Source of the DNA: Planctomycetota bacterium
GTDB taxonomy: Bacteria > Planctomycetota > UBA8108 > SXIK01
Assembly (NCBI GenBank): GCA_965223845.1
Contig: CBDCXR010000004.1
Location: forward strand, 5,312,001 to 5,376,000
DNA: 64,000 bases
Direction: 5' to 3'
This document shows, piece by piece, positions 1 through 64,000 of the stretch. Below the pieces are notes generated by a model. That model was not told where the DNA came from. It did not search any database and saw nothing but the letters and a program-made list of their open reading frames with translations. The translations under genes were made by a program, and so were the position numbers. Numbering within the stretch: position 1 is the stretch's first letter; every line of letters starts with the position of its first letter.

Positions 1-1303
1 TCGGGTAGCTGCGCTGCCAGCCGGTCATCCGATACTCGTCGTGGACGTCCACCATGATCTCGTGCGCGGCGGTCTTTCGAATCGCGTCGTGCATCCACGC
101 GGTCCACTTCTGTGATCCGTGTTGAACGAACCCGTACTTGATGCCGCTGATCCCCCACTTTCGATAGAGGGGAAGAAGCTCGTCGAGCTGGCGCTCGAGA
201 TGGCGACGGTTGACGTAGACGATGACTCCGATGCCGCGCTCCTTCGCGTAGCGAATCACCTCCTCGAGATCGAGATTCGGACGCGACACCGTCCGCGCGT
301 CGGCTTTTTCGTCGCGCTCGTTCCCGTACCAACCCGCGTCGTACTCGATGAACTCTAGTCCGTACTCGACGGCAAAATCGACGCAAGCCTTCCCGCCGTC
401 GGTCGAAAGCGATATTTCCCGGATCACCTTTCCGGGCTTGATCCAGCTCGTATCCTCGATCGCACAGGGTTCGTTCAGATTGAGGATGAGGTCGTTGTTC
501 TCGAGGAGTCGGCCCGGCGAATCGGCCGCCATGATGACGCGCCACGGAGTCTTCACGGGTAGCGAAAGTCGCACCTCGTCGTGGAGTCTCGAGACGAGCG
601 TATGCTCGACTCGCTTCGAGCGCCGGAGCCGCATACGCGAATAGTCGACGAGCGCTGCCTCGGCTAGGGCGATCACGCCGTCCTTCGTCTCGAGCACGCA
701 CGGCCGCTCTACACTGTGTTTGATCTCGCTCAGCTTCACCCTTTCGTACTTGCCTTGAGCCGAGTAGACGGCCCAGAGATCGTGGTCGGCATCGAAACGG
801 AACTCCGTTTCTTCGCTCGCGATCTCGAGTTCCTCTCGTCCGGGGCCCTCGGCGACGTGGTAGCGGAAGGCCACGCCTTCGTCATACGCCCGGACTTCGA
901 GCTCGAACGAAGCCGCTGGACTTGACCGCCGAAAGCGAACGGTAAGCCGGCGATGCCGATCACGGACCATCGACCGCTCCCCCCAAACGGGGGTCCAGGT
1001 CGTGTCGTGATCACTCGCAGCCACGTGCTCGAGCAAATCGAATCCGCGCGTCCAATCGACGTCGCCCGCGAGCACGAATCCGAGCCCACTCGACCGGATG
1101 ATCCGGCGGCCCGAGTGCTGGACGCGGTAAACGGGCCGACCGCCATCGTCGAGCGCGAGCTCGATTCGAAACGTGCGATTCGGAGATTCGAGCGCGTATC
1201 GTTCGGTCGAGTCGCGGTCGCCGGCGCAAACCGGACGCATCGCGACGATGACGACACACGCGAGGAGTGCGACGTCGACGAGTCTCTTGCTACGAGGAAT
1301 CAT
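1..1303 (-). CDS. Glycoside hydrolase family 97 (alpha-glucosidase/alpha-galactosidase); 3' end runs off the window
   Basis: Absent from the ORF track. Manual translation from ATG 1303 gives a signal-like N-terminus, LESPNRTFRIELALDDGGRPVYRV...SGLGF (GH97 N-domain style) and, in the same frame at the edge, KWGISGIKYGFV...IMVDVHDEYRMTGWQRSYP (GH97 catalytic-domain motifs). Confidence 0.9.
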   Translation of the reverse strand, partial: MIPRSKRLVDVALLACVVIVAMRPVCAGDRDSTERYALESPNRTFRIELALDDGGRPVYRVQHSGRRIIRSSGLGFVLAGDVDWTRGFDLLEHVAASDHDTTWTPVWGERSMVRDRHRRLTVRFRRSSPAASFELEVRAYDEGVAFRYHVAEGPGREELEIASEETEFRFDADHDLWAVYSAQGKYERVKLSEIKHSVERPCVLETKDGVIALAEAALVDYSRMRLRRSKRVEHTLVSRLHDEVRLSLPVKTPWRVIMAADSPGRLLENNDLILNLNEPCAIEDTSWIKPGKVIREISLSTDGGKACVDFAVEYGLEFIEYDAGWYGNERDEKADARTVSRPNLDLEEVIRYAKERGIGVIVYVNRRHLERQLDELLPLYRKWGISGIKYGFVQHGSQKWTAWMHDAIRKTAAHEIMVDVHDEYRMTGWQRSYP

Positions 1304-1389
1304 GCGTGTCACCTGCGCGTCGGCAATTCGGTCGGCACGTCCGGAGCAAGCTCGACCGCGTGCGAGGCGGACGCACAAATCCTGCCCGT

Positions 1390-2133
1390 TCAATAGCCGC
1401 GGGCGGTCAGCGCCGCCCGAGCAGCGCGAGCTAGGCGTGCATTGTCGTCTTTCTCGAGCTCTCGGAGAAGCGGAACCAAGGCGGGATCGTCGGGGACGAC
1501 GAGAAGGAGGGACGCGAGCGCACCTCGTCGGACGGCCGATCGTTCGTCAGACGATCTAGTGATGCGCATCAACTCGTCGCGCGCAGGCCCCGCCGCAGGC
1601 CCGAGCCTTCCCAGGGTCGCGAGAGCCACCTCCCGAAGTTCCGGCTCGGACAGACGCTCGACAAGACGGGGAACGGCGTCACCGGCCGATTCGCCGAACT
1701 CGCCGAGCGCGCGGACCGCAAGCGCGCGGACGTCGAGCGTCTCGTCGTCAAGCCGTTCAACCAGAGCTGGAACCACGCGGTCGCCGAGTTCGGGATCGGC
1801 GATCGATTCGAGCCATCGAATCGCGTGCACCCGCGCGGCAGCCGACTCATCCTCAAGCGCCGCGAGTCGCTCGGCGAGCGTTCGCTCGAAGTCGTCTTCC
1901 GGAGAAGCCTTTGGCTCGCTTGACGGCGGTGGTTCCGCGCGTGGCGAAACACGCGGATTCGACACCGGTGGCTCGGGTGCGCGATCGGGTTCGAAGCTGA
2001 CCGGCGGCTCGTCCGAGGGCTCGCCGTTGTCTTCTTCGCGCGGCTCGCCGCCGCCCGACGTCCAGTAGAAGGCCCCCACGAACAAGAGAAGCAGCAATCC
2101 GGCGACGGACGCCCCGATCTTCGCGGTGTGCAT
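1390..2133 (-). CDS. Membrane-anchored HEAT-repeat protein
   Basis: N-terminal hydrophobic helix, Pro/Glu-rich linker, HEAT/PBS-lyase-like repeats (VVPALVERLDDETLDVRALAVRALGEFG; AVPRLVERL). ATG 2133 chosen over the longer ORF start 2142. Confidence 0.8.
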   Translation of the reverse strand: MHTAKIGASVAGLLLLLFVGAFYWTSGGGEPREEDNGEPSDEPPVSFEPDRAPEPPVSNPRVSPRAEPPPSSEPKASPEDDFERTLAERLAALEDESAAARVHAIRWLESIADPELGDRVVPALVERLDDETLDVRALAVRALGEFGESAGDAVPRLVERLSEPELREVALATLGRLGPAAGPARDELMRITRSSDERSAVRRGALASLLLVVPDDPALVPLLRELEKDDNARLARAARAALTARGY

Positions 2134-2215
2134 GGAAATCACGGACGCCGTCGGGAGACCGCGCGTCGCCCATCCACCGGGGGCGGGCGACGCGCATCTC
2201 CTTCGGGATTCCTTC

Positions 2216-4705
2216 CTACTGACCGCAGTCCGACTGCGCCGCCTCGCTCACGAGATCGTCGAAGAGATCGTCCGAGATGAGGCCCATGTTGACGAACGCC
2301 CGGGCGGTCCGAACCAAAGCGGAGACCCGCGCGCCGTGATTTCGCCACGAGGACATCGTGCCGATCGGATGCTCACACGGAACGAGTTGATCGATCGTGC
2401 AACCGGTCGACGGGTCGATCACTTCGCCGAGAGGCGTGTACTCACACTCGTCCACGTCGCTCGCGACGCCGTCGCCGTCGACGTCCGCGTCGCAGGCATC
2501 GCCGATCGAGTCGCCGTCGAAGTCAAGCTGATCGCCGTTCGGATCCACGGGACAGTTGTCGACGTCGTTCGCGACATCGTCGCCATCCCGGTCGGCGTCG
2601 CAGACGTCGCCGATGTCGTCGTCGTCCTGGTCGGCCTGTGACGCGTTCGGGACGTCGACGCAATTGTCGAAGTCGTTCAGATGTCCGTCGCCGTCGAGAT
2701 CGTCGTCGCACGCGTCGCCGAACGCATCGCCGTCGAGGTTCTCCTGAAGCGGATCGAAATCGTTCGGACACAAATCGACGTCGTCCGGAACACCGTCGCC
2801 GTCCGCGTCCCCCGAAAGGTCGCAGGCGTCGCCGATGCCGTCGCCGTCCGTATCCGCCTGGTCGGCGTTCGGCGTGAGCGGGCAATTGTCGCTCGCATCA
2901 TCGACCCCGTCGCCGTCGTCGTCGTCGTCGCACGCGTCTCCCGCACCGTCGCCGTCCGTGTCGCTCTGATCGGTGTTCGCGATCTGGGGACAGTTGTCAC
3001 TGCCATCCAGCGCACCGTCGTTGTCGTCGTCCTCGTCGCAAGCGTCGCCGAGGCCATCGCCGTCGAGGTCGGCTTGCCCGGGATTGACGACGAGCGGACA
3101 ATTGTCGTCGATGTCGACCGAGCCGTCCCCGTCATCATCGTCGTCGCAGACGTCGCCCGCACCGTCACCGTCCGTGTCGTCCTGACCGACGTTGACGACG
3201 AGCGGACAGTTGTCCGAGTCGTTCACCACCCCGTCGCCGTCCGTATCGTCGTCGCAAGCGTCTCCCGTTCCGTCGCCGTCGAGGTCGTCCTGATCCGGGT
3301 TCGGTTCGAACGGGCAGTTGTCCACGTCGTCGGTCAAGCCGTCGTCATCGTCGTCCGCGTCGCACTCGTCACCCGCACCGTCACCGTCGCTGTCGGTTTG
3401 GTCGGGATTGGGGTTCGAAGGACAGTTGTCTGCGCCATTCAGCTCGCCATCGCCATCGATGTCGTCGTCGCACGCGTCACCGGCGCCGTCGCCATCGAGA
3501 TCCGCCTGGTCGGGATCCGCGACGAACGGACAGACGTCGGAGAGATCGTCGATGCCGTCATTGTCATCGTCGTCGTCGCAGGCATCGCCCGCTCCGTCGT
3601 CGTCATTGTCCGCCTGGTCCGAGTTCGCGGTCGCGGGACAGTTGTCACTCACATCGATGACGCCGTCGTTGTCATCGTCTGAGTCGCAGGCGTCACCGGC
3701 ACCGTCACCGTCGAGGTCGTCCTGATCTGCATTCGAGCTCGAGGGGCAGTTATCCGAGCCGTTGTCGACTCCGTCTCCATCGATGTCGGGATCACACGCG
3801 TCTCCGACACCGTCGAGATCGAGGTCCTCCTGACCGGCGTTCGCGTCCACGGGGCAGTTGTCGTCCACATCGTCGATCGAGTCGCCGTCGTCGTCGGGGT
3901 CGCAGGCGTCGCCGATGCCGTCCGTGTCGAGATCGTCCTGATCTGGATTCGCGAGCACGGGGCAGTTGTCGACGCCATCGGCCACGCCGTCCCCATCGTC
4001 GTCGGGGTCGCAGACGTCGCCCGCCCCGTCGCCATCGAGATCTTCCTGACCCGGATTCGCATCGACCGGACAGTTGTCCGTGACGTCCGCCTCACCGTCC
4101 CCATCGTCATCGGGGTCGCAGACGTCGCCTGCCCCGTCGCCATCGAGATCTTCCTGGCCCGGATTCGCATCGACCGGACAGTTGTCCGTGACGTCCGCCT
4201 CACCGTCCCCATCGTCATCGGGGTCGCAGACATCGCCTGCCCCGTCGCCATCGAGATCTTCCTGGCCCGGATTCGCGTCCGAGGGGCAATTGTCCGACCC
4301 GTCCGGCACTCCGTCGCCGTCGGCGTCCGGATCACCCGTGTCACAAGCGTCGCCGATTCCGTCGCCATCGGAATCCGCCTGATCCGTGTTGAACGTGCTG
4401 GGGCAATTGTCGCAAGCGTCGCCAACGCCATCGCCCTCGGAGTCCAACTGAGTGTTGTTGGGAACGGTGGGACAGTTGTCTAGGTCGTTCGGAAACAGAT
4501 CCCCGTCGATGTTCGGATCGCAGACGTCGCCGACGCCGTCCCCGTCCAGGTCTTCCTGGCCCGGATTCGCGTCCGCCGGACAATTGTCATCGCCGTCCGC
4601 GATCCCATCTCCGTCCGTGTCGACAACCTGTGCGGAGAGCCCCGAACCAATCCACAGGACGAATAGAACCGCTAACCCACCCCTGACCCACGCATGAGCC
4701 TGCAT
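2216..4705 (-). CDS. Secreted thrombospondin type-3 (TSP3) repeat protein, Asp-rich, predicted Ca2+-binding
   Basis: AGGAG RBS, signal peptide, roughly 20 units of DxDGDGxxDxxDNCPxxxNxxQxDxDGDGxGDxCD, and a short C-terminal domain (WRNHG...GLIS...AAQSDCG). Confidence 0.92.
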   Translation of the reverse strand: MQAHAWVRGGLAVLFVLWIGSGLSAQVVDTDGDGIADGDDNCPADANPGQEDLDGDGVGDVCDPNIDGDLFPNDLDNCPTVPNNTQLDSEGDGVGDACDNCPSTFNTDQADSDGDGIGDACDTGDPDADGDGVPDGSDNCPSDANPGQEDLDGDGAGDVCDPDDDGDGEADVTDNCPVDANPGQEDLDGDGAGDVCDPDDDGDGEADVTDNCPVDANPGQEDLDGDGAGDVCDPDDDGDGVADGVDNCPVLANPDQDDLDTDGIGDACDPDDDGDSIDDVDDNCPVDANAGQEDLDLDGVGDACDPDIDGDGVDNGSDNCPSSSNADQDDLDGDGAGDACDSDDDNDGVIDVSDNCPATANSDQADNDDDGAGDACDDDDDNDGIDDLSDVCPFVADPDQADLDGDGAGDACDDDIDGDGELNGADNCPSNPNPDQTDSDGDGAGDECDADDDDDGLTDDVDNCPFEPNPDQDDLDGDGTGDACDDDTDGDGVVNDSDNCPLVVNVGQDDTDGDGAGDVCDDDDDGDGSVDIDDNCPLVVNPGQADLDGDGLGDACDEDDDNDGALDGSDNCPQIANTDQSDTDGDGAGDACDDDDDGDGVDDASDNCPLTPNADQADTDGDGIGDACDLSGDADGDGVPDDVDLCPNDFDPLQENLDGDAFGDACDDDLDGDGHLNDFDNCVDVPNASQADQDDDDIGDVCDADRDGDDVANDVDNCPVDPNGDQLDFDGDSIGDACDADVDGDGVASDVDECEYTPLGEVIDPSTGCTIDQLVPCEHPIGTMSSWRNHGARVSALVRTARAFVNMGLISDDLFDDLVSEAAQSDCGQ
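3987..4276. repeat. Near-perfect 108-bp tandem repeat (~2.7 copies) inside the TSP3 gene
   Basis: ccgtccccatcgtc recurs at 3987, 4095 and 4203, with only a few substitutions between units. Confidence 0.9.
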
Positions 4706-4781
4706 GGTCAGATTCTCCTAGGGAAAGAATTGTCGACTAAATCTACGCACGCCCCGACCCGACACCGAAGTGAGTCGATTC

Positions 4782-4809
4782 ATCTTAGCCAAGCGACTCC
4801 GCGAGGCAA
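4782..4809 (-). promoter_or_regulatory. Possible sigma70-like promoter for the TSP3 gene
   Basis: Minus strand reads TTGCCT-16 nt-TAAGAT, about 75 bp upstream of the start codon. Confidence 0.35.
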
Positions 4810-4933
4810 AGGCGAGGCTCGAATCTCGAGTCGCAGAGCGGCAGGAACGCGCGCTTGGGAGCGGGCGTGTTGGAACGATAGTCGTGCGCAAAACAGCGCA
4901 AGCGAGCTGACGACCGAACTCGGACGGGTCGCG

Positions 4934-5104
4934 TCACGCAAGCGGGTCGGTGGCCACCTGTCCGTGCCCGTCGGTGAGACGGAAATCTCGTCCCTCGTAC
5001 CGGAAGGTGAGACGTCGGTGATCGATTCCGAGTGCGTGGAGAATCGTCGCCTGGCGGTGCACGTGAACGGGATCTTCGACGACGTTGCAGCCGAACTCAT
5101 CCGT
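4934..5104 (-). pseudogene. C-terminal remnant of a DUF1501-family gene
   Basis: [50 protein letters not shown] matches the typical DUF1501 C-terminus ([51 protein letters not shown]). The rest of the gene is absent and the HDL motif is eroded. Confidence 0.75.
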
Positions 5105-5129
5105 GCGCGTCTTTTTCTCCGACACTCGA

Positions 5130-7397
5130 TCACGCTGAGACGCGAATCGGTCCGTCCGGATCGGAGCGCTCGCGCACGGTTCCGATGAGAGACGCGCGCG
5201 CGTAACCACGACGCTTGAGCTCTTCGACGCACTTCTCCGCCCGGTCGGCCGGAACTCCGGCGAGCAATCCGCCGCTCGTCTGCGGATCGAAGAGCAGCGG
5301 ATACCGCGCGAACGAACCGGCTTCGTCGAGGTTCGCGACCGCGCGGCGGAGGCGCACGTTCTGCGGTTGCAGCGAGCTCAAGATTCCGGCGCGCGCCGTC
5401 GCCTCGGCACCGTCGAGAACCGGAAGCTCACCGAGGTCGATCTCCGCGTCGATCTCCGAAGCGCGCGTCATCTCGACGAGATGTCCCAGCACGCCGAATC
5501 CCGTGACATCCGTGCACGCGGTCGCGCCGTGCTCCCGCAGGCAATCGGCAGCCGCGCGATTCGACGCGAGCATCGACGCGATCGCACCGGCGATCCACCG
5601 TCCCTTCGCCTTGAGGCGCATGTTCGCTGCGAAGAGCGTGCCGGTGCCGATCGGTTTCGTGAGGACGAGTCGATCGCCCGGTCGAAGCCCCGTCTTCTGC
5701 AGGACTTCGCGCGGATCGATGAGCCCCGTGAGCGCGAAACCGAGCGCTAGCTCTGCGCCCTCGCTCGTGTGACCGCCGATGAGTGCGACGTTTTCCGCGC
5801 GGAAGACTTCGATCGCTCCGCGGAGCAATTGCTCGAGTGTCTCTTCGACCTTGGCCTCGAGTCCGTACGGAATCGTCACGATGGCGAGTGCGGTGTGCGG
5901 TTCCGCCCCCATGGCAAAGAGATCGCCGAGACTGTGGTTTGCCGCGATCTTCCCAAAGACGTAGGGGTCGTCCACGATCGCGCGAAACGCGTCGACGGTA
6001 TGAACGACCGATTTCCCCGCGGGAACGTCAACGACCGCCGCGTCGTCCGGAGAGTCGAGTCCGATGCGCACCTCGTCGCGCGAGGGCGCGTCGAGCCGCG
6101 GCAGGATGCGCTCGAGAACCGACGCTCCGACCTTCGCGCCACAGCCGCCACAGCGCATCGCGATCGTCGAGAGCTCACGGACGGCGTCGTCCGTGGCGAC
6201 TCCCTCGGCGAGCGGCGGGGCCCCATCGGCGGCCATCGCGGGAAGGTCTCCGTACTTCTCCATGAACCGCCGGTCGATGCGATCCTTCCAGCGCCAGACC
6301 CACGCGCCCTCTGCCGCCCACGGCCCTCGGGACGCGATCGCGTAGCGGTCACCCGTGCTGATGAGACTGAGAAACTGACGCTGAGGACGAAACGGCTGGA
6401 GCGGCTCGCCGGTGAGTGCGTTCCGCAGGTTCGCGAGCAGCGGCCGACCTTGCCGGACCGCGAACACACCTGCCTTCTCTCGCGGATAGGGGACGACGGC
6501 CGCGACGTCGCCCGCCGCGAACACGCCCGGGTGGGACGTCGATTCAAGCGTCGCCCCGACGCGAACGAAGCCGCGCTCGTCGACGTCGAGCCCGGCGGCG
6601 CCCAGCCAATCCGGCGCGCCGGCGTCCGTCACCCACACGATCTCGTCGCAGCGGTGCACTTCGCCCGAATCGAGCTCCATCTCCCCTCCGGTAACGCGTG
6701 CCACGCGCGCGTTCGTATGGACGCGAACGGCTCGCTCCTCGAGAATGCGAGTGAGCTTTCGCCGCACGCGAGCATTGAGAGTGGGAAGAATCTGCGGCGC
6801 CGCGCCGAACACGTGGAACTCGAGGTCCGCCGGCGAGCGGCCGTCGACTTCGCATTCCCGCCGGAGGGCGTACTGCATCGCGAGCGTGATCTCGATGCCG
6901 CCAACGCCCGCGCCGACGACAGCGATGCGACTCGTTCCCGCAGCATTCCGCACGCGCTCGCGGAGAACCTCCCACCGCGCGGTGAAATTGTTGATCGGCT
7001 TCACCGGGACCGAGTGTTCCGCGGCGCCCGGGACCCGCCGCACCGCCGGCGTCGAGCCGATGTTGATCGAGAGAACGTCGTAGGCAATCGGCGGGCGATC
7101 GGAGAACAGAACCCGCCCCGATTCGAGATCGAGACCGATCGCGGCGTCGTGTATGAGTCGTGCGCCGGCGAACGCCGAGAGCGGCCCGAGGTCGATGTGC
7201 GTCTCGTCGAAGGTGTAATGCCCGGCGACGAGACCCGGGAGCATTCCCGAATACGGGGTGTGCACGTCGCGTGTGACGAGCGTGACGCGCACGCCGTCGA
7301 GCGGCCGCATGCCGAAACCCTTTAGGACGGCGACGTGGCTGTGCCCACCTCCGAGGAGGACGAGATCCTTGACGACGATGGAGGGCGATCCGTGCAT
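5130..7397 (-). CDS. selD: Selenide,water dikinase fused to an N-terminal FAD-dependent pyridine nucleotide-disulfide oxidoreductase domain
   Basis: N-domain [31 protein letters not shown]. SelD domain [48 protein letters not shown]. Start set at ATG 7397. Confidence 0.93.
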
Positions 7398-7581
7398 GCG
7401 GCGGCTACGAGTTTGGCGCGGGACGAGTGAATCGCGCACGATGAGAACGCAAACGCGGGAGCGGAGCAAGGCGTCGACGCGCATTCGACCGATTCTGTAG
7501 AATCCTCTGCACAGGCTCGATCGTTCGCCGCGACGGGCACCTCGTTCGTCATCGATTCCTCAGCCCAACCCGCAAATCATC

Positions 7582-8157
7582 ATGGGACGCCGGCCCAAGT
7601 CGTCGCAAGGAGCGCGCGCCAACCGCCACGCCGGCCTCACGCCGTCGATTGCGCCGGCGGACGAGGGAGATCTCGACGCGATCGTCACCGCGAAGGAGGC
7701 TCCGTTCCTTCTCGTCCTCGACGGTGTTCAAGACCCGCACAATCTCGGGGCCTGCCTGCGCTCGGCGGATGCGGCCGGTGTCCACGCGGTCATCGCCCCG
7801 CGGAATCGCGCCGTCTCGATCACCGAGACGGTCGTTCGCATCGCCTGCGGTGCGGCCGAGACGGTGCCCTTCATTCAGGTCACGAACATCGCGAACACCC
7901 TGAAGGACCTTCAGAAGGCCGGAGTCTGGTTGGTCGGGACGGCGGACGACACCGAAACGCAGCTCTACGACGTCGACCTCCGCGGCTCGCTGGCCCTCGT
8001 CATGGGTGCGGAAGGCAAAGGGCTGCGCAGATTGACTCGCGACTGCTGCGACTCGCTCGTCCGCATCCCGATGGCGGGGAAGGTGGAGTGCCTCAACGTC
8101 TCCGTCGCGACGGGCGTTTGCCTCTTCGAGGCCGTGCGCCAGCGGCGGAGCCGATAG
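7582..8157 (+). CDS. rlmB: RlmB-like 23S rRNA Gm2251 2'-O-methyltransferase (SpoU/TrmH family), catalytic domain only
   Basis: [63 protein letters not shown]. An in-frame TAG at 7498 prevents an N-terminal extension. Confidence 0.82.
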
Positions 8158-8260
8158 CGCCAGCGGCGAATCCATCATCAGCGACAATCAATGGTTTCCC
8201 GCGGTCGCAATCTGACCGATGATGTCGGGCGACCTCTTACCCACTACACCTGGAGGAGCC

Positions 8261-8989
8261 ATGCTCACGACTCGAATCGTTCGAAATCTCTGCGTCGCCA
8301 GTCTGTCCGCCGGAGTGTGCGCTTCCGCTATCGCACAGGAAGACTCCAGCTCCGCCGGCGATGTGGTGAACGCCTACCTCGAAAAGGCCAAGCCGGGAGA
8401 GGAGCACGCGCGACTCAAGATGCTGGTCGGGAAGTGGAAGGTGGAAACCACCACGTACGGAGAAGAAGGCAAATCGCCGATGAAGTCCGAGGCCACGGCG
8501 GTGGTCCGGCCGATCTTCGGCGGGCAGTACTTTCGCGAGGACTACACCGGTGACTTTTTCGGGACGAAGTTCACCGGCATGGGGATCTACGGTTTCGACA
8601 AGGGGACGAAGAAGTTCGTGTCATCGTGGATCGATTCGATGTCCACGGGAATCGCGCGGAGCGTAGGTACCGCGATGGCGAACGGCGACATCGCGTTCCT
8701 CGGTGAGTACTACGATCCGGTGGAAGAGAGAATGGTCAAAACGAAATTCGTCCTCACGCTGAATTCGCGGAAGACGCATTCGGGGGTGTACTATTCGATC
8801 GCCGCCGACGGTAGCGAAAAGAAGATGATGGAGTTTGTCTACACCCGCGCGAAGGGCGGAAAGAAGGAACGGAAGAAGAACGCCGAGAAGGGTGAGAAGA
8901 AGGCGAAGAAGAAGGATCGCGACAAGAAGGGAGAGAATAAGAAGAAGGGCGAGAAGAAAAAGAAGAAGGACAAGGACGCGAGTATCTGA
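8261..8989 (+). CDS. Exported DUF1579-family protein with Lys-rich C-terminal tail
   Basis: GGAGG RBS before ATG 8261, signal peptide, PGEEHARL..LVGKW, GGQYF, GIYGFD, SWIDSMSTG, MEFVYTR motifs. Confidence 0.85.
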   Translation: MLTTRIVRNLCVASLSAGVCASAIAQEDSSSAGDVVNAYLEKAKPGEEHARLKMLVGKWKVETTTYGEEGKSPMKSEATAVVRPIFGGQYFREDYTGDFFGTKFTGMGIYGFDKGTKKFVSSWIDSMSTGIARSVGTAMANGDIAFLGEYYDPVEERMVKTKFVLTLNSRKTHSGVYYSIAADGSEKKMMEFVYTRAKGGKKERKKNAEKGEKKAKKKDRDKKGENKKKGEKKKKKDKDASI

Positions 8990-8995
8990 GTGAGC

Positions 8996-9074
8996 TCGAA
9001 ATCCGCTAAGAATCTCGGCGCGCCTGCGTCTACATCCGTGGACGCCGGCGCGCCGAGCGACCGAGCGGATTCGA
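8996..9074. repeat. Long intergenic imperfect palindrome (REP-like or terminator hairpin)
   Basis: atccgct/agcggat, ctcggcgcgcc/ggcgcgccgag and gcgtctac/gtggacgc stems around an atcc loop. Confidence 0.55.
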
Positions 9075-9135
9075 AGGCGCGCTAGGAGTGGGCGAACGGC
9101 GTCCCGAACGCCACACACTCCCGCGGAGATCTCCG

Positions 9136-9828
9136 ATGAACTTGAAGCGACGCTGCACCATCGCGCTCGCCGGCTGCCTCGCCCTCGCTCTCGCTACGTG
9201 GGTTGGATTTCTCGTCTATGTCGAGAGCTCGCGCGTTCGCTACGCCGAGAACGTCATCCTGCGTGAGGCCGCGCGTCCCGAATCGGTCTGGCGCATCTCG
9301 GGACCCGACGACAACGCCCTCATCCGCGTGGGCGGCGGGCCGTTCAAAGGCTGGTACCTCGCCGCCGACGATCGGATCGATCCGGTGCCCACTTCGGCCG
9401 ATCAGATGATCTATCTGAGCTTCGAGGTGAAACCCGGTCCGTACGTGCGAAATCTGTACCTTCGAAAGAAACGGGGGCTCGATTGCTACTGGCGCATCAC
9501 CCGGACGCCGTCGGACGAGCGTCGGATCCAGTCGAAGAACGACGGGCGCTACGAAAACTGGTATCTCGACCTCTTGCAGACGTGCCGCCCAGATGCGAAC
9601 CGCGCTCCGCGAACCGCGTGGAACCTCGTCCTCAACCAGAACCAGGCCCCAGGAACTCAGTGGGTGATCACTCCGGACGGGGAAGGAATGCGCATTCAGG
9701 CGACGTGCGAACCTTTCGCCGGCTGGTTTCTCGATTGCCTCTTCGGCGCGCACGTACTCGAGCGGAGGCTCGGAGACGGTGCTGAGCCACGTCAGCGGCA
9801 GTCGCCGCCGCTCGCGAAGCGGAACTAG
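9136..9828 (+). CDS. Hypothetical membrane-anchored/exported protein with three internal Trp-containing repeats
   Basis: GGAG before ATG 9136, N-terminal hydrophobic helix, three N-x-x-L...W-x-I...I...W[YF]L units. Confidence 0.65.
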   Translation: MNLKRRCTIALAGCLALALATWVGFLVYVESSRVRYAENVILREAARPESVWRISGPDDNALIRVGGGPFKGWYLAADDRIDPVPTSADQMIYLSFEVKPGPYVRNLYLRKKRGLDCYWRITRTPSDERRIQSKNDGRYENWYLDLLQTCRPDANRAPRTAWNLVLNQNQAPGTQWVITPDGEGMRIQATCEPFAGWFLDCLFGAHVLERRLGDGAEPRQRQSPPLAKRN

Positions 9829-10089
9829 CTGGACGAGGAGCGCGTTCCAGATCCGTTCGCATTCGCGAGCCTCCCGCCGAACGCTCCGCGATGGTTCGAC
9901 CCACGCGTGTGCGGTCGACGTTCGGCTCGCTCGACCGGAGCCGCCTTGACCCGGTTCGGTCGGCTGCGAAGATGGGGCGAGTTGAACTTGCGCGGCGGCA
10001 AGACGGCCGAACGAATTCTCGCGGAGAGAGTACAGGTGATCGGAGCACGTTCGGCGAAGTCCCGCCCTCTGATCGTCACGCCGCCCTCC

Positions 10090-13000
10090 ATGGCTCGCTC
10101 GCTTTCGTCTCGATGCGCCGCGTTCTTGTCGGTGTCGGCCCTGCTCCTCGCATGCGCGACGGCGAACGCTCAATCGGGCCGCTCACCCGATGGCTCGAAG
10201 CCGGAGAAGACTGCCGCCGTCCGCGCCCGGTTCGCAGACGACGCCCGACCACTCCTGGCGAAGTACTGCCACCGCTGCCACAACGAAAAGCGAATGAGGT
10301 CGGGAGTCCGCCTCGACGACCTCGCCGGCGAGATCCAGGATCGAGATATCCGCTTTTGGATGAAGATCCTCGAAGTGGTGAGCGAAGAGGAGATGCCGCC
10401 GGAAGACGAGCCTCAGCCCTCATCCGAAGAGCGAAGAATCGTCACGGATTGGATCGGCGAGGCGATCCGGCTCGCACTCTCGCGCGAGCGGGAGAAGAAC
10501 GGCTCGGCCCGCCGGCTCACGGTTGCGCAGTATCGCCGGACTCTGCGGGATCTGCTCGGACTCGAGGAAGACCTCACCGAGATCCTGCCACCGGATGCGA
10601 TCTCGAAGGACGGATTCCTCAACAACGCGGAAACTCTAGAGCTGTCGCCGCTCCTCGTCGAAGCGTACTTCGACATCGCGGAACAGGCGCTCGATCTTTC
10701 GCTCGTCGATGAATCGTCGACGCCGGTGATTCAGAACTTCCGCGTCGATCTCGGCCGGGGGATCAACACGCAGCCGTACCCCGACAAGCTGATTCTCGGG
10801 GCGAACAGTCACCTTCTTCGGAACGAAGACTTCGTCGTCAGCGAGCTCGTTCCGTCGAAGCTTTTTTCGTTCGAGTCGTTTCGAATGCGAACGAAGTATC
10901 GCTTCATCGAGGGATATCGCGGGAACGACACCGTGCGCGGATGGCGCGATTACGACAGCATCTACCACGCGGTGTTCGCATGCATGCGGGGAACGGAGGG
11001 CTACCCGAAAGGCATCGCCTACGAGACGGTTCCAGAGGGCCTCCTCCTCCGGCCGGCGATACCGAGTGCGGAGATCTTCGAGGTCGAGAGCACGTACGGC
11101 CCGCGTGCGAACTTCAAGATCTCCCTGCGCGAGCTGCCCGATCACGGACGGTTTCGCGTCACCGTCCGCGCAGCGAAGTACGACGACGGACTCCTTCTCG
11201 AACGCGGGTCGCCGGCGATCGACGTCGATCCCGAGCGCAGCCTCTCGTCGCCTCTACGGTCCGAGCCGCAGCGGGTCGAGATCATCGAAGCCGGGGTCTA
11301 CCAAGTGGATGTCCACCTCGCACGCGAAGCTCCACCCGTTCCTCCCGATGCGTCGAGGCTCGACGATGCACTCGTCGGCGCGTGGGAGTTCGACGGTCAA
11401 TTGACGAGCGAGAGCATCCCCGGAACGAAGTCGCTCGTCGGTGAGCTCGCCGGAGAGGCCAAGCTGGTTCCCTCTCCCTTCGGAGAAGCGCTCTCGGTCG
11501 ACGGCCAAACCGGGAGTGTCGTCGTTCCGCGCGACGCGTCGATGGACGTCGGAGAGGGAGAGTTTACCGTCGCCGCATGGATCTTTCCTCGCGAGCTGCG
11601 CCAAGCCGGGATCGTCTCTCTGGGAGGCTACGGCTACACGCATGGGTGGCTCTTCGACATGCCGTCGGGAAACGGGATCCTCCGTGTCGAAACGGCCACC
11701 GCGGCGAATCAGTCGAACGGAACGGTGGCGTCGGCGTCCGGAGCGATTGTCAGAGGAGAATGGCAGCACGTCGCGGCAGTGATCCGGCGGGGCGAGAACA
11801 ACGCGCGCCTGTTCGTCAACGGGCGCGAAGTGGCCAGCGGAACAATTCACGGCGCGAACCTCGACAATTCCAAACGATCACTTCACATCGGGCGCGTCGA
11901 GGGCGCGAATCTTTTCGCCGGCGAGATCGACGCCGTTCGCTTCTATCGCCGAGCGCTCGCCGAGGCCGAACTCGAGGCGCTCGTCGAGCCCGGTCGCCGG
12001 TTCGCTCGCGCTCAGCGGAGAAAGGAAAAGCCGCAGGAACTCTCGCTTCAGCTCGGCGCGAGATCGTTCAGCGCCAAGCTCGAGCGACCTGCCTTTCTCG
12101 CGGTCCGATTGCTGGCGGGCCCGCTTCGGGTATCGGCTCGCTACGCCGGCAAGACGGCGCTCGAATCCGTCACCTTCACGCCGGTCGACGAAGCGAGCGA
12201 GCTTCACAATCGATTTCGAGTCTTCGAAGCGCGGTCGCCGCACCTCGGCGTCCATCTAGGCCTTCGACGCGACTGCGGCAGCACGCTCAACCGAGTCGGC
12301 GAGCCGCAGACGGTCTCATCGACGAACCTCGAGGAATTCGTCTTCGAGGGTGCGATCAACAACTTTCCGAGCCCCGACGTCGAGAAGGACAACGTCAACT
12401 ATCTCGCCGGAGTTCGCGAGATCGGTGTCCGAAGCGAGTACACGGACGGTCGCGACATGCCCCGGCTCCTCGTTCGATCGGTCGAGTTCGAGGGCCCGCT
12501 CTACGAATCGTGGCCGCCCGACTCGCATCGCCGGATCTTCATCGAGTCGGAGAGAAGAGACGACGCGCCGGCGTACGCGCTGGATATCTTGCGATCGTTC
12601 GCCACGCGCGCCTATCGACGGCCGGTGCGCGACGCCGAGCTGGCCTCCCTCCTCGCCGTTTGGGGAGAAGCTTTCGCTGAATCGGGAGACTTTAGGCAGA
12701 GCATCAAGAGTGCGCTCATCGTCGCACTCTCGTCACCTCAGTTTCTCTTTCTCATCGAGGACAGCGCTACCCCCGAGCCGGAACCGCTCGACTCCTACGA
12801 GCTCGCCGCGAAGCTGTCGTACTTTCTTTGGGACTCTCCGCCCGACCGTCGTCTTCTCGAGCTCGCTGCGGAGAATTCACTCCGGCGCAACCTCGACGTC
12901 GAGATCACGCGCCTCATTCGAGATCCACGCTTCGAGATCTTCGCCGACACGTTCAGTTCGCAGTGGCTCGGTCTCGAGAAGCTCGACGTCGTCGAATTCG

Positions 13001-13776
13001 ACCGCGAGCGCTATCCGCGCCTGACTCGCGATACGAAGTTCGAGCTCGGCAAGGAGCCGGCGCGGTTCGTTCAGCATCTCGTCCGGGAGAACCTATCCCT
13101 CAGCAATCTCGTTCGATCGAGCTTCATCCTCGCCAACGAGGTCGTCGCGAGCTACTACGACCTGGGCGAGCGAACGGAGAGCGGATTCGAGTTCGCGCCG
13201 GTCGAGCACGGGAGCGACCATCTCGGCGGAGTTCTCGCCCAGGCCGGAATCCTCGCGGCCCTCTCGGATGGACGAGAGTCGCATCCGATCAAACGCGGCG
13301 CGTGGCTCGCCCGGAAGCTCATCGCGGAGCCACCCGACGATCCGCCGCCGAACGTACCGGAGTTGCCGGAGGACGAAGGCGAATTGAGCCTCCGCGAGAA
13401 GCTCGAGCGCCATCGGAACGCGCGCGGCTGCAAGAAGTGCCACGAAGGTATCGATCCTTGGGGGCTCCCGCTCGAGGAGTTCGATGCGGGTGGACGCTAC
13501 CGGCCGGACCGACGCGGATCGGGTCGATCGACCTTACCGGACGACACTGAAATCTCCGGTGCCAACGAACTCAAGGCGTACCTCGTCGAAGGTCACATCG
13601 ACCAAGTTGCGTTCTCCTTTCTCAAGCACGTTGCGACCTATGCGACGGGTCGAACTCTGACCTACAACGAGCTCGAGTTTCTCCGGCGCGAAGGCCCGCG
13701 CTTGAAGTCGCGCGGATACCCGATGCAAGATATGGTTCGGTTCGTCGTCGAGAGCGAGCTCTTCCTCCAGAAGTAG
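10090..13776 (+). CDS. Planctomycete cytochrome c / DUF1592-family protein (DUF1587-1595-1592-1588-1585 layout) with a LamG-like insert
   Basis: Signal peptide, CHRCH...[71 protein letters not shown]. LamG-like EFTVAAWI...WQHVAAV...LFVNG...[15 protein letters not shown]. Confidence 0.9.
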
Positions 13777-13814
13777 ACCGCTTCCCCCGATACTGCGAGA
13801 GCGAGACGCCAACC

Positions 13815-15155
13815 ATGGACTCCAGCGCAAAGATCGATCGTCGTGCCGTGCTCAAGGGGATCGCGGGAGCGGCACTCGCACTCCCCGTACTCGAGGCGAT
13901 GGGAGAAGAAGTCGCCGGCCGCCCCCCGCGGCGGTTCTGCGCGCTCTATACGGCGAACGGCATGTCGCTCCCGAAGACTCAGCACGGGATCGACGACTGG
14001 AGCTGGTTCCCGACTGCGGCGAGCGACGGGCGGTTCGTGTTCGGAAAATCGACCGAACCCCTCACCCCCTTCCGAAAGAAGCTGAGCTTTCTCGGCGGCC
14101 TCTACCACCGGAACGGAACGAAGGCCGACCCGCACGTGTGCTCGGATATGTGGCTGACGGGCGCGCCGCTCCACGACGCGAAGCCCGGAACGTATAACAC
14201 GGTCGGACTCGACCAAGTCATCGCGCTCCACACGAAGCAGTACTGTCGCCAGCCCTCGCTCGTCCTTTCGATCGACGCGGGGACGGGCTTCCTCTCGCGC
14301 ACGGGCACGATCTCCTACAGCCTCGACGGCAGGCCGATCCCGGCGGAGAACCAGCCGCGCCGCGTCTTCGATCGCCTCTTCCGCGCCGATCGAGCTTCCC
14401 TCGAAGCTCAGCGCGACCGCCTGAAACGGCGACTGAAGCTCGTCGACGCCGTCGCGGACAGCACGCGCGCGCTCAATAAGAGGCTGGGGCGTTCGGACCG
14501 CGACAAGATGGACGAGTACCTGACGTCGCTCAATGAGATCGAGTCGAGGTTGATCGCGTCGGAGAAGTGGATCGACGTCCCGCTCAAGAAGCAGGATCAC
14601 TCGCATCTCGAACTCGACGTCACCTCAGAAGACGATCCCCACCGGTACTACCGGACGATGTTCGACCTAATCGCTCTCGCGTTCGACGCCGACATCACGC
14701 GAAGCGTCGCGTTCATGCTGAATCGCGAAGACGGGATGGGAATCAGCGACACATTCCCGCTCAAGCTCGGTCTCAGCCGGACGCACCACAGCCTCTCACA
14801 CGCCGGTGACAAGGAAGGGCAGCTCGAATTCGCGAAGTACGATCTTTTTCTCAGCCAGCAGCTCGCGCATTTTTTTGCGCGGCTCGAAGAGTACAAAGAT
14901 CGAAACGGCACCGTGCTCGACAACAGCATCGTTCTCTTCGGGAGCGGGGCGAGCACGACCCACTATCCGAAGAATCTTCCGACGCTCGTCGCCGGCGGGG
15001 CCAACATGGGCCTCCGCCACGGTCACTACTGGCGCGACGGCGAGACGCCGATGGCGAACGTGTTCCTCAGTATTCTCCGCTCGATGGGAATCGAAGAACC
15101 GTCGTTCGCCGACAGCTCCGGCGCCGCGGGTCGAGCGGTGTTCTCGCGGGTCTGA
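13815..15155 (+). CDS. DUF1552-family protein with Tat signal
   Basis: [64 protein letters not shown]. This is the usual partner of DUF1592. Confidence 0.92.
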
Positions 15156-15250
15156 CCAGGATCCGGGGCCGCCGACGGCAGTCGGGCCCCACCGGGGCGG
15201 CGAGAATCAGGCCTTCCCCCCCTTTCCCCCAAGAAACTGCTTTCGGGCCA

Positions 15251-15279
15251 TTGACTTGACCGAACGTTCGGTATAGACT
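15251..15279 (+). promoter_or_regulatory. Sigma70 promoter of tetR with a 14-bp palindromic operator in the spacer
   Basis: TTGACT (15251-56), 17 nt, TAGACT (15274-79). ACCGAACGTTCGGT at 15259-15272. Confidence 0.8.
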
Positions 15280-15297
15280 CCTCCGCAGGAGCTCAGA

Positions 15298-15870
15298 ATG
15301 CCGAACACGAAAGCCGAACCCGACACCATTCTCGACCGCCTCACCGACGTTTTTCGGACCGTCGGATACGAAGGTGCCACGCTGAGCAAGCTCTCCGAAG
15401 CCACGGGCCTCCAGCGGGCGAGCCTCTACCACCGCTTCCCCGGGGGGAAGCAGGATATGGCCGAAGCCGTGCTCGAACGCGCGGGCGAGTGGTTCGCGTG
15501 CCACATTCTCGAGCCGCTCTCGGGGACGGGCGCACCGCGCGCGCGGCTCGAAGGGATGGCGAAGAAGCTGAGCGCGTTTTACGAGCGAGGCGAAGCGTCC
15601 TGTCTCCTCGACACCCTGTCTTTCGGGGACGGGCGCGACATTTTCGAGACTCACATCGAAGGGGCATTCTCCGCCTGGATCGAGTCGATCGCGGCGCTCG
15701 TCGGAGACGCGACCCACTGCTCGAAGTCGATCGCGCGCCGCCGCGCGGAGGACGCCGTCATTCGCGTTCAGGGCGCGCTCGTCCTCGCCCGCGGCACCGG
15801 CGACACGAAACCGTTTCAGCGAGTCCTTCGGACTCTACCCGATGCTCTCTTGGGGAAAGGAGACGAGTGA
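15298..15870 (+). CDS. TetR/AcrR family transcriptional regulator
   Basis: AGGAG RBS; HTH VFRTVGYEGATLSKLSEATGLQRASLYHRFPGGK. Confidence 0.93.
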   Translation: MPNTKAEPDTILDRLTDVFRTVGYEGATLSKLSEATGLQRASLYHRFPGGKQDMAEAVLERAGEWFACHILEPLSGTGAPRARLEGMAKKLSAFYERGEASCLLDTLSFGDGRDIFETHIEGAFSAWIESIAALVGDATHCSKSIARRRAEDAVIRVQGALVLARGTGDTKPFQRVLRTLPDALLGKGDE

Positions 15871-15919
15871 CGCACGAGCCTTAGATGCGAGCCGTCCTTT
15901 TTTATTTGGCCGCACTCTT

Positions 15920-15935
15920 TACCGAACGTTCGGTA
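15920..15935. promoter_or_regulatory. Second copy of the TetR operator
   Basis: Perfect 16-bp palindrome TACCGAACGTTCGGTA, 30 bp upstream of the DsrE-family start. Confidence 0.8.
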
Positions 15936-15964
15936 CAACCACTGACCACAAAAGGACCCAAGCC

Positions 15965-16339
15965 ATGAAAGCAGCCATCGCCATTCTCTCCGATCCCAAG
16001 AACGGCTCCGAAGAAGCCCTCGGACGACTCTTCAACGGTCTCGCCGCGGCCTACGACTTCAACCAGCGCGGCGACGAAGTGACCATTCTGTTCCAAGGCG
16101 CAGGAACGCGCTGGATCGGCGAGCTCGCGAAAGAAGACCACCCCGCGCACTCGCTCTTCGAGGAAGTGAGGGACGACGTGGCGGGAGTCTCCTGCGGATG
16201 CGCCGACGTCTTTGGCGGCAGCGAGGACGCGGAACGCTCCGGATTCGACCTCATCAAGGACAACCCCGTTCCGGGCACCACGGGTCTTCCGAGCCTCCAC
16301 AACCTCGTCGCGGAAGGCTACTCGGTACTGACGTTTTGA
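15965..16339 (+). CDS. DsrE-family protein
   Basis: AAGGA RBS before ATG 15965; GDEVTILFQGAG, VSCGCADVFG, LVAEGYSVLTF. Confidence 0.8.
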   Translation: MKAAIAILSDPKNGSEEALGRLFNGLAAAYDFNQRGDEVTILFQGAGTRWIGELAKEDHPAHSLFEEVRDDVAGVSCGCADVFGGSEDAERSGFDLIKDNPVPGTTGLPSLHNLVAEGYSVLTF

Positions 16340-16417
16340 AGCAGTTCGGAGACGCATTCCGGTGCCGGCGCGGCAAGCGCGACGCGTCGGCACCGGAACA
16401 GAGCAAAGGATGAGACG

Positions 16418-17365
16418 ATGCGCATCGAGAATCCTTATCACGAAGGCGAGCAACTCGTGCAGGAGAGACTCGGCGAAGTCGAAGAAGGCCGCCGAAATGG
16501 CCGCGCCATCGCCGACTCGATCCTCAAGGGCGCGCTCAAATACATCGAGCAACAATCTCTCGTCGTCCTCGGAAGCATGGACGAGAAGGAGAGAGTTTGG
16601 GCGTCCGTCGTCATCGGAGACCCGGGGTTCATGAGAGCTCCCGACGAGAGGACGGTCGAGTTCAACCTCGATCTCGCGGCTCCCGTCCGGGCGGATCCCC
16701 TTTGGACGAACATCGAACGCGACTCCCGAGTCGGTACACTCGTCATCGATCTAGCGACACGCCGGCGGCTCCGCATCAACGGCCGAATCGAACGCCTCGA
16801 GCCGAATCGTTGGCGCCTCGACGTCGACGAATCCTATCCGAACTGCCCGAAGTACATTCAGCGCCGCCGCGTCGTCCCTCATCTCTCCGGCGAGGTGCAG
16901 GTCGATTCGTCGCCCCGACGGGGACGCGAGCTCGGCGCTGGCGAGTCGCAGCTCATCCGATCCGCGGACACGTTCTTCGTCGCGAGCGCGCATCCCGATC
17001 GCGGCGTCGACGCGTCGCACCGGGGCGGTCAGCCGGGATTCGTCAACGTGCTCGACGATCGACGCCTGCGCATCCCCGACTATCCGGGAAACCGGATGTA
17101 CAACACGCTCGGTAACTTCGCCGTCCACGCGCGCGCGGGCCTCGTGTTCATCGACTTCGAGCGAAGTCGCATCCTTCAGCTCGTCGGTCGACCCGAGATC
17201 GTTTGGCAGCGAGACGATCCCGCCAACGAAACCGGCGGTACGGATCGGTACTGGGAATTCGAAATCGACGAGTGGCTCGAGCTCGATCTCCCGCGGCGGC
17301 TCGAATGGGAGTTCCTCGACTACGCTAGCGAGAATCCTGGGCCGTCCCGGAATCGCGCGGACTAG
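16418..17365 (+). CDS. Pyridoxamine 5'-phosphate oxidase-family FMN-binding protein
   Basis: PYHEGEQLVQ, IDLATRRRLRING, YPNCPKYIQ, ADTFFVAS, DASHRGG.PGF, PDYPGN.MYNTLGN. Confidence 0.9.
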   Translation: MRIENPYHEGEQLVQERLGEVEEGRRNGRAIADSILKGALKYIEQQSLVVLGSMDEKERVWASVVIGDPGFMRAPDERTVEFNLDLAAPVRADPLWTNIERDSRVGTLVIDLATRRRLRINGRIERLEPNRWRLDVDESYPNCPKYIQRRRVVPHLSGEVQVDSSPRRGRELGAGESQLIRSADTFFVASAHPDRGVDASHRGGQPGFVNVLDDRRLRIPDYPGNRMYNTLGNFAVHARAGLVFIDFERSRILQLVGRPEIVWQRDDPANETGGTDRYWEFEIDEWLELDLPRRLEWEFLDYASENPGPSRNRAD

Positions 17366-17607
17366 GCGAGTGTCGAACACCGAGCCGTTGCGCCCGAATC
17401 CGGCGTCTTCGGCGGACTCCTGATCCGACGCGCCCCGGTGAACGTGAACCGACCGCGGTAGCGGTTAGTGGGGATCGCGCGACTCCCTACGTTCGCCGAC
17501 GCGTAGTCGATCGCCGTCCGGATCGATGCGATGGTCGTACCGAAGGCGTCATGAGGTGCCGAGTCAAGCTTCGAACTAAGCCTTGGGCACCGGACAAGCG
17601 GACGGAG

Positions 17608-18159
17608 TCACGAGCATCGGTCGCCCTGGGAACAAATCGCCGCGAGCGCCTTTCCGGCCGCCTCACCAAGTCGCTTGTCAGTTTGTAGCTTTCGAAGAAT
17701 GGGGACGGCCGACGTGGCCCGCACTCCGTACCTTCCGATCTGAGCGACTGCCCACACGCGAATCGTCGACTCGGTGTCCTCGATTTCTCGGAGGAGGTAG
17801 GGCACGAGCGCGGCATCCAGCTCTTCGGTGATTCGCACGAGTGCGTTCATTACGGTCGCCCTCCGGACGGCCTCACCTCCGACGGTTCAGGTGTCGTCGA
17901 CGAACCCTTCAGCGTGACCATAGAGGCCAGACTCGCGGGCGGCTCTCATGAGCCGGGGAAACGCTCTGACGGAGCGGAGTTCTCCGAGCCGCGCCGTGGC
18001 GACTTGGCGCGTGTCGGCGTCCTTCGATTCAAGACGAAACAGATACCAACTCTCGAGAAGCCTGTCTCGGAAACAAAAGACGGTGCCGGCGACCACAAGG
18101 AGGGAAGTGAACCCTACCAGTAGAGTCCATCGAGTTTGTCGATTCAGTTCCTTTGGCAT
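17608..18159 (-). pseudogene. Membrane-anchored HEAT-repeat gene interrupted by one in-frame TGA (17887-17889)
   Basis: ORFs 17887..18192 and 17608..17850 share a frame. The read-through is ...GFVDDT*TVGGEAVRRATVMNALVRI..., with HEAT-like sequence on both sides. Confidence 0.65.
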
Positions 18160-18288
18160 GGAAGCCTGTTCTCCCGATATCGATATCCGCACTCCTCAGG
18201 ATCGGTGCGAAACCGCCGTTTCCCCCCGGAAGCGAGCGAACGGGTGCGGCTCAGGACATTTCTATTCTCGTGCGTGAACGGGGACGAT

Positions 18289-19062
18289 TCAACGATTGGG
18301 GCGTCCATCGCCTGCGGACTTGCCGTACACGCTCAAGTGCCCGTTGAGATCGCACAGCTCCGGTCGCAAGGCCAAGAATCGAAGGATGTCGTCCATTCCG
18401 AACTCGGGATTCTGCGGGTACAAATCGGAGAAGATCTCGTCCACGAACGCGAGGTCTTCGGGCGCGTCCACCGTCCAGCGCAGCGAGGCCAGATCTCGCC
18501 CCGAGACCACGCTCCCGCGACGGAATCGCTGCGCTTGTCGGTGAAAGAACGGCGTCACGTGCTCGCGCTCGTACCGGTCATCCGCCTCACGCCACGCGAT
18601 CTCGAGGGCTTCTCGGCGGACGACCTCGGTGTCGAGGCCGTCGGGATAGCTCCTCTCGATGGTGTTCGAGGTGTAGTCGTTTCGATCGCGAACGTGCTGC
18701 TCGACGATCGTATCGACGACCGCGGGATCGATGAGGGGACAGTCGGCGGTGATGCGCACGATCTCATCGACTTCGTAGGCCGCCGCGGCGCTCCGGTAGC
18801 GATCGAGCACGTCGGTGAGATCTCCGCGATAGAAGAGTGTTCCGCACTGGGCAGCGACTTGAGCTACGGCATCATCTCCGGCATCCGTGCTCGTCGCGAC
18901 GATGATCTCGTCGATCGAGCGGGCGCGGCGCACTCGTTCGATCAAGCGCTCGAGCATCGGCCGGCCGGCGATCGGTCGCAAAACCTTCCCCGGGAGCCGC
19001 GACGACCCGACGCGAGCCTGGATGATCGCCGCGATTCTCCCGCGCGCGGCGTCTGCGTTCAT
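18289..19062 (-). CDS. SpsF-like cytidylyltransferase (CMP-sugar synthetase family)
   Basis: IIQARVGSSRLPGKVL, DVLDRY, VRITADCPLIDP, YPDGLDTEV, REHVTP, LRWTVD.PED. Confidence 0.88.
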   Translation of the reverse strand: MNADAARGRIAAIIQARVGSSRLPGKVLRPIAGRPMLERLIERVRRARSIDEIIVATSTDAGDDAVAQVAAQCGTLFYRGDLTDVLDRYRSAAAAYEVDEIVRITADCPLIDPAVVDTIVEQHVRDRNDYTSNTIERSYPDGLDTEVVRREALEIAWREADDRYEREHVTPFFHRQAQRFRRGSVVSGRDLASLRWTVDAPEDLAFVDEIFSDLYPQNPEFGMDDILRFLALRPELCDLNGHLSVYGKSAGDGRPNR

Positions 19063-19093
19063 CGCGGGTTCCTTCGGATTCGCCGGGAGTGCA

Positions 19094-19810
19094 TCACCGA
19101 TTCCCCTCTGGAGCGAAGAACTTCGACCAGGATTTTTCGAGGAGGACATCCTGCCACCTCGACTCGAGAGCCGAAGCTCCGCGCTCCTTCACCCACGCAT
19201 CGTCGGCGTCGATCCAGACGCGACGCCACACGACCTCGTAGCTCCCGGCGCCGAGAAACATGCTCGCGTGCGTTCGAGCGGGCTTGTAGCAGTAGACGCG
19301 GTCGCCGGCGACGTGGCGATTGACGTTGCGGACGCTCTGCGGGGGAAGAAACTCGCGGATGAAGAGATGCCCCCCGTCGGCGAGCGCGCGGTCGATATTC
19401 GCGACGGACGCGAAAATCGTCTCGCGCGAAACCCAGCAAAACACGTCGTCGACGACCACGAGGTCGAAGAAGCCGCCAAACATCGCGTCGTCCCTCACGG
19501 GATTCTCCGCAATCGTCCCGCGGTGAAGCTCGATCGAATCTCCGTAGGCGTCACGGCCGAACTCGACGGCCTTCGCCGAAGGCTCGACGCCGACGCAGCG
19601 CTCCGCCCCCCGCGTCGCGTAGTAGTCGAGCAGGTCGCCGTAATTGCACCCGTACTCGAGCACGCGCCGCGGCTCGATTCCGCACGAGGCGACGGCTTCG
19701 ACGATCTCACGCTTCTTCCTCCGCAGACGATCGGTGGCCGCGTCGGCGTGGTTTCGCTCGAAGAACGCGTCCGCTTCGTGCTCGAGATACTCTTCGTCTT
19801 GAGTGGACAT
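19094..19810 (-). CDS. Class I SAM-dependent methyltransferase
   Basis: EADAFFERN, VLEYGCNYG, VGVEPS. Start set at ATG 19810. Confidence 0.85.
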   Translation of the reverse strand: MSTQDEEYLEHEADAFFERNHADAATDRLRRKKREIVEAVASCGIEPRRVLEYGCNYGDLLDYYATRGAERCVGVEPSAKAVEFGRDAYGDSIELHRGTIAENPVRDDAMFGGFFDLVVVDDVFCWVSRETIFASVANIDRALADGGHLFIREFLPPQSVRNVNRHVAGDRVYCYKPARTHASMFLGAGSYEVVWRRVWIDADDAWVKERGASALESRWQDVLLEKSWSKFFAPEGNR

Positions 19811-19832
19811 GCTTCTGCGTCTCGCGAAACGT

Positions 19833-21335
19833 TTACTCGACCTTTTTTCTCCGCGTCGACGAGAGAGTCGAGCTCGGCTCGCCGACGAACTCACCGGCCG
19901 CCGAGAGCGCGGAGTCGGCGAAGTGCGCGCGCTCTTCCCATGTGCCCCAAGCCGCCACCTCGTCCGCGACGAAAGACAAATACTGCGGAATGCGGGTGTT
20001 GATGTTCACGTTCGCGACCGACGGCAATACCGGAACGATGTTCGCCGACGGATGGAAATCGTCGAACCGGATGCGATCGAACGGTTTCCCCTCCACCCCG
20101 AAGTGGTTGAAGATGATCTGAAATGTTCTGAAGTCGAACGCGCGCAGCTCGTTTCCGTCCGCGACGATCCCGAGGCGGCGCAGGCTGTCGAGCCAGCCAT
20201 CGCGCCAGCTTCCTTCCGGCTCGATGGAAAACTCCGCGTCGGCTTTTGGATAGCAGAACTCGACTTGGACGAGGTTGTTCTCGCCGAACGAGATTCGGCC
20301 GGGAAACGACAGTCGATTGATGCGATGGGCCGGATCGCCGACGAGAATTTCCGTCGCGTCCGCGCGCACCTCGTCAGCAAACTCAAAGCTACCGAGAAGA
20401 AACTGATCGGGCTTCAGCTCCGGCGTCGGAAGATCGAGGATTCCCCGAAGAATCCCGATCGGCGCGCACCAGTAGTACCGCTCCGCGGTCACGAGGCGGC
20501 CGCGCGCGCGAACAACGCTCGCCGAGTGACTTCCCGGCGCGATCTCGAGAGCGAGGTCGTCCACTCCCGCAAGGACTTCGGTGCCGAGCTCGATCAGACG
20601 CGAGTGGAACGCGTTCGCAAACGCGCCGAATCCCCCGTCTTCCGGATAGAGGTACGCTTCGCCTCCGCTAGCGCGCATGGCATCGTGAAACGTGCGCGAG
20701 ATCTTCGACGACTCCGCGGCGTCCGCGGCCGTCGACGTCCTGCCTGATCGTTCGGCGCGCGGAAAGAACCACGGATAGAGTGCGCCGACGAGCCTCGACT
20801 CGTCGATGTCGAAGCGCGCGTGCCGCGCGTCGGACGGATAGGACGCGAGGACGTCGTCGAAGATGAGATCGACAAACGGACGACCGAAGCTCTCCGCGAG
20901 GTTGTCGCGAGTGAGCGGTCGATCCGCGACCTTGTCGACGAGTGGACTCGACGGAAGCAGCTCGCGCAGCGAGTCCGGCCACGCGTCGACGGGGGCGTCG
21001 TAGTCGACGATCTCCCCGCGAAGCACGATCTGCCGCTTTTTCTTTCCCCGGCGAACGCGGCCGCCGACGAGATCGGTGAAGAGCTTCGTCGTCAAAGGCG
21101 AGCGATCTGCGTCGAGAAGATGAAGGCCCGCGTCGAACTGTCTGCCGTTTTCGTTCTTGAACGATTGATCGCCGCCGCCGAGGAACGGCGAGCGTTCGAG
21201 AAGAAGAACTCGGAATCCCATACACGCGAACGTGTAGGCGACGAAGAGACCCGCTAGATTGCCTCCGATGATGACTGCATCGTAATCCTCGCGCTCTGGC
21301 TCGGAGAGTAACGACGGCCTCGCGATGCGATTCAT
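19833..21335 (-). CDS. FAD-dependent oxidoreductase (protoporphyrinogen oxidase / UDP-galactopyranose mutase-like)
   Basis: AVIIGGNLAGL, LERSPFLGG, FDAGLH, YLYPEDGGFG. Confidence 0.75.
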   Translation of the reverse strand: MNRIARPSLLSEPEREDYDAVIIGGNLAGLFVAYTFACMGFRVLLLERSPFLGGGDQSFKNENGRQFDAGLHLLDADRSPLTTKLFTDLVGGRVRRGKKKRQIVLRGEIVDYDAPVDAWPDSLRELLPSSPLVDKVADRPLTRDNLAESFGRPFVDLIFDDVLASYPSDARHARFDIDESRLVGALYPWFFPRAERSGRTSTAADAAESSKISRTFHDAMRASGGEAYLYPEDGGFGAFANAFHSRLIELGTEVLAGVDDLALEIAPGSHSASVVRARGRLVTAERYYWCAPIGILRGILDLPTPELKPDQFLLGSFEFADEVRADATEILVGDPAHRINRLSFPGRISFGENNLVQVEFCYPKADAEFSIEPEGSWRDGWLDSLRRLGIVADGNELRAFDFRTFQIIFNHFGVEGKPFDRIRFDDFHPSANIVPVLPSVANVNINTRIPQYLSFVADEVAAWGTWEERAHFADSALSAAGEFVGEPSSTLSSTRRKKVE

Positions 21336-21973
21336 TCCGCGCCCCGCACCTCCGTCCGCTTGCGAAGGATGCAGACGGTCGCTCGATCGGGACCGCCTTC
21401 ATAAGGGAAGACGTTTTCGTAAACGACGGAGTACGCTGGATGCCATGCGAACATCGCGGCGTAATTCATCTTGTAGCTCATCAGCCCCTCACGGTGGTGG
21501 TACGGGTTCGTGTGCGGTTTCTCCGCGTAGAAATCGTAGATGATGATCGCCCCGTCGACCTCGACCACTCGATCCGCCTCTCGCGCGATCGTGAAGAGGT
21601 CTTCACGATCACACAAGTAGAGACAGAACCCGAAGACGACGAGATCGAACTCGCAGGCACCGAACGGCAGCCGCTCTGCAGTCCCCGCGTGAAGCTCGAG
21701 CCGCGGATACGCCTTGCGCCCGGACCTCACCGCGAGCGACGACGGGTCGAGACCGACGCATCGATCAGGCGCGAGCCGCTGTCGAATCTCTTCGAGGCGC
21801 CAGCCGTTCGCGGCGCCGATCTCGAGGATTCGTCGCGGAGTCTGCCCCAACCGCTCGAGCGCCGACAACACCGGGTCGTCTTCTGCCCTTCGCTCGAGCT
21901 TGCTACAATCCGCCAGGTTTCTCAGAAAGTACTGGTCGCCTTCGGTCTCGGTGAAGGCTCGCTTCTGCTCCAT
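21332..21973 (-). CDS. Class I SAM-dependent methyltransferase
   Basis: EGDQYFLRN, ILEIGAANG, GLDPS, FDLVVFGFCLY. Similar to the 19094..19810 protein; ATGA overlap with the next gene. Confidence 0.88.
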   Translation of the reverse strand: MEQKRAFTETEGDQYFLRNLADCSKLERRAEDDPVLSALERLGQTPRRILEIGAANGWRLEEIRQRLAPDRCVGLDPSSLAVRSGRKAYPRLELHAGTAERLPFGACEFDLVVFGFCLYLCDREDLFTIAREADRVVEVDGAIIIYDFYAEKPHTNPYHHREGLMSYKMNYAAMFAWHPAYSVVYENVFPYEGGPDRATVCILRKRTEVRGAE

Positions 21974-22023
21974 CCAATTACCCCGTAAATACTGGATGAA
22001 ACCCTACTCGAGGACGACCGAAT

Positions 22024-23244
22024 TTGCACGACGACACCGCCGGCGAAACGCCCGATCCCGATCGCGCCGCGACGTGCGCGGAGTCCTCGAGCGAGCCTTC
22101 GCCTTCGGCGTTCGTCGCAGCTTCGCCTCGGCATATTTTGATTTCGGCCGCACTCGCTTCGACCGCGGATTGCGGAGAGAACCACCTCTACTATCTTCAA
22201 TCGCTCTCGACGGAGTCCACGGAGCTCATCGCGGAAGCGGTGCGATCTTGGGAGGCCTCTCCGTTCGAGACGGTCACGGTTCTCCGGCACACACCTTCGG
22301 ATAGTCGTCTCCCGAGAACATTCCGGCGCCGCGAGAAGCGTGAATTCCGCGCCGAAAACCGCGCGCGACTCAAGAGCGATATCGCTCGACTTCGGCCCGC
22401 GCGCGTCTACGTCGGCACGGACAAACGCTTCGAGACGATGTTCGCGCTCTGGCGGGGGAAGCGCGAGAACGACGGCTGTGTCGGAATCTTCTTCGAAGAT
22501 GGCACCGGTGCCTACGCTCACACGGTGAGGACGACGGGATTCGTTCGCCGCTTCCTCTTCAATTGGCGGCGAAAGTGGAACTACGGCTGGTGGTGGGACA
22601 ACCACGTCGTCATGGGGAGCTCACGCTACGTCGACGAGGTCGTCGCAGCGCTGCCGGATCTCGTCGTGCCCGCGCTCAAGCGAAAACGGGTGCGTTCGCT
22701 CGACGTCGAGTACTTCCGGAGCGATGGTCCGCGACGTCTCGCCGCCCTTCTCGCCGGCGCTCTCGGACTCGCGGCGACCGATCTCAGCGCAGTCGAAATC
22801 GTGGTCGTCCTCACGACGTCACGCGTCGCGAGAACTCTTCCGCGTCACGCGGAGCTCGTCGAAGGCGTGCTTCGCGAGGCGAATGCGCGCGGCCTTTCCG
22901 TCGCGATCAAGGCGCACCCGCGGGAGCCGCGTCCCGAGTTCATGCCGAGTGCGTGGCTCGACTCCGCATTCGAGATTCCCGCCGCGATGCCGTTCGAGCT
23001 CCTCGCTCTTCTCCTCGGAACGGCCATCGTCGTCGGAGATGTTTCGACGAGTCTCTTTGCGGCGAAGTGGTTGCGACCATCACTCGACGTCGTCTCCCTT
23101 GCAGCAAGCGGGGATCACCGCGAACCGGGCGGTGCTCGAAACGCAAAGGATCCTCTGCACGGGCTCCTCCGCGCCGTCGGCGTCAGGATCGAGTCGGATC
23201 CGTCACGGGTCTTCGCTCGAAGCGAGGGTCGAGGAGTCCCCTGA
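22024..23244 (+). CDS. Putative sialyltransferase-like (nonulosonic acid) glycosyltransferase
   Basis: FEDG, KAHPRE and STS motifs, matching the D/E-D/E-G, HP and S(S/T) signatures of bacterial GT-B sialyltransferases. Start uncertain. Confidence 0.65.
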   Translation: MHDDTAGETPDPDRAATCAESSSEPSPSAFVAASPRHILISAALASTADCGENHLYYLQSLSTESTELIAEAVRSWEASPFETVTVLRHTPSDSRLPRTFRRREKREFRAENRARLKSDIARLRPARVYVGTDKRFETMFALWRGKRENDGCVGIFFEDGTGAYAHTVRTTGFVRRFLFNWRRKWNYGWWWDNHVVMGSSRYVDEVVAALPDLVVPALKRKRVRSLDVEYFRSDGPRRLAALLAGALGLAATDLSAVEIVVVLTTSRVARTLPRHAELVEGVLREANARGLSVAIKAHPREPRPEFMPSAWLDSAFEIPAAMPFELLALLLGTAIVVGDVSTSLFAAKWLRPSLDVVSLAASGDHREPGGARNAKDPLHGLLRAVGVRIESDPSRVFARSEGRGVP

Positions 23245-24048
23245 CGCGCCCGCCGACGATTCGCGGGCTCGAAACACCTCACGCATCGCGATCGACCCCG
23301 CAACCCCGGCGTTGAGAGACTCCACCTCGGGCGCGTGAGCGAGACGCCAGCGGATGTCGGCAGCGGCGGCGATCTCGTCGGCGAGTCCGGCGTGCTCGGA
23401 CCCGACCGCGAGCGCGATGCGCTCCTCGGCGACCGCGAGGGACTCGAGGGCCGATTCATCGCCGCTCGGCGAGGTCGCCACGATCGTCAACGACTCTCGA
23501 CGGAAACGATCGACTGCCTCCCGCGCGCTAGTCCTGGCGATGCGGAGTCCGAAGAGCGCCCCGGCCGTCGAGCGAACGACTTTCGGTGCGTAGGGATCGG
23601 CCGCGTCTCCGGTCAGGACGACGAGCGAAAAAGAGAACGCGAGCGCAGACCGAAGAAGAGTGCCGAGATTCCCAGGATCGGCGACTCCGTCGCAGATCAG
23701 AACGCGGCGATCGTCCGGACGGAGCTGAGCGTTCAGATCGGCGCGCGGGAGCTCGAACGTCGCGAGGATGCCCTGCGTCGTCTCGGCGTCGGCGGCGCTC
23801 GCGAGTTGCCAGTCTTCGAGCACGATCGGAGCAGCGCCACCTTCGGCGAGCCTCCGAACGAGCTCCGCTCCGCGTTCCGTTCTCGACGCAGCCGCAGAAT
23901 AGACGGCGCGAGGCACGACTCCGAACCGAACCGCTTCCTCGACCACGCGGACGCCTTCAGCGAGGAAGAGGCCCTGCTCTCGCCGACCCCTCTTCGTGCG
24001 AAGGTCTTTCAAATCCTTCAGTTGGCGGCGCGTGAGCGTCAACGGCAA
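23203..24048 (-). CDS. TrmH/SpoU-family RNA methyltransferase
   Basis: FLAEGVRVVEEA, QGILA, DGVADPGNLGTLLRSA, VGSEHAGL, VESLNAGVAG. Confidence 0.9.
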   Translation of the reverse strand: MPLTLTRRQLKDLKDLRTKRGRREQGLFLAEGVRVVEEAVRFGVVPRAVYSAAASRTERGAELVRRLAEGGAAPIVLEDWQLASAADAETTQGILATFELPRADLNAQLRPDDRRVLICDGVADPGNLGTLLRSALAFSFSLVVLTGDAADPYAPKVVRSTAGALFGLRIARTSAREAVDRFRRESLTIVATSPSGDESALESLAVAEERIALAVGSEHAGLADEIAAAADIRWRLAHAPEVESLNAGVAGSIAMREVFRARESSAGASGDSSTLASSEDP

Positions 24049-24124
24049 TCCCGATTCTCGAGCCGAGGAAGAAACAAAGCGGACGCGTCAGAAAACTCGA
24101 GTTTGCACCCCCGATCAAGATGTG

Positions 24125-24970
24125 TCAGTTCGCGGCGGCGCGCACCTCCACCCTCACCGGCCAGTGATCCGACTCGCCAGCGCGAATCACTTCAGCCTTC
24201 GTGGGGGCGAGGTGGCGGGAACAGAAGACGTAATCGATCCGCGCTTGAAACCCGCTCGCGTCGCTTCCGTTCGCCCGCCAGGTGATCTCGGGCTTCGCAC
24301 CGGCGCGGTGGAGTGAGCGAAAGCAATCGGCAAATCCGAGCGCACCCGTGAGGTAGACGATCCCCGGCTCCGTTTCGAGGCTGTTGAAGTCGCCCGCGAC
24401 GATTGCCGGGGCTTCGGTGTCGAGCGACTTCGCGAAGTGACGCAGCTCCGCTGCGCGGAGAGCCGCCGTCTCGAGATAGGAGCGCGCGCGCTCGAGCGGA
24501 GTCCCTGAGAGCACACGCGGCGCGGGAAGATGCACGTTTAGGAACTGAATGGGACCGATCGGAGACCGAGCGAGAACCGATACGGCGTCGAGGGCTCGTT
24601 CGCTGGCCGAGGAGTGCGGGATCGAGCGCGCTTCGGCGAACTCGAACCGCGAGAGAATCGCGTAGCCGCCGCCTCGATCGGCGACGGCGCGGATCACGGC
24701 GAACGGGTAGTCGTTCTCGAGCCCCGCCCGAATCGCCGCTTCGTGCGCCGGCGCGACCTCCTGGAGACAAACGACGTCGGCGTCGGCCTCACGAATCACG
24801 CGGACGACGCCGGCCGAGTCGGCGTTTCGGTAGAGCACGTTCCAGGTGAGGATCGAGAGGGAATCGCGGGGAGGGGATTCGCAACCGCTCACGGCGAGAC
24901 TGAAGATGGCGAACGACGCGATCAGACTTCGGCGACCCACCGGCACGGATTCCGCTCTCGTCCGCCTCAC
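24125..24970 (-). CDS. Endonuclease/exonuclease/phosphatase family lipoprotein
   Basis: Lipobox LAVSGC; LTWNV, CLQE, ILSRF, NVHL, AGDFN, RIDYVF, SDHWPV. Confidence 0.88.
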   Translation of the reverse strand: MRRTRAESVPVGRRSLIASFAIFSLAVSGCESPPRDSLSILTWNVLYRNADSAGVVRVIREADADVVCLQEVAPAHEAAIRAGLENDYPFAVIRAVADRGGGYAILSRFEFAEARSIPHSSASERALDAVSVLARSPIGPIQFLNVHLPAPRVLSGTPLERARSYLETAALRAAELRHFAKSLDTEAPAIVAGDFNSLETEPGIVYLTGALGFADCFRSLHRAGAKPEITWRANGSDASGFQARIDYVFCSRHLAPTKAEVIRAGESDHWPVRVEVRAAAN

Positions 24971-25180
24971 CTCCCCGCATCCTCCGCAGCGTCCAGCCGT
25001 TTTCCCCGCGCGATGCGATCATGGTAGCGCGAATGCGCGGCGCGCGACATCGAGATCGGTTCACCGCCGCCACGGATCTCGCGGGCTCGCGGCCTTTCGC
25101 ATTCGAGCACATCTCCGGATACACTGCCCAAAACTGCGAGAGGCAGAACTCTCGCCGAAATCGAATCAGAGAGGAGTGAC

Positions 25181-25789
25181 ATGGACACCTTCGAAGCGAT
25201 CTACGGCCGACGCGCGGTCAAACACTTCGATCCCGACCACAAGATGAGCGACGCGGAAATCGAGAAGCTTCTCGAAGCCGCGATTCAGTCGCCGACCTCG
25301 TTCAACATTCAGCATTGGCGCTTCGTCGTAGTGCGCGATCCCGATCTTCGGCAGCAGATTCGAGAGAACGGGAACGACCAAGCACAGATGACGGACGCAT
25401 CGCTCCTCATTCTCATGACGGGCGACGTGTTGGCATGGAAGAAGGACCCGCAGCGCTACTGGAGAAACGCTCCGCCGGAGGTCGCGGAATTGCTCGTCAA
25501 CTGGATGGGCCCGTTTCACGAAGGAAAGGACCAGCTTCAGCGCGACGAGGCCCAGCGCTCGATCGGCATGGCGATGCAAACCATCATGGTCGCGGCGAAG
25601 GCGATGGGGTACGAGTCCTGTCCGATGATCGGATTCGATCACGACGCCGTCGCGAAGCTCGTCCGGCTCCCCGATGACCACTGTATCGGGCCGATGATCG
25701 CTGTCGGAAAGGGCACGAAGGACGCGTGGCCGAAGCCCGGGCAGCTCGCGCTCAGCGAAGTCGTCGTGAACGACCGCTTTCCCGCCTGA
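25181..25789 (+). CDS. Nitroreductase family protein
   Basis: AGGAG RBS; RRAVKHF, SPTSFNIQHWRF, MGYESCPMIGFD. Confidence 0.92.
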   Translation: MDTFEAIYGRRAVKHFDPDHKMSDAEIEKLLEAAIQSPTSFNIQHWRFVVVRDPDLRQQIRENGNDQAQMTDASLLILMTGDVLAWKKDPQRYWRNAPPEVAELLVNWMGPFHEGKDQLQRDEAQRSIGMAMQTIMVAAKAMGYESCPMIGFDHDAVAKLVRLPDDHCIGPMIAVGKGTKDAWPKPGQLALSEVVVNDRFPA

Positions 25790-25820
25790 CCGCGATCGAG
25801 CATCCGCGGAAGCTAACGGC

Positions 25821-26369
25821 ATGAGCGACCTGGCGGCGTACCTCTACGAAATCGGCCAACTGAAGCGAGTCCCTCGCTCGGGTTGGACGCTCGTGGGTGT
25901 CGCCAGGCCGGAATGCGTTGCGGAGCACACGTTTCGAACGGCGGTGATCGCGTTCGTCCTCGCCGAACGCTCGGGAGCCGACCCGCACCGCGCGGCGTCG
26001 CTCGCGCTCTTTCACGACACAGCGGAAGCCCGCGTAGGCGACGCGCATCGCATCGCGAAGCGCTACGTCGACTGGTCGAAAATCCAAGAGCGGGCGGTCG
26101 GCGATCAGACCGCTTCACTCCCCGATGAGCTCGGTCGCACGATTCGCTCTCTCTGGGCCGAAGCGGATGCGGTGGAGAGCGCCGAGGCGCGGATCGTCCG
26201 CGACGCGGATCACCTCGAATGCCTTCTTCAGGCGAAGGAATACGCCGCGCGAGGATTCGAAACTGCCGAGTGGATCGAGAGCGCGGTGAATGCGCTCCTC
26301 ACCGACGAAGCGCGGGTGCTCGCCAAGGAGATCGTCGATACCCCTCCCGACGCGTGGCAGAGCGCGTGA
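25821..26369 (+). CDS. HD-domain hydrolase (5'-deoxynucleotidase-like)
   Basis: LKRVPRSGW, ECVAEHTFR, LFHDTAEARVGD, DADHLE. Confidence 0.88.
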   Translation: MSDLAAYLYEIGQLKRVPRSGWTLVGVARPECVAEHTFRTAVIAFVLAERSGADPHRAASLALFHDTAEARVGDAHRIAKRYVDWSKIQERAVGDQTASLPDELGRTIRSLWAEADAVESAEARIVRDADHLECLLQAKEYAARGFETAEWIESAVNALLTDEARVLAKEIVDTPPDAWQSA

Positions 26370-26618
26370 TTGCACGGGGAGGCGCGGCGACGCCGGTTGT
26401 TAGGTAAGGCGACTTGGGCCTTCGGTGGATGATGTCCGCGGGCGAAGCGGTGTGCATCCCCGCCGTGACCGGTCACGCTTGAAAACTCGATTCGTGTGAC
26501 CTACGGTTGCGATGCCCCTAGCATCCTCAGTCTCCGCGATCCGAGCCGAGTAAGCCCCTGCTTCAAGCGGCAGCTCGGCCGAGGTGCTCGATCTTTCTCA
26601 AGAAACGCGCAGTTCTAA

Positions 26619-29600
26619 ATGGCACTCGAAACTAGACCACTTTCGTCGAGGTCGAACCGAAGCTCATCGTTTACACGGCGAAGGCTTGCATCGGTGACTC
26701 GGTTGGTGCTCTGTACCGCGCTTTCATGCGTCGCCGCGAACGCAGATCCAATCGAGTCGCGTCCGATCACGTTCGAACCCGTCGGCTCCGAGCCGAGCGA
26801 TCGATACTTGATGCGCGGTTCGGCGTACTCAGCGATCATCGAAGCGCGCCAGATCGTAGTGTCGGGGCGAGGGGGAGCACGTCCGATCCGAATTCGATGG
26901 GTCGGCGCGCGAAGCGGAACGACGATCGGCGCCCAGGGGAGGCTCGCCGGCGTCAGCAACTACGTCCTCGGTGATCAACCCGACGAGTGGCGACTCGGCG
27001 TGCCCCACTACCGAAAGGTGGTCGCGCGAGGCGTCTATCCCGGTGTCGACGTGGTCTATTACGACCAGGGCGGCAGGCTCGAGTTCGATTTCGTTGTCGC
27101 ACCGGGTGCGGACGCGTCTCTCGTGCGCTTCGAGATCGTGAATGGAAACGACGTCGAAGTCGATGCCGCGGGCGACCTCGTCATGCACGAACCGGGTGGC
27201 GCCTTTCGACTCCTCCGCCCGAAGGTCTATCAAGACGTCGATGGCGAGCGGCGTACGATCGCCGCTCGCTACGTACCGGCCCGATCGTCGTCGGCAGCGG
27301 CGACGACCTATGCATTCGAACTCGCGTCGTACGATACTGATCGCCCCCTCGTCATCGATCCGATTCTCGCGTACGCGCGACGATTCGGCGGCGACGCACT
27401 CGACGACGTGACCGGTGTCGCGGTCGACGCGGACGGGAACGTCTATCTCACGGGCTACACCCAATCCCTCGACTTCTCCTCACCCGAGGGAGAAGACACG
27501 GTCGATTTCGGCGACCGAGGCGGCTCGGATGCCTACGCGTTGAAGCTGTCGGCCGACGGAAGCACGGTCCTCTACTCGACGATTCTCGGCGGAGATCGGC
27601 CCGATCGAAGCCTCGGCATCGTCGTCGATGAAGAGAACAACGCGTACCTCGCGGGCACCACTTCGTTCGTTGACTCTGGCTTTCCTACGACCGAAGGTGC
27701 GTACCGCGCCGCACCCGCGGACTTTTTCATCGCGAAGCTCGGTCCGGACGGGAACCTCGAGTATTCGACGTTTGTCGGCGGACTCAATATCGCGAGCTTC
27801 GGCGGGCTCGCGCTGCACGGTTCGGGAGAGTCGGCGCGCGTTGCGATCGTGGGGTCGACCGTCGCCGGATTCCCGACGACGGCGAACGCCTTCCGGCGAG
27901 GAATCAGCGGTCCCTCGGACACGTTTCTCTTCGTCCTCGAGCCGGCCGGAGGCGCCCCGGCCGAGCAGCTCATCTACTCGACCTACTTCGGCTCCGATTC
28001 GTTCGATAGCGGTATCGCCGTCGCGTCCGGACCGGACGGAAAGTTCTGTGTCACAGGAACGGCTCAAGGGGATCTGCCGCTTCGACACGCATTCGACACC
28101 TCGAGAGAAGGAAACCGCGAGGCGTTCCTCGCGGTTTTCGACTTGGGGCGATCGGGTGACGACTCGCTGGTCTACAGCAGCTACGTCGGCGGGAGTCGAG
28201 ACGAAAACGGCGCCGCGGGAGACGGGGGCGTCGCCGTCGACGCGTCCGGCGTCGTCCTCGTAGCGGGAACGACGACGTCGACCGATTTTCCTGTCACTCC
28301 GGAGGGATACCGCGTTTCACGCGAGAGCGCGGACGCGTTTCTCGTCGCGATCGATCCGACACTTCCCGGAGGTGACTCGCTCGTCTACGGCACGTACTTC
28401 GGCGGGCTCGGAGCCGACGCGGGTACCGCCGTCGCCGCCGGCCCTCCCGGCATCGCGTACCTCGCCGGCTTCACGTCGTCCGCAGAGCTCCCCGGGCGTG
28501 GAGGCGATCCGGCCGAGAAGTTCGGCGCCGGAGCGCGCGGCACCGGGCAAGACGCGTTCGTGGCGAAGATCGACTGGAGACGCCTCGCGAGCGATTCCTT
28601 GATCGACGCCGCCTACGTCGGCGGCGGAGGAGCCGACTTCGCGCGATGGGTCGTGGCTCACGACATCGATACCGTCTTCCTCGCGGGCGACACCTCGTCC
28701 GGCGATGCGTTCGAGCCGACCCCCGGATTCGGACAGAAGGATGGCTTCGTCGCTCGCGTTCACACCCGAGTGCAGCTGCCCGACGGTGTAGTCGGAGTCA
28801 GCTCGAGCGACGATCTCGAGCTCGACTTCGGCGAGGCGCCGTACGAGTGGACGGTGATGTCAGGCGACGTTCCGGAAGGATTGGTCGTCTCCGGCGACGG
28901 CGTTCTCTCGGGCGAGCCCGAAACTCTCGGCGATTTCACCTTCACGGTCGAAGGACGAGACGCGGCGGGGACGACGCGTGCGGTGACGTACGGAAAGCGC
29001 GTCGGCGACGGCGCGACGCCCGGAGACGTCCTCATCCGCAAGGCCGCGGCGATCCCGGTGCCGGGGCGTACTTTCCCGTACTACATCCTCCTCCGCAATC
29101 GAACGGATCGGACGCTCTACAACGTCGGCGTCGTCGAAATCCTCGAGTTCTTCTTTCAATTCGTCTCGGCCACACCGGCGCCGACGCTCATCGAGCCCCC
29201 GCCGACCGGAAACGTGTACTGGACGATTCCCGAGATGCGGCCCGGCGAGCTCAAGGCGATTACGTACCGAGTTCGACTGCCGGACGACTTTCCCGTCGGG
29301 ATCGAGCTCAGTGGTGAGGCTTGCCTCACGGAGGAGGACTGCGGGAAAGAAAAGGCCGAATGCTTCAAGATGGGGAAAGAGCGCTGCGAGAACGCGGGCT
29401 GTGTGGGACCGGGAAGCGTCGGATCGTGCAATCTGTGCAACAAGCAGGAAGGCGAGTTCTGTCAGTCCGAATGGCTCCGCTGCATCGCCCTCGTCGGGAA
29501 AGGCTCGTCGCAGGCGCTCGAGGAAGGTAGCTTCGGCGGCGGCTGCTGGACGAAACGACGCCGCACGCAGCGACCGGTGGATCCGAATCAGAAGGGAGTC

Positions 29601-30620
29601 GCTTCGGAACCGTTTGTTCGCTCCGGCGAGATCCTCGCCTACACGATCGAGTTCGAGAACATCGGAGACATCGAAGCTCAGGATGTCTTCCTCACGGACG
29701 CGCTCGACGAGGACCTCGACCTCGCTACCTTGCGCGTGCTCCGGCCCTACGGAGGTCTCGTTCCTCTCCTCCCGGACGTCCCGGTTTCCATCTTCGAGGA
29801 CGACGACGAAAGGTGGATCGTCACTTTGGATGGCGAGACTCGAGTGGTCACGTGGGATCTCCTCGGAATCGATCTTCCGGCGGGGGAAAGTGACAGCGTG
29901 CTGCTCGTTGTTCAGGCGCCCGAGGGCCTCCCGAGCGGCACGGAGCTCGTAAACGAAGCCACGATTCAGTTCGAGGTCTTCGAGACGCTGACGACGAACG
30001 CGACGGTGAACACGATCGATGACATTCCGCCGGTGGCGACGATCGAGCCGCTCCCCGAGATCACCACGTCGCCGTCATTCGAGATCTCGTGGTCTGGAAC
30101 GGATCAGGTCGGGGAGATCGAAATCTACGCGATCTTCGCCTCGACGAACGGCGGGCCGTACGTGCAGATCGAACGCGCTTTCGAACCGGGAACCGCTCTC
30201 TTCGAAGGCGAATTCGGGAGCACTTACAGCTTTCTAGCCATCGCGCGCGACACCGCCGGCAACGTCGAAGAGCTCGACGATGTCGCGGAGGCGACGACCA
30301 TCCTCCGGCGCCCGGGCGCGGCCGTCTTTCACCGAGGAGATCCGAACGCCTCGGATTCCGTCGACATTTCGGACGGCATCTTCATCTTCGAGTTTCTCTT
30401 CAGCGCGAACGCTCCTACGCTGAATTGCCGCGAAGCGGCGGACTCGAACAACGACGGCTCGATCGACATCTCCGACGGCCTCTACCTTCTCAATTGGCTG
30501 TTCGCCGACGGCGCGGAGCTTCCCGCTCCAGGACCGGCGAGCGCGCCGTGTGGTCCCGATCCGGATCCGCCAGGCTCGCCCGGCGATCTCGGTTGTGACG
30601 ACTACGGACCCTGCCAGTAA
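26619..30620 (+). CDS. Large secreted SBBP (beta-propeller) repeat protein with Ig-like, DUF11-like, Cys-rich and C-terminal dockerin-like modules
   Basis: VYPGVDVVYY...LEFDFVVAPGAD...LVIDP, SBBP repeats (AVDADGNVYLTGYT.S.DF; YSTYFG), putative Ig (GEAPYEW...VPEGL), DPNQK...YTIEFEN, and the terminal RGDPN...DISD pair. Confidence 0.88.
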   Translation: MALETRPLSSRSNRSSSFTRRRLASVTRLVLCTALSCVAANADPIESRPITFEPVGSEPSDRYLMRGSAYSAIIEARQIVVSGRGGARPIRIRWVGARSGTTIGAQGRLAGVSNYVLGDQPDEWRLGVPHYRKVVARGVYPGVDVVYYDQGGRLEFDFVVAPGADASLVRFEIVNGNDVEVDAAGDLVMHEPGGAFRLLRPKVYQDVDGERRTIAARYVPARSSSAAATTYAFELASYDTDRPLVIDPILAYARRFGGDALDDVTGVAVDADGNVYLTGYTQSLDFSSPEGEDTVDFGDRGGSDAYALKLSADGSTVLYSTILGGDRPDRSLGIVVDEENNAYLAGTTSFVDSGFPTTEGAYRAAPADFFIAKLGPDGNLEYSTFVGGLNIASFGGLALHGSGESARVAIVGSTVAGFPTTANAFRRGISGPSDTFLFVLEPAGGAPAEQLIYSTYFGSDSFDSGIAVASGPDGKFCVTGTAQGDLPLRHAFDTSREGNREAFLAVFDLGRSGDDSLVYSSYVGGSRDENGAAGDGGVAVDASGVVLVAGTTTSTDFPVTPEGYRVSRESADAFLVAIDPTLPGGDSLVYGTYFGGLGADAGTAVAAGPPGIAYLAGFTSSAELPGRGGDPAEKFGAGARGTGQDAFVAKIDWRRLASDSLIDAAYVGGGGADFARWVVAHDIDTVFLAGDTSSGDAFEPTPGFGQKDGFVARVHTRVQLPDGVVGVSSSDDLELDFGEAPYEWTVMSGDVPEGLVVSGDGVLSGEPETLGDFTFTVEGRDAAGTTRAVTYGKRVGDGATPGDVLIRKAAAIPVPGRTFPYYILLRNRTDRTLYNVGVVEILEFFFQFVSATPAPTLIEPPPTGNVYWTIPEMRPGELKAITYRVRLPDDFPVGIELSGEACLTEEDCGKEKAECFKMGKERCENAGCVGPGSVGSCNLCNKQEGEFCQSEWLRCIALVGKGSSQALEEGSFGGGCWTKRRRTQRPVDPNQKGVASEPFVRSGEILAYTIEFENIGDIEAQDVFLTDALDEDLDLATLRVLRPYGGLVPLLPDVPVSIFEDDDERWIVTLDGETRVVTWDLLGIDLPAGESDSVLLVVQAPEGLPSGTELVNEATIQFEVFETLTTNATVNTIDDIPPVATIEPLPEITTSPSFEISWSGTDQVGEIEIYAIFASTNGGPYVQIERAFEPGTALFEGEFGSTYSFLAIARDTAGNVEELDDVAEATTILRRPGAAVFHRGDPNASDSVDISDGIFIFEFLFSANAPTLNCREAADSNNDGSIDISDGLYLLNWLFADGAELPAPGPASAPCGPDPDPPGSPGDLGCDDYGPCQ

Positions 30621-30690
30621 GGGACGAGCGTCTCGCGCGAAGCGGAAACGGCAAGCGCAGGATCGACGCACCCCGCCGCATCTTGAGGGC

Positions 30691-30721
30691 GAGCCCCGTC
30701 TCGGCCGCCGAGCCGGGGTTC
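30691..30721. terminator. GC-rich hairpin between convergent genes
   Basis: ccccgtctcgg-ccg-ccgagccgggg; no clear U-tract. Confidence 0.35.
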
Positions 30722-30723
30722 AG

Positions 30724-31605
30724 TTAACGTTGAGGGGCCGGCTCCGGAGGAGTCATCGCGAAACAGCGGATGCCGTTCCCGTGCCAGAGCGCCGCTGCGT
30801 GGGACGCGGTGAACGATACGAGGCCTTCGATCGGATCGAACACCTGCACGACGTCACCGTCGACGCGAAGGAGTGCGATCGCGTGGCTCTCGGGTCCCGT
30901 CGCCGGATGGTCGAAGAAGAGAATCGCCGGTGGAGGGACGCCGTCGATGCTCGCGTAGCGCTCGTTGAGCGTCTCCGTCGCGATTCCGAGCTGGTCGAGC
31001 GCGTAACGCATCTGCCCGGGACTCGTCCCGAGCTTCGTCGTACCTAGAAGCGCCGCGGCCTCGCGCTCGGTGATCGAGATTCCAAAACCTTGCGCGATAT
31101 TCGCGACCGTCGCCGCCGCGCAGCTCGAGGGATTCGTTTGGAACCAGAACCCTCGCTGTGTACGCCGCTCTTCGGTCAGCGCCGCCGCGAGCGGGGCATT
31201 CCAATGCACGCTCGCCACGAGAAGGGCCGTGTGCAGAGAAACGACCGCGAGCGTGAGACGGCGGCGGCGCGGATCGCTCGATCGGCGGAGCGCGTACAAA
31301 GAAAACCCAGAGAGGACTGCGAAGAGAAACCCGATCGTCCCCCACGTCGCGAGCGCGGCGTCGCGCTGCAGGCGAAGCGGGAGGATCTGCGCCACGCGAT
31401 CGGACAGCTGCGCCGTCAGAGGCAGCACGACGACGAGCAAGCAGGCGATCGAGATCACGAGCAGCAAGGGCGCGTCGCGAAGGGCGGAGTCGATATCCAT
31501 CGCGGGGTGCGACCGGCGTGCGCGCCGGGCCAGCATCACTCCGAGCGCGCTGCCTACGAGCAGCACGGTCAGCGAAAACACGGCGACCCCGACCACTCTC
31601 TTCAC
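30724..31605 (-). CDS. Membrane protein with a C-terminal peptidase C39-like domain
   Basis: About four hydrophobic segments, then FQTNPSSCAAA (Q/C), ESHAIAL (H), VFDP (D). Confidence 0.78.
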   Translation of the reverse strand: MKRVVGVAVFSLTVLLVGSALGVMLARRARRSHPAMDIDSALRDAPLLLVISIACLLVVVLPLTAQLSDRVAQILPLRLQRDAALATWGTIGFLFAVLSGFSLYALRRSSDPRRRRLTLAVVSLHTALLVASVHWNAPLAAALTEERRTQRGFWFQTNPSSCAAATVANIAQGFGISITEREAAALLGTTKLGTSPGQMRYALDQLGIATETLNERYASIDGVPPPAILFFDHPATGPESHAIALLRVDGDVVQVFDPIEGLVSFTASHAAALWHGNGIRCFAMTPPEPAPQR

Positions 31606-31758
31606 CTCGGATGAAACTCTTCTCCGTGCGCGCAGCTCGCTGCCGCAACGCCGCCTCGGCCGACTCGCAACCTCGGCCGAACGCTCGGTTCCGGTATAAT
31701 GCTGCGGTCACCGAAATGCACGTCTCGACTTTCATCCACGTTCAATTGCGGAGCCGGC

Positions 31759-32604
31759 ATGAATCGCATCTTATGTTCCGTGGTCGCCACACTACCGATC
31801 GCCGCCCTCGCATCGTTCGCGGATGAAACGCGCTCGAACGCCGACGTCGTCGACGCCGAGCCGCTCGCCGAGGCCCACGCGCATAACGACTATTACCATC
31901 CGCGGCCTTGCCTCGACGCGCTCGCCCACGGATTCACGAGCGTCGAAGCCGATATCTTCCTCGTCGACGGAGCGCTCCTCGTCGGGCACAGCCGCGACGA
32001 GCTCCGCCGCGACCGAACGCTCGAGCGTCTCTACCTCGATCCGCTGCGCGCTCGCGTCGCGCGCAACGGAGGGCGCGTCTTCAAGGACACGCCTTCGTTC
32101 ACGCTGCTCATCGATCTCAAGTCGGAGGGAGAGACGACCTACCGTGCCCTCTCCCGCGTCCTCGCCGGCTACGCCGACATGCTGACGACGATTCGGGACG
32201 GCAAGGTCGAACGGAAGGCGGTGACCGTCGTAATCAGTGGCAACCGTCCCCACGCGGTCGTCGCGGCCGAGCGAGTGCGTTACTCGGGGATCGACGGTCG
32301 GCTCCCCGATCTCGACGCGCCGAAGCCCGTCCATCTGATGCCACTCATCAGCGACCGCTGGACGAGCCACTTCAAGTGGCGCGGCGAGGGTGCGATCTCG
32401 GCGGAAGAGAGGGCCAAGCTGCGGACACTCGTCCGGCGTGCACATGAGCGCGGCCAACGAATTCGTTTCTGGGCTACGGCCGATGTTCCCGCGATGTGGG
32501 AAGAGCTCCTTGCGGCGGGTGTCGATCACATCAACACGGACGATCTCTGTGGACTGCAGCGCTTCCTCTTGAGCAAGAAGCGCAAGGGAGCCGCGACCAG
32601 ATGA
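31759..32604 (+). CDS. Exported PI-PLC / glycerophosphodiester phosphodiesterase-like protein
   Basis: Signal peptide; AHAHNDY, SVEADIF, LLVGH, LLIDLK, VISGNRP, RFWAT, INTD. Confidence 0.87.
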   Translation: MNRILCSVVATLPIAALASFADETRSNADVVDAEPLAEAHAHNDYYHPRPCLDALAHGFTSVEADIFLVDGALLVGHSRDELRRDRTLERLYLDPLRARVARNGGRVFKDTPSFTLLIDLKSEGETTYRALSRVLAGYADMLTTIRDGKVERKAVTVVISGNRPHAVVAAERVRYSGIDGRLPDLDAPKPVHLMPLISDRWTSHFKWRGEGAISAEERAKLRTLVRRAHERGQRIRFWATADVPAMWEELLAAGVDHINTDDLCGLQRFLLSKKRKGAATR

Positions 32605-32862
32605 ACGAGCCGTCTTCCTCTAGAAACACCGCGCACCGGGTCGCTGATCGTAGGGTCGCTCGCTAGACATCGCCTCGTTCTTCGAGCGAGCCCGCCGGCT
32701 CCCTTCGCACTGCTGAACGGTGCCGATCGAGACGCACGCCGAACCTGATCCGCGATGAAGGTGTTCCCCTACTTCATTCGCTGAGACGCCAAAGTTGATG
32801 ACGCTCCGTTCACGACCAAATCGATCCACCACGTACGGCGTCGAATTGGTATCTGGTGAGAC

Positions 32863-33378
32863 ATGCAGACTGAATCTTCCGACCTCGCTTCCTTCGATCC
32901 GTATTCGTTCGTCTCGTACGAGCACGAACGCGATCAGAGCAGTGTCATCGCCTTGATCGGCGCTTGCTACGGCGGATACGGACAAAAGCTCGAACTCGAG
33001 ACTCTCGACGACGACCTGCTTCGGATCCCGTCCGTTTATCCTCCCGGGCCGAACACGTTTCGCGTCCTCCGCGCGGGCGAACGGGTCGTCGGCACCGTAG
33101 CGGTGAAGGCGCGAAGTGAGACAGAGGCGGAGCTCAAGCGAGTGTTTCTCGATCCCGATCTCCGCGGTCGCGGAACGGGAAAGCAGCTCGTCCTCTGGGC
33201 CGTGGACTGGGCGCGAACGCGCGGCTATAACGTCCTTCACATTTGGTCGGACGCGCTCTACGACACCGCGCACCGCCTCTACCGCCGCATCGGTGCGGTG
33301 GAAACGGGCGAGCAGCGCCATCTCGGCGGCATCAACAACGTCGACGAGCTCTACTTTCGCCTCGATCTTTCGCGGTAG
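32863..33378 (+). CDS. GNAT family N-acetyltransferase
   Basis: VVGTVAV, ELKRVFLDPDLRGRGTGKQL, AHRLYRRIG. Confidence 0.88.
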   Translation: MQTESSDLASFDPYSFVSYEHERDQSSVIALIGACYGGYGQKLELETLDDDLLRIPSVYPPGPNTFRVLRAGERVVGTVAVKARSETEAELKRVFLDPDLRGRGTGKQLVLWAVDWARTRGYNVLHIWSDALYDTAHRLYRRIGAVETGEQRHLGGINNVDELYFRLDLSR

Positions 33379-33431
33379 AGCTCCCGGGCGCGATCACGAA
33401 GCCGCCGGCGCGAAGACGAGAGGTCGAGATC

Positions 33432-34469
33432 ATGGAACTCCACCGGACGTCCATTGGATCACTCCCGAGCGGTGACGAGGTGGAAGAATTCGCGATCGCG
33501 TCGCCCTCCGGCGTCCGCATCCGCGTGATGAGCTTCGGCGCGATCTTGACCTCGGTCGAAACTCCGGACCGGGCCGGAAATCCGGGCGAGATCACGCTCG
33601 GCTTCGACGGCCTCTCCGGCTACCTCGGAGAACACCCCTACTTCGGTGCAACCGTCGGCCGCTACGGGAACCGCATCGCGAGCGGAAAGTTTACGCTCGA
33701 AGGTCGAGAGTACACGCTCGCGAGAAACAACGGTCCGAATCATTTGCACGGCGGGATCCGTGGCTTCGACAAGGTTCTCTGGTCCGCGAATCCATCCGCG
33801 AACGACGGCAACGCTGCCGTCACGTTCTCTTACACGAGCCACGACGGTGAAGAGGGATACCCCGGCGCGCTCGCCACGGAAGTGACGTACCGCCTCACGC
33901 GGTCGGGCGAGCTCTCGTTCGAATACCGTGCGACGACCGATCGACCCACCCACGTCAATCTCACGAACCACGCGTACTGGAACCTCGCCGGAGCGGGATC
34001 GGGCGACGTGCTCTCACACGAGCTCACACTGAACGCTTCACGCTATTTACCGGTCGACGGCTCTCTCATCCCGACGGGCGAGCTCGCGGACGTTCGGGGA
34101 ACGCCGATGGACTTCACCTCGCCGCACTCTATCGGCAGCCGCATCGCCGAAGTCGACGGCGGCTACGACCATTGCTACGTCGTCGACGGGACGAACGGCG
34201 AGCTCCGACTTGCGGCGCACGCGAGTGACCCGTCCTCCGGCCGCACGATGGAAGTGTGGACTACGGAGCCCGGAATTCAGCTTTACACCGGCAATTTCCT
34301 CGACGGGATTCGCGGCCGTTCCGGGGCCACGTACGAAAAGCAGCACGCGTTCTGTCTCGAGACTCAGCACTTTCCCGACTCGCCGAACCAGCAACGGTTT
34401 CCCTCGACGCGGCTGGATCCCGCCTCGACGTTCGAGTCGAGGACCGTGCATCGCTTTGCGGCCGAGTAG
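33432..34469 (+). CDS. galM: Aldose 1-epimerase (galactose mutarotase)
   Basis: YFGATVGRYGNRI, NHLHGG, EEGYPG, NLTNHAYWNL, GYDHCY, PGIQLYTGNFL, FCLETQHFPDSPN. Confidence 0.95.
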   Translation: MELHRTSIGSLPSGDEVEEFAIASPSGVRIRVMSFGAILTSVETPDRAGNPGEITLGFDGLSGYLGEHPYFGATVGRYGNRIASGKFTLEGREYTLARNNGPNHLHGGIRGFDKVLWSANPSANDGNAAVTFSYTSHDGEEGYPGALATEVTYRLTRSGELSFEYRATTDRPTHVNLTNHAYWNLAGAGSGDVLSHELTLNASRYLPVDGSLIPTGELADVRGTPMDFTSPHSIGSRIAEVDGGYDHCYVVDGTNGELRLAAHASDPSSGRTMEVWTTEPGIQLYTGNFLDGIRGRSGATYEKQHAFCLETQHFPDSPNQQRFPSTRLDPASTFESRTVHRFAAE

Positions 34470-34504
34470 ACCTTCGCGCGACGAACGAGGAGCGATCGAC
34501 AGCA

Positions 34505-35794
34505 ATGAAGCACTCTTTTCGGACGCGCCTGATTCCCCGCCGCAGCTTTCTCGCTCGCGCACTCGCGAGCGCCGGGCTCGCGAGCGGCGTTTCGGGCTGC
34601 GCCGGGCTCGGTCGGACAGAGTCGTCCGAACGCGCCGCGACGAAACCGAGCGGCGTCGACACCGATCCCGCCGAACCGATCCGAGGAAGCATTCGCGTCA
34701 CGCGCCTCGAGACGATGCTCGTCGAGCCGCGCTGGCTCTTCCTCCGCATCCACACGGACGAGGGCATCACCGGCCTCGGCGAGCCGATCCTCGAGGGCCG
34801 CGCTCTCACGTGCGCAAAGGCCGTCGAGGAGATCGCGCCCTATCTCATCGGGAAGGATGCGCGGCGGATCGTCCACCACTGGCAAGCGATCTATCGCCAC
34901 GCGTTCTATCGCGGAGGGCCGATCCTCACGAGCGCGCTGAGCGGAGTCGAGCAGGCCCTCTGGGACATCAAAGGGAAGGCGCTCGGAATTCCCGTCCATG
35001 AATTCTTCGGTGGACCGACTCGCGATCGCGTTCGCCTCTACGCGGCGGTGAGCACGCCCGAAGACCTCCGCAAGAAACGAGCCGAGGGCTTCACCGCGTT
35101 TAAGACGGGCGTCGACGGCGGTCGCGCAGTTCCGATCGTCGCGTCGCCGAAGTTCATCGCGAAAGCGACGGACTCCTTCGCCGCCCTCCGCGATGCCGGC
35201 GGGCTCGAAGTCGACATCGGCATCGACTTTCACGGCGAGGTGAGCCCGCAGACGGCCAAGCTCCTCATCAAGGCGCTCGAACCCTATCAACCGATGTTCA
35301 TCGAAGAGCCGGTTCAGTGCCAGAACGTCGACGTGATGGCCGACATCGCTCGGTCGACACACCTTCCGATCGCGACGGGCGAACGCATCTTCACGAAGTG
35401 GGGATTTCGCGAAATCCTCGAAAAGGGCGCGGCGAGCATCCTCCAGCCCGATCTGTGCCACGCCGGTGGCATCATGGAGGTTCGCCTCATCGCGGGAATG
35501 GCAGAGGCTTACTACGCCGCGGTCGCGCCGCACAATCCACTCGGTCCGATTTCGCTCGCCGCGGGGCTTCAACTCGCCGCGTCGATTCCAAACTTTCTCT
35601 GCCAAGAGCATCGATCCCTCGGTGAGGGCTATCTCAAGGAACCGTTCGTGCTTCGCGACGGATTCGTCGAGACGCCGAGGAAGCCGGGCCTCGGCGTCGA
35701 GCTCGACGACGACGCTCTCGCCGACAAGATCCCGCACGAGTGGCGAAACCTCGAAACCTACGATCCCGACGACGGCTCGGTGATCGATTGGTGA
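34505..35794 (+). CDS. dgoD: Galactonate dehydratase (enolase superfamily) with Tat/lipoprotein leader
   Basis: PRWLFLRI.TDEGITGLGEP, FYRGGPIL.SALSG, ALWDIKGK, IDFHG, FIEEP, ATGER, QPDL.HAGG, APHNP. Leader RRSFL...GVSGC. Confidence 0.88.
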   Translation: MKHSFRTRLIPRRSFLARALASAGLASGVSGCAGLGRTESSERAATKPSGVDTDPAEPIRGSIRVTRLETMLVEPRWLFLRIHTDEGITGLGEPILEGRALTCAKAVEEIAPYLIGKDARRIVHHWQAIYRHAFYRGGPILTSALSGVEQALWDIKGKALGIPVHEFFGGPTRDRVRLYAAVSTPEDLRKKRAEGFTAFKTGVDGGRAVPIVASPKFIAKATDSFAALRDAGGLEVDIGIDFHGEVSPQTAKLLIKALEPYQPMFIEEPVQCQNVDVMADIARSTHLPIATGERIFTKWGFREILEKGAASILQPDLCHAGGIMEVRLIAGMAEAYYAAVAPHNPLGPISLAAGLQLAASIPNFLCQEHRSLGEGYLKEPFVLRDGFVETPRKPGLGVELDDDALADKIPHEWRNLETYDPDDGSVIDW

Positions 35795-35857
35795 CGGCCT
35801 GGCGTCGCCGCGCGGTTTCTCGGTAGTATCGGCTTCCTATCAGAAGAGATGGTTCAC

Positions 35858-35946
<89 letters not shown>

Positions 35947-35948
35947 TT

Positions 35949-37862
35949 TTGTGGATGAGTGAGATTCAGAATGTGGCGGGATTTGGCCGGTATGGTTTGT
36001 TTGCCGGTACGTTCGACTTGAGGGTCGCTCGATCGTGTACACGGTTTCGCCCCGCCGTTGTTTGTTGCCTTCTTTTCACTGCCGCGCTCGCCCCGTCGTG
36101 TTCTGCTCCGCCGCCTCTCTCCGGTCCGCTGAAGACTCGCTGGGCTGAGAGCGCGCGCCGGTCGATCCCCCATCCCGAGTATCCGCGGCCGCACTTCGTG
36201 CGCGAGGATTGGGAGAATCTGAACGGACGATGGCAGTTCGAGGTCGCGCGGCCCGGCGAGGCGCCGCCGTTCGGCCGCGATCTCGAGCGCGAAGTGCTCG
36301 TCCCCTTTCCGATCGAGTCCGCTCTCTCCGGCGTCAAAGAACACGCCGAGCGAGTGTGGTATCGGCGGGAGATCGACGTTCCGCGCTCCATGCGCCGCGG
36401 CGGACGCGTGATTCTTCACTTCGGTGCAGTCGACTGGGAGACGACGGTCTACGTCAATCGCCGTCTCGTCGGAACGCACCGCGGCGGCTACGACAGCTTC
36501 TCGTTCGACATCGCGCCGTTCCTGAAGGGCGGGCGGAGGCAGGAGCTCGTTGTCGGCGTCTACGATCCCACCGACTCCGGTGAGCAACCGCGCGGCAAGC
36601 AGGCGCGGGAACCGAAGGGCATCTGGTACACGCCGACGACAGGAATCTGGCAGACGGTCTGGCTCGAGCCGCTCCCGAAGGCGAGTATCGCGACGATCGA
36701 GATCGATCCCGATGTCGATGCCGGTACGGCTCGGATCCGCGTCCGCGGCGACGGAACCGATGCGTCGTACAGCGTCTTTGTCGTCGCTTCGGCCGGCGGC
36801 GAAGACCTTGTGAGCGCGACCGGACCGATCGGCGCGGAGCTCAACCTCCCACTCGAGAACCCGCGTCTCTGGTCGCCGGACGATCCGTTTCTTTACGATT
36901 TGCGCGTTTCGCTCTTCGACGAGCAGCGCCGACCCGCCGATCGCGTCGACACCTACTTCGGCATGCGAAAGATCTCCATCGCGAAGGATGCGAATGGAGT
37001 CTCGCGCGTGCATCTCAACGGTCGGTTCACGTTTCAGATCGGTCCACTCGACCAAGGATTCTGGCCCGCTGGTCTCTACACCGCCCCGGGTGACGAGGCG
37101 ATCCGCACGGACATCGAGACGATGAAGCGGCTCGGGTTCAATATGGTGAGAAAGCACGTCAAGATCGAACCCTCGCGCTGGTACTACTGGTGCGATCGAC
37201 TCGGCCTCCTCGTTTGGCAGGACATGCCGAACGGCGGCCCGCATATCGGCAAGGGAGAAGGCGAGGGCGAGCGGAGCGAGGAATCCGCGCGTCAGTTCGA
37301 GGCCGAGCTCGCCGCGCTCGTTCGCGGTCGTTCCGCTCACCCGTCGATCATCGCGTGGGTGATCTTCAACGAGGGCTGGGGACAGCACGCGACCGAACGA
37401 CTCACCGCGCGCGTGCGCGCGCTCGACCCGTCGCGCCTGGTGACGAGTGCGAGCGGGTGGAACGATCTCGGAACGGGGGACGTCCACGACGTCCACGCGT
37501 ATCCCGGGCCCACCGCGCCCGAACCTAGTTCAAACGGCGGCGCCCGCGCCCTCGTCCTCGGCGAGTACGGCGGCTTCGGCCTGCCGATCGAAGGGCACAC
37601 CTGGCAGCAGAAGGACAACTGGGGCTATCGAAACCTGTCCTCGCGCGAGGAGCTGCTCGCGGAGTACCTGCGACTCCTCGATGAGCTGCGGCCGCTCATC
37701 CAGAGCCCCGGGCTCAGCGCAGCGGTCTACACTCAGCTCACGGACGTCGAGATCGAAGTGAACGGCCTTCTCACCTACGATCGAGAACGGCTGAAAGTCG
37801 ATGCCGATCGACTCGCGGCCGCACACGCCGAGCTGATTCGCGCAGCATCCGCGGCGCCGTAG
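35949..37862 (+). CDS. Glycoside hydrolase family 2 (beta-galactosidase-like), probable lipoprotein
   Basis: PEYPRP, NLNGRW, VPFPIES.LSG, LHFGAVD, GIWQTVWLE, GPLDQGFWP, RKHVK, WVIFNEGWG, GEYGG, YTQLTDVE.EVNG. True start probably slightly downstream. Confidence 0.9.
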   Translation: MWMSEIQNVAGFGRYGLFAGTFDLRVARSCTRFRPAVVCCLLFTAALAPSCSAPPPLSGPLKTRWAESARRSIPHPEYPRPHFVREDWENLNGRWQFEVARPGEAPPFGRDLEREVLVPFPIESALSGVKEHAERVWYRREIDVPRSMRRGGRVILHFGAVDWETTVYVNRRLVGTHRGGYDSFSFDIAPFLKGGRRQELVVGVYDPTDSGEQPRGKQAREPKGIWYTPTTGIWQTVWLEPLPKASIATIEIDPDVDAGTARIRVRGDGTDASYSVFVVASAGGEDLVSATGPIGAELNLPLENPRLWSPDDPFLYDLRVSLFDEQRRPADRVDTYFGMRKISIAKDANGVSRVHLNGRFTFQIGPLDQGFWPAGLYTAPGDEAIRTDIETMKRLGFNMVRKHVKIEPSRWYYWCDRLGLLVWQDMPNGGPHIGKGEGEGERSEESARQFEAELAALVRGRSAHPSIIAWVIFNEGWGQHATERLTARVRALDPSRLVTSASGWNDLGTGDVHDVHAYPGPTAPEPSSNGGARALVLGEYGGFGLPIEGHTWQQKDNWGYRNLSSREELLAEYLRLLDELRPLIQSPGLSAAVYTQLTDVEIEVNGLLTYDRERLKVDADRLAAAHAELIRAASAAP

Positions 37863-38028
37863 AGCAGAAACCCTACCGCCCCTAGCCGAAGCTCCGCCGG
37901 GTGTAGGCCTCGAGAGACGCCTGCGATAAAATGTCCAGATTCGTCGCGGCGGCGGTCGACCGCGCAGGCGGCGTCCGTCTTCTTCCGCAAACTCTTTCTC
38001 TCGATCGCGGCACCGGTCCGATCTTCCT

Positions 38029-39720
38029 ATGAGCGACACCACCACCCGACGTCTCAACAAGTTCAGCGCGACGATCACGCAAGCGAAATCGCAGGGCGCC
38101 TCGCAGGCCATGCTCTATGCGACCGGCCTCACCGAAGAGGACATGTCGAAGCCTCAAGTCGGGATCGCGAGCGTCTGGTACGAGGGGAACTCGTGCAATA
38201 TGCACCTCCTCGACCTCGCGGCGGCCGTGAAAGAAGGAGTGAAAGCAGCCGGCCTCGTCGGGCTCCGGTTCAACACGATCGGAGTGAGCGACGGGATCTC
38301 GATGGGCACATCGGGGATGAGCTACTCGCTTCAGTCACGAGACCTGATCGCCGACTCGATCGAGACCGTGATGGAAGCGCAGTGGTACGATGCCTGCATC
38401 ACTCTTCCCGGCTGCGACAAAAACATGCCCGGCTGCCTCATCGCGATGGGTCGAGTGAATCGTCCGTCGCTCATGGTCTACGGCGGCACGATCAAGCCTG
38501 GGCGCCGGGGCGATGACAAGCTCGACATCGTTTCCGCGTTCCAGTGCTACGGCGAGTTCATCGCCGGACACATCGACGAAAGTGAGCGGCGCGCGATTGT
38601 CCGTCAGAGTTGTCCCGGTGCGGGCGCCTGTGGCGGAATGTACACGGCGAACACGATGGCGTCGGCGATCGAGGCCATGGGGATGTCGCTTCCTTACAGC
38701 TCGTCGATTCCCGCGGAGGACGAAGGAAAGCTCGAGGAATGCGTTCGCGCCGGCGAGGCGATCCGCCGCCTACTCGAGCTCGATCTGAAACCGCGCGACA
38801 TCATGACGCGCGAGGCCTTCGAGAACGCCCTCGCCGTCGTCATGGTGCTCGGCGGATCGACGAACGCGGTGCTCCATCTCATCGCGATGGCGCGCGCGGT
38901 GGGAGTCGAGCTCACGATCGACGACTTTCAGTCGGCGAGCGATCGCATCCCGTTTCTCGCGGATCTGAAGCCGAGCGGACGCTACGTTCAGGAAGATCTT
39001 CACCACGTCGGTGGACTCCCCGCCGTGCTCAAGATGCTCCTCGCGGAAGGCTTGGTTCACGGGGACTGCATGACGGTCACGGGAAAGACCCTCGCCGAGA
39101 ACATCGCGGATCTCCCGGGATTCGATGAGGGGCAGGACGTCGTTCGTCCGCTCTCGAATCCCATCAAGCCGACGGGACACATCCAGATCCTCAAGGGCTC
39201 CCTCGCACCGGAAGGTGCCGTCGCGAAGATCACCGGTAAGGAGGGTGAGACATTCAGCGGTCCGGCCCGCGTGTACGACTCCGAAGAGGAGATGCTCGCT
39301 GCTCTCGAGCGGCACGAAATCGAGAAGGGCGACGTCGTCGTGATCCGCTACGAAGGTCCCCAGGGAGGACCCGGCATGCCGGAGATGCTGACCCCCACCT
39401 CCGCGATCATGGGCGCGGGTCTCGGCGCGCATGTCGCGCTCATTACCGACGGACGATTCTCCGGCGGCTCGCACGGATTCATCGTCGGTCACGTGACTCC
39501 CGAAGCCCAGGTAGGCGGCCCGATCGCACTCCTTCGCGACGGAGACGCGATTACGATCGACGCCAAAGAGAATCGTCTCGAAGTCGAACTCGATGCGGCG
39601 GAGCTCGCGCGGCGACGGTCCGAGTGGACTGCCCCGCCTCTCAAGGCGACGCGCGGCACTCTCTACAAGTACATCCGCCGCGTGAAATCCGCCTCGGAAG
39701 GCTGCGTGACGGACGAATGA
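38029..39720 (+). CDS. ilvD: Dihydroxy-acid dehydratase
   Basis: [58 protein letters not shown]. Confidence 0.96.
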
Positions 39721-39787
39721 AGCGGTGCTTCCCGTTTGTCCGTAAGACGATAGGCGTCGGGAAGAGCCTCGAGTCGGAACGACGAAC

Positions 39788-40747
39788 ATGAAGCGAGCGC
39801 GAGTCCTGATCCCGCGACCGATCGCGCCGATCGGAATCGAGCTGCTATCGCGGGAGTGCGATTGCATCGCGCCGTGGATGACGGGCGAGGTGTGGACGGA
39901 TGAACGAATTCGCGACGAGCTCCGCGACGTCGATGCGATCGTCGTCCGCATCTTCGAGCTCCGTGCGGAAGACATCGACTCCGCGCCGCGGCTCAAGGTG
40001 ATCGCGAAGCACGGCGTCGGTGTGGACAACATCGATTGCTCGGCCGCCGCGCGGCGCGGGATTCCCGTGGTCATCACTCCGGGTGCCAATTCGAACGCGG
40101 TGGCCGAGCACACGCTCGCGCTCATCTTCGCGCTCGCGCGCCAAACGCTCGCGGCCGACGCGATCACGCGCGAAGGTCGATTCGACGAACGAGATTCGTT
40201 CGCGGGCGTCGAGCTCGCCGGAAAGACCGTCGGCGTCGTCGGGTTCGGTCGCATCGGATCGCGTGTCGCCGCGAAAGTGGAGCGCGGACTCGGCATGCGG
40301 GCGGTCGCCTATGATCCGCCTCTCGTCCAGTCGGGTCGGGCGCCGGACCGCGAGTTCGCCCCGACGCTCGACGATGTCGCCGCGAGCGCTGACTTTCTCT
40401 CACTCCACGTTCCCCTCACGCCGGACACCCAGCATCTGGTCGATCGCGAAGTGCTCGAACGTCTCGGCCCGGACGCGTTTCTCATCAACACGTCGCGCGG
40501 AAGCGTCGTCGACGAGCGAGCACTCGTCGGCGCGCTCGAAAGCGGACAGATTCGCGGCGCGGCGCTCGACGTCTTTGAAACCGAGCCGTTGCCAGCCGAC
40601 CACCCACTTTGCGGCGCGCCGCGAACACTTCTTTCGCCGCATGTCGCCGCGGCAACGTCGGAATCACGCGTGGCGATGGCGCGGATGGTAGCGGAGGGGG
40701 TTCTCGCTGCCCTTCGAGGCGAAGCTCCGCCGCACGTAGCGGAGTAA
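39788..40747 (+). CDS. D-2-hydroxyacid dehydrogenase (phosphoglycerate dehydrogenase-like)
   Basis: KHGVGVDNID, AVAEH, GFGRIG, LHVPL, INTSRG, LDVFETEP, SPHVA. Confidence 0.9.
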   Translation: MKRARVLIPRPIAPIGIELLSRECDCIAPWMTGEVWTDERIRDELRDVDAIVVRIFELRAEDIDSAPRLKVIAKHGVGVDNIDCSAAARRGIPVVITPGANSNAVAEHTLALIFALARQTLAADAITREGRFDERDSFAGVELAGKTVGVVGFGRIGSRVAAKVERGLGMRAVAYDPPLVQSGRAPDREFAPTLDDVAASADFLSLHVPLTPDTQHLVDREVLERLGPDAFLINTSRGSVVDERALVGALESGQIRGAALDVFETEPLPADHPLCGAPRTLLSPHVAAATSESRVAMARMVAEGVLAALRGEAPPHVAE

Positions 40748-40750
40748 GCG

Positions 40751-41509
40751 ATGACTACGCTCACTTTCCTCGGAACGGGAAACGCGTTCAACGAGGACGG
40801 ATACTTCTCCACCGCAGTGTGGATCGAGACCGAACGCCGGGAGAACGTTCTGGTCGATGCGGGACCGACGACGCTCGCGGCGATGCGCCGCGCCGAAGTC
40901 GACCCCGACGCGGTCGACGCCGTCTTCATCACACATCTCCACGGCGATCACATCGCGGGCTGGCCGTTTCTCGTCTTGGATCTCGCGCTGCGCGCTCGGC
41001 GGGAACGACCGCTCGACGTCTATGGGCCGATCGGAACCCAAGCCGCTCTCGATGCGCTCGCCCACGTCTCGTACGGCGATGCGATCGCACCCCCGCGCGC
41101 CGCGTTCGAGACTCGCTTTCACGAGCTCGACGTCGAGTCCCGCGATGATGATCGCGTGTTCGACTCGCTCGCATTCGCTGTCGTTCCGGTCGAGCATCAC
41201 CCGAGCTCGCTCGGATACTTGCTTTCGACGGGAGGACATCGGATCGGAATCACCGGCGACACGGGCTGGTGCTCAGGGCTCGAGGAGCTCGCGCAGAGGA
41301 GCTCACTCCTCGTCGCCGAGTGCACCACGGTGGACGAAACGGCGGCCGCTCATCTCTCTCTCGCGGAGTTTCGCGCGCGGCGCGGAGCGCTCTCCGTCGA
41401 GCGGATCGTCCTCGTTCACACGAACGGCGCCGTCCGGTCCTCTCTCCGCGGAGAGGCGATCCCTGGGGTGGTGACGGTTACGGACGGCGAGGTGATGGTT
41501 CTCGCGTAG
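40751..41509 (+). CDS. MBL-fold metallo-hydrolase (RNase Z-like)
   Basis: FLGTG, LVDAG, FITHLHGDH, TGDT, ECT, LVH. Confidence 0.88.
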   Translation: MTTLTFLGTGNAFNEDGYFSTAVWIETERRENVLVDAGPTTLAAMRRAEVDPDAVDAVFITHLHGDHIAGWPFLVLDLALRARRERPLDVYGPIGTQAALDALAHVSYGDAIAPPRAAFETRFHELDVESRDDDRVFDSLAFAVVPVEHHPSSLGYLLSTGGHRIGITGDTGWCSGLEELAQRSSLLVAECTTVDETAAAHLSLAEFRARRGALSVERIVLVHTNGAVRSSLRGEAIPGVVTVTDGEVMVLA

Positions 41510-41590
41510 TGCGCGGACTCGATGGCGGGTGAGAGAGGGAGACGGGAAGAAGAAAGAAGAGAAGAGGAGTTTGTCGGGAACGGGAACGGG

Positions 41591-41630
41591 AAAAAAGAAG
41601 AGCCGACAGGCACGAGACCTGTCGGCTCTT
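41591..41630 (-). terminator. Intrinsic (Rho-independent) terminator on the minus strand
   Basis: Minus strand AAGAGCCGACAGG-TCTCGTG-CCTGTCGGCTCTT (13-bp stem) followed by CTTTTTT. The U-tract exists only on the minus strand. Confidence 0.85.
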
Positions 41631-42040
41631 GGCAATCCGATCCCTTCGGGGGGAGGAGGAGGGACCAGAAGGCGGAGGAGTGAGGGCCGAGGAGCGGGGA
41701 GAGGGAGGGGAGAGAGGGGGAGGTGAAGGGAACCAGCGGCGAGCCGCTGGTTCGGGTCGGCCCTCGAGAGTTGGGAGAGAGGGGAGGGGTGGAATGTGCT
41801 GAGGAGGGGCGGGCCTCGCTGCCGCGGAGGACAGGCGCCCGGCGGAGGGAAGGGACCCGGGAGCCGACGGGTGAGGAAGGGCCGTCGGCTCCCGTGAGGG
41901 GGGTCCCCTCGAGTGAGGGAGGGAGAGAGAGCAGCGGTGCTGCGGGGCGGTCGAACGACCGAGGAGGGAGGTGATCGTCCGGCCGCAGAGGGTTTCGGGA
42001 GGTTTCGGGTCAGATTTCCTTCGCCGGGGGTCAGCCGGCT
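41591..42040 (-). ncRNA. Candidate ~450-nt CU-rich multi-hairpin non-coding RNA
   Basis: Lies between a sigma54-type promoter and the terminator. No ATG/GTG/TTG on the minus strand between 41636 and 42040. Several strong hairpins and 14 CCTCC motifs. Confidence 0.65.
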
Positions 42041-42049
42041 CGGGGGGAA

Positions 42050-42067
42050 AAGCACCGTGCGTGCCGA
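42050..42067 (-). promoter_or_regulatory. Sigma54-type -24/-12 promoter
   Basis: Minus strand TCGGCACGCACGGTGCTT = GG-N10-GC with GGCACG core (consensus YTGGCACGRNNNTTGCW). Confidence 0.7.
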
Positions 42068-42092
42068 AGCGCCCGACCCGCCCCCGAAGACA

Positions 42093-42123
42093 CCTTAAGT
42101 TATTTACATGAAATATCTTAAGG
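42093..42123. promoter_or_regulatory. AT-rich palindromic IHF-like bending site
   Basis: CCTTAAG-ttatttacatgaaatat-CTTAAGG. AA-N4-TTA occurs on both strands (partial match to WATCARNNNNTTR); positioned between promoter and enhancer. Confidence 0.5.
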
Positions 42124-42187
42124 GCCTCCCGATCGTGTTCCCTATCCGCTCGAATCCGAGCTTGCGGCCCCCGTTCCCGGACCGGGC

Positions 42188-42204
42188 TGTATCAAAAGGA
42201 GACA
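42188..42204. promoter_or_regulatory. Candidate upstream activator sequence for a sigma54 enhancer-binding protein
   Basis: TGTATCAAAAGGAGACA (TGT-N11-ACA imperfect palindrome), ~150 bp upstream of the predicted start site. Confidence 0.5.
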
Positions 42205-42538
42205 CGTAAGCGATCGGTTCGGGTGAGGCGAGACGGAGGAACGTCCGGCCGCGAGCACTCTGAGGATACGGCCGGCGATCTCGCGTGCTCGGCTGTCTCC
42301 GGCACGTAGAGTGACGGCGCACGCAAGACACACCGTCGGCGGTTTTTCCGGTGGACCGCCCCCGCGAGCGATGCCGATGTACCGGGGAGACGGCGAGTTA
42401 ACTCGTCTCCTGCGGCGGTCACTCGCGGGGATTCGGAAACGGGTCCAGAGCTCACTCGTCCATCTCGACGCTACCGCAGGGTTCGAACGCCGGCCCCGCA
42501 GGCAGCGAAACGCACGACCCCGGAGCGCAGGCGGAGCG

Positions 42539-43186
42539 ATGACCGAGTTTCTTCAACTCTGCGGACAGCCGTTCAACCTCCCGTGGACGCTGCTGCTCGG
42601 TCTCGTCGTTCTCTATTGGGTGGGCGTCATCGTCGGGGCGCTCGACCTCGACGCGTTCGACTTCGATCTCGACGCGGACGTCGATGTCGATGCCGACGCC
42701 GATGTTGAAGTCGACACCGACGCGAGCGTTCACGGCGGAAGCGCACTGCTCGGCGTTCTCCGCTTCTTCGAGTTCGGCACCGTTCCGACGATGGTCATCG
42801 TCAGCTTCTTCGCGCTCGGTGGCTGGACGGCAGCGCTCCTCTTCAACTTTCACTTCGGTGGATCGACCCTCGTCGGCTTCCTCCTCTTGATCCCGATCTT
42901 CCTCGTCGCCCTCGCCGTGACGAAGGTGACGGCCGTACCGCTCGCCGCGCTGTTTCGCCAACTCGAGAACGAGGACACCGGGACGGTGACGGTCGAAGGT
43001 CAGATCTGCACGGTGAAATCTTCGAAAGTCGACGGCGAGAGCGGTCAAGCCGAGGTGAAATCGAAGGGTGCACCAGTGCTTCTCAACGTTCGCACACGAA
43101 ACGGTGAAGTTCTCCATCGCGGAGACGAGGCGGTGGTGGTTGAGCCAGACCCCGAGACGGGGACGTACTTCGTCGCTCGCCTCTAA
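42539..43186 (+). CDS. YqiJ/NfeD-like membrane protein with C-terminal OB-fold
   Basis: GGAG RBS; PFNLPWTLLLGLVVLYW, acidic DxDxD loop, GTVP, GQICTV...GQAEV...LLNVR; directly upstream of flotillin. Confidence 0.82.
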   Translation: MTEFLQLCGQPFNLPWTLLLGLVVLYWVGVIVGALDLDAFDFDLDADVDVDADADVEVDTDASVHGGSALLGVLRFFEFGTVPTMVIVSFFALGGWTAALLFNFHFGGSTLVGFLLLIPIFLVALAVTKVTAVPLAALFRQLENEDTGTVTVEGQICTVKSSKVDGESGQAEVKSKGAPVLLNVRTRNGEVLHRGDEAVVVEPDPETGTYFVARL

Positions 43187-43279
43187 CTCAGTTCAAGAAA
43201 CGCTCGGTCTCACCGCCAGCGGTCTATCCACGAATCTCGAAACCAACGACAAAACGGCGCAGTAGCTCGGAGTAGAGAC

Positions 43280-45310
43280 ATGCTTTTCCTCCTTCAGACT
43301 GACCCCACGAGTTGGATCCCCCTCATCGTCGGAGCGATCTTCTGCCTCATCCTCGCCGGGATCGCCGTCCTCATCGTCAAGTGCTACCGCAAGGTGCCGC
43401 AGGGGACCGCTCTCGTGCGCACGGGGATGGGCGGGCCGAAAGTCACGACGGGCACTGGAGTCGTCGTCATCCCGGTTCTCCACCGCGCCGAGCTGATGGA
43501 CATCTCCGTCAAGCGAATCGAAATCGCGCGCGAAGGCGAAGACGGCCTCATTTGCGCCGACAATCTCCGCGCCGATATCAAGGTGGCCTTCTTCGTCCGC
43601 GTGAACAACACCGAGGAAGACATTCTTCAGGTCGCCCAATCGCTCGGTTGCGAGCGCGCCTCGCAGCAGCGGGCGCTCATCGAGCTCTTCGACGCGAAGT
43701 TTTCCGAAGCGCTCAAGACGGTCGGCAAGCAGTTCGATTTCGTCTCGCTCTACAACGAACGGGATCGTTTCAAGGAACAGATCGTCGCGCTGATCGGAAC
43801 GGATCTGAACGGCTACGTCCTTGACGACACCGCGATCGACTTCCTCGAGCAGACCTCGCTCGAGCAGCTCAACCCGAACAACATCCTCGACGCCGAGGGA
43901 ATCAAGAAGATCACCGATCTGACCGCGCAGCAGCAGATCCTCGCGAACGACATCGTGCGCGAGAAGGAGAAGGTGATCAAAAAGCAGGACGTCGAAGCGC
44001 GCGAGGCCATCCTCGAGCTCGATCGCCAACAAGCCGAAGCCGAGGCGCGTCAGCTGCGAGAAATCCAAAGCGTCCAGGCACGCGAGACATCCGAGACGAC
44101 GCGAGTCAAGGAAGAGGAGCGGCTCAAGGCCGAACGGGCCCGTCTGACCACCGACGAAGAGGTGAAGGTCGCCGAAGAGAACGTCGAGCGACAAATCATT
44201 GTCGCGAAAAAGAACAAGGAGCGTACCGAGGCGGTCGAGAACGAGCGGATCGAAAAGGATCGGATGCTCGAGCAGACCGAGCGCGAACGCATCGTCACGC
44301 TAGCGCAAATTGAAAAGGACAAGGCGGTCGAAGCGGAGAAGAAAGAGATCCAGGACGTCATCCGCGAGCGCGTCGTCGTCGAGCGGGCTGTCGTCGAAGA
44401 GGAGGAGCGGATCAAGGACACGCGAGACTTCGCCGGCGCGGAGCGACAGAAGCAAGTCGCGGTGACGAAGGCTCAGCAGACCGCAGAGGAAGCGAAGATC
44501 CGTGAGGTTCAAGCCGCGGAAGCCAGCAAGGAAGCGTCGATGCGTCTCGCCGATCAGATGTTGATCGAAGCCGAGGCGAGTCGCGGCGCGGCGGAGAAGG
44601 AGACGGAAGCCAAGAAGCTCCTCGCCGAGGCGAAGGCCGCAGAGGAAGCCGCGCTCGGACTCGCCGAAGCCGAGGTCATGGTCGCCAAGGCAGACGCGAC
44701 GCAGAAGCAGGGTGCCGTCGAGGCCGAAGTGCTCGAGCTCAAGTACTCGGCGGAAGCGGAAGGAATCGACAAGAAGGCCGCGGCGATGAAGAAATTCGAC
44801 GAAGTCGGCCGCGATCACGAGGAGTTCAAGCTCCGGCTCGAGAAGGACCGCGACATCGATCTCGAATCGATTCGGGTGCATCGCGAGGTCGCGGAGTACC
44901 GCGCGCAAATGGTCGGCGAGGCACTCAAGACAGCCAAGATCGACATCGTCGGCGGCGAATCCGAGTTCTTCGACAAGATCGTCGGTGCGATCGGAAACGG
45001 CAAGGCCGTCGATCGAACCGTCCTCGGAAGCGATGTTCTCACGGACGTGAAACAGACGTTCTTCAATGGCGACGCGGAGTACTTCAAGGCTCAGCTCGAA
45101 CGCTTCATCGGTCAATTCGGCGTCGACTCCGAGGACATCAAGAACCTCTCGATCGCCGCGCTGATCGGCAAGCTCATGAGCAAGGCGGACAGCGAGACGG
45201 CGCGCGGACGACTCCAGTCGATGCTCGGCGCGGCGCGCGAGGCCGGCCTCGCGGACACTCTCGTCTCGCACCTCGGGCTCGATCTCTCCAAGGACTCCGC
45301 GCGCTCTTGA
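43280..45310 (+). CDS. Flotillin/SPFH-domain protein (YqiK-like)
   Basis: N-terminal TM, YRKVPQGTALVRTG, GLICADNLRADIKVAFFVRVN, KFSEALK, long AE-rich coiled coil. Confidence 0.92.
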   Translation: MLFLLQTDPTSWIPLIVGAIFCLILAGIAVLIVKCYRKVPQGTALVRTGMGGPKVTTGTGVVVIPVLHRAELMDISVKRIEIAREGEDGLICADNLRADIKVAFFVRVNNTEEDILQVAQSLGCERASQQRALIELFDAKFSEALKTVGKQFDFVSLYNERDRFKEQIVALIGTDLNGYVLDDTAIDFLEQTSLEQLNPNNILDAEGIKKITDLTAQQQILANDIVREKEKVIKKQDVEAREAILELDRQQAEAEARQLREIQSVQARETSETTRVKEEERLKAERARLTTDEEVKVAEENVERQIIVAKKNKERTEAVENERIEKDRMLEQTERERIVTLAQIEKDKAVEAEKKEIQDVIRERVVVERAVVEEEERIKDTRDFAGAERQKQVAVTKAQQTAEEAKIREVQAAEASKEASMRLADQMLIEAEASRGAAEKETEAKKLLAEAKAAEEAALGLAEAEVMVAKADATQKQGAVEAEVLELKYSAEAEGIDKKAAAMKKFDEVGRDHEEFKLRLEKDRDIDLESIRVHREVAEYRAQMVGEALKTAKIDIVGGESEFFDKIVGAIGNGKAVDRTVLGSDVLTDVKQTFFNGDAEYFKAQLERFIGQFGVDSEDIKNLSIAALIGKLMSKADSETARGRLQSMLGAAREAGLADTLVSHLGLDLSKDSARS

Positions 45311-45360
45311 GAACTCGAGCTCGCTGAATCGATCTCCCGGCCCGCCCGGACATCGACGCC

Positions 45361-48300
45361 ATGAGTGATCCCGAATCCAACCGCAGCGACGTAGAATCGA
45401 CCTCGCCCGAGGAAGCGATCGACTCGAGCACGTACGAAGTTCTGAAGCGCCGCCTCCACTCGAGCGCCGACGAGCTGCAGCGCCGTCTCGATTCGCTTCA
45501 CGAGGCGCGAAAGAGTGCGTTCGGCTCGATCGACTTCGAGCTCCTTACGACCGAACGCGTCACGACGCGGCACAACTGCGTCCCGCGTGACATGGTCGTG
45601 ATCGGAAATCGACTTCTGGTCGGCTTCAACGTTCAGTTCGGCCTCAAGACGGAGACCGTCCCGGAAGATGTGTTCGCAGTCTTCGGTTTCGCCGATCGGA
45701 AGTTCACCGAGCAGGATCTCTCGCTCGTCGAGCACCCTCAGTTCGCCGCCGACTTTCGCGACCTCTATCGCTATTACAAGAAGACGTCGTTTCTACGCTT
45801 TGCGGTGATCGGTCCGTTTCTCTTCATGGTCTTTCGCGTTGGGAAGAGCCCGGAAGATGTGAAGACGTTCAAGTGGGGGATCGAGGGAGATCGACTCCGG
45901 TACGTAGACAATCGCAGCGACCACGAGTACCGCTCGCCGCCCCAGCACGAGTTCGAGTGGACGCGGACCCACCGCGACCTGCACGTCGATGGCCTCCACC
46001 CGCACATCTCCATCGAAGACCGCGTCTTCGTCGAGACCGTTGGAGGCGACCTCACGATCAAGATCGAGAACAACACGGAATCGGGGGAGGGGATCTACGC
46101 AGAACCGGTCGACGATCCCGACCAGACTCTGGATGACGCCGAGGTCTACTACGCTCGCGTCGATCAGTTGATCCTGCTCAAGATCAGGCCCTATCGCGAA
46201 TCCGAGTTCCGCTACATCGTCTACAACGAGAAGCTCCAGACGGCGGATCGCATCGATTCGATCGAGGGTTCGTGCGTCATTCTCCCCGAAGACCAGGGAA
46301 TCGTCTTCTCGAACGGCTACTACCTTCAAGCCGGCGAAAAGAAGGTCTTCGACACCGCTGCGCACGATATGCGCTTCGATCGGCGCATCGCCGCGCCGAA
46401 CGGAGAAGACTTCCTCTTCGTGTTCCACAACCACGACGCCGGGACATACACGCTCCTCCCGTACAACATCATCGACCAACGCGTCGAGAATCCCATCAAC
46501 GGACACGGCCACGCGCTGTTCGAGAATGGCGAGCTCATTCTCTTCAAAGGCCAGCCGGAACCACAGAAACATCACGCGCTCCAGATCTGGCGCACGCCGT
46601 TTCTCGGGGACGACGCCGTCGAGTTCGCCGGAGATACACCGCTCCACAAAATCGGCAACCGCGAGCTCGTTCGTGGGATGGCCGAATGCCACGCCGTGGT
46701 AGTTCTCTCACGCCGCGATGAGATCTACGCCGACCTGTACGTCGATCTCGTGAAGACCTGCGGCGATCTCGTCGACAGCTACTTTTGGCTCGGGGACCCC
46801 GATTGCTTCGATCTCCGCGAGACGATCGAGGAAATCCGAGGGACGGCGAGCGCCGCGGTCGGCGAGTTCGAGAAAGTCGTGGCGGTCCGTCGCAGTACGG
46901 ATGCACAGGTCGCCGAGGTCACCGCCGCGACACGTTCGGCCATGCGTGACGCCGGACTGCGCCGCTTCGAAGCGATCGACGACTTCGTCGCATCGCTGAG
47001 CGAGCTTCGAGGCGTGCGCGGACGCATCATTTCACTGCGGGATCTCCGGTACATCGACGGCGCCGTCGTCGATGCGCTCGAAGCCGAGGTCGAAACAGCG
47101 TCGGCCGAGATCGCGGAGCGCTGCGTCACGTTTCTCCTCGATCCGGCGGCGCTCGACCCGTACGAAGAGCGAGTCGAAAGTCTTCGCGCGGGGATCGACC
47201 CCCTCTCGACCGTAAGCGAGGCGAAAGCACTCAGCGAGCACATCGACACGCTCGCGGGCGAGCTCGAGCTTCTCATCGAAACGGTCAGCAACCTCAAGAT
47301 CGCCGACGCGACCAAGCGGACCGAGATCGTCGATCGAATCTCGTCGGTGTTCGCGACCGTGAACGGCGTGCGGGCGACCCTGCGCGGCAAGACCCAGACT
47401 CTCGCCTCCGCCGAAGGCATCGCGGAGTTCAACTCCCAGATCAAGCTCCTCGGGCAGTCGGTCGTCAACTATCTCGACCTCTGCGACTCTCCGGAGAAGT
47501 GCGACGACTACCTCACGAAGGTGATGGTGCAGCTCGAGGAGATGGAAGGGAAGTTTGCGGAGTTCGACGAGTTTGTCGTCCAGCTCGCCGAGAAGCGGGA
47601 CGAAGTCTACACCGCGTTCGAAGGTCGAAAGGTCTCGCTTCTCGAGAAACGAAACAAGCGCGCGGCCTCGCTTGCGTCTGCCGCCGATCGTATCCTCAGC
47701 GGCATCCGCGCGCGCGTCGACAAGCTCGAATCCGTCGATGAGATCAACGGCTTCTTCGCGGCAGACCTTCTCGTCGACAAGGTGCGCGATCTCCTCGTTG
47801 AGCTCGGCGATCTGGACGATTCGGTCAAGGTCGACGAGATCGAGAGTCGGCTCAAGACGATCCGCGAGGATTCCGTCCGCCAACTCAAGGACCGCCTCGA
47901 CCTCTACACCGGCGGCGGCAGCCTGATTCAGCTCGGGCGACATCAATTCTCGGTGAACACGCAGCCGCTCGATCTGACGACCGTTTCGAAAGACGGCGAG
48001 CTCTGCCTTCACCTCACCGGGACCGATTTTCTCGACCCGATCTCCGACGCGGAGCTCACGGCGACCGGCGACGTCGCGGGGCTCGAAGTCGTCTCCGAAT
48101 CGCCGGAGGTGTATCGCGGCGAGTACCTCGCGTACCAGCTTCTCACCGCCGGAGCGGCCGCGGGCAACGGCACGGCGCCCACCGAGGACTGGCTCTCTCT
48201 CGACCGCGACACCCGCCTGGAGCGAATCCAGAAATTCATGAGCACGCGCTACAGCGAGGCGTACACCAAAGGAGTCCACGATCAGGACGCGGAGCGAATT

Positions 48301-50589
48301 CTGTCCGCCGCGCTCGAGATCGACGCCGAATGCGGACTCCTCCGCTTCGCTTCGAGCGCGCGAGCGATCGCGCGGCTCTGGTGGAATCACCTCGCCCCCG
48401 ACGCACAGAAGCGGCGGCAAAGCGAGCTCGCGAGTCTCGGTCACGCGCTCGCGCTGTTTCCCGGCAGCTCGCCGACGGGATCCTACACCGACGATCTCGC
48501 CGCCGAGCTCGGGGAATTCGTTCTTGCGAGCGAGGGTCTTCTCGACGAAGCGCTCGTTCCGGAAGCCGCCGAGTACCTCTACTCCGAGCTCCTCGAGGAA
48601 GGCCCGTTCGTCGTCTCGGCCGACGCGGCACGGATCGTCGAGGCGTTCCGTGACGAAATCGCGAAGAGAAAATCGAAGACCGAGTTCAAGAACCGCCTCG
48701 CGGCAGTCGGCGACGATTGGCGGGCGCGCGTCCGCCTTCTCCGCGACTGGACGAACGCGTTTTTGGCGGCGAAAAATGACCGCGCGGCTCGACCCTACGC
48801 CGACGAAGTCGCGGCGATCTTGGAGTCTGACTCGAGTGAACCCGAAGCGATCGTCACGGCACCCGTCGATCGCGAGATCGGAGATCTCCTCGGAAACCAT
48901 CCGCGGATCAGCGAGGGCGTGTGTCGTCTCGACTACCCCGAGTTCCGCGCACGGGTTCGGCGTCACCGCGACGTCGTCGCCCCGCGCTTCGAGCGCTACG
49001 CCGCTCGAAAGCGCGAGATCGTCGACCGCGCCCGAAACGACCTAAAGCTCGAAGAGTTCAAGCCGCGAGTTCTCAGCTCGTTCGTGCGGAATCGTCTCAT
49101 CGACGAAGTCTATCTCCCCCTCGTCGGCGACAACCTCGCCAAACAGATCGGCGCCGCCGGAGCGGAAAAACGAACCGATCTCATGGGATTGCTCCTCGTC
49201 ATCTCTCCTCCCGGCTACGGGAAGACGACGCTCATGGAGTACATCGCGAGTCGGCTCGGAATCATCTTCATGAAGGTGAACGGCCCCGCGATCGGCCATC
49301 ACGTCACCTCGCTCGATCCCGCCGAAGCACCGAACGCCTCCGCGCGCGAGGAGCTCGAGAAGCTGAATCTCGCCTTCGAGATGGGCGACAACGTGCTCAT
49401 CTACCTCGACGACATTCAGCACTGCAATCCGGAGCTCCTCCAGAAGTTCATCTCCCTCTGCGACGCGCAGCGAAAGATCGAGGGAGTGTTCCGCGGACGC
49501 GCTCGGACCTACGATCTGCGCGGCCGCAAGGTCGCCGTCGTCATGGCGGGAAATCCGTACACGGAGAGCGGCGAGAAGTTTCAGATCCCCGACATGCTCG
49601 CCAACCGAGCCGACACCTACAACCTCGGCGAGATTCTCGGCGGGAACGAAGAAGCGTTCAACATGAGCTATCTCGAGAACGCGATCACTTCAAACCCGGT
49701 GCTGAATCCCCTCGCCACACGGAGCCAGAAGGATGTGTACGCGATCATCCACATGGCAGAGACCGGTTCCGATGACGGTGTCGAGCTCGAAGGGAAGTAC
49801 TCGCTCGAAGAGCTTCAAGAAATGGTCTCGACCATGAAGAAGCTCCTCCGCGTGCGCGACGTGATTCTCCGAGTGAATCGCGAGTACATCCGTTCCGCCG
49901 CTCAGGCTGACGACTACCGTACGGAGCCCGCGTTCAAGCTCCAGGGCTCCTACCGCAACATGAACCGAATCGCCGAGAAGGTGCTTTCGGTCATGAACGA
50001 CGACGAGCTCGAGGCGGTGATCTTCGAAGCCTACGAGAACGACGCGCAGACGCTGACGACCGGCGCCGAAGCGAATCTGCTCAAGTTCAAGGAGATGTTC
50101 GACAAGCTGACACCCGAGGAGACGCGGCGCTGGGAAGAGATCAAAAGAACCTTTCAGCGAAATCTTCTTCTCGGGAGCGCCGGCGACGACAAGTTCGCTC
50201 AGGTGGTCGCGCAGCTCTCGAGCTTCAATGAATCGCTCGCGTCGATCGGCGCGGCAATCGGAGACGCGGCGAAGGCTCGTGATCGATCGAGCCCGATCGC
50301 TTCACCGGCGGGCGCCGGAGCGAAACGCCGCGCCCCCCGTCCTTCGCCTCAAGAGATCCGTGTCGTCAACCGCATCCCGAAGGTATTCCTCAACGTCCTC
50401 GAGCAACAGTTCGAGTTGATGCGCGGCTGGCTCGAGCCTCTCCAAGACGAGAGCCGCCGGCAGTCCACTCAGTTCTCACACCTCCGCGAGCGCGTGGAAG
50501 AATCCCTCTCGCGGCACGCCGAGCTGATCGAGGACCTCCGGCGCTCTGACATCGAGCGCGGGGACGACGGCGACACGACGGGCGATTGA
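45361..50589 (+). CDS. Large AAA+ ATPase (DUF3686-type, often annotated 'DNA repair ATPase')
   Basis: TYEVLKRRL, HPHISIEDRVFVETVGGDLTIKIENNT, coiled coils, Walker A SPPGYGKTT, Walker B LIYLDD, MAGNPYTESG, LQGSYRNMN. Confidence 0.9.
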   Translation: MSDPESNRSDVESTSPEEAIDSSTYEVLKRRLHSSADELQRRLDSLHEARKSAFGSIDFELLTTERVTTRHNCVPRDMVVIGNRLLVGFNVQFGLKTETVPEDVFAVFGFADRKFTEQDLSLVEHPQFAADFRDLYRYYKKTSFLRFAVIGPFLFMVFRVGKSPEDVKTFKWGIEGDRLRYVDNRSDHEYRSPPQHEFEWTRTHRDLHVDGLHPHISIEDRVFVETVGGDLTIKIENNTESGEGIYAEPVDDPDQTLDDAEVYYARVDQLILLKIRPYRESEFRYIVYNEKLQTADRIDSIEGSCVILPEDQGIVFSNGYYLQAGEKKVFDTAAHDMRFDRRIAAPNGEDFLFVFHNHDAGTYTLLPYNIIDQRVENPINGHGHALFENGELILFKGQPEPQKHHALQIWRTPFLGDDAVEFAGDTPLHKIGNRELVRGMAECHAVVVLSRRDEIYADLYVDLVKTCGDLVDSYFWLGDPDCFDLRETIEEIRGTASAAVGEFEKVVAVRRSTDAQVAEVTAATRSAMRDAGLRRFEAIDDFVASLSELRGVRGRIISLRDLRYIDGAVVDALEAEVETASAEIAERCVTFLLDPAALDPYEERVESLRAGIDPLSTVSEAKALSEHIDTLAGELELLIETVSNLKIADATKRTEIVDRISSVFATVNGVRATLRGKTQTLASAEGIAEFNSQIKLLGQSVVNYLDLCDSPEKCDDYLTKVMVQLEEMEGKFAEFDEFVVQLAEKRDEVYTAFEGRKVSLLEKRNKRAASLASAADRILSGIRARVDKLESVDEINGFFAADLLVDKVRDLLVELGDLDDSVKVDEIESRLKTIREDSVRQLKDRLDLYTGGGSLIQLGRHQFSVNTQPLDLTTVSKDGELCLHLTGTDFLDPISDAELTATGDVAGLEVVSESPEVYRGEYLAYQLLTAGAAAGNGTAPTEDWLSLDRDTRLERIQKFMSTRYSEAYTKGVHDQDAERILSAALEIDAECGLLRFASSARAIARLWWNHLAPDAQKRRQSELASLGHALALFPGSSPTGSYTDDLAAELGEFVLASEGLLDEALVPEAAEYLYSELLEEGPFVVSADAARIVEAFRDEIAKRKSKTEFKNRLAAVGDDWRARVRLLRDWTNAFLAAKNDRAARPYADEVAAILESDSSEPEAIVTAPVDREIGDLLGNHPRISEGVCRLDYPEFRARVRRHRDVVAPRFERYAARKREIVDRARNDLKLEEFKPRVLSSFVRNRLIDEVYLPLVGDNLAKQIGAAGAEKRTDLMGLLLVISPPGYGKTTLMEYIASRLGIIFMKVNGPAIGHHVTSLDPAEAPNASAREELEKLNLAFEMGDNVLIYLDDIQHCNPELLQKFISLCDAQRKIEGVFRGRARTYDLRGRKVAVVMAGNPYTESGEKFQIPDMLANRADTYNLGEILGGNEEAFNMSYLENAITSNPVLNPLATRSQKDVYAIIHMAETGSDDGVELEGKYSLEELQEMVSTMKKLLRVRDVILRVNREYIRSAAQADDYRTEPAFKLQGSYRNMNRIAEKVLSVMNDDELEAVIFEAYENDAQTLTTGAEANLLKFKEMFDKLTPEETRRWEEIKRTFQRNLLLGSAGDDKFAQVVAQLSSFNESLASIGAAIGDAAKARDRSSPIASPAGAGAKRRAPRPSPQEIRVVNRIPKVFLNVLEQQFELMRGWLEPLQDESRRQSTQFSHLRERVEESLSRHAELIEDLRRSDIERGDDGDTTGD

Positions 50590-50700
50590 GCCGCGGCAGT
50601 CGGCGTACCGCGGAACCGAGGCGGACGCGTTCTCGGACCTTCCCGGCTCGGCGCCTCGCCGCTCGCGTGATTCCGCAAACGTGGAGCGGGAGCGAGACCG

Positions 50701-53229
50701 ATGACCGATGTGGGCTCGGCGTGTTCGGGACGAGCCCACGCGCGGAGCTCCCCCGGACCCGTTCTCACTCGCACTCTTTCGATGCACTCTCGGCTGAAGC
50801 TCCTTCCCCTGCTCTCACGTCGCGAATCCTCACCGCAGTGGATCGCCGGTCTAGCGGCGCTCGGACTCGGCGCGACGGTCGCGACGGTTCTCATCGGGCG
50901 AGCCCTTCCCCCGGAGGCAGCGCTCGCGTCGGCCGACAACGCGCATCTCTACGTACCCGTCCGCGCGATGACCGCATGGTCGCTCGCCGGGGGCGAGCTG
51001 CCGCTCTGGAACCCCTACGTCGGCTGCGGGGTCCCGTTTCTCGCCAACCCGATGACGCAGAGCGTCTATCCGGGAAACTTCGTGTTTCTCCTCTTCGGTG
51101 CGGTCGCGGGAATCAAAGTGTTCTACGTCGCACACACAGCGCTCCTCACTTACGCGTTTTCCTCACTCGCGCGCGCGTTCGGAGCCTCGCGGAGAGCGTC
51201 GATCGCAGGCGGCCTTCTGTTCGCTCTCGCCGGACCGATCGTCAGCCTCCACTGGAATCCACTCTGGACGGCGGGGCTTCCTTGGATGCTTCTCGCACTC
51301 GCGTCGACGCATCTCTTGGTTCTCGGGCGCGTCGAGGTGAAACGCCTCCTCGCCATCGCCGCCTGCCTCGCGCTCACGGTACTCGCGGGCGGATTCGAGC
51401 TGATCGTCGGCTACACCTTCTTCGCGGCAGCGGACGTCGCCGCCGCGACGTTCCTGAGGCGCGATCGTCTCGCCGGATCATCGCTTAGAGGTCGCGTCCA
51501 GCGAGCGACGATGTACTACGGCGCCCTTACGGTCGCCGGGTCGGCAGCACTCGCTCTCGGCGCGATTCAACTTCTCCCCGCGCTCGAGCTCTTTCGCGAG
51601 AGCTCTCGCTCGTGCGGCGTCTCCATGGCGACAGCCGGGCTGTGGTCCCTTCCTCCTCTTCGTCTCCTCGAATGGCTCGCACCGCAGCTCTACCTGGAAC
51701 CCGAGAGCGGGACTCACTGGGGAACGCTTCTCCTCCCGAACGAATCGTACTACTCGACGCCGTTCCTCCCCGGGATCTACCTCGGCGCGCCCGCGGTGAT
51801 TCTCGCTGCGATCGGTGTCGGACGGATTCGCCGCGGGGATCGCCGGCTTCTTCTCGGCACGTTCGTCTGCACGCTCGTCCTCGCGTTCGGAATCACGACG
51901 CCGATCTTCGAGCTCGCACGGAACCTCGTCCCCGGAATCGCACTCTTCCGCTATCCGGTGAAGCTCGTCGTGTTCGCGGTCATCCCGCTCGCACTCGCTG
52001 CGACGTTCGGCGTCGATGCGCTCCTCACGAAATCCGATGGCGCGCGACGCCCCGCGGCGGTCGCCTGGATCGTCACGCTCCTCGTCGCTCTTCCGCTTTC
52101 GTTCCTCGTGTTCGCTCCGGATCCGTTCGAGGCGTGGCTCAGCGATCGTCTCGCCCGCACTTCGTTCGAGACTCACGCCGCGGCGCTCGTTCGAGCCGCG
52201 CGAAGCGCACTTCTCTACGGGACGATTCTCGCGGCTGCGGTGTCGGCGCTCATCAGCCTCCGCCGTCGCTTTCCGGCTTCGATCGGTGCCGGCCTGATCC
52301 TCGTCGTCGCGATCGCCGATCTCGTCATCGTCGGGCGTGATCTCGTCGAAACGGCGCCCACGCTCGGCGTCGTCGTTCGTCCGCCGAACGTTCCCGCCCC
52401 AGCCGCACTCGCCGATCCGACTGGCGAGCAGCGCATTCACTGCGTTCCCCCCGGCCCCTTTCGCTACTTTTTTCAGCCGTATCACGCGATGCAGTTCGGC
52501 TACCGGAGCACCGTCGACTACGGTGCGATGGATCTTCGCGGGCACTCGCTCCTCAGAGACGCGCTCGGCGAGAACGATCCGCGCCTCCTCGCGCTCGCTT
52601 CCGCTCGCCTGCGTCTCAGCGTCCCCCTGGAATCCCCTCACATCTTCGAGGCGCGGATCGAGTCGGTTCCCACCCTGCCGCGTGCGCGGCTCGTTCCGTT
52701 CGCGGCGATTGCGGAGAGCGACGACGACGCGATCGGCTACATCGCCTCGGCGGCGTTCCGTCCGGAGCGCGAGGTCGTTCTCAGCGACGCACCGATCGAG
52801 CTCGGACGCGTCAATCGTTCCCGAACGCCGAAGAACGAGCCCGCCGGAAGCGAGGATCGTTGCCGATTGACGATCGACGAACGGCGACACATCCGCATCG
52901 ACATCGAGACAGCGTCCGAGGCGTTCCTCGTCCTCAGCGATACTTGGTATCCAGGCTGGGAGACGACCGTCGACGGCGAGCAAGCGAGCTGCTATCGCGC
53001 CAATCTCGCGTTTCGCGCGGTGCGAGTCCCGCCGGGACGCCATGTGGTCGAGTTCCGCTATCGCCCGCTCTCGATCCTCTGGGGCATCGCGACAAGTGCG
53101 GTCGCAGCAAGTTGCCTCGGCGCCGTTTTCGTTATCGGGGCGATGCGCCGGCGACGAGAACGCGTCGAGCGAGTAGCGACGACACGCTCCGCTGCGATCG
53201 AAACGCCGACGCTCGCGCCCACACCGTAG
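50701..53229 (+). CDS. YfhO-family polytopic membrane protein (GT-C-like)
   Basis: GELPLWNPYVGCGVPFLANP, LGAIQLLP, FRYP, LVLSDTWYPGW...RANLAFRAV..PPGRH.VEFRYRP. Alternative start at 50782. Confidence 0.85.
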   Translation: MTDVGSACSGRAHARSSPGPVLTRTLSMHSRLKLLPLLSRRESSPQWIAGLAALGLGATVATVLIGRALPPEAALASADNAHLYVPVRAMTAWSLAGGELPLWNPYVGCGVPFLANPMTQSVYPGNFVFLLFGAVAGIKVFYVAHTALLTYAFSSLARAFGASRRASIAGGLLFALAGPIVSLHWNPLWTAGLPWMLLALASTHLLVLGRVEVKRLLAIAACLALTVLAGGFELIVGYTFFAAADVAAATFLRRDRLAGSSLRGRVQRATMYYGALTVAGSAALALGAIQLLPALELFRESSRSCGVSMATAGLWSLPPLRLLEWLAPQLYLEPESGTHWGTLLLPNESYYSTPFLPGIYLGAPAVILAAIGVGRIRRGDRRLLLGTFVCTLVLAFGITTPIFELARNLVPGIALFRYPVKLVVFAVIPLALAATFGVDALLTKSDGARRPAAVAWIVTLLVALPLSFLVFAPDPFEAWLSDRLARTSFETHAAALVRAARSALLYGTILAAAVSALISLRRRFPASIGAGLILVVAIADLVIVGRDLVETAPTLGVVVRPPNVPAPAALADPTGEQRIHCVPPGPFRYFFQPYHAMQFGYRSTVDYGAMDLRGHSLLRDALGENDPRLLALASARLRLSVPLESPHIFEARIESVPTLPRARLVPFAAIAESDDDAIGYIASAAFRPEREVVLSDAPIELGRVNRSRTPKNEPAGSEDRCRLTIDERRHIRIDIETASEAFLVLSDTWYPGWETTVDGEQASCYRANLAFRAVRVPPGRHVVEFRYRPLSILWGIATSAVAASCLGAVFVIGAMRRRRERVERVATTRSAAIETPTLAPTP

Positions 53230-53281
53230 ACCCGTTCCCAGAGCGCACTCGCTGTAACCTAATCCCCCTACTTCACGTCCT

Positions 53282-55732
53282 ATGTTCTCCGTTTCCTTCC
53301 GAAGCGCTCACGACGCCCTCCGTCGCCGCACGCGCCGAATCGTCACCTCGCCGCGCGCGTCCGCGGTGATCGGTGGAGCGACGCTCGCGGGAACGGGCGT
53401 CCTCACGCTCCTCTGGGCGGCGCTCCCGTCGGATGTCGTCCTCTCGACGCTCGACGCCGCTCACCTCTATCTCCCGATCAAGGTACGCACGGCACTCGCG
53501 TTCGAATTCGGACATCTACCGCTCTGGACGCCCGAAGTCGGCTGCGGAGTTCCCTTCCTCGCAAACCCGATGACGCAGGCGCTCTATCCCGGAAACACTC
53601 TCTTCGCTCTCCTCCCGGCGATTCCCGGCATGAAGGCCTTTGTCGCTATCCACCTCGCCGGCGCAGCGGTCGCGTTCTACTGGCTCGCCGGAACGTATAC
53701 GCGTCGCCGCGCGGCTCGGGCCCTCGGCGCAGTGACGTTCGCGGCGAGCGGCGCGATCGTCAGCCTTCACTGGAATCCGCTGTGGATCGCGGGTCTCCCG
53801 TGGCTTCTCGTCGCGCTTCATTCCGTCCGGAGCGCGCTTCGAGGGACCGGTTTCGGAGCGTACGCGACGATCGCGCTCGCGCTCGCGATGCTGATCTTCG
53901 CCGGCGCCTTCGAAATCGCGGTCGGCTTCGCGTGGCTCGCCGGCGTCGAGGTCGTCGCCGCACTACTCGGTTCGCGTGATCGGAAGGAGCTCACTCCGAG
54001 TGGCGAGTGCGCGGATACTGGTAGAGGATCGACCGCGAGAACTCTCCTCGCTAGGTGCGGTGGACTCGCGGGCGCGGCAGCCGTCGCGGCGGCGGTCGGT
54101 GCGGTTCAGCTCCTCCCGACTCTCGAGCTTCTCGGCGAGACTTCGCGCGCGTCGGGCCTCGGCGGCCGGGAAGCGGGCGAGTGGTCGCTCGTTTCCGCAC
54201 GCCTTCTCGAGACGGTAGCTCCCGGTGCCTTCGGGAACAGCGCCGTCGGCGAAGGCTGGTCGTTCCTTCTCGGAGGAAGCGATCTCAGCCGCACGTCGTT
54301 TCTCGCGGGGCTGTATCTAGGTGTTCCCGCGCTCGCGCTCGCGATCGCAGCGATCACCAGGGCGCGCCGGGAGACGATCGTCGTCGCCGGTTTGCTAGTC
54401 GTGTGCGTCCTTCTCGCTCTCGGCGACGCGACGCCCGCCTTCGCCGCGGCGCGCGAATTCCTGCCCGGCGTCGCGCTCTTTCGTTATCCCGTAAAGCTGT
54501 TTGCATTCGCGATGGTTCCGCTCGCGCTTCTCGTGACTCTCGGCGCGGCGGCAGTCTTCGACCGCGACGAGCGAGCGACGCGCGCCGCTTCGTGGTGCGG
54601 AGCGATGCTCACCTTTGCGCTGACGCTCGGTGTCGTCCTTCACGCCGCGGAGATCGCGTCGCTCAAGGAGTGGATGAACGTCCGCTCGGTCGAAAGCGAG
54701 CGTCCTCTCGACACCGATGCGCTCGCGTCGATGCTTCGGTGGTCTCTCGTCCACGGCGCGCTCGTCGGCGGCGCTTGGCTCGCCTGGCTCGCGCGGTGGA
54801 AACGGCGCGAGTCGGCGGCGCTCATCGTTCTGCTCGTCGCGGGGATCGGTCTCGATCTCACCCTCGTCAATCGCCGCTGGGTCGCGGTCACGCCCGCCGA
54901 ACGCATCGCCGCGCGACCGCGTGAGCTTCCTCCGCCGAGCGCACTTTGGGCTCCTGCCGGCGAGCGGCGCATCGGCTGCGTGCTGCCGGGGCCGTACCAG
55001 TACTTCTACGATCCTTACCTCGCTGCGCTCCACGGCTACCGCGCCACGCTCGACTACGGTTCGGTCTCCCTCCGAACGCACGCCGAGCTCGACGGCGCGG
55101 CTCAAGCGTCCTCGCTGGGCTCGGACCGCCGACTCGAGCTTTCCGCGGCCGCGGTGCGCGTGCGTCTCTCCGAGACTCGCGAGCTCCTCGTCGAACCGCT
55201 GCCCCGGGCCGTGCCGAGGGCGTACCTCGTCCCGCGGGCGTCGATCGCGACCGACGACGCCGGCGCTCGCTGGTACGCCGGGACGCCCGAGTTCGATCCG
55301 CTCACCGAAGTGATCTTGTCCGACGCGCCGCTCGCGCTCGCAGAGACCGGACGAGATGCGAACGGACGTCCGACCGGCGGCGGGGCATCCGGTCAAGTCG
55401 CAATCGAGGTGGATCGACCGCGCGAGGTTCGAATCGACGTCAAAGCCGAACGCGACAGCTTTCTCGTCCTCACCGACTCGTGGTACCCCGGCTGGGAGGT
55501 CGAGGTCGACGGCGAGCAACGCGAGATTTACCGGGCGAACCTCGCATTCCGCGCCGTGCCGCTCACCTCCGGCCGTCACGAGGTCGTTTTCTCCTATCGA
55601 CCGCGCAGCGTTGCCCGCGGTCTCGCGATCAGCAGCACTTCGATCGTCGGCGCGCTCGCGATCGCTCTCGTCGTCCTGGGACGCCGACTACGCGGCCGGA
55701 CGGTCGCTCTCAGAGCGAGCTCAAGTACTTGA
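53282..55732 (+). CDS. YfhO-family polytopic membrane protein, tandem paralog
   Basis: GHLPLWTPEVGCGVPFLANP, VGAVQLLP, FRYP, LVLTDSWYPGW...RANLAFRAV...GRHEV.FSYRP. Confidence 0.85.
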   Translation: MFSVSFRSAHDALRRRTRRIVTSPRASAVIGGATLAGTGVLTLLWAALPSDVVLSTLDAAHLYLPIKVRTALAFEFGHLPLWTPEVGCGVPFLANPMTQALYPGNTLFALLPAIPGMKAFVAIHLAGAAVAFYWLAGTYTRRRAARALGAVTFAASGAIVSLHWNPLWIAGLPWLLVALHSVRSALRGTGFGAYATIALALAMLIFAGAFEIAVGFAWLAGVEVVAALLGSRDRKELTPSGECADTGRGSTARTLLARCGGLAGAAAVAAAVGAVQLLPTLELLGETSRASGLGGREAGEWSLVSARLLETVAPGAFGNSAVGEGWSFLLGGSDLSRTSFLAGLYLGVPALALAIAAITRARRETIVVAGLLVVCVLLALGDATPAFAAAREFLPGVALFRYPVKLFAFAMVPLALLVTLGAAAVFDRDERATRAASWCGAMLTFALTLGVVLHAAEIASLKEWMNVRSVESERPLDTDALASMLRWSLVHGALVGGAWLAWLARWKRRESAALIVLLVAGIGLDLTLVNRRWVAVTPAERIAARPRELPPPSALWAPAGERRIGCVLPGPYQYFYDPYLAALHGYRATLDYGSVSLRTHAELDGAAQASSLGSDRRLELSAAAVRVRLSETRELLVEPLPRAVPRAYLVPRASIATDDAGARWYAGTPEFDPLTEVILSDAPLALAETGRDANGRPTGGGASGQVAIEVDRPREVRIDVKAERDSFLVLTDSWYPGWEVEVDGEQREIYRANLAFRAVPLTSGRHEVVFSYRPRSVARGLAISSTSIVGALAIALVVLGRRLRGRTVALRASSST

Positions 55733-58700
55733 GAAGCTCGATCAGCTCGCGTTCGCTCAGATCGTCGACGAGTCCTTCCGGCATGAACGACGACATCTCC
55801 TTTTCCCGCGCAGCGATCTCTTCTGCCTTGAGCACGACGGTCTCCGTGAGCGTTCGCAGCGTGACGCTCTCCTCCGTTTCCGCGAGGACGAGACCCGAGA
55901 GAACCGATCCGTCGTCCGTCGTAATCACCGTGAGCTGAAAGTCCTCACCGACGACTGCGTTTGGATCGAGGACACTCTCGAGAAAATACGCCGCACCGTT
56001 CCTGCCGGAACCGCGGAGATCGGGGCCGAGCGGCGTCGCGGTCGTGTTGCCCGCCACAGCCGCGGCCGCGTTCGGCGAGTGGCACGTAGCGCACAACTCG
56101 TCGAAGGTTTTCTTTCCCGCGCCGCCGTCGTAGGCCCAAAGCGGAGCCTCGGTGAAGAGCTTCGCGTAGCGCGCAAGGCGAGACGACACATCGCCCGAGG
56201 TGTCGCGCACGGTTCCCCACAGCTTTGCGATCAGTGTGTTCACTTCGCCGTCGCGGAGATTCCGAAGTTGGCGCACGTGAAACGAGTTCAGGTGCTTCTT
56301 GTCGATTCGCCCCGCGACCACCGCCTCGAGGAGCAACCGCGCCGAGGGCGCCCGCACGATGAGCGTTCCGAGGGCGAGAGCGCGCTCGCGGTCGTCGAGC
56401 CGAGCGAACCGCTCGAGGATCGCTCCCGGAATCTCGGCGGCGCCGAAGCGCGCGAGAAGCCGGAGGACTCCCGCTCGAAGCTCCGGAACGTCGAGAAGCT
56501 TGAGGAACGCCGGGACCGATTTCGCGTCGGCGACGCTCGCGAGCACCTCGAATGCGCCGCGGCGCTCGGATTCGACGGAGAGCGCTTTCCTCAACTTCGA
56601 AAGCACGTTCTCGTCGGAGAGAAGCGCTCCGACGCGCTCGGCTCGGTCGCGAATCGCCGGATCGGAGTGCGCGTAGAGTTTGCCCGCGACCTTCGCCCAG
56701 GCCTCTGGTGCGCGCGAGGGCGAGAGTCCGCGGCGGGCAAAGAGAACCAGCTCGAGCGTACGTCGTTCGGCATCCGCCGACGGGCTTCGGGCGAGGCCCT
56801 CGAGCAGGCGAGCGAGCCCGGTCTCCGTCTTCGCCGCGTGCCAAACGACGAAGTCGCGGAGTTGGGGCCATCGCGTCCTCGCGGCGAGCCCGAGCGCGCG
56901 CTCGAGATCACCGTCGACGTGCGGCGCGATCCCGTACCAGACCATCCGCGGCAGGTAGGCGTCGCCCGCATCCTCTGCGCGCGCAGCGAGCGCCGCAGCG
57001 AGTTTCCAAGCGAGCTCCGTAGGTGCGTCTGCGATGTAGGACGCCACCGCGAGGCGAACTCGCGCCGACGGGTCGCTCTCGGCGAGTCGAAGGAGCGACG
57101 CCGCCTGCCGCTCTGCGCGACCCGGATCTTCCGTCGCGAGACGGACGAACCACGCGCGGACGTCGTCGCTCGGCGAAGCGAGCAGCCGAGCGAAGTCCTC
57201 GGTCCGAAGCGCGCCGATCCCGTGAAGCGTCCACGCCGCGCGGAGGACGTCCGTCGCTCGATCGCCCTTGAGACCATCGCGAAGCGCCGCGATCGCGTCC
57301 CGTTCGATCGCGCGCCGTGTCGATCGCTCGTGGAGAAGCCGCCGCGAGGTTCGTGCGTACCAGGCGTTCCGATGGTCCTGCAGGCGAGCGAGCTCGAGGT
57401 CGGAAAGTTGGCGGAGATCGACCGAGCGCGGCGCGTAGGTCGAGGCGTAACTCATCCGGTAGATGCGACCGGTCGCGCGATCCCAACTCTCCGTATTCGG
57501 GCTGTGACAGTGCTGCCGGTCGTACCAATCGATGATGTAGACGGCGCCGTCGGGGCCGTAGTCGAGATCGACCGCGACGTACTGCGGGTCGTCGACGAAG
57601 AGAATATCCGTCCCCGCGTGCGTCGTTTCGTAGCCTGCTCCGCGGCGCTCGTTCACCTGACGGTTGATCTGGTGGCCGTGGAGGTTGTGCGTGAAGAGTT
57701 GCCCGCGGTACTCCTCGGGCCAATTGTCGCCGAGGTAGACCATCGTGCCGACGTGAGAATGCCCGCCGTAGAGAGCGCGACTTCCGGGCTTCCCGGCGCC
57801 GCCTTCCCCGTGACCGTAGCGAGCAGACGCGCGGAGGAAGTTTCGGAGATGCGGCAAGCCCGCGGGATGAGTTCCCGAGACGAACGGTGCATGGCGAGCG
57901 TTCGCTTGATTCCAGTAGTGTCCGCGAAGGACGACGTGCGTCGTGGGACCGCCGCCCCAATAACTCCGACAGTGCGTCATGAAGAGCTCGCCCACTTCGT
58001 CGAAATCGAGCCCCCACTGATTGCTGCCACCGTGCGCGAAGACCTCGAAGGTCTTTCTCGTCGGGTGGTAGCGCCACACTCCGGCGTAGAGAAGAACGCG
58101 GTTCTCCTCGGGCGTGCCCGGAATCCCGATGCGCGAGGCGTTGAACACGCCTTGATTCCCGTAGAGCCAGCCATCCGGCCCCCACGCGAAATTGTTCAGC
58201 GTTTCGTGCGTATCTTGGTAGCCCCAGCCGTCGAGCACGACCTCCGCGGCGCCGTCGGGAACGTCGTCTTCATCCGCGTCCGGGACAAAGAGGAGCTGCG
58301 GCGCGGCGCCGATCCAAACTCCGCCGTGGCCCAGTTCGAGACCGCTCACTAGATTGAGGCCAGCGAGAAACACCTTCTTCTCGTCGAAGGAACCGTCGCC
58401 GTCGGTGTCGGCGAGGATGGAGATGCGATCTTGCCCCTCACCCTCCGGACGGCGCTGCGGGTAGGTGAACGCCTCGGCGATCCACAAACGGCCGCGCGCG
58501 TCGAAGGTGAACGCAATCGGCTGGAGAACGCGCGGCTCGGCGGCGACGAGATCGAGGCGGAATCCCGCGGGGACGTAGGCGTTCGCGACCGTCCGCTCGG
58601 CAGCACTGGTCGGATCGCTTCCGATCGGGTTTCGCTGGAGATGCGTGAGCAGGGGATTCGCGCGCAGGCGACGAGGTCGTCCGAGCGCTCGAAGCTCGCC

Positions 58701-59981
58701 CTCCAGCTCGTCGTGAAAGCGAAAGTCATCGTAGTTGATGTGTCCCCACGCACCCGAGTGCTCGTCGACGACGCGAACGACGATGTTCTTGCCGACGTGC
58801 GCGCGTAGATCGGCGACCACGAGCTCGAGGTTTTCGTTTTGCGGGCCCGAAGCGGAGAAGATCGCGTCGCCCGACTCGACGGCGACGAGATCGACTCGCG
58901 TCTCGCGATGGTTTCCGCCGCCGACGAGAAAGCTCGCGTAGGGATGGGTCACCTCGAACGCAGCTGACTCGAGGACCCCGGTCGGGTCGTCGCCGGCGAA
59001 CTCGTATCCGCCGAGCCAAAACTCGCCGTCGTGGTCGCTTGCCTGACCCGGACGCCGGGGAGCGACCGTGTCGCCCTTCACGGGCTGGCGCGTCCAGGCT
59101 TCCCCCGTTGCCGTCCAGCCGTCGAGCGTACCGGTCTCGAACCCGAGGTTGAGCGGCTCCCCCTCGGCGTCCTTCGGGACGGTGCCGGGACGCCGATTTC
59201 GTGGCTCGGATGGCGGCGTTGACGATCGCCCGGCCTGCGGCGGCGCGCTGCGGCCGAGTTGCTTCAGCTCGATCGCGCGAAACTCGATCTTCGCCGGGCC
59301 GGGACCCGAGTGAAGCTGAAGCGCGAGCTTCCCGCTCAAGTCGAGCGCGCCGGTTTCCTCGTCGACGAGAATGGATGCGCGCTCGCCGTTCAGGAAAACC
59401 TCGATGCGAGTTCCGACCGCGCGTACGCGGTAGTCGTTCCACTCGCCGCGTCGAACGAGAGCGCGATAGGCGGACGCGCCGCGAAAGGTCTGGGTCGTAC
59501 GCCGGCCGTTCGGCGAGATCGTGACGCTCGTCCCCCGTTCCGTGATCAATCCGCGGCCGTGCTCGTCGTAGATACGACCGAGCCACGTCGCGCCGTCGTC
59601 GATGTCCGCTTGGTACCCTGCGGCGCCATCCTTCCCGACTCGCTGACTGCGAATCTGCACTCCCGAGTTGGCGCTCGCGTGACCGGAAACGCGGAACTCG
59701 AAGCGGAGATCGAAGTCGTAGAGCTCACCCTCCCAAAACAGAAAGAGATTTCGCCGGAGCTGCTCACCGGCCGCGATCTCGCCGACGATGGCCCCCGCTT
59801 CGACTCGCCAGTGCGGGTCGTCGTGGTTCCATCCGGCAAAGGAACGCCCGTCGAAGATTCTCTCGTATCGTGGGCTCGACTTGTCCGTCGGAGCGTCCGG
59901 CGATCCCTGCGCGGGAAAGAACGATACAGCGAGCACGGCGAAACTGACGCAGCAGAGAACTCGGCGGTTGAGTGAAATCAT
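55710..59981 (-). CDS. PVC-type heme-binding CxxCH membrane-bound dehydrogenase with N-terminal DUF1080 domain
   Basis: DUF1080 (IFDGRSFAGW, ANSGVQIRS, GYQADI, EWNDY, LALQLH), propeller (VPAGFRLDLVAAEP...FDARGRLW; DTHETLN..WGPDGWLYG), HEAT region, CATCH, GPDL, SFMPEGL. Start uncertain (59981-60077). Confidence 0.9.
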   Translation of the reverse strand: MISLNRRVLCCVSFAVLAVSFFPAQGSPDAPTDKSSPRYERIFDGRSFAGWNHDDPHWRVEAGAIVGEIAAGEQLRRNLFLFWEGELYDFDLRFEFRVSGHASANSGVQIRSQRVGKDGAAGYQADIDDGATWLGRIYDEHGRGLITERGTSVTISPNGRRTTQTFRGASAYRALVRRGEWNDYRVRAVGTRIEVFLNGERASILVDEETGALDLSGKLALQLHSGPGPAKIEFRAIELKQLGRSAPPQAGRSSTPPSEPRNRRPGTVPKDAEGEPLNLGFETGTLDGWTATGEAWTRQPVKGDTVAPRRPGQASDHDGEFWLGGYEFAGDDPTGVLESAAFEVTHPYASFLVGGGNHRETRVDLVAVESGDAIFSASGPQNENLELVVADLRAHVGKNIVVRVVDEHSGAWGHINYDDFRFHDELEGELRALGRPRRLRANPLLTHLQRNPIGSDPTSAAERTVANAYVPAGFRLDLVAAEPRVLQPIAFTFDARGRLWIAEAFTYPQRRPEGEGQDRISILADTDGDGSFDEKKVFLAGLNLVSGLELGHGGVWIGAAPQLLFVPDADEDDVPDGAAEVVLDGWGYQDTHETLNNFAWGPDGWLYGNQGVFNASRIGIPGTPEENRVLLYAGVWRYHPTRKTFEVFAHGGSNQWGLDFDEVGELFMTHCRSYWGGGPTTHVVLRGHYWNQANARHAPFVSGTHPAGLPHLRNFLRASARYGHGEGGAGKPGSRALYGGHSHVGTMVYLGDNWPEEYRGQLFTHNLHGHQINRQVNERRGAGYETTHAGTDILFVDDPQYVAVDLDYGPDGAVYIIDWYDRQHCHSPNTESWDRATGRIYRMSYASTYAPRSVDLRQLSDLELARLQDHRNAWYARTSRRLLHERSTRRAIERDAIAALRDGLKGDRATDVLRAAWTLHGIGALRTEDFARLLASPSDDVRAWFVRLATEDPGRAERQAASLLRLAESDPSARVRLAVASYIADAPTELAWKLAAALAARAEDAGDAYLPRMVWYGIAPHVDGDLERALGLAARTRWPQLRDFVVWHAAKTETGLARLLEGLARSPSADAERRTLELVLFARRGLSPSRAPEAWAKVAGKLYAHSDPAIRDRAERVGALLSDENVLSKLRKALSVESERRGAFEVLASVADAKSVPAFLKLLDVPELRAGVLRLLARFGAAEIPGAILERFARLDDRERALALGTLIVRAPSARLLLEAVVAGRIDKKHLNSFHVRQLRNLRDGEVNTLIAKLWGTVRDTSGDVSSRLARYAKLFTEAPLWAYDGGAGKKTFDELCATCHSPNAAAAVAGNTTATPLGPDLRGSGRNGAAYFLESVLDPNAVVGEDFQLTVITTDDGSVLSGLVLAETEESVTLRTLTETVVLKAEEIAAREKEMSSFMPEGLVDDLSERELIELLKYLSSL

Positions 59982-60073
59982 GCGACGGAGCGGGGTAAGT
60001 AGTGCTGAGAACATCGACGAATCGCGTGAGGTTTCGAAGGGAACAGGAGCGTAAGAGCGGAGAGAACAGAGCC

Positions 60074-63000
60074 TCATTCCGTAGCGTCGGCTCTCTCCAC
60101 TTCGATCGCAGAGATGCGCGGGTTTTCCGTGAGCGCAATGAGCGTCACATCGAGAAACCCATCGCTCACCTCGACCGTCACAGAGTGCGTGTCCGCGATC
60201 GCGAACCCCTTGCTTGCGAAGGTGTCGTAGCCGGTGAGGACTTCGTTTCCCTCGAGCGCAACGGAGAATACCCTCGCTTTCGCACGAGCGAAATAGGATT
60301 CAACGAAGTGCAGCCGAACCGTGTAGCGCCCCGGGACGAGCGGGATCTTGTACCCGGCGCGCGCATCGTACCGCGACCAAAAGAACCGCCCTTCGGAGAA
60401 GACTGAATCCTCGTCCGTTCCCTCGATGTCCGTCGGAAGCCAGCGCCCCGCACGCGCTTCGGAAATGTCCCCGCCGAGAAAGAATCGATCGCGCGCCCAG
60501 TCGCGACCGGCGAAGGTCTCGGCGACGCCGCCGCAGTTGATTCGAAGCACCTCGCCGCGCTCGATCGTCTCGAGCGCCCAGCGCAGTTCGTCGACGTATC
60601 GCGGGGGCGACGCTCCGGACGAAGCGGGCGGAAGAGCCGCGAGGATCTGTGTGGCGTTGCGGTTTCGCTCAGTCGAGAGGCGAAACCACTCGTCCCAGAT
60701 AGAGCGCGCGAGTGCGTCCTCGGCGCGCGCGAGCTCGCGCAGCTCGGGGACGGCCACGGCGGGCGAGAACGCTCGAACGATCGACTCGGCGAGACGGAGG
60801 CGCGGGAGCGGAGCATCCGGCTCCGCCTCGACAAGGTCGCGAAGGAGCGGCACGGCCTCGCGGTCCTTCCCTTTAAGCTGGAGAAACCGGGCGGCGAAAT
60901 ACTCGGCGAGACGGATCTTGTCCGGCTCTTCCGAAGCGCGCAGATCGGCGCCGATTCCGCGCGCCATCTCCACTCGACGTTCAGAGCCGTAAGCAACCTC
61001 TACGACCGGAATGAGCGTGAGATCTGAGCTCGCACGCCTCGAGTTGAACGCTTGAATCGCGAGGACATGCTCCCCGCGAGACAGCTTCGTTGCGGGGACC
61101 TTCACGACGACGCGCTCGGTGGATGCGAGGGATCGAGACGCGGTCCCGTCGAAGGGCTGGGGTCCGGTCTGCGTCTCCCCGAGGCCGTAACGCCCGATCT
61201 CCTCGCCGTCGAGGTAGGCGATGAAGCCATCGTCGATCGACACCACGAGACGCAGCGCCTCAGCATCCTCCGCCGGATTCCACGCGAACTTCTTGCGGAC
61301 GTAGACCGTCGTGTAGCGACCGCGCATTCGCGTGAGTCGCGTCGCATCATCTCTCCCGCCGTACCCGAAGCCACTGGGCCCGAGCGGCCACTCGCTGTCG
61401 TCGAAGTCCGCGCGCGCCCATTCGAGACCGTTCGACGGTTCGCGCTCGCCGCGAAAGTAGCGCCACGAATCCCCTTCGGCGACGAGGAGCTCGGCATCCT
61501 CGAGGTAGGCATCCGCGGACGAATACGAGCGAGGAACTGCGCCGAGACGGCGCCGGAGGCGGGCGAGCTCACTGGCGCCGATCCGCGATGACGCCGGAAA
61601 CTTCTCCGCGTACTCGAGGGTAGCGAGAGCTTCGAGATCGCGCCCCTCGGCCTGAGCTTTCTTCGCCGACGCGAGCGCCCAGACATCCCGGACGAAGGGA
61701 CTGAGAAGACGGTCCGAAGAGTTCAACAGCGCGGCGTAGAGCTCGACGAACGCATCGAGATACTGCCCGAGGGTCTCGACGTCTTGAAAGCGCAGCGCCG
61801 GAGCGAGACGGACGTGAAAGTACGAGTGGCCCGGGATCAACCACGCGCCGTGAGCGTAGGCATCGATCGCAGCTCCGTACCGCTCGGTCTGCATGAGGTA
61901 GCTTCCGAGATGATGCCAGGCGTGGATGCTCTTCGGAATCCGAGCGGCGGAACAATAGAGATACCGGAGGAGTTCCTCGTCCGGGACCCCCGGCGCCCGG
62001 GAGAAGAACCCGGCGAGGAACGGATACAGCCACCACTCGTTCGGCCGAATGTTGAGCGCCCGGCGAAGGATTCGCTCGCCGACATCGAACGCGCGAAGCC
62101 CGAAGGAGATGTAAACGAGCGCTTCGAGCTCGGCGCCGGTCGGGGGTGGACCGGCGAACGCCTCATCGACGAGCGCCCGAAACGCTTCGGTATCTTGAGC
62201 GACAAGAGCCTCACGCGCGCGCGACCGGATCGAGTTCGTGTCGACGACGCTGACGAGACGAAAGAGCGATTCCCAGTCCGCCCCGTTGACTCGCCAGCGC
62301 ACGCGAAGCCAAGCGTTGAGAGCGCGAGCGACCTCGTCGCGGCAGCCGTTCTCCGTGGCGGCGCGCGCGAGCTCCGCGGGCGCCATCGTCGTGACGTCGC
62401 GCCCGAAGTAACCTCGAAAGAGCGAGTAGAACGTGTACTCTTGCGTTGCTGCGGTTTGATACGCCGCCGACTGAGTCGCTTCGTGGAGCCGGCCGACGAA
62501 CTCCGCGGTTCGCTGCTCGGCCTGGATCCGCTGCTCGATCTCGTCGGCTTGCGCGAGAAGATCCGGCGCGTCCACCGCGAGATCGCGAGCCCGGCTGACG
62601 CAATGCGCCGCCTCTTTCCAGTCGGCTGAGCCGGGTATCGCGCTGAGACGCGCGCGCTCGCAGTGAGTTCTCGCCTGGCCGATGACCGATTGAAACCGCG
62701 TGCGGATCTGATCGATTTCGTCCTGTCGCTCCTTCTCGATCCAGACGTAACCTCCCGCCCCGAGCGCGATCGCAATGGTCGCCACCGCCGCAAGCGCGAC
62801 CGTGAGCGCACGAGCCTTGCGTTCGCTGCGGGCGCGGACGCGCGACTCTGCCGCTTCGATGGCGAGGCGCTGTGCACGCTCATCGAGCGAATCTAGATAC
62901 GTTCGCATCTGACGAGCGACGGCACCGGCGGTCGGGGGGCGCTCGCGCGGCTCGATCGCGAGGCAGGCCCGCGCGAGGGCGCGAACTTCCGGGTCGGCAC

Positions 63001-64000
63001 CACACTCGTCGATCCGGGCGAGCGCGGCGTTCAATTCACCGCGGAGCGCGCGTCCGTGAACTTCGGCCGCGGTCTCGCCCTCGTAGGGCGGTGAACCGGT
63101 CAGAATCTCGCAGAGAATCGCTCCGAGCCCGAACACGTCGGAGCGCTCGTCGAGCAAATCGATCTCCCCGCGAGCCTGCTCGGGTGACATGTACGCGGGC
63201 GTACCGAGCACGCTCCCGGCGAGAGACTCCGAACCGGCGGCGCTCGATCGCGCGGTCGAGATGATGCTCAGATCCTTCGGTTTTCCGGCGCGGCGATCGT
63301 CCGCCTCTCCCCCGCGCGCGAGGACCTTCGCGAGGCCCCAGTCCATCACCTGCACCTCGCCGAACGGCCCGACCATGATGTTCGACGGCTTGAGATCCCG
63401 ATGAATCACGCCGCGCGCGTGCGCGTAGGCAAGCGGCTGACAGATCTGCTCGAAGACGCTGAGAAAGCGCGGACGCTCGCAAGCGGGACTCTCGCGCTCG
63501 TCGAGAAGGCGAGAGAGCGTCTGCCCCTTGACGAGCTTCATTGCGAAAAAAGGTCGATCGCCGCCGACGAGTCCCATCTCGTGCACCGGAACGATGCCGG
63601 GATGCTGAAGCTGCCCTCCGATCTGAGCTTCCTCGACGAAGCGGCGGACGACCTCCGGGCGCTCGTGGTGGCTTCCGAGGAGGACCTTGATGGCGATGTC
63701 GCGACCGAGGTCGACATCGCGCGCTTTGAAAACGGCGCCGACGCCGCCGCGACCGATTTCGCCATCGATCTGATACCGGCCGATCTCTCGGGGAAGCTCC
63801 GGTTCGTCCGTCGCACCGAGGGGACGGTGCACGGGCGCTCCGTCTTCTTCGATCTCGCGGAGATGAACGCGCGAGGTCGCGATCGTCTGCTCGATCACGG
63901 TGGGCGCGGGACGACTCGTGCGAGACGACCCACCGCGCTCCGAGGCATCACCCGGTTCTGGCTCGTCGACCGGAAGGGTCTCGTCGGGGGTTCCACTCAC
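60074..64000 (-). CDS. Ser/Thr protein kinase with TM helix, TPRs, a carbohydrate-binding-like beta-sandwich and a C-terminal malectin domain
   Basis: [43 protein letters not shown] at ~62740-62810; malectin RINCGG...YTVRLHFVE...RVFSVALEG...NPRISAIEV. The start is at the window edge and may lie further upstream. Confidence 0.9.

Follow-up and report, generated by a model that had tools for sequence, protein, structure and literature searches.

A candidate sigma-54-dependent, C-rich noncoding RNA gene in a planctomycete genome

The RsaE/RoxS-type RNAs of the Firmicutes pair with G-rich ribosome-binding sites through unpaired C-rich motifs, in organisms that are not reliant on Hfq. A rut region is a long stretch of C-rich, G-poor, poorly structured untranslated RNA, and untranslated RNA that is rich in C and poor in G is the textbook substrate of Rho. 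CrcZ is about 400 nt in length. CrcZ and CrcY of Pseudomonas are protein-sponge RNAs that depend on RpoN and CbrB; CrcZ combines a -24/-12 promoter that needs an activator with several copies of a short single-stranded motif, its level is set by the signal, and it acts by titration (PMC5113210). The cuckoo RNAs of the Alphaproteobacteria (CcsR; RSs0680) display CCUCCUCCC in loops, in several copies, and end in a terminator-like hairpin (PMC4615179). They form 2–4 adjacent hairpins, share a transcript with a small gene upstream that is driven by an RpoHI/HII promoter, and bind Hfq (PMC4615179).

The interval considered here, of roughly 450 bases, sits between two genes of a planctomycete, within the 64,000-nt stretch of DNA that was analyzed (the window). 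The genome is metagenome-derived and estimated to be 91.7% complete, and 7.87 Mb of chromosome was scanned. The whole 3-kb stretch around the locus is found in one piece and at even depth on contigs of four DNA sequencing runs. Gene-context counts were made with a crude in-house ORF/GC3 gene caller, whose 4130 calls cover 80% of the chromosome; for this reason gene starts and some of the genes are unreliable. When the sequence was re-read, all of the features listed by an initial annotation were found on the minus strand at the places given (Table 1). Its interpretation holds in silico for an ORF-less minus-strand unit that runs from a sigma-54-type promoter, preceded by an AT-rich element resembling a bending site, to an intrinsic terminator. 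Sequence and comparison show the promoter-type architecture and the terminator, as well as a predicted structure and a lack of coding potential. The chances are slightly better than even that 42204–41591 on the minus strand is a lineage-specific gene for a sigma-54-dependent noncoding RNA.

We infer transcription of the minus-strand unit, its sigma-54 dependence and its function along the following lines. The locus would be a stand-alone gene for a noncoding RNA of ~450 nt, so far seen in this planctomycete genome only. An enhancer-binding protein would activate RNA polymerase-sigma54 at GGCACG-N4-GTGCT, possibly aided by the AT-rich palindrome, which is placed where IHF-type bending sites sit. 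Transcription would start near 42040 and would end at the hairpin and U-tract (41630–41591). The predicted product consists of stable hairpins set apart by long single-stranded C/U-rich stretches; three hairpin loops and most of the linkers would present CCUCC-type sequences that match the anti-Shine-Dalgarno end of 16S rRNA exactly.

Table 1. Coordinates in the window of the features described in the text
Feature	Position	Strand	Remarks
TGT-N11-ACA palindrome (TGTCTC-N5-GATACA)	42188..42204	minus	candidate activator site, ~135 nt upstream of the -24 element
AT-rich palindrome CCTTAAGATATTTCATGTAAATAACTTAAGG	42093..42123	minus	arms 42093-42105 / 42111-42123, 13 nt each, 92% complementary
Sigma-54-type promoter GGCACGCACGGTGC	42052..42065	minus	-24 GG 42065-42064, -12 GC 42053-42052; TTTT next
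Predicted transcription start, an A	42040	minus	from promoter geometry, 12 nt past the C of the -12 GC
C-rich body free of start codons	41631..42040	minus	about 410 nt, 14 CCUCC
5' hairpin GCCGG-CUGACCC-CCGGC	42023..42039	minus	starts at +2
Hairpin, 9 bp, 2 G-U pairs, loop ACCUCCCUCCUC	41952..41981	minus	helix from predicted fold
Perfect 12-13 bp hairpin, loop CCCUUCCUCAC	41858..41894	minus	inverted-repeat scan and predicted fold
Perfect 10-11 bp hairpin GAACCAGCGG-CUCG-CCGCUGGUUC	41730..41753	minus	inverted-repeat scan and predicted fold
Hairpin, 10 bp, 2 G-U pairs, loop CCUCCUCCCCCCGA holding CCUCCUCCC	41636..41669	minus	predicted fold
Intrinsic terminator	41591..41630	minus	13-14 bp stem, 5-7 nt loop, CUUUUUU tail
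Genome-specific repeat (CCCGTT)n-CCCGACAAACT and CT-rich tail	41556..41592	minus	adjoins terminator

Like CrcZ, the predicted RNA of the locus is long and noncoding, with a promoter of the -24/-12 type and several copies of a short single-stranded motif (PMC5113210). The CrcZ motif, however, is the A-rich AAnAAnAA, which binds Hfq/Crc (PMC5113210), whereas the locus is 11% A, its motif is CCUCC-like, and Hfq was not found in the genome. Nor does the locus have an Rfam match or the several AAnAAnAA copies that mark the CrcZ family. The likeness to the cuckoo RNAs lies in the loops ACCUCCCUCCUC, CCCUUCCUCAC and CCUCCUCCCCCCGA, carried on hairpins of 30–35 nt. Where that group has 2–4 adjacent CCUCCUCCC hairpins, the locus has one exact loop and two related ones, 60–190 nt apart. 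Its motifs lie mostly in linkers, and the predicted RNA is 450 nt long, with a sigma-54-type promoter and no attached ORF. It also differs from the cuckoo RNAs in having no co-transcribed upstream gene and no alphaproteobacterial host; PSD1-domain genes, a typical feature of Planctomycetota, number 51 in the genome. The cuckoo models of Rfam gave no match at the locus even at E ≤ 10. The RsaE/RoxS RNAs are about 100 nt long, with few C-rich motifs and other promoters, and the locus matches no Rfam family. Like a rut region, the predicted RNA is long, C-rich, G-poor and untranslated, and a Rho gene is present. A rut site, however, is part of another transcript, whose termination it triggers, whereas at the locus the tract would make up the entire transcript of its own promoter, with an intrinsic terminator after it.

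The promoter site reads cGGCACG-cacg-gTGCt (42066–42051), with the GG and GC doublets exactly 10 nt apart. The sigma-54 consensus is TGGCACG-N4-TTGCW, from which the site departs twice, with C in place of T before the GG and with G as the first base of TTGC. The GG-N10-GC motif described initially is therefore present with the right spacing, and its assignment to sigma-54 was strengthened by an intergenic enrichment that is specific to spacing. Over the chromosome, the density of GGCAC-N6-TGC between genes is 2.52 times that within genes, compared with only 0.79–0.91 times for the wrong spacings (N4, N5, N7 and N8), and 13 of 24 GGCACG-N5-TGC[AT] sites are intergenic. The variant with G at -12, GGCAC-N5-GTGC, is more weakly enriched (1.45-fold; 14 of 53 sites intergenic). 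Consensus motifs precede pilin-like (N_methyl) and ClpB-like genes, which served as positive controls. The genome has two rpoN genes (two Sigma54_DBD matches) and 36 Sigma54_activat matches, 30 of them strong; the nearest of these lies more than 100 kb from the locus, and no activator gene sits beside the RNA. No sigma-70-like promoter was found in 41000–43000. The offset between the -12 GC and the predicted start is the same, at 11–12 nt, in a conserved small-RNA family of the lineage. Elsewhere, pairs of a sigma-54 motif and a terminator were found only around a pilin gene, a G-rich interval of 224 nt and a partly coding interval. A predicted promoter that has no ORF behind it was also noted at C4:2184710.

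Both upstream elements of the initial annotation, the TGT-N11-ACA sequence (42204–42188) and the AT-rich palindrome (42093–42123), are present on the minus strand. TGT-N11-ACA is the single candidate activator site that was seen, and being so short a motif it is weak when taken alone. The AT-rich palindrome falls in a 30-nt window with 24 A or T, of which there are only 42 in 7.87 Mb. Its position, between the presumed enhancer and the -24/-12 motif, makes it a candidate for an IHF-like bending site; inspection by eye showed no match to the IHF consensus of E. coli, and the genome has two genes of the HU/IHF family. The hexamer CTTAAG, which forms part of the palindrome, occurs 75 times in the chromosome. 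Of the 148 correctly spaced GGCAC-N6-TGC motifs, 5 have a copy at most 120 nt upstream, compared with 1 of 982 over six wrong spacings. When CTTAAG and the promoter pattern were searched together in this genome, there were 4 matches versus 11 for a reversed-pattern control, and an 18-mer of the AT element, allowing up to 2 mismatches, showed no overall enrichment over 59 genomes (56 matches versus 50 in the control). Near-identical AT-rich elements do occur in relatives, 18–32 nt upstream of sigma-54-type motifs. They precede a GlgC-like gene (G024, 23/27 identical), a short RNA (G003, 21/27 identical) and the sigma-54-type motif of a secretin-like gene (G019); the identities, which include one of 19/27, were counted by hand from aligned strings. 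The element is also present at pilin genes of G029 and G034, where it lies downstream of GTCAC/GTGAC repeats.

At the other end of the unit, a terminator scan confirmed the 13-bp hairpin with a U-tract that had been proposed at 41591–41630. The scan counted 14 pairs (8 of them G-C), a 5-nt loop and a CTTTTTT tail, with a score of 14, and an inverted-repeat scan delimited a perfect stem of 13 bp at 41598–41630. Hairpins followed by T are a genuine terminator type in this genome: of 237 such sites that score at least 13 in the chromosome, 165 are found no more than 100 nt past a co-oriented stop. The terminator at the locus has no co-oriented gene call within 14 kb upstream. The adjoining (CCCGTT)n repeat, at 41556–41592, is probably not part of the RNA. 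It has 25 matches in the genome, of which 17 are intergenic, and 8 of these have a co-oriented stop at most 80 nt upstream. In a similarity search of the locus against its own genome, this 37-nt repeat was all that recurred.

The body (42040–41631) is 50.2% C, 21.0% G, 17.6% T and 11.2% A. Its 14 CCTCC per 400 nt are the maximum for the chromosome, where the mean is 0.6; the next highest counts (10, 9 and 8) are all in coding or simple-repeat DNA, and other CCTCC clusters were rejected as similar loci because they are tandem repeats or coding DNA. The initial count of 14 CCUCC motifs was correct. Shuffles of the body that preserve dinucleotides give 9.3 ± 2.7 (P = 0.06), so the number of motifs is near expectation and largely a consequence of the odd composition. 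The 3' end of the 16S rRNA of this genome is GGATCACCTCCTTT. TCACCTCC occurs twice in the body (P = 0.006 in dinucleotide shuffles), and GAUCACCUCC (41977–41968), which overlaps the loop of the 41952–41981 hairpin, is an exact 10-nt copy of the 16S 3' end. In the predicted fold the CCUCC motifs are mostly single-stranded (mean unpaired probability 0.78), while nearly every G is paired (unpaired probability 0.07) and the C/U stretches are left free. The body thus carries exposed C-rich motifs complementary to the Shine-Dalgarno sequence of the organism, and GGAG/GAGG are 2.3–2.6 times enriched before the crudely called gene starts.

A gap in start codons had been reported, and between 42067 and 41591 there are only GTG at 42055, inside the promoter, TTG at 41635 and GTG at 41613. 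A minus-strand frame is open from 42055 to 41303, long enough for 250 codons, and stop codons are missing from two of the body's three minus-strand frames, as would be expected of a proline-rich protein with a non-canonical start. We regard such a protein as extremely unlikely. The open frames are explained by the scarcity of A and T, and no ATG, GTG or TTG start lies downstream of the promoter before the terminator region. The frame also crosses the terminator and then runs antisense into the neighboring gene, and the long ORF has no Pfam match. GC1/2/3 is flat, at 0.68–0.76, in all six frames (about 0.7/0.47/0.78 in neighboring genes), so that no frame of the body has a coding signal.

The hairpins named initially were recovered: the perfect ones of 13 bp (41858–41894) and 11 bp (41730–41753), and the 5' hairpin. 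The last of these is absent from the minimum-free-energy fold of the whole RNA and is thus optional. The fold of the minus strand has a z-score of -7.35, versus -4.05 for the plus strand. Two of the three hairpins with C-rich loops contain G-U pairs, which become A-C mismatches on the plus strand.

The C/U skew seen at the outset is present and is not unique to the locus: the genome has 93 pyrimidine-rich intergenic tracts, of which the tract at the locus is the longest (392 nt by the same criterion). Stop codons of opposite-strand genes abut 70 of the 93 tracts, including this one, which overlaps the stop by 19 nt. Such placement may point to some general role that has nothing to do with one particular RNA. 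Furthermore, 47 of the 93 carry a repeat, CTTCG..CCTTCGCGCTCTTCGTGT, whose copies lie a median of 31 nt from a convergent stop codon. One reading of these data is that the plus strand is the functional one, as a purine-rich 3' extension of the metallo-beta-lactamase-fold (MBL-fold) gene at 40751–41509 or as an operon spacer, with incidental or secondary signals on the minus strand. The placement of so many purine-rich tracts right after stop codons, and of the repeat near convergent stops, is in keeping with this. The flanking genes are all on the plus strand, and that strand has no terminator between 41000 and 43000, which makes read-through from the upstream gene plausible. Nevertheless, the strong hairpin has its T-tract on the minus strand alone, the promoter and the conserved AT-rich element point to the same strand, and the plus-strand fold is the less exceptional. 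The tract at the locus also lacks the repeat that marks about half of the others, and is C-rich, not CT-microsatellite-like. CsrA would be the obvious protein to recognize GGA-rich RNA; none was found in the genome (estimated 91.7% complete), and a plus-strand CsrA sponge was discarded on that basis. Overall, we consider a functional plus strand unlikely.

The same tracts bear on whether the locus has any function at the RNA level. It might instead be low-complexity DNA that serves as a spacer, as a Rho-loading insulator against stray antisense transcription, or that is repeat debris, with any transcript a by-product. That the locus is the extreme of 93 such tracts fits this view, as do two genome-specific repeat families tied to the tracts (one copy lies beside the terminator), the composition, which accounts for the CCUCC excess, and the presence of a Rho gene. 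Conservation was found neither in relatives nor at metagenomic loci, and complementarity to translation starts is not enriched. Three perfect hairpins of 10–13 bp and a z-score of -7.35 would, however, be unexpected in drifted DNA, and other long tracts are microsatellite-like and richer in T, with 6–16% G. The arrangement at the locus, in which a conserved promoter architecture is followed by a hairpin at +2 and, with no intervening ORF, by a strong terminator, is the anatomy of a gene. We hold low-complexity DNA to be an improbable account of the locus.

The homologues that the initial annotation had proposed to look for in related genomes did not appear: none of the body was found in 40 relatives, and a single 63-nt match, in G015, was rejected as coding-like DNA. 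A syntenic counterpart was not found beside the flanking MBL-fold gene at 80 metagenomic loci (best protein identity 49%), which have at most 6 CCTCC per 400 nt. There was also none in three family-level genomes, in which the flanking gene has another neighborhood, and the flotillin-like neighbor has only weak relatives. The initial statement that the RNA belongs to no described family was borne out by Rfam 15, which gave 0 matches at gathering thresholds in the whole window. A permissive scan of 40500–43500 returned 7 matches, the best at 13–20 bits against thresholds of 40–105.

A separate C-rich small RNA, about 130 nt long and without an ORF, was identified in the same genome at C4:540647–about 540800. 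Present in 5 genomes of 2 families with its promoter and 5' end unchanged, it serves as a precedent in the lineage and, from its sequence, is a candidate for sigma-54 dependence; its ortholog in G007 has GTGC at -12, like the promoter of the locus. In both, an AT-rich palindrome directly precedes a sigma-54-type promoter, the 5' part is C-rich and single-stranded (ACCCAAAACCCUAACCC in the small RNA), CCUCC falls in a hairpin or close to one, a hairpin ends the RNA, and there is no ORF. They differ in that the small RNA is ~130 nt and conserved, whereas the RNA of the locus is 450 nt and an orphan. Paralogy was rejected, as the local alignment score of 29 is not significant against 26 ± 4 for shuffled sequences. 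Rfam scans of four other loci gave nothing credible, and as far as our literature searches go, the small RNA at C4:540647 is undescribed.

If the RNA is made, its C/U stretches would pair with purine-rich ribosome-binding regions and lower the translation of a set of mRNAs under the activating signal. We regard this as the most likely mode of action, and put it forward only tentatively. Among 4130 genes, 48 have a perfect complement of at least 11 nt at -40 to +15; a control window gave 47. The test is weak given the crude gene starts. Titration of a pyrimidine-binding factor is a plausible other mode. In one version, a real RNA would act as a protein sponge and not by pairing, titrating Rho or a KH/S1-type protein under the sigma-54 signal. 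Its architecture resembles that of CrcZ, with an RpoN- and activator-dependent promoter and a repeated short single-stranded motif (PMC5113210). A body of 50% C and 21% G in which nearly all of the G is paired and the C/U stretches are free would suit such a role, Rho is present, and base-pairing targets are not enriched. Against these points, no candidate binding protein was identified, and there is no conserved repeated module beyond low complexity. Rho-titrating bacterial RNAs are, to our knowledge, not an established class, and we consider a sponge very unlikely. With C-rich untranslated RNA and a Rho gene in the same cell, the full-length RNA may be scarce. It is also very unlikely that the RNA is a signal-induced decoy of the anti-Shine-Dalgarno end, whose ~14 copies of the 16S 3'-terminal motif, including GAUCACCUCC, would compete with the 30S subunit for Shine-Dalgarno sequences, or would soak up Rho. 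Were this so, a particular stress would shift the cell between Shine-Dalgarno-led and Shine-Dalgarno-independent translation, or from one termination regime to another.

Descriptions of regulatory RNAs in Planctomycetota are all but absent, and our literature search turned up no work in this phylum on small RNAs that are C-rich or depend on sigma-54. The RNA described here is an orphan in one metagenome-derived genome, and any general lesson from it accordingly rests on experiments. The AT-rich element common to relatives offers a way into the study of how sigma-54 promoters are built in the class. Should the transcript exist, it would stand out among the C-rich small RNAs for its length and multivalency; together with the small RNA at C4:540647, it would show that RNA regulators are tied to the many enhancer-binding proteins of the phylum with neither Hfq nor CsrA.

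The candidate locus lies in an intergenic gap of ~1 kb within the window (contig C4, 5312001-5376000) of a genome of 7.9 Mb and 65% G+C, whose 51 PSD1-domain genes match expectation for Planctomycetota. The elements that the initial annotation had read on the minus strand were recovered: TGT-N11-ACA, the AT-rich palindrome, the −24/−12 motif, a C-skewed body (410 nt, 50.2% C, 14 CCTCC) and, by the terminator scan, a hairpin of 14 pairs (13 bp had been claimed) followed by CTTTTTT. The claimed start-codon-free stretch was also found, with ATG, GTG and TTG all absent between 42055 and 41635. Perfect inverted repeats of 13, 11 and 13 bp occur at the locus. A protein-coding reading can be virtually dismissed, since GC1/2/3 is flat in all six frames (0.68–0.76), contrasting with the neighboring genes, and the open frame of 250 codons matches no Pfam family and reads across the terminator. 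An Rfam scan gave no family, in agreement with the annotation, and a literature search returned no report of sigma-54-dependent or C-rich small RNAs in Planctomycetota. The promoter architecture, the terminator and the lack of a coding signature make a transcription unit likely, which supports the first interpretation in part. Judged from sequence, a genuine sigma-54-dependent, terminator-bounded noncoding RNA appears a slightly better than even prospect.

Features of the candidate locus and of related sites. Bare coordinates are window positions; C4 is the 7.87-Mb chromosome, other G-numbers are relatives' genomes and L-numbers are extracted loci. Identities to the AT element were counted by hand.
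Feature	Position	Strand	Remarks
Metallo-beta-lactamase-fold gene	40751-41509	+	flanks gap on one side
Membrane-protein gene	start 42311 or, more likely, 42536	+	other flank of gap; flotillin-like gene next
TGT-N11-ACA	42204-42188	−	direct reading
−24/−12 motif GGCACGCACGGTGC	42065-42052	−	
Optional 5' hairpin	42039-42023	−	beginning of predicted RNA
Hairpin, loop ACCUCCCUCCUC	41981-41952	−	minimum-energy fold
Hairpin, loop CCCUUCCUCAC	41893-41859	−	minimum-energy fold
Hairpin	41753-41730	−	minimum-energy fold
Hairpin, loop CCUCCUCCCCCCGA	41669-41636	−	minimum-energy fold; terminator next
(CCCGTT)n-CCCGACAAACT copy	41592-41556		directly past terminator
AT element, this genome	42123-42093	−	AT-rich palindrome of the locus
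AT element, this genome	C4:6134046-6134076; C4:2184663		
AT element	G024 (L158)		23/27 identical; before nucleotidyl-transferase (GlgC-like) gene
AT element	G003 (L146)		21/27 identical; before short hairpin-plus-U RNA, convergent with activator gene
AT element	G019 (L150)		19/27 identical; before secretin-like gene
AT element	G029, G034 (L139/L141)		before pilin genes; between GTCAC/GTGAC repeats and promoter
Consensus sigma-54 motif	C4:1598334	−	directly before ClpB-like gene (Clp_N, AAA)
Consensus sigma-54 motif	C4:712072	+	directly before type IV pilin-like gene (N_methyl)
Conserved small RNA	C4:540614-540829 (L115:1519-1723)		outside window; consensus sigma-54 promoter

The genome encodes sigma-54 machinery (two rpoN genes, 36 Sigma54_activat matches and two HU/IHF-family genes). 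GGCAC-N6-TGC occurs 148 times on the chromosome, and its 57 copies between gene calls represent 2.52 times the coding density, compared with 0.79–0.91 times for the control spacings N4, N5, N7 and N8. The variant that fits the site at the locus, GGCACG-N5-TGC[AT], is intergenic in 13 of 24 cases; intergenic enrichment of the GTGC subclass is weak (14/53). As positive controls, consensus sites precede a pilin-like and a ClpB-like gene, the latter an unusual sigma-54 target.

The AT-rich palindrome is the stronger argument for a promoter. Its AT content (24/30) is reached by just 42 windows of the chromosome, and its hexamer, CTTAAG, occurs 75 times in 7.87 Mb, 51 of them between gene calls. Of the 148 correctly spaced motifs, 5 have CTTAAG in the 120 nt upstream (4 of the 57 intergenic ones); for six wrong spacings the figure is 1 in 982 overall and 0 in 196 for intergenic motifs. 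One of the sites so preceded, C4:6134007, resembles the locus in combining CTTAAG-N17-CTTAAA with TGGCAC-N5-GTGCTTT. In relatives, nearly the same element stands 18–32 nt before sigma-54-type motifs; conserved in the approximate form CTTAAG-N3-TTTCA-N2-TAAATAACTTAAG, it occurs across the class at loci for pilin, secretin, GlgC-like proteins and small RNAs. IHF sites hold this position in classical sigma-54 promoters, and the element probably either stands in for an IHF site here or serves as an activator site. Two controls were unhelpful: the reversed pattern with the promoter was found 11 times in this genome versus 4 for the real one, the reversed hexamer being a different and commoner word, and the bare 18-mer of the element, with up to two mismatches, showed no enrichment across 59 genomes (56 versus 50). 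What carries the argument is therefore the co-occurrence of element and promoter, together with the extended identity. By simple arithmetic, several hundred CTTAAG would be expected from base composition versus the 75 seen, a scarcity suggesting that the word is avoided, perhaps on account of a restriction system. At C4:2184663-2184900 (L112/L128) and at the G003 locus L146, a predicted sigma-54-type promoter with the CTTAAGATA element lies ahead of a short stretch lacking an ORF and convergent with the 3' end of a large enhancer-binding-protein gene; the G003 stretch is ~95 nt and ends with a hairpin and U-tract. Stretch and gene may form an activator/small RNA pair.

A whole-chromosome scan found 565 hairpin-plus-T sites. 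Among the 237 strong ones (score of at least 13), 165 lie within 100 nt past a co-oriented stop codon, 8 at 100–300 nt, 19 inside gene calls and 45 are orphans; since most follow co-oriented stops, they are real terminators in this organism. The terminator at 41630-41598 scores 14 and has its T-tract on the minus strand only. No co-oriented gene call lies upstream of it for 14 kb, so a transcript ending there must begin in the gap. It is unique among the orphan terminators in having 52% C upstream. Six others (C4:571264, 2287494, 2475689, 1419923, 90627 and 87239) nearly share a stem, AAGGACTTACG...CGTGAGTCCTT, with a T-run, pointing to a small transcription unit present in several copies, or to a terminator module that is mobile.

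No other 400-nt stretch of the chromosome holds as many CCTCC as the 14 counted here (mean 0.6; the next three loci, with 10, 9 and 8, are coding or simple repeats), but dinucleotide shuffles of the body itself give 9.3 ± 2.7 (P = 0.06), so the oddity of the body lies in its composition rather than in the pentamer. The terminal bases of the 16S rRNA 3' end (GGATCACCTCCTTT), TCACCTCC, occur twice in the body (P = 0.006 in dinucleotide shuffles, post hoc), and one copy extends to GATCACCTCC, a 10-nt exact match (41968-41977) on the 5' side of a predicted hairpin loop. The predicted start, ~42040, is 12 nt past the −12 C. The predicted folding energy of the RNA-sense strand is −181.6 kcal/mol (z = −7.35, versus −4.05 for the opposite strand), and two of the three helices with C-rich loops contain two G-U pairs each, which become A-C mismatches if the other strand is read. 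These strand differences bear on the alternative of a purine-rich untranslated region on the plus strand, the strand of both flanking genes, which we consider unlikely.

Within the noncoding RNA reading, nearly all guanines are predicted to be paired (unpaired probability 0.07) and the CCUCC motifs to be mostly free (0.78). The mechanism needing the fewest assumptions is that exposed CCUCC-type stretches would pair with purine-rich ribosome-binding regions; overall we offer it as a tentative, rather doubtful proposal. SD-like words are enriched 2.3- to 4.4-fold before crude gene starts, and the motif equals the 16S end. Crude translation starts show no excess of complements of at least 11 nt (48 of 4130 genes, versus 47 in a control window). 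C-rich untranslated RNA should attract Rho, and a Rho gene is present. The alternative of a protein sponge draws on CrcZ, a long RNA under a sigma-54 promoter that carries one short motif in many copies, a layout that the studied locus resembles (PMC5113210). The likeness to cuckoo/CcsR (PMC4615179) and to RsaE-type RNAs is one of motif chemistry. The studied RNA fails the defining features of each family and so is not a member of any; a sponge after the CrcZ pattern seems quite improbable.

By one criterion, the genome contains 93 pyrimidine-rich intergenic tracts, of which the studied one is the longest (392 nt), and 70 of them, like this one, adjoin the stop codon of an opposite-strand gene. 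Their commonness tempers the noncoding RNA reading, and two genome-specific repeat families accompany them. The first, (CCCGTT)n-CCCGACAAACT with a CT-rich tail, has 25 matches, 17 of them intergenic, and was not found in 40 relatives. Eight of the 17 lie within 80 nt past a co-oriented stop codon, so the RNA stands where a gene usually would; seven of the 17 have an inverted (GGGAAC)n arm no more than 220 nt away. The second, CTTCGTCTTCCTTCGCG..CCTTCGCGCTCTTCGTGT, has 162 matches (129 intergenic; median distance to a convergent stop codon, 31 nt) and a fuller form, CTTCGTCTTCCTTCGCGTCC-CCTTCGCGCTCTTCGTGT-GAA, with four CTTCG boxes ~10 nt apart. It is usually preceded by a CT-rich low-complexity tract (window copy 35866-35883, minus strand); 102 copies face a convergent gene's stop codon, 33 divergent pairs lie between convergent genes, and possible identities of the repeat are a 3'-end element and a REP-like sequence. 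The studied body lacks this second repeat and is C-rich rather than microsatellite-like; that it is a low-complexity tract without function is, in our estimate, improbable.

The locus is an orphan. No homologue of the body was found in 40 relatives, the sole short match being coding-like DNA, and no comparable tract lies beside relatives of the flanking gene in 80 loci from metagenomes (identity up to 49%) or 3 family-level genomes. A consensus promoter without an ORF at C4:540647 led to another C-rich RNA candidate, of ~130 nt, with 5' ...GAGACCCAAAACCCUAACCCAACCCUUCCUC..., CCUCCUCC and a terminal hairpin, which was matched in 6 of 20 other genomes searched. Its similarity to the studied RNA is not significant. 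In a five-genome alignment spanning two families, the promoter boxes TGG.A and TGC and TGAGACCCAAAACCC, which begins 11–12 nt past the −12 GC, are all invariant; the terminal stem retains its base, where G-C pairs are replaced by A-U in two of the sequences. The ortholog in G007 has GTGC at −12, the same as the studied locus. This conserved RNA has no Rfam match and is undescribed in the literature searched. Sigma-54-dependent C-rich small RNAs thus characterize this lineage, making the orphan locus more credible a priori.
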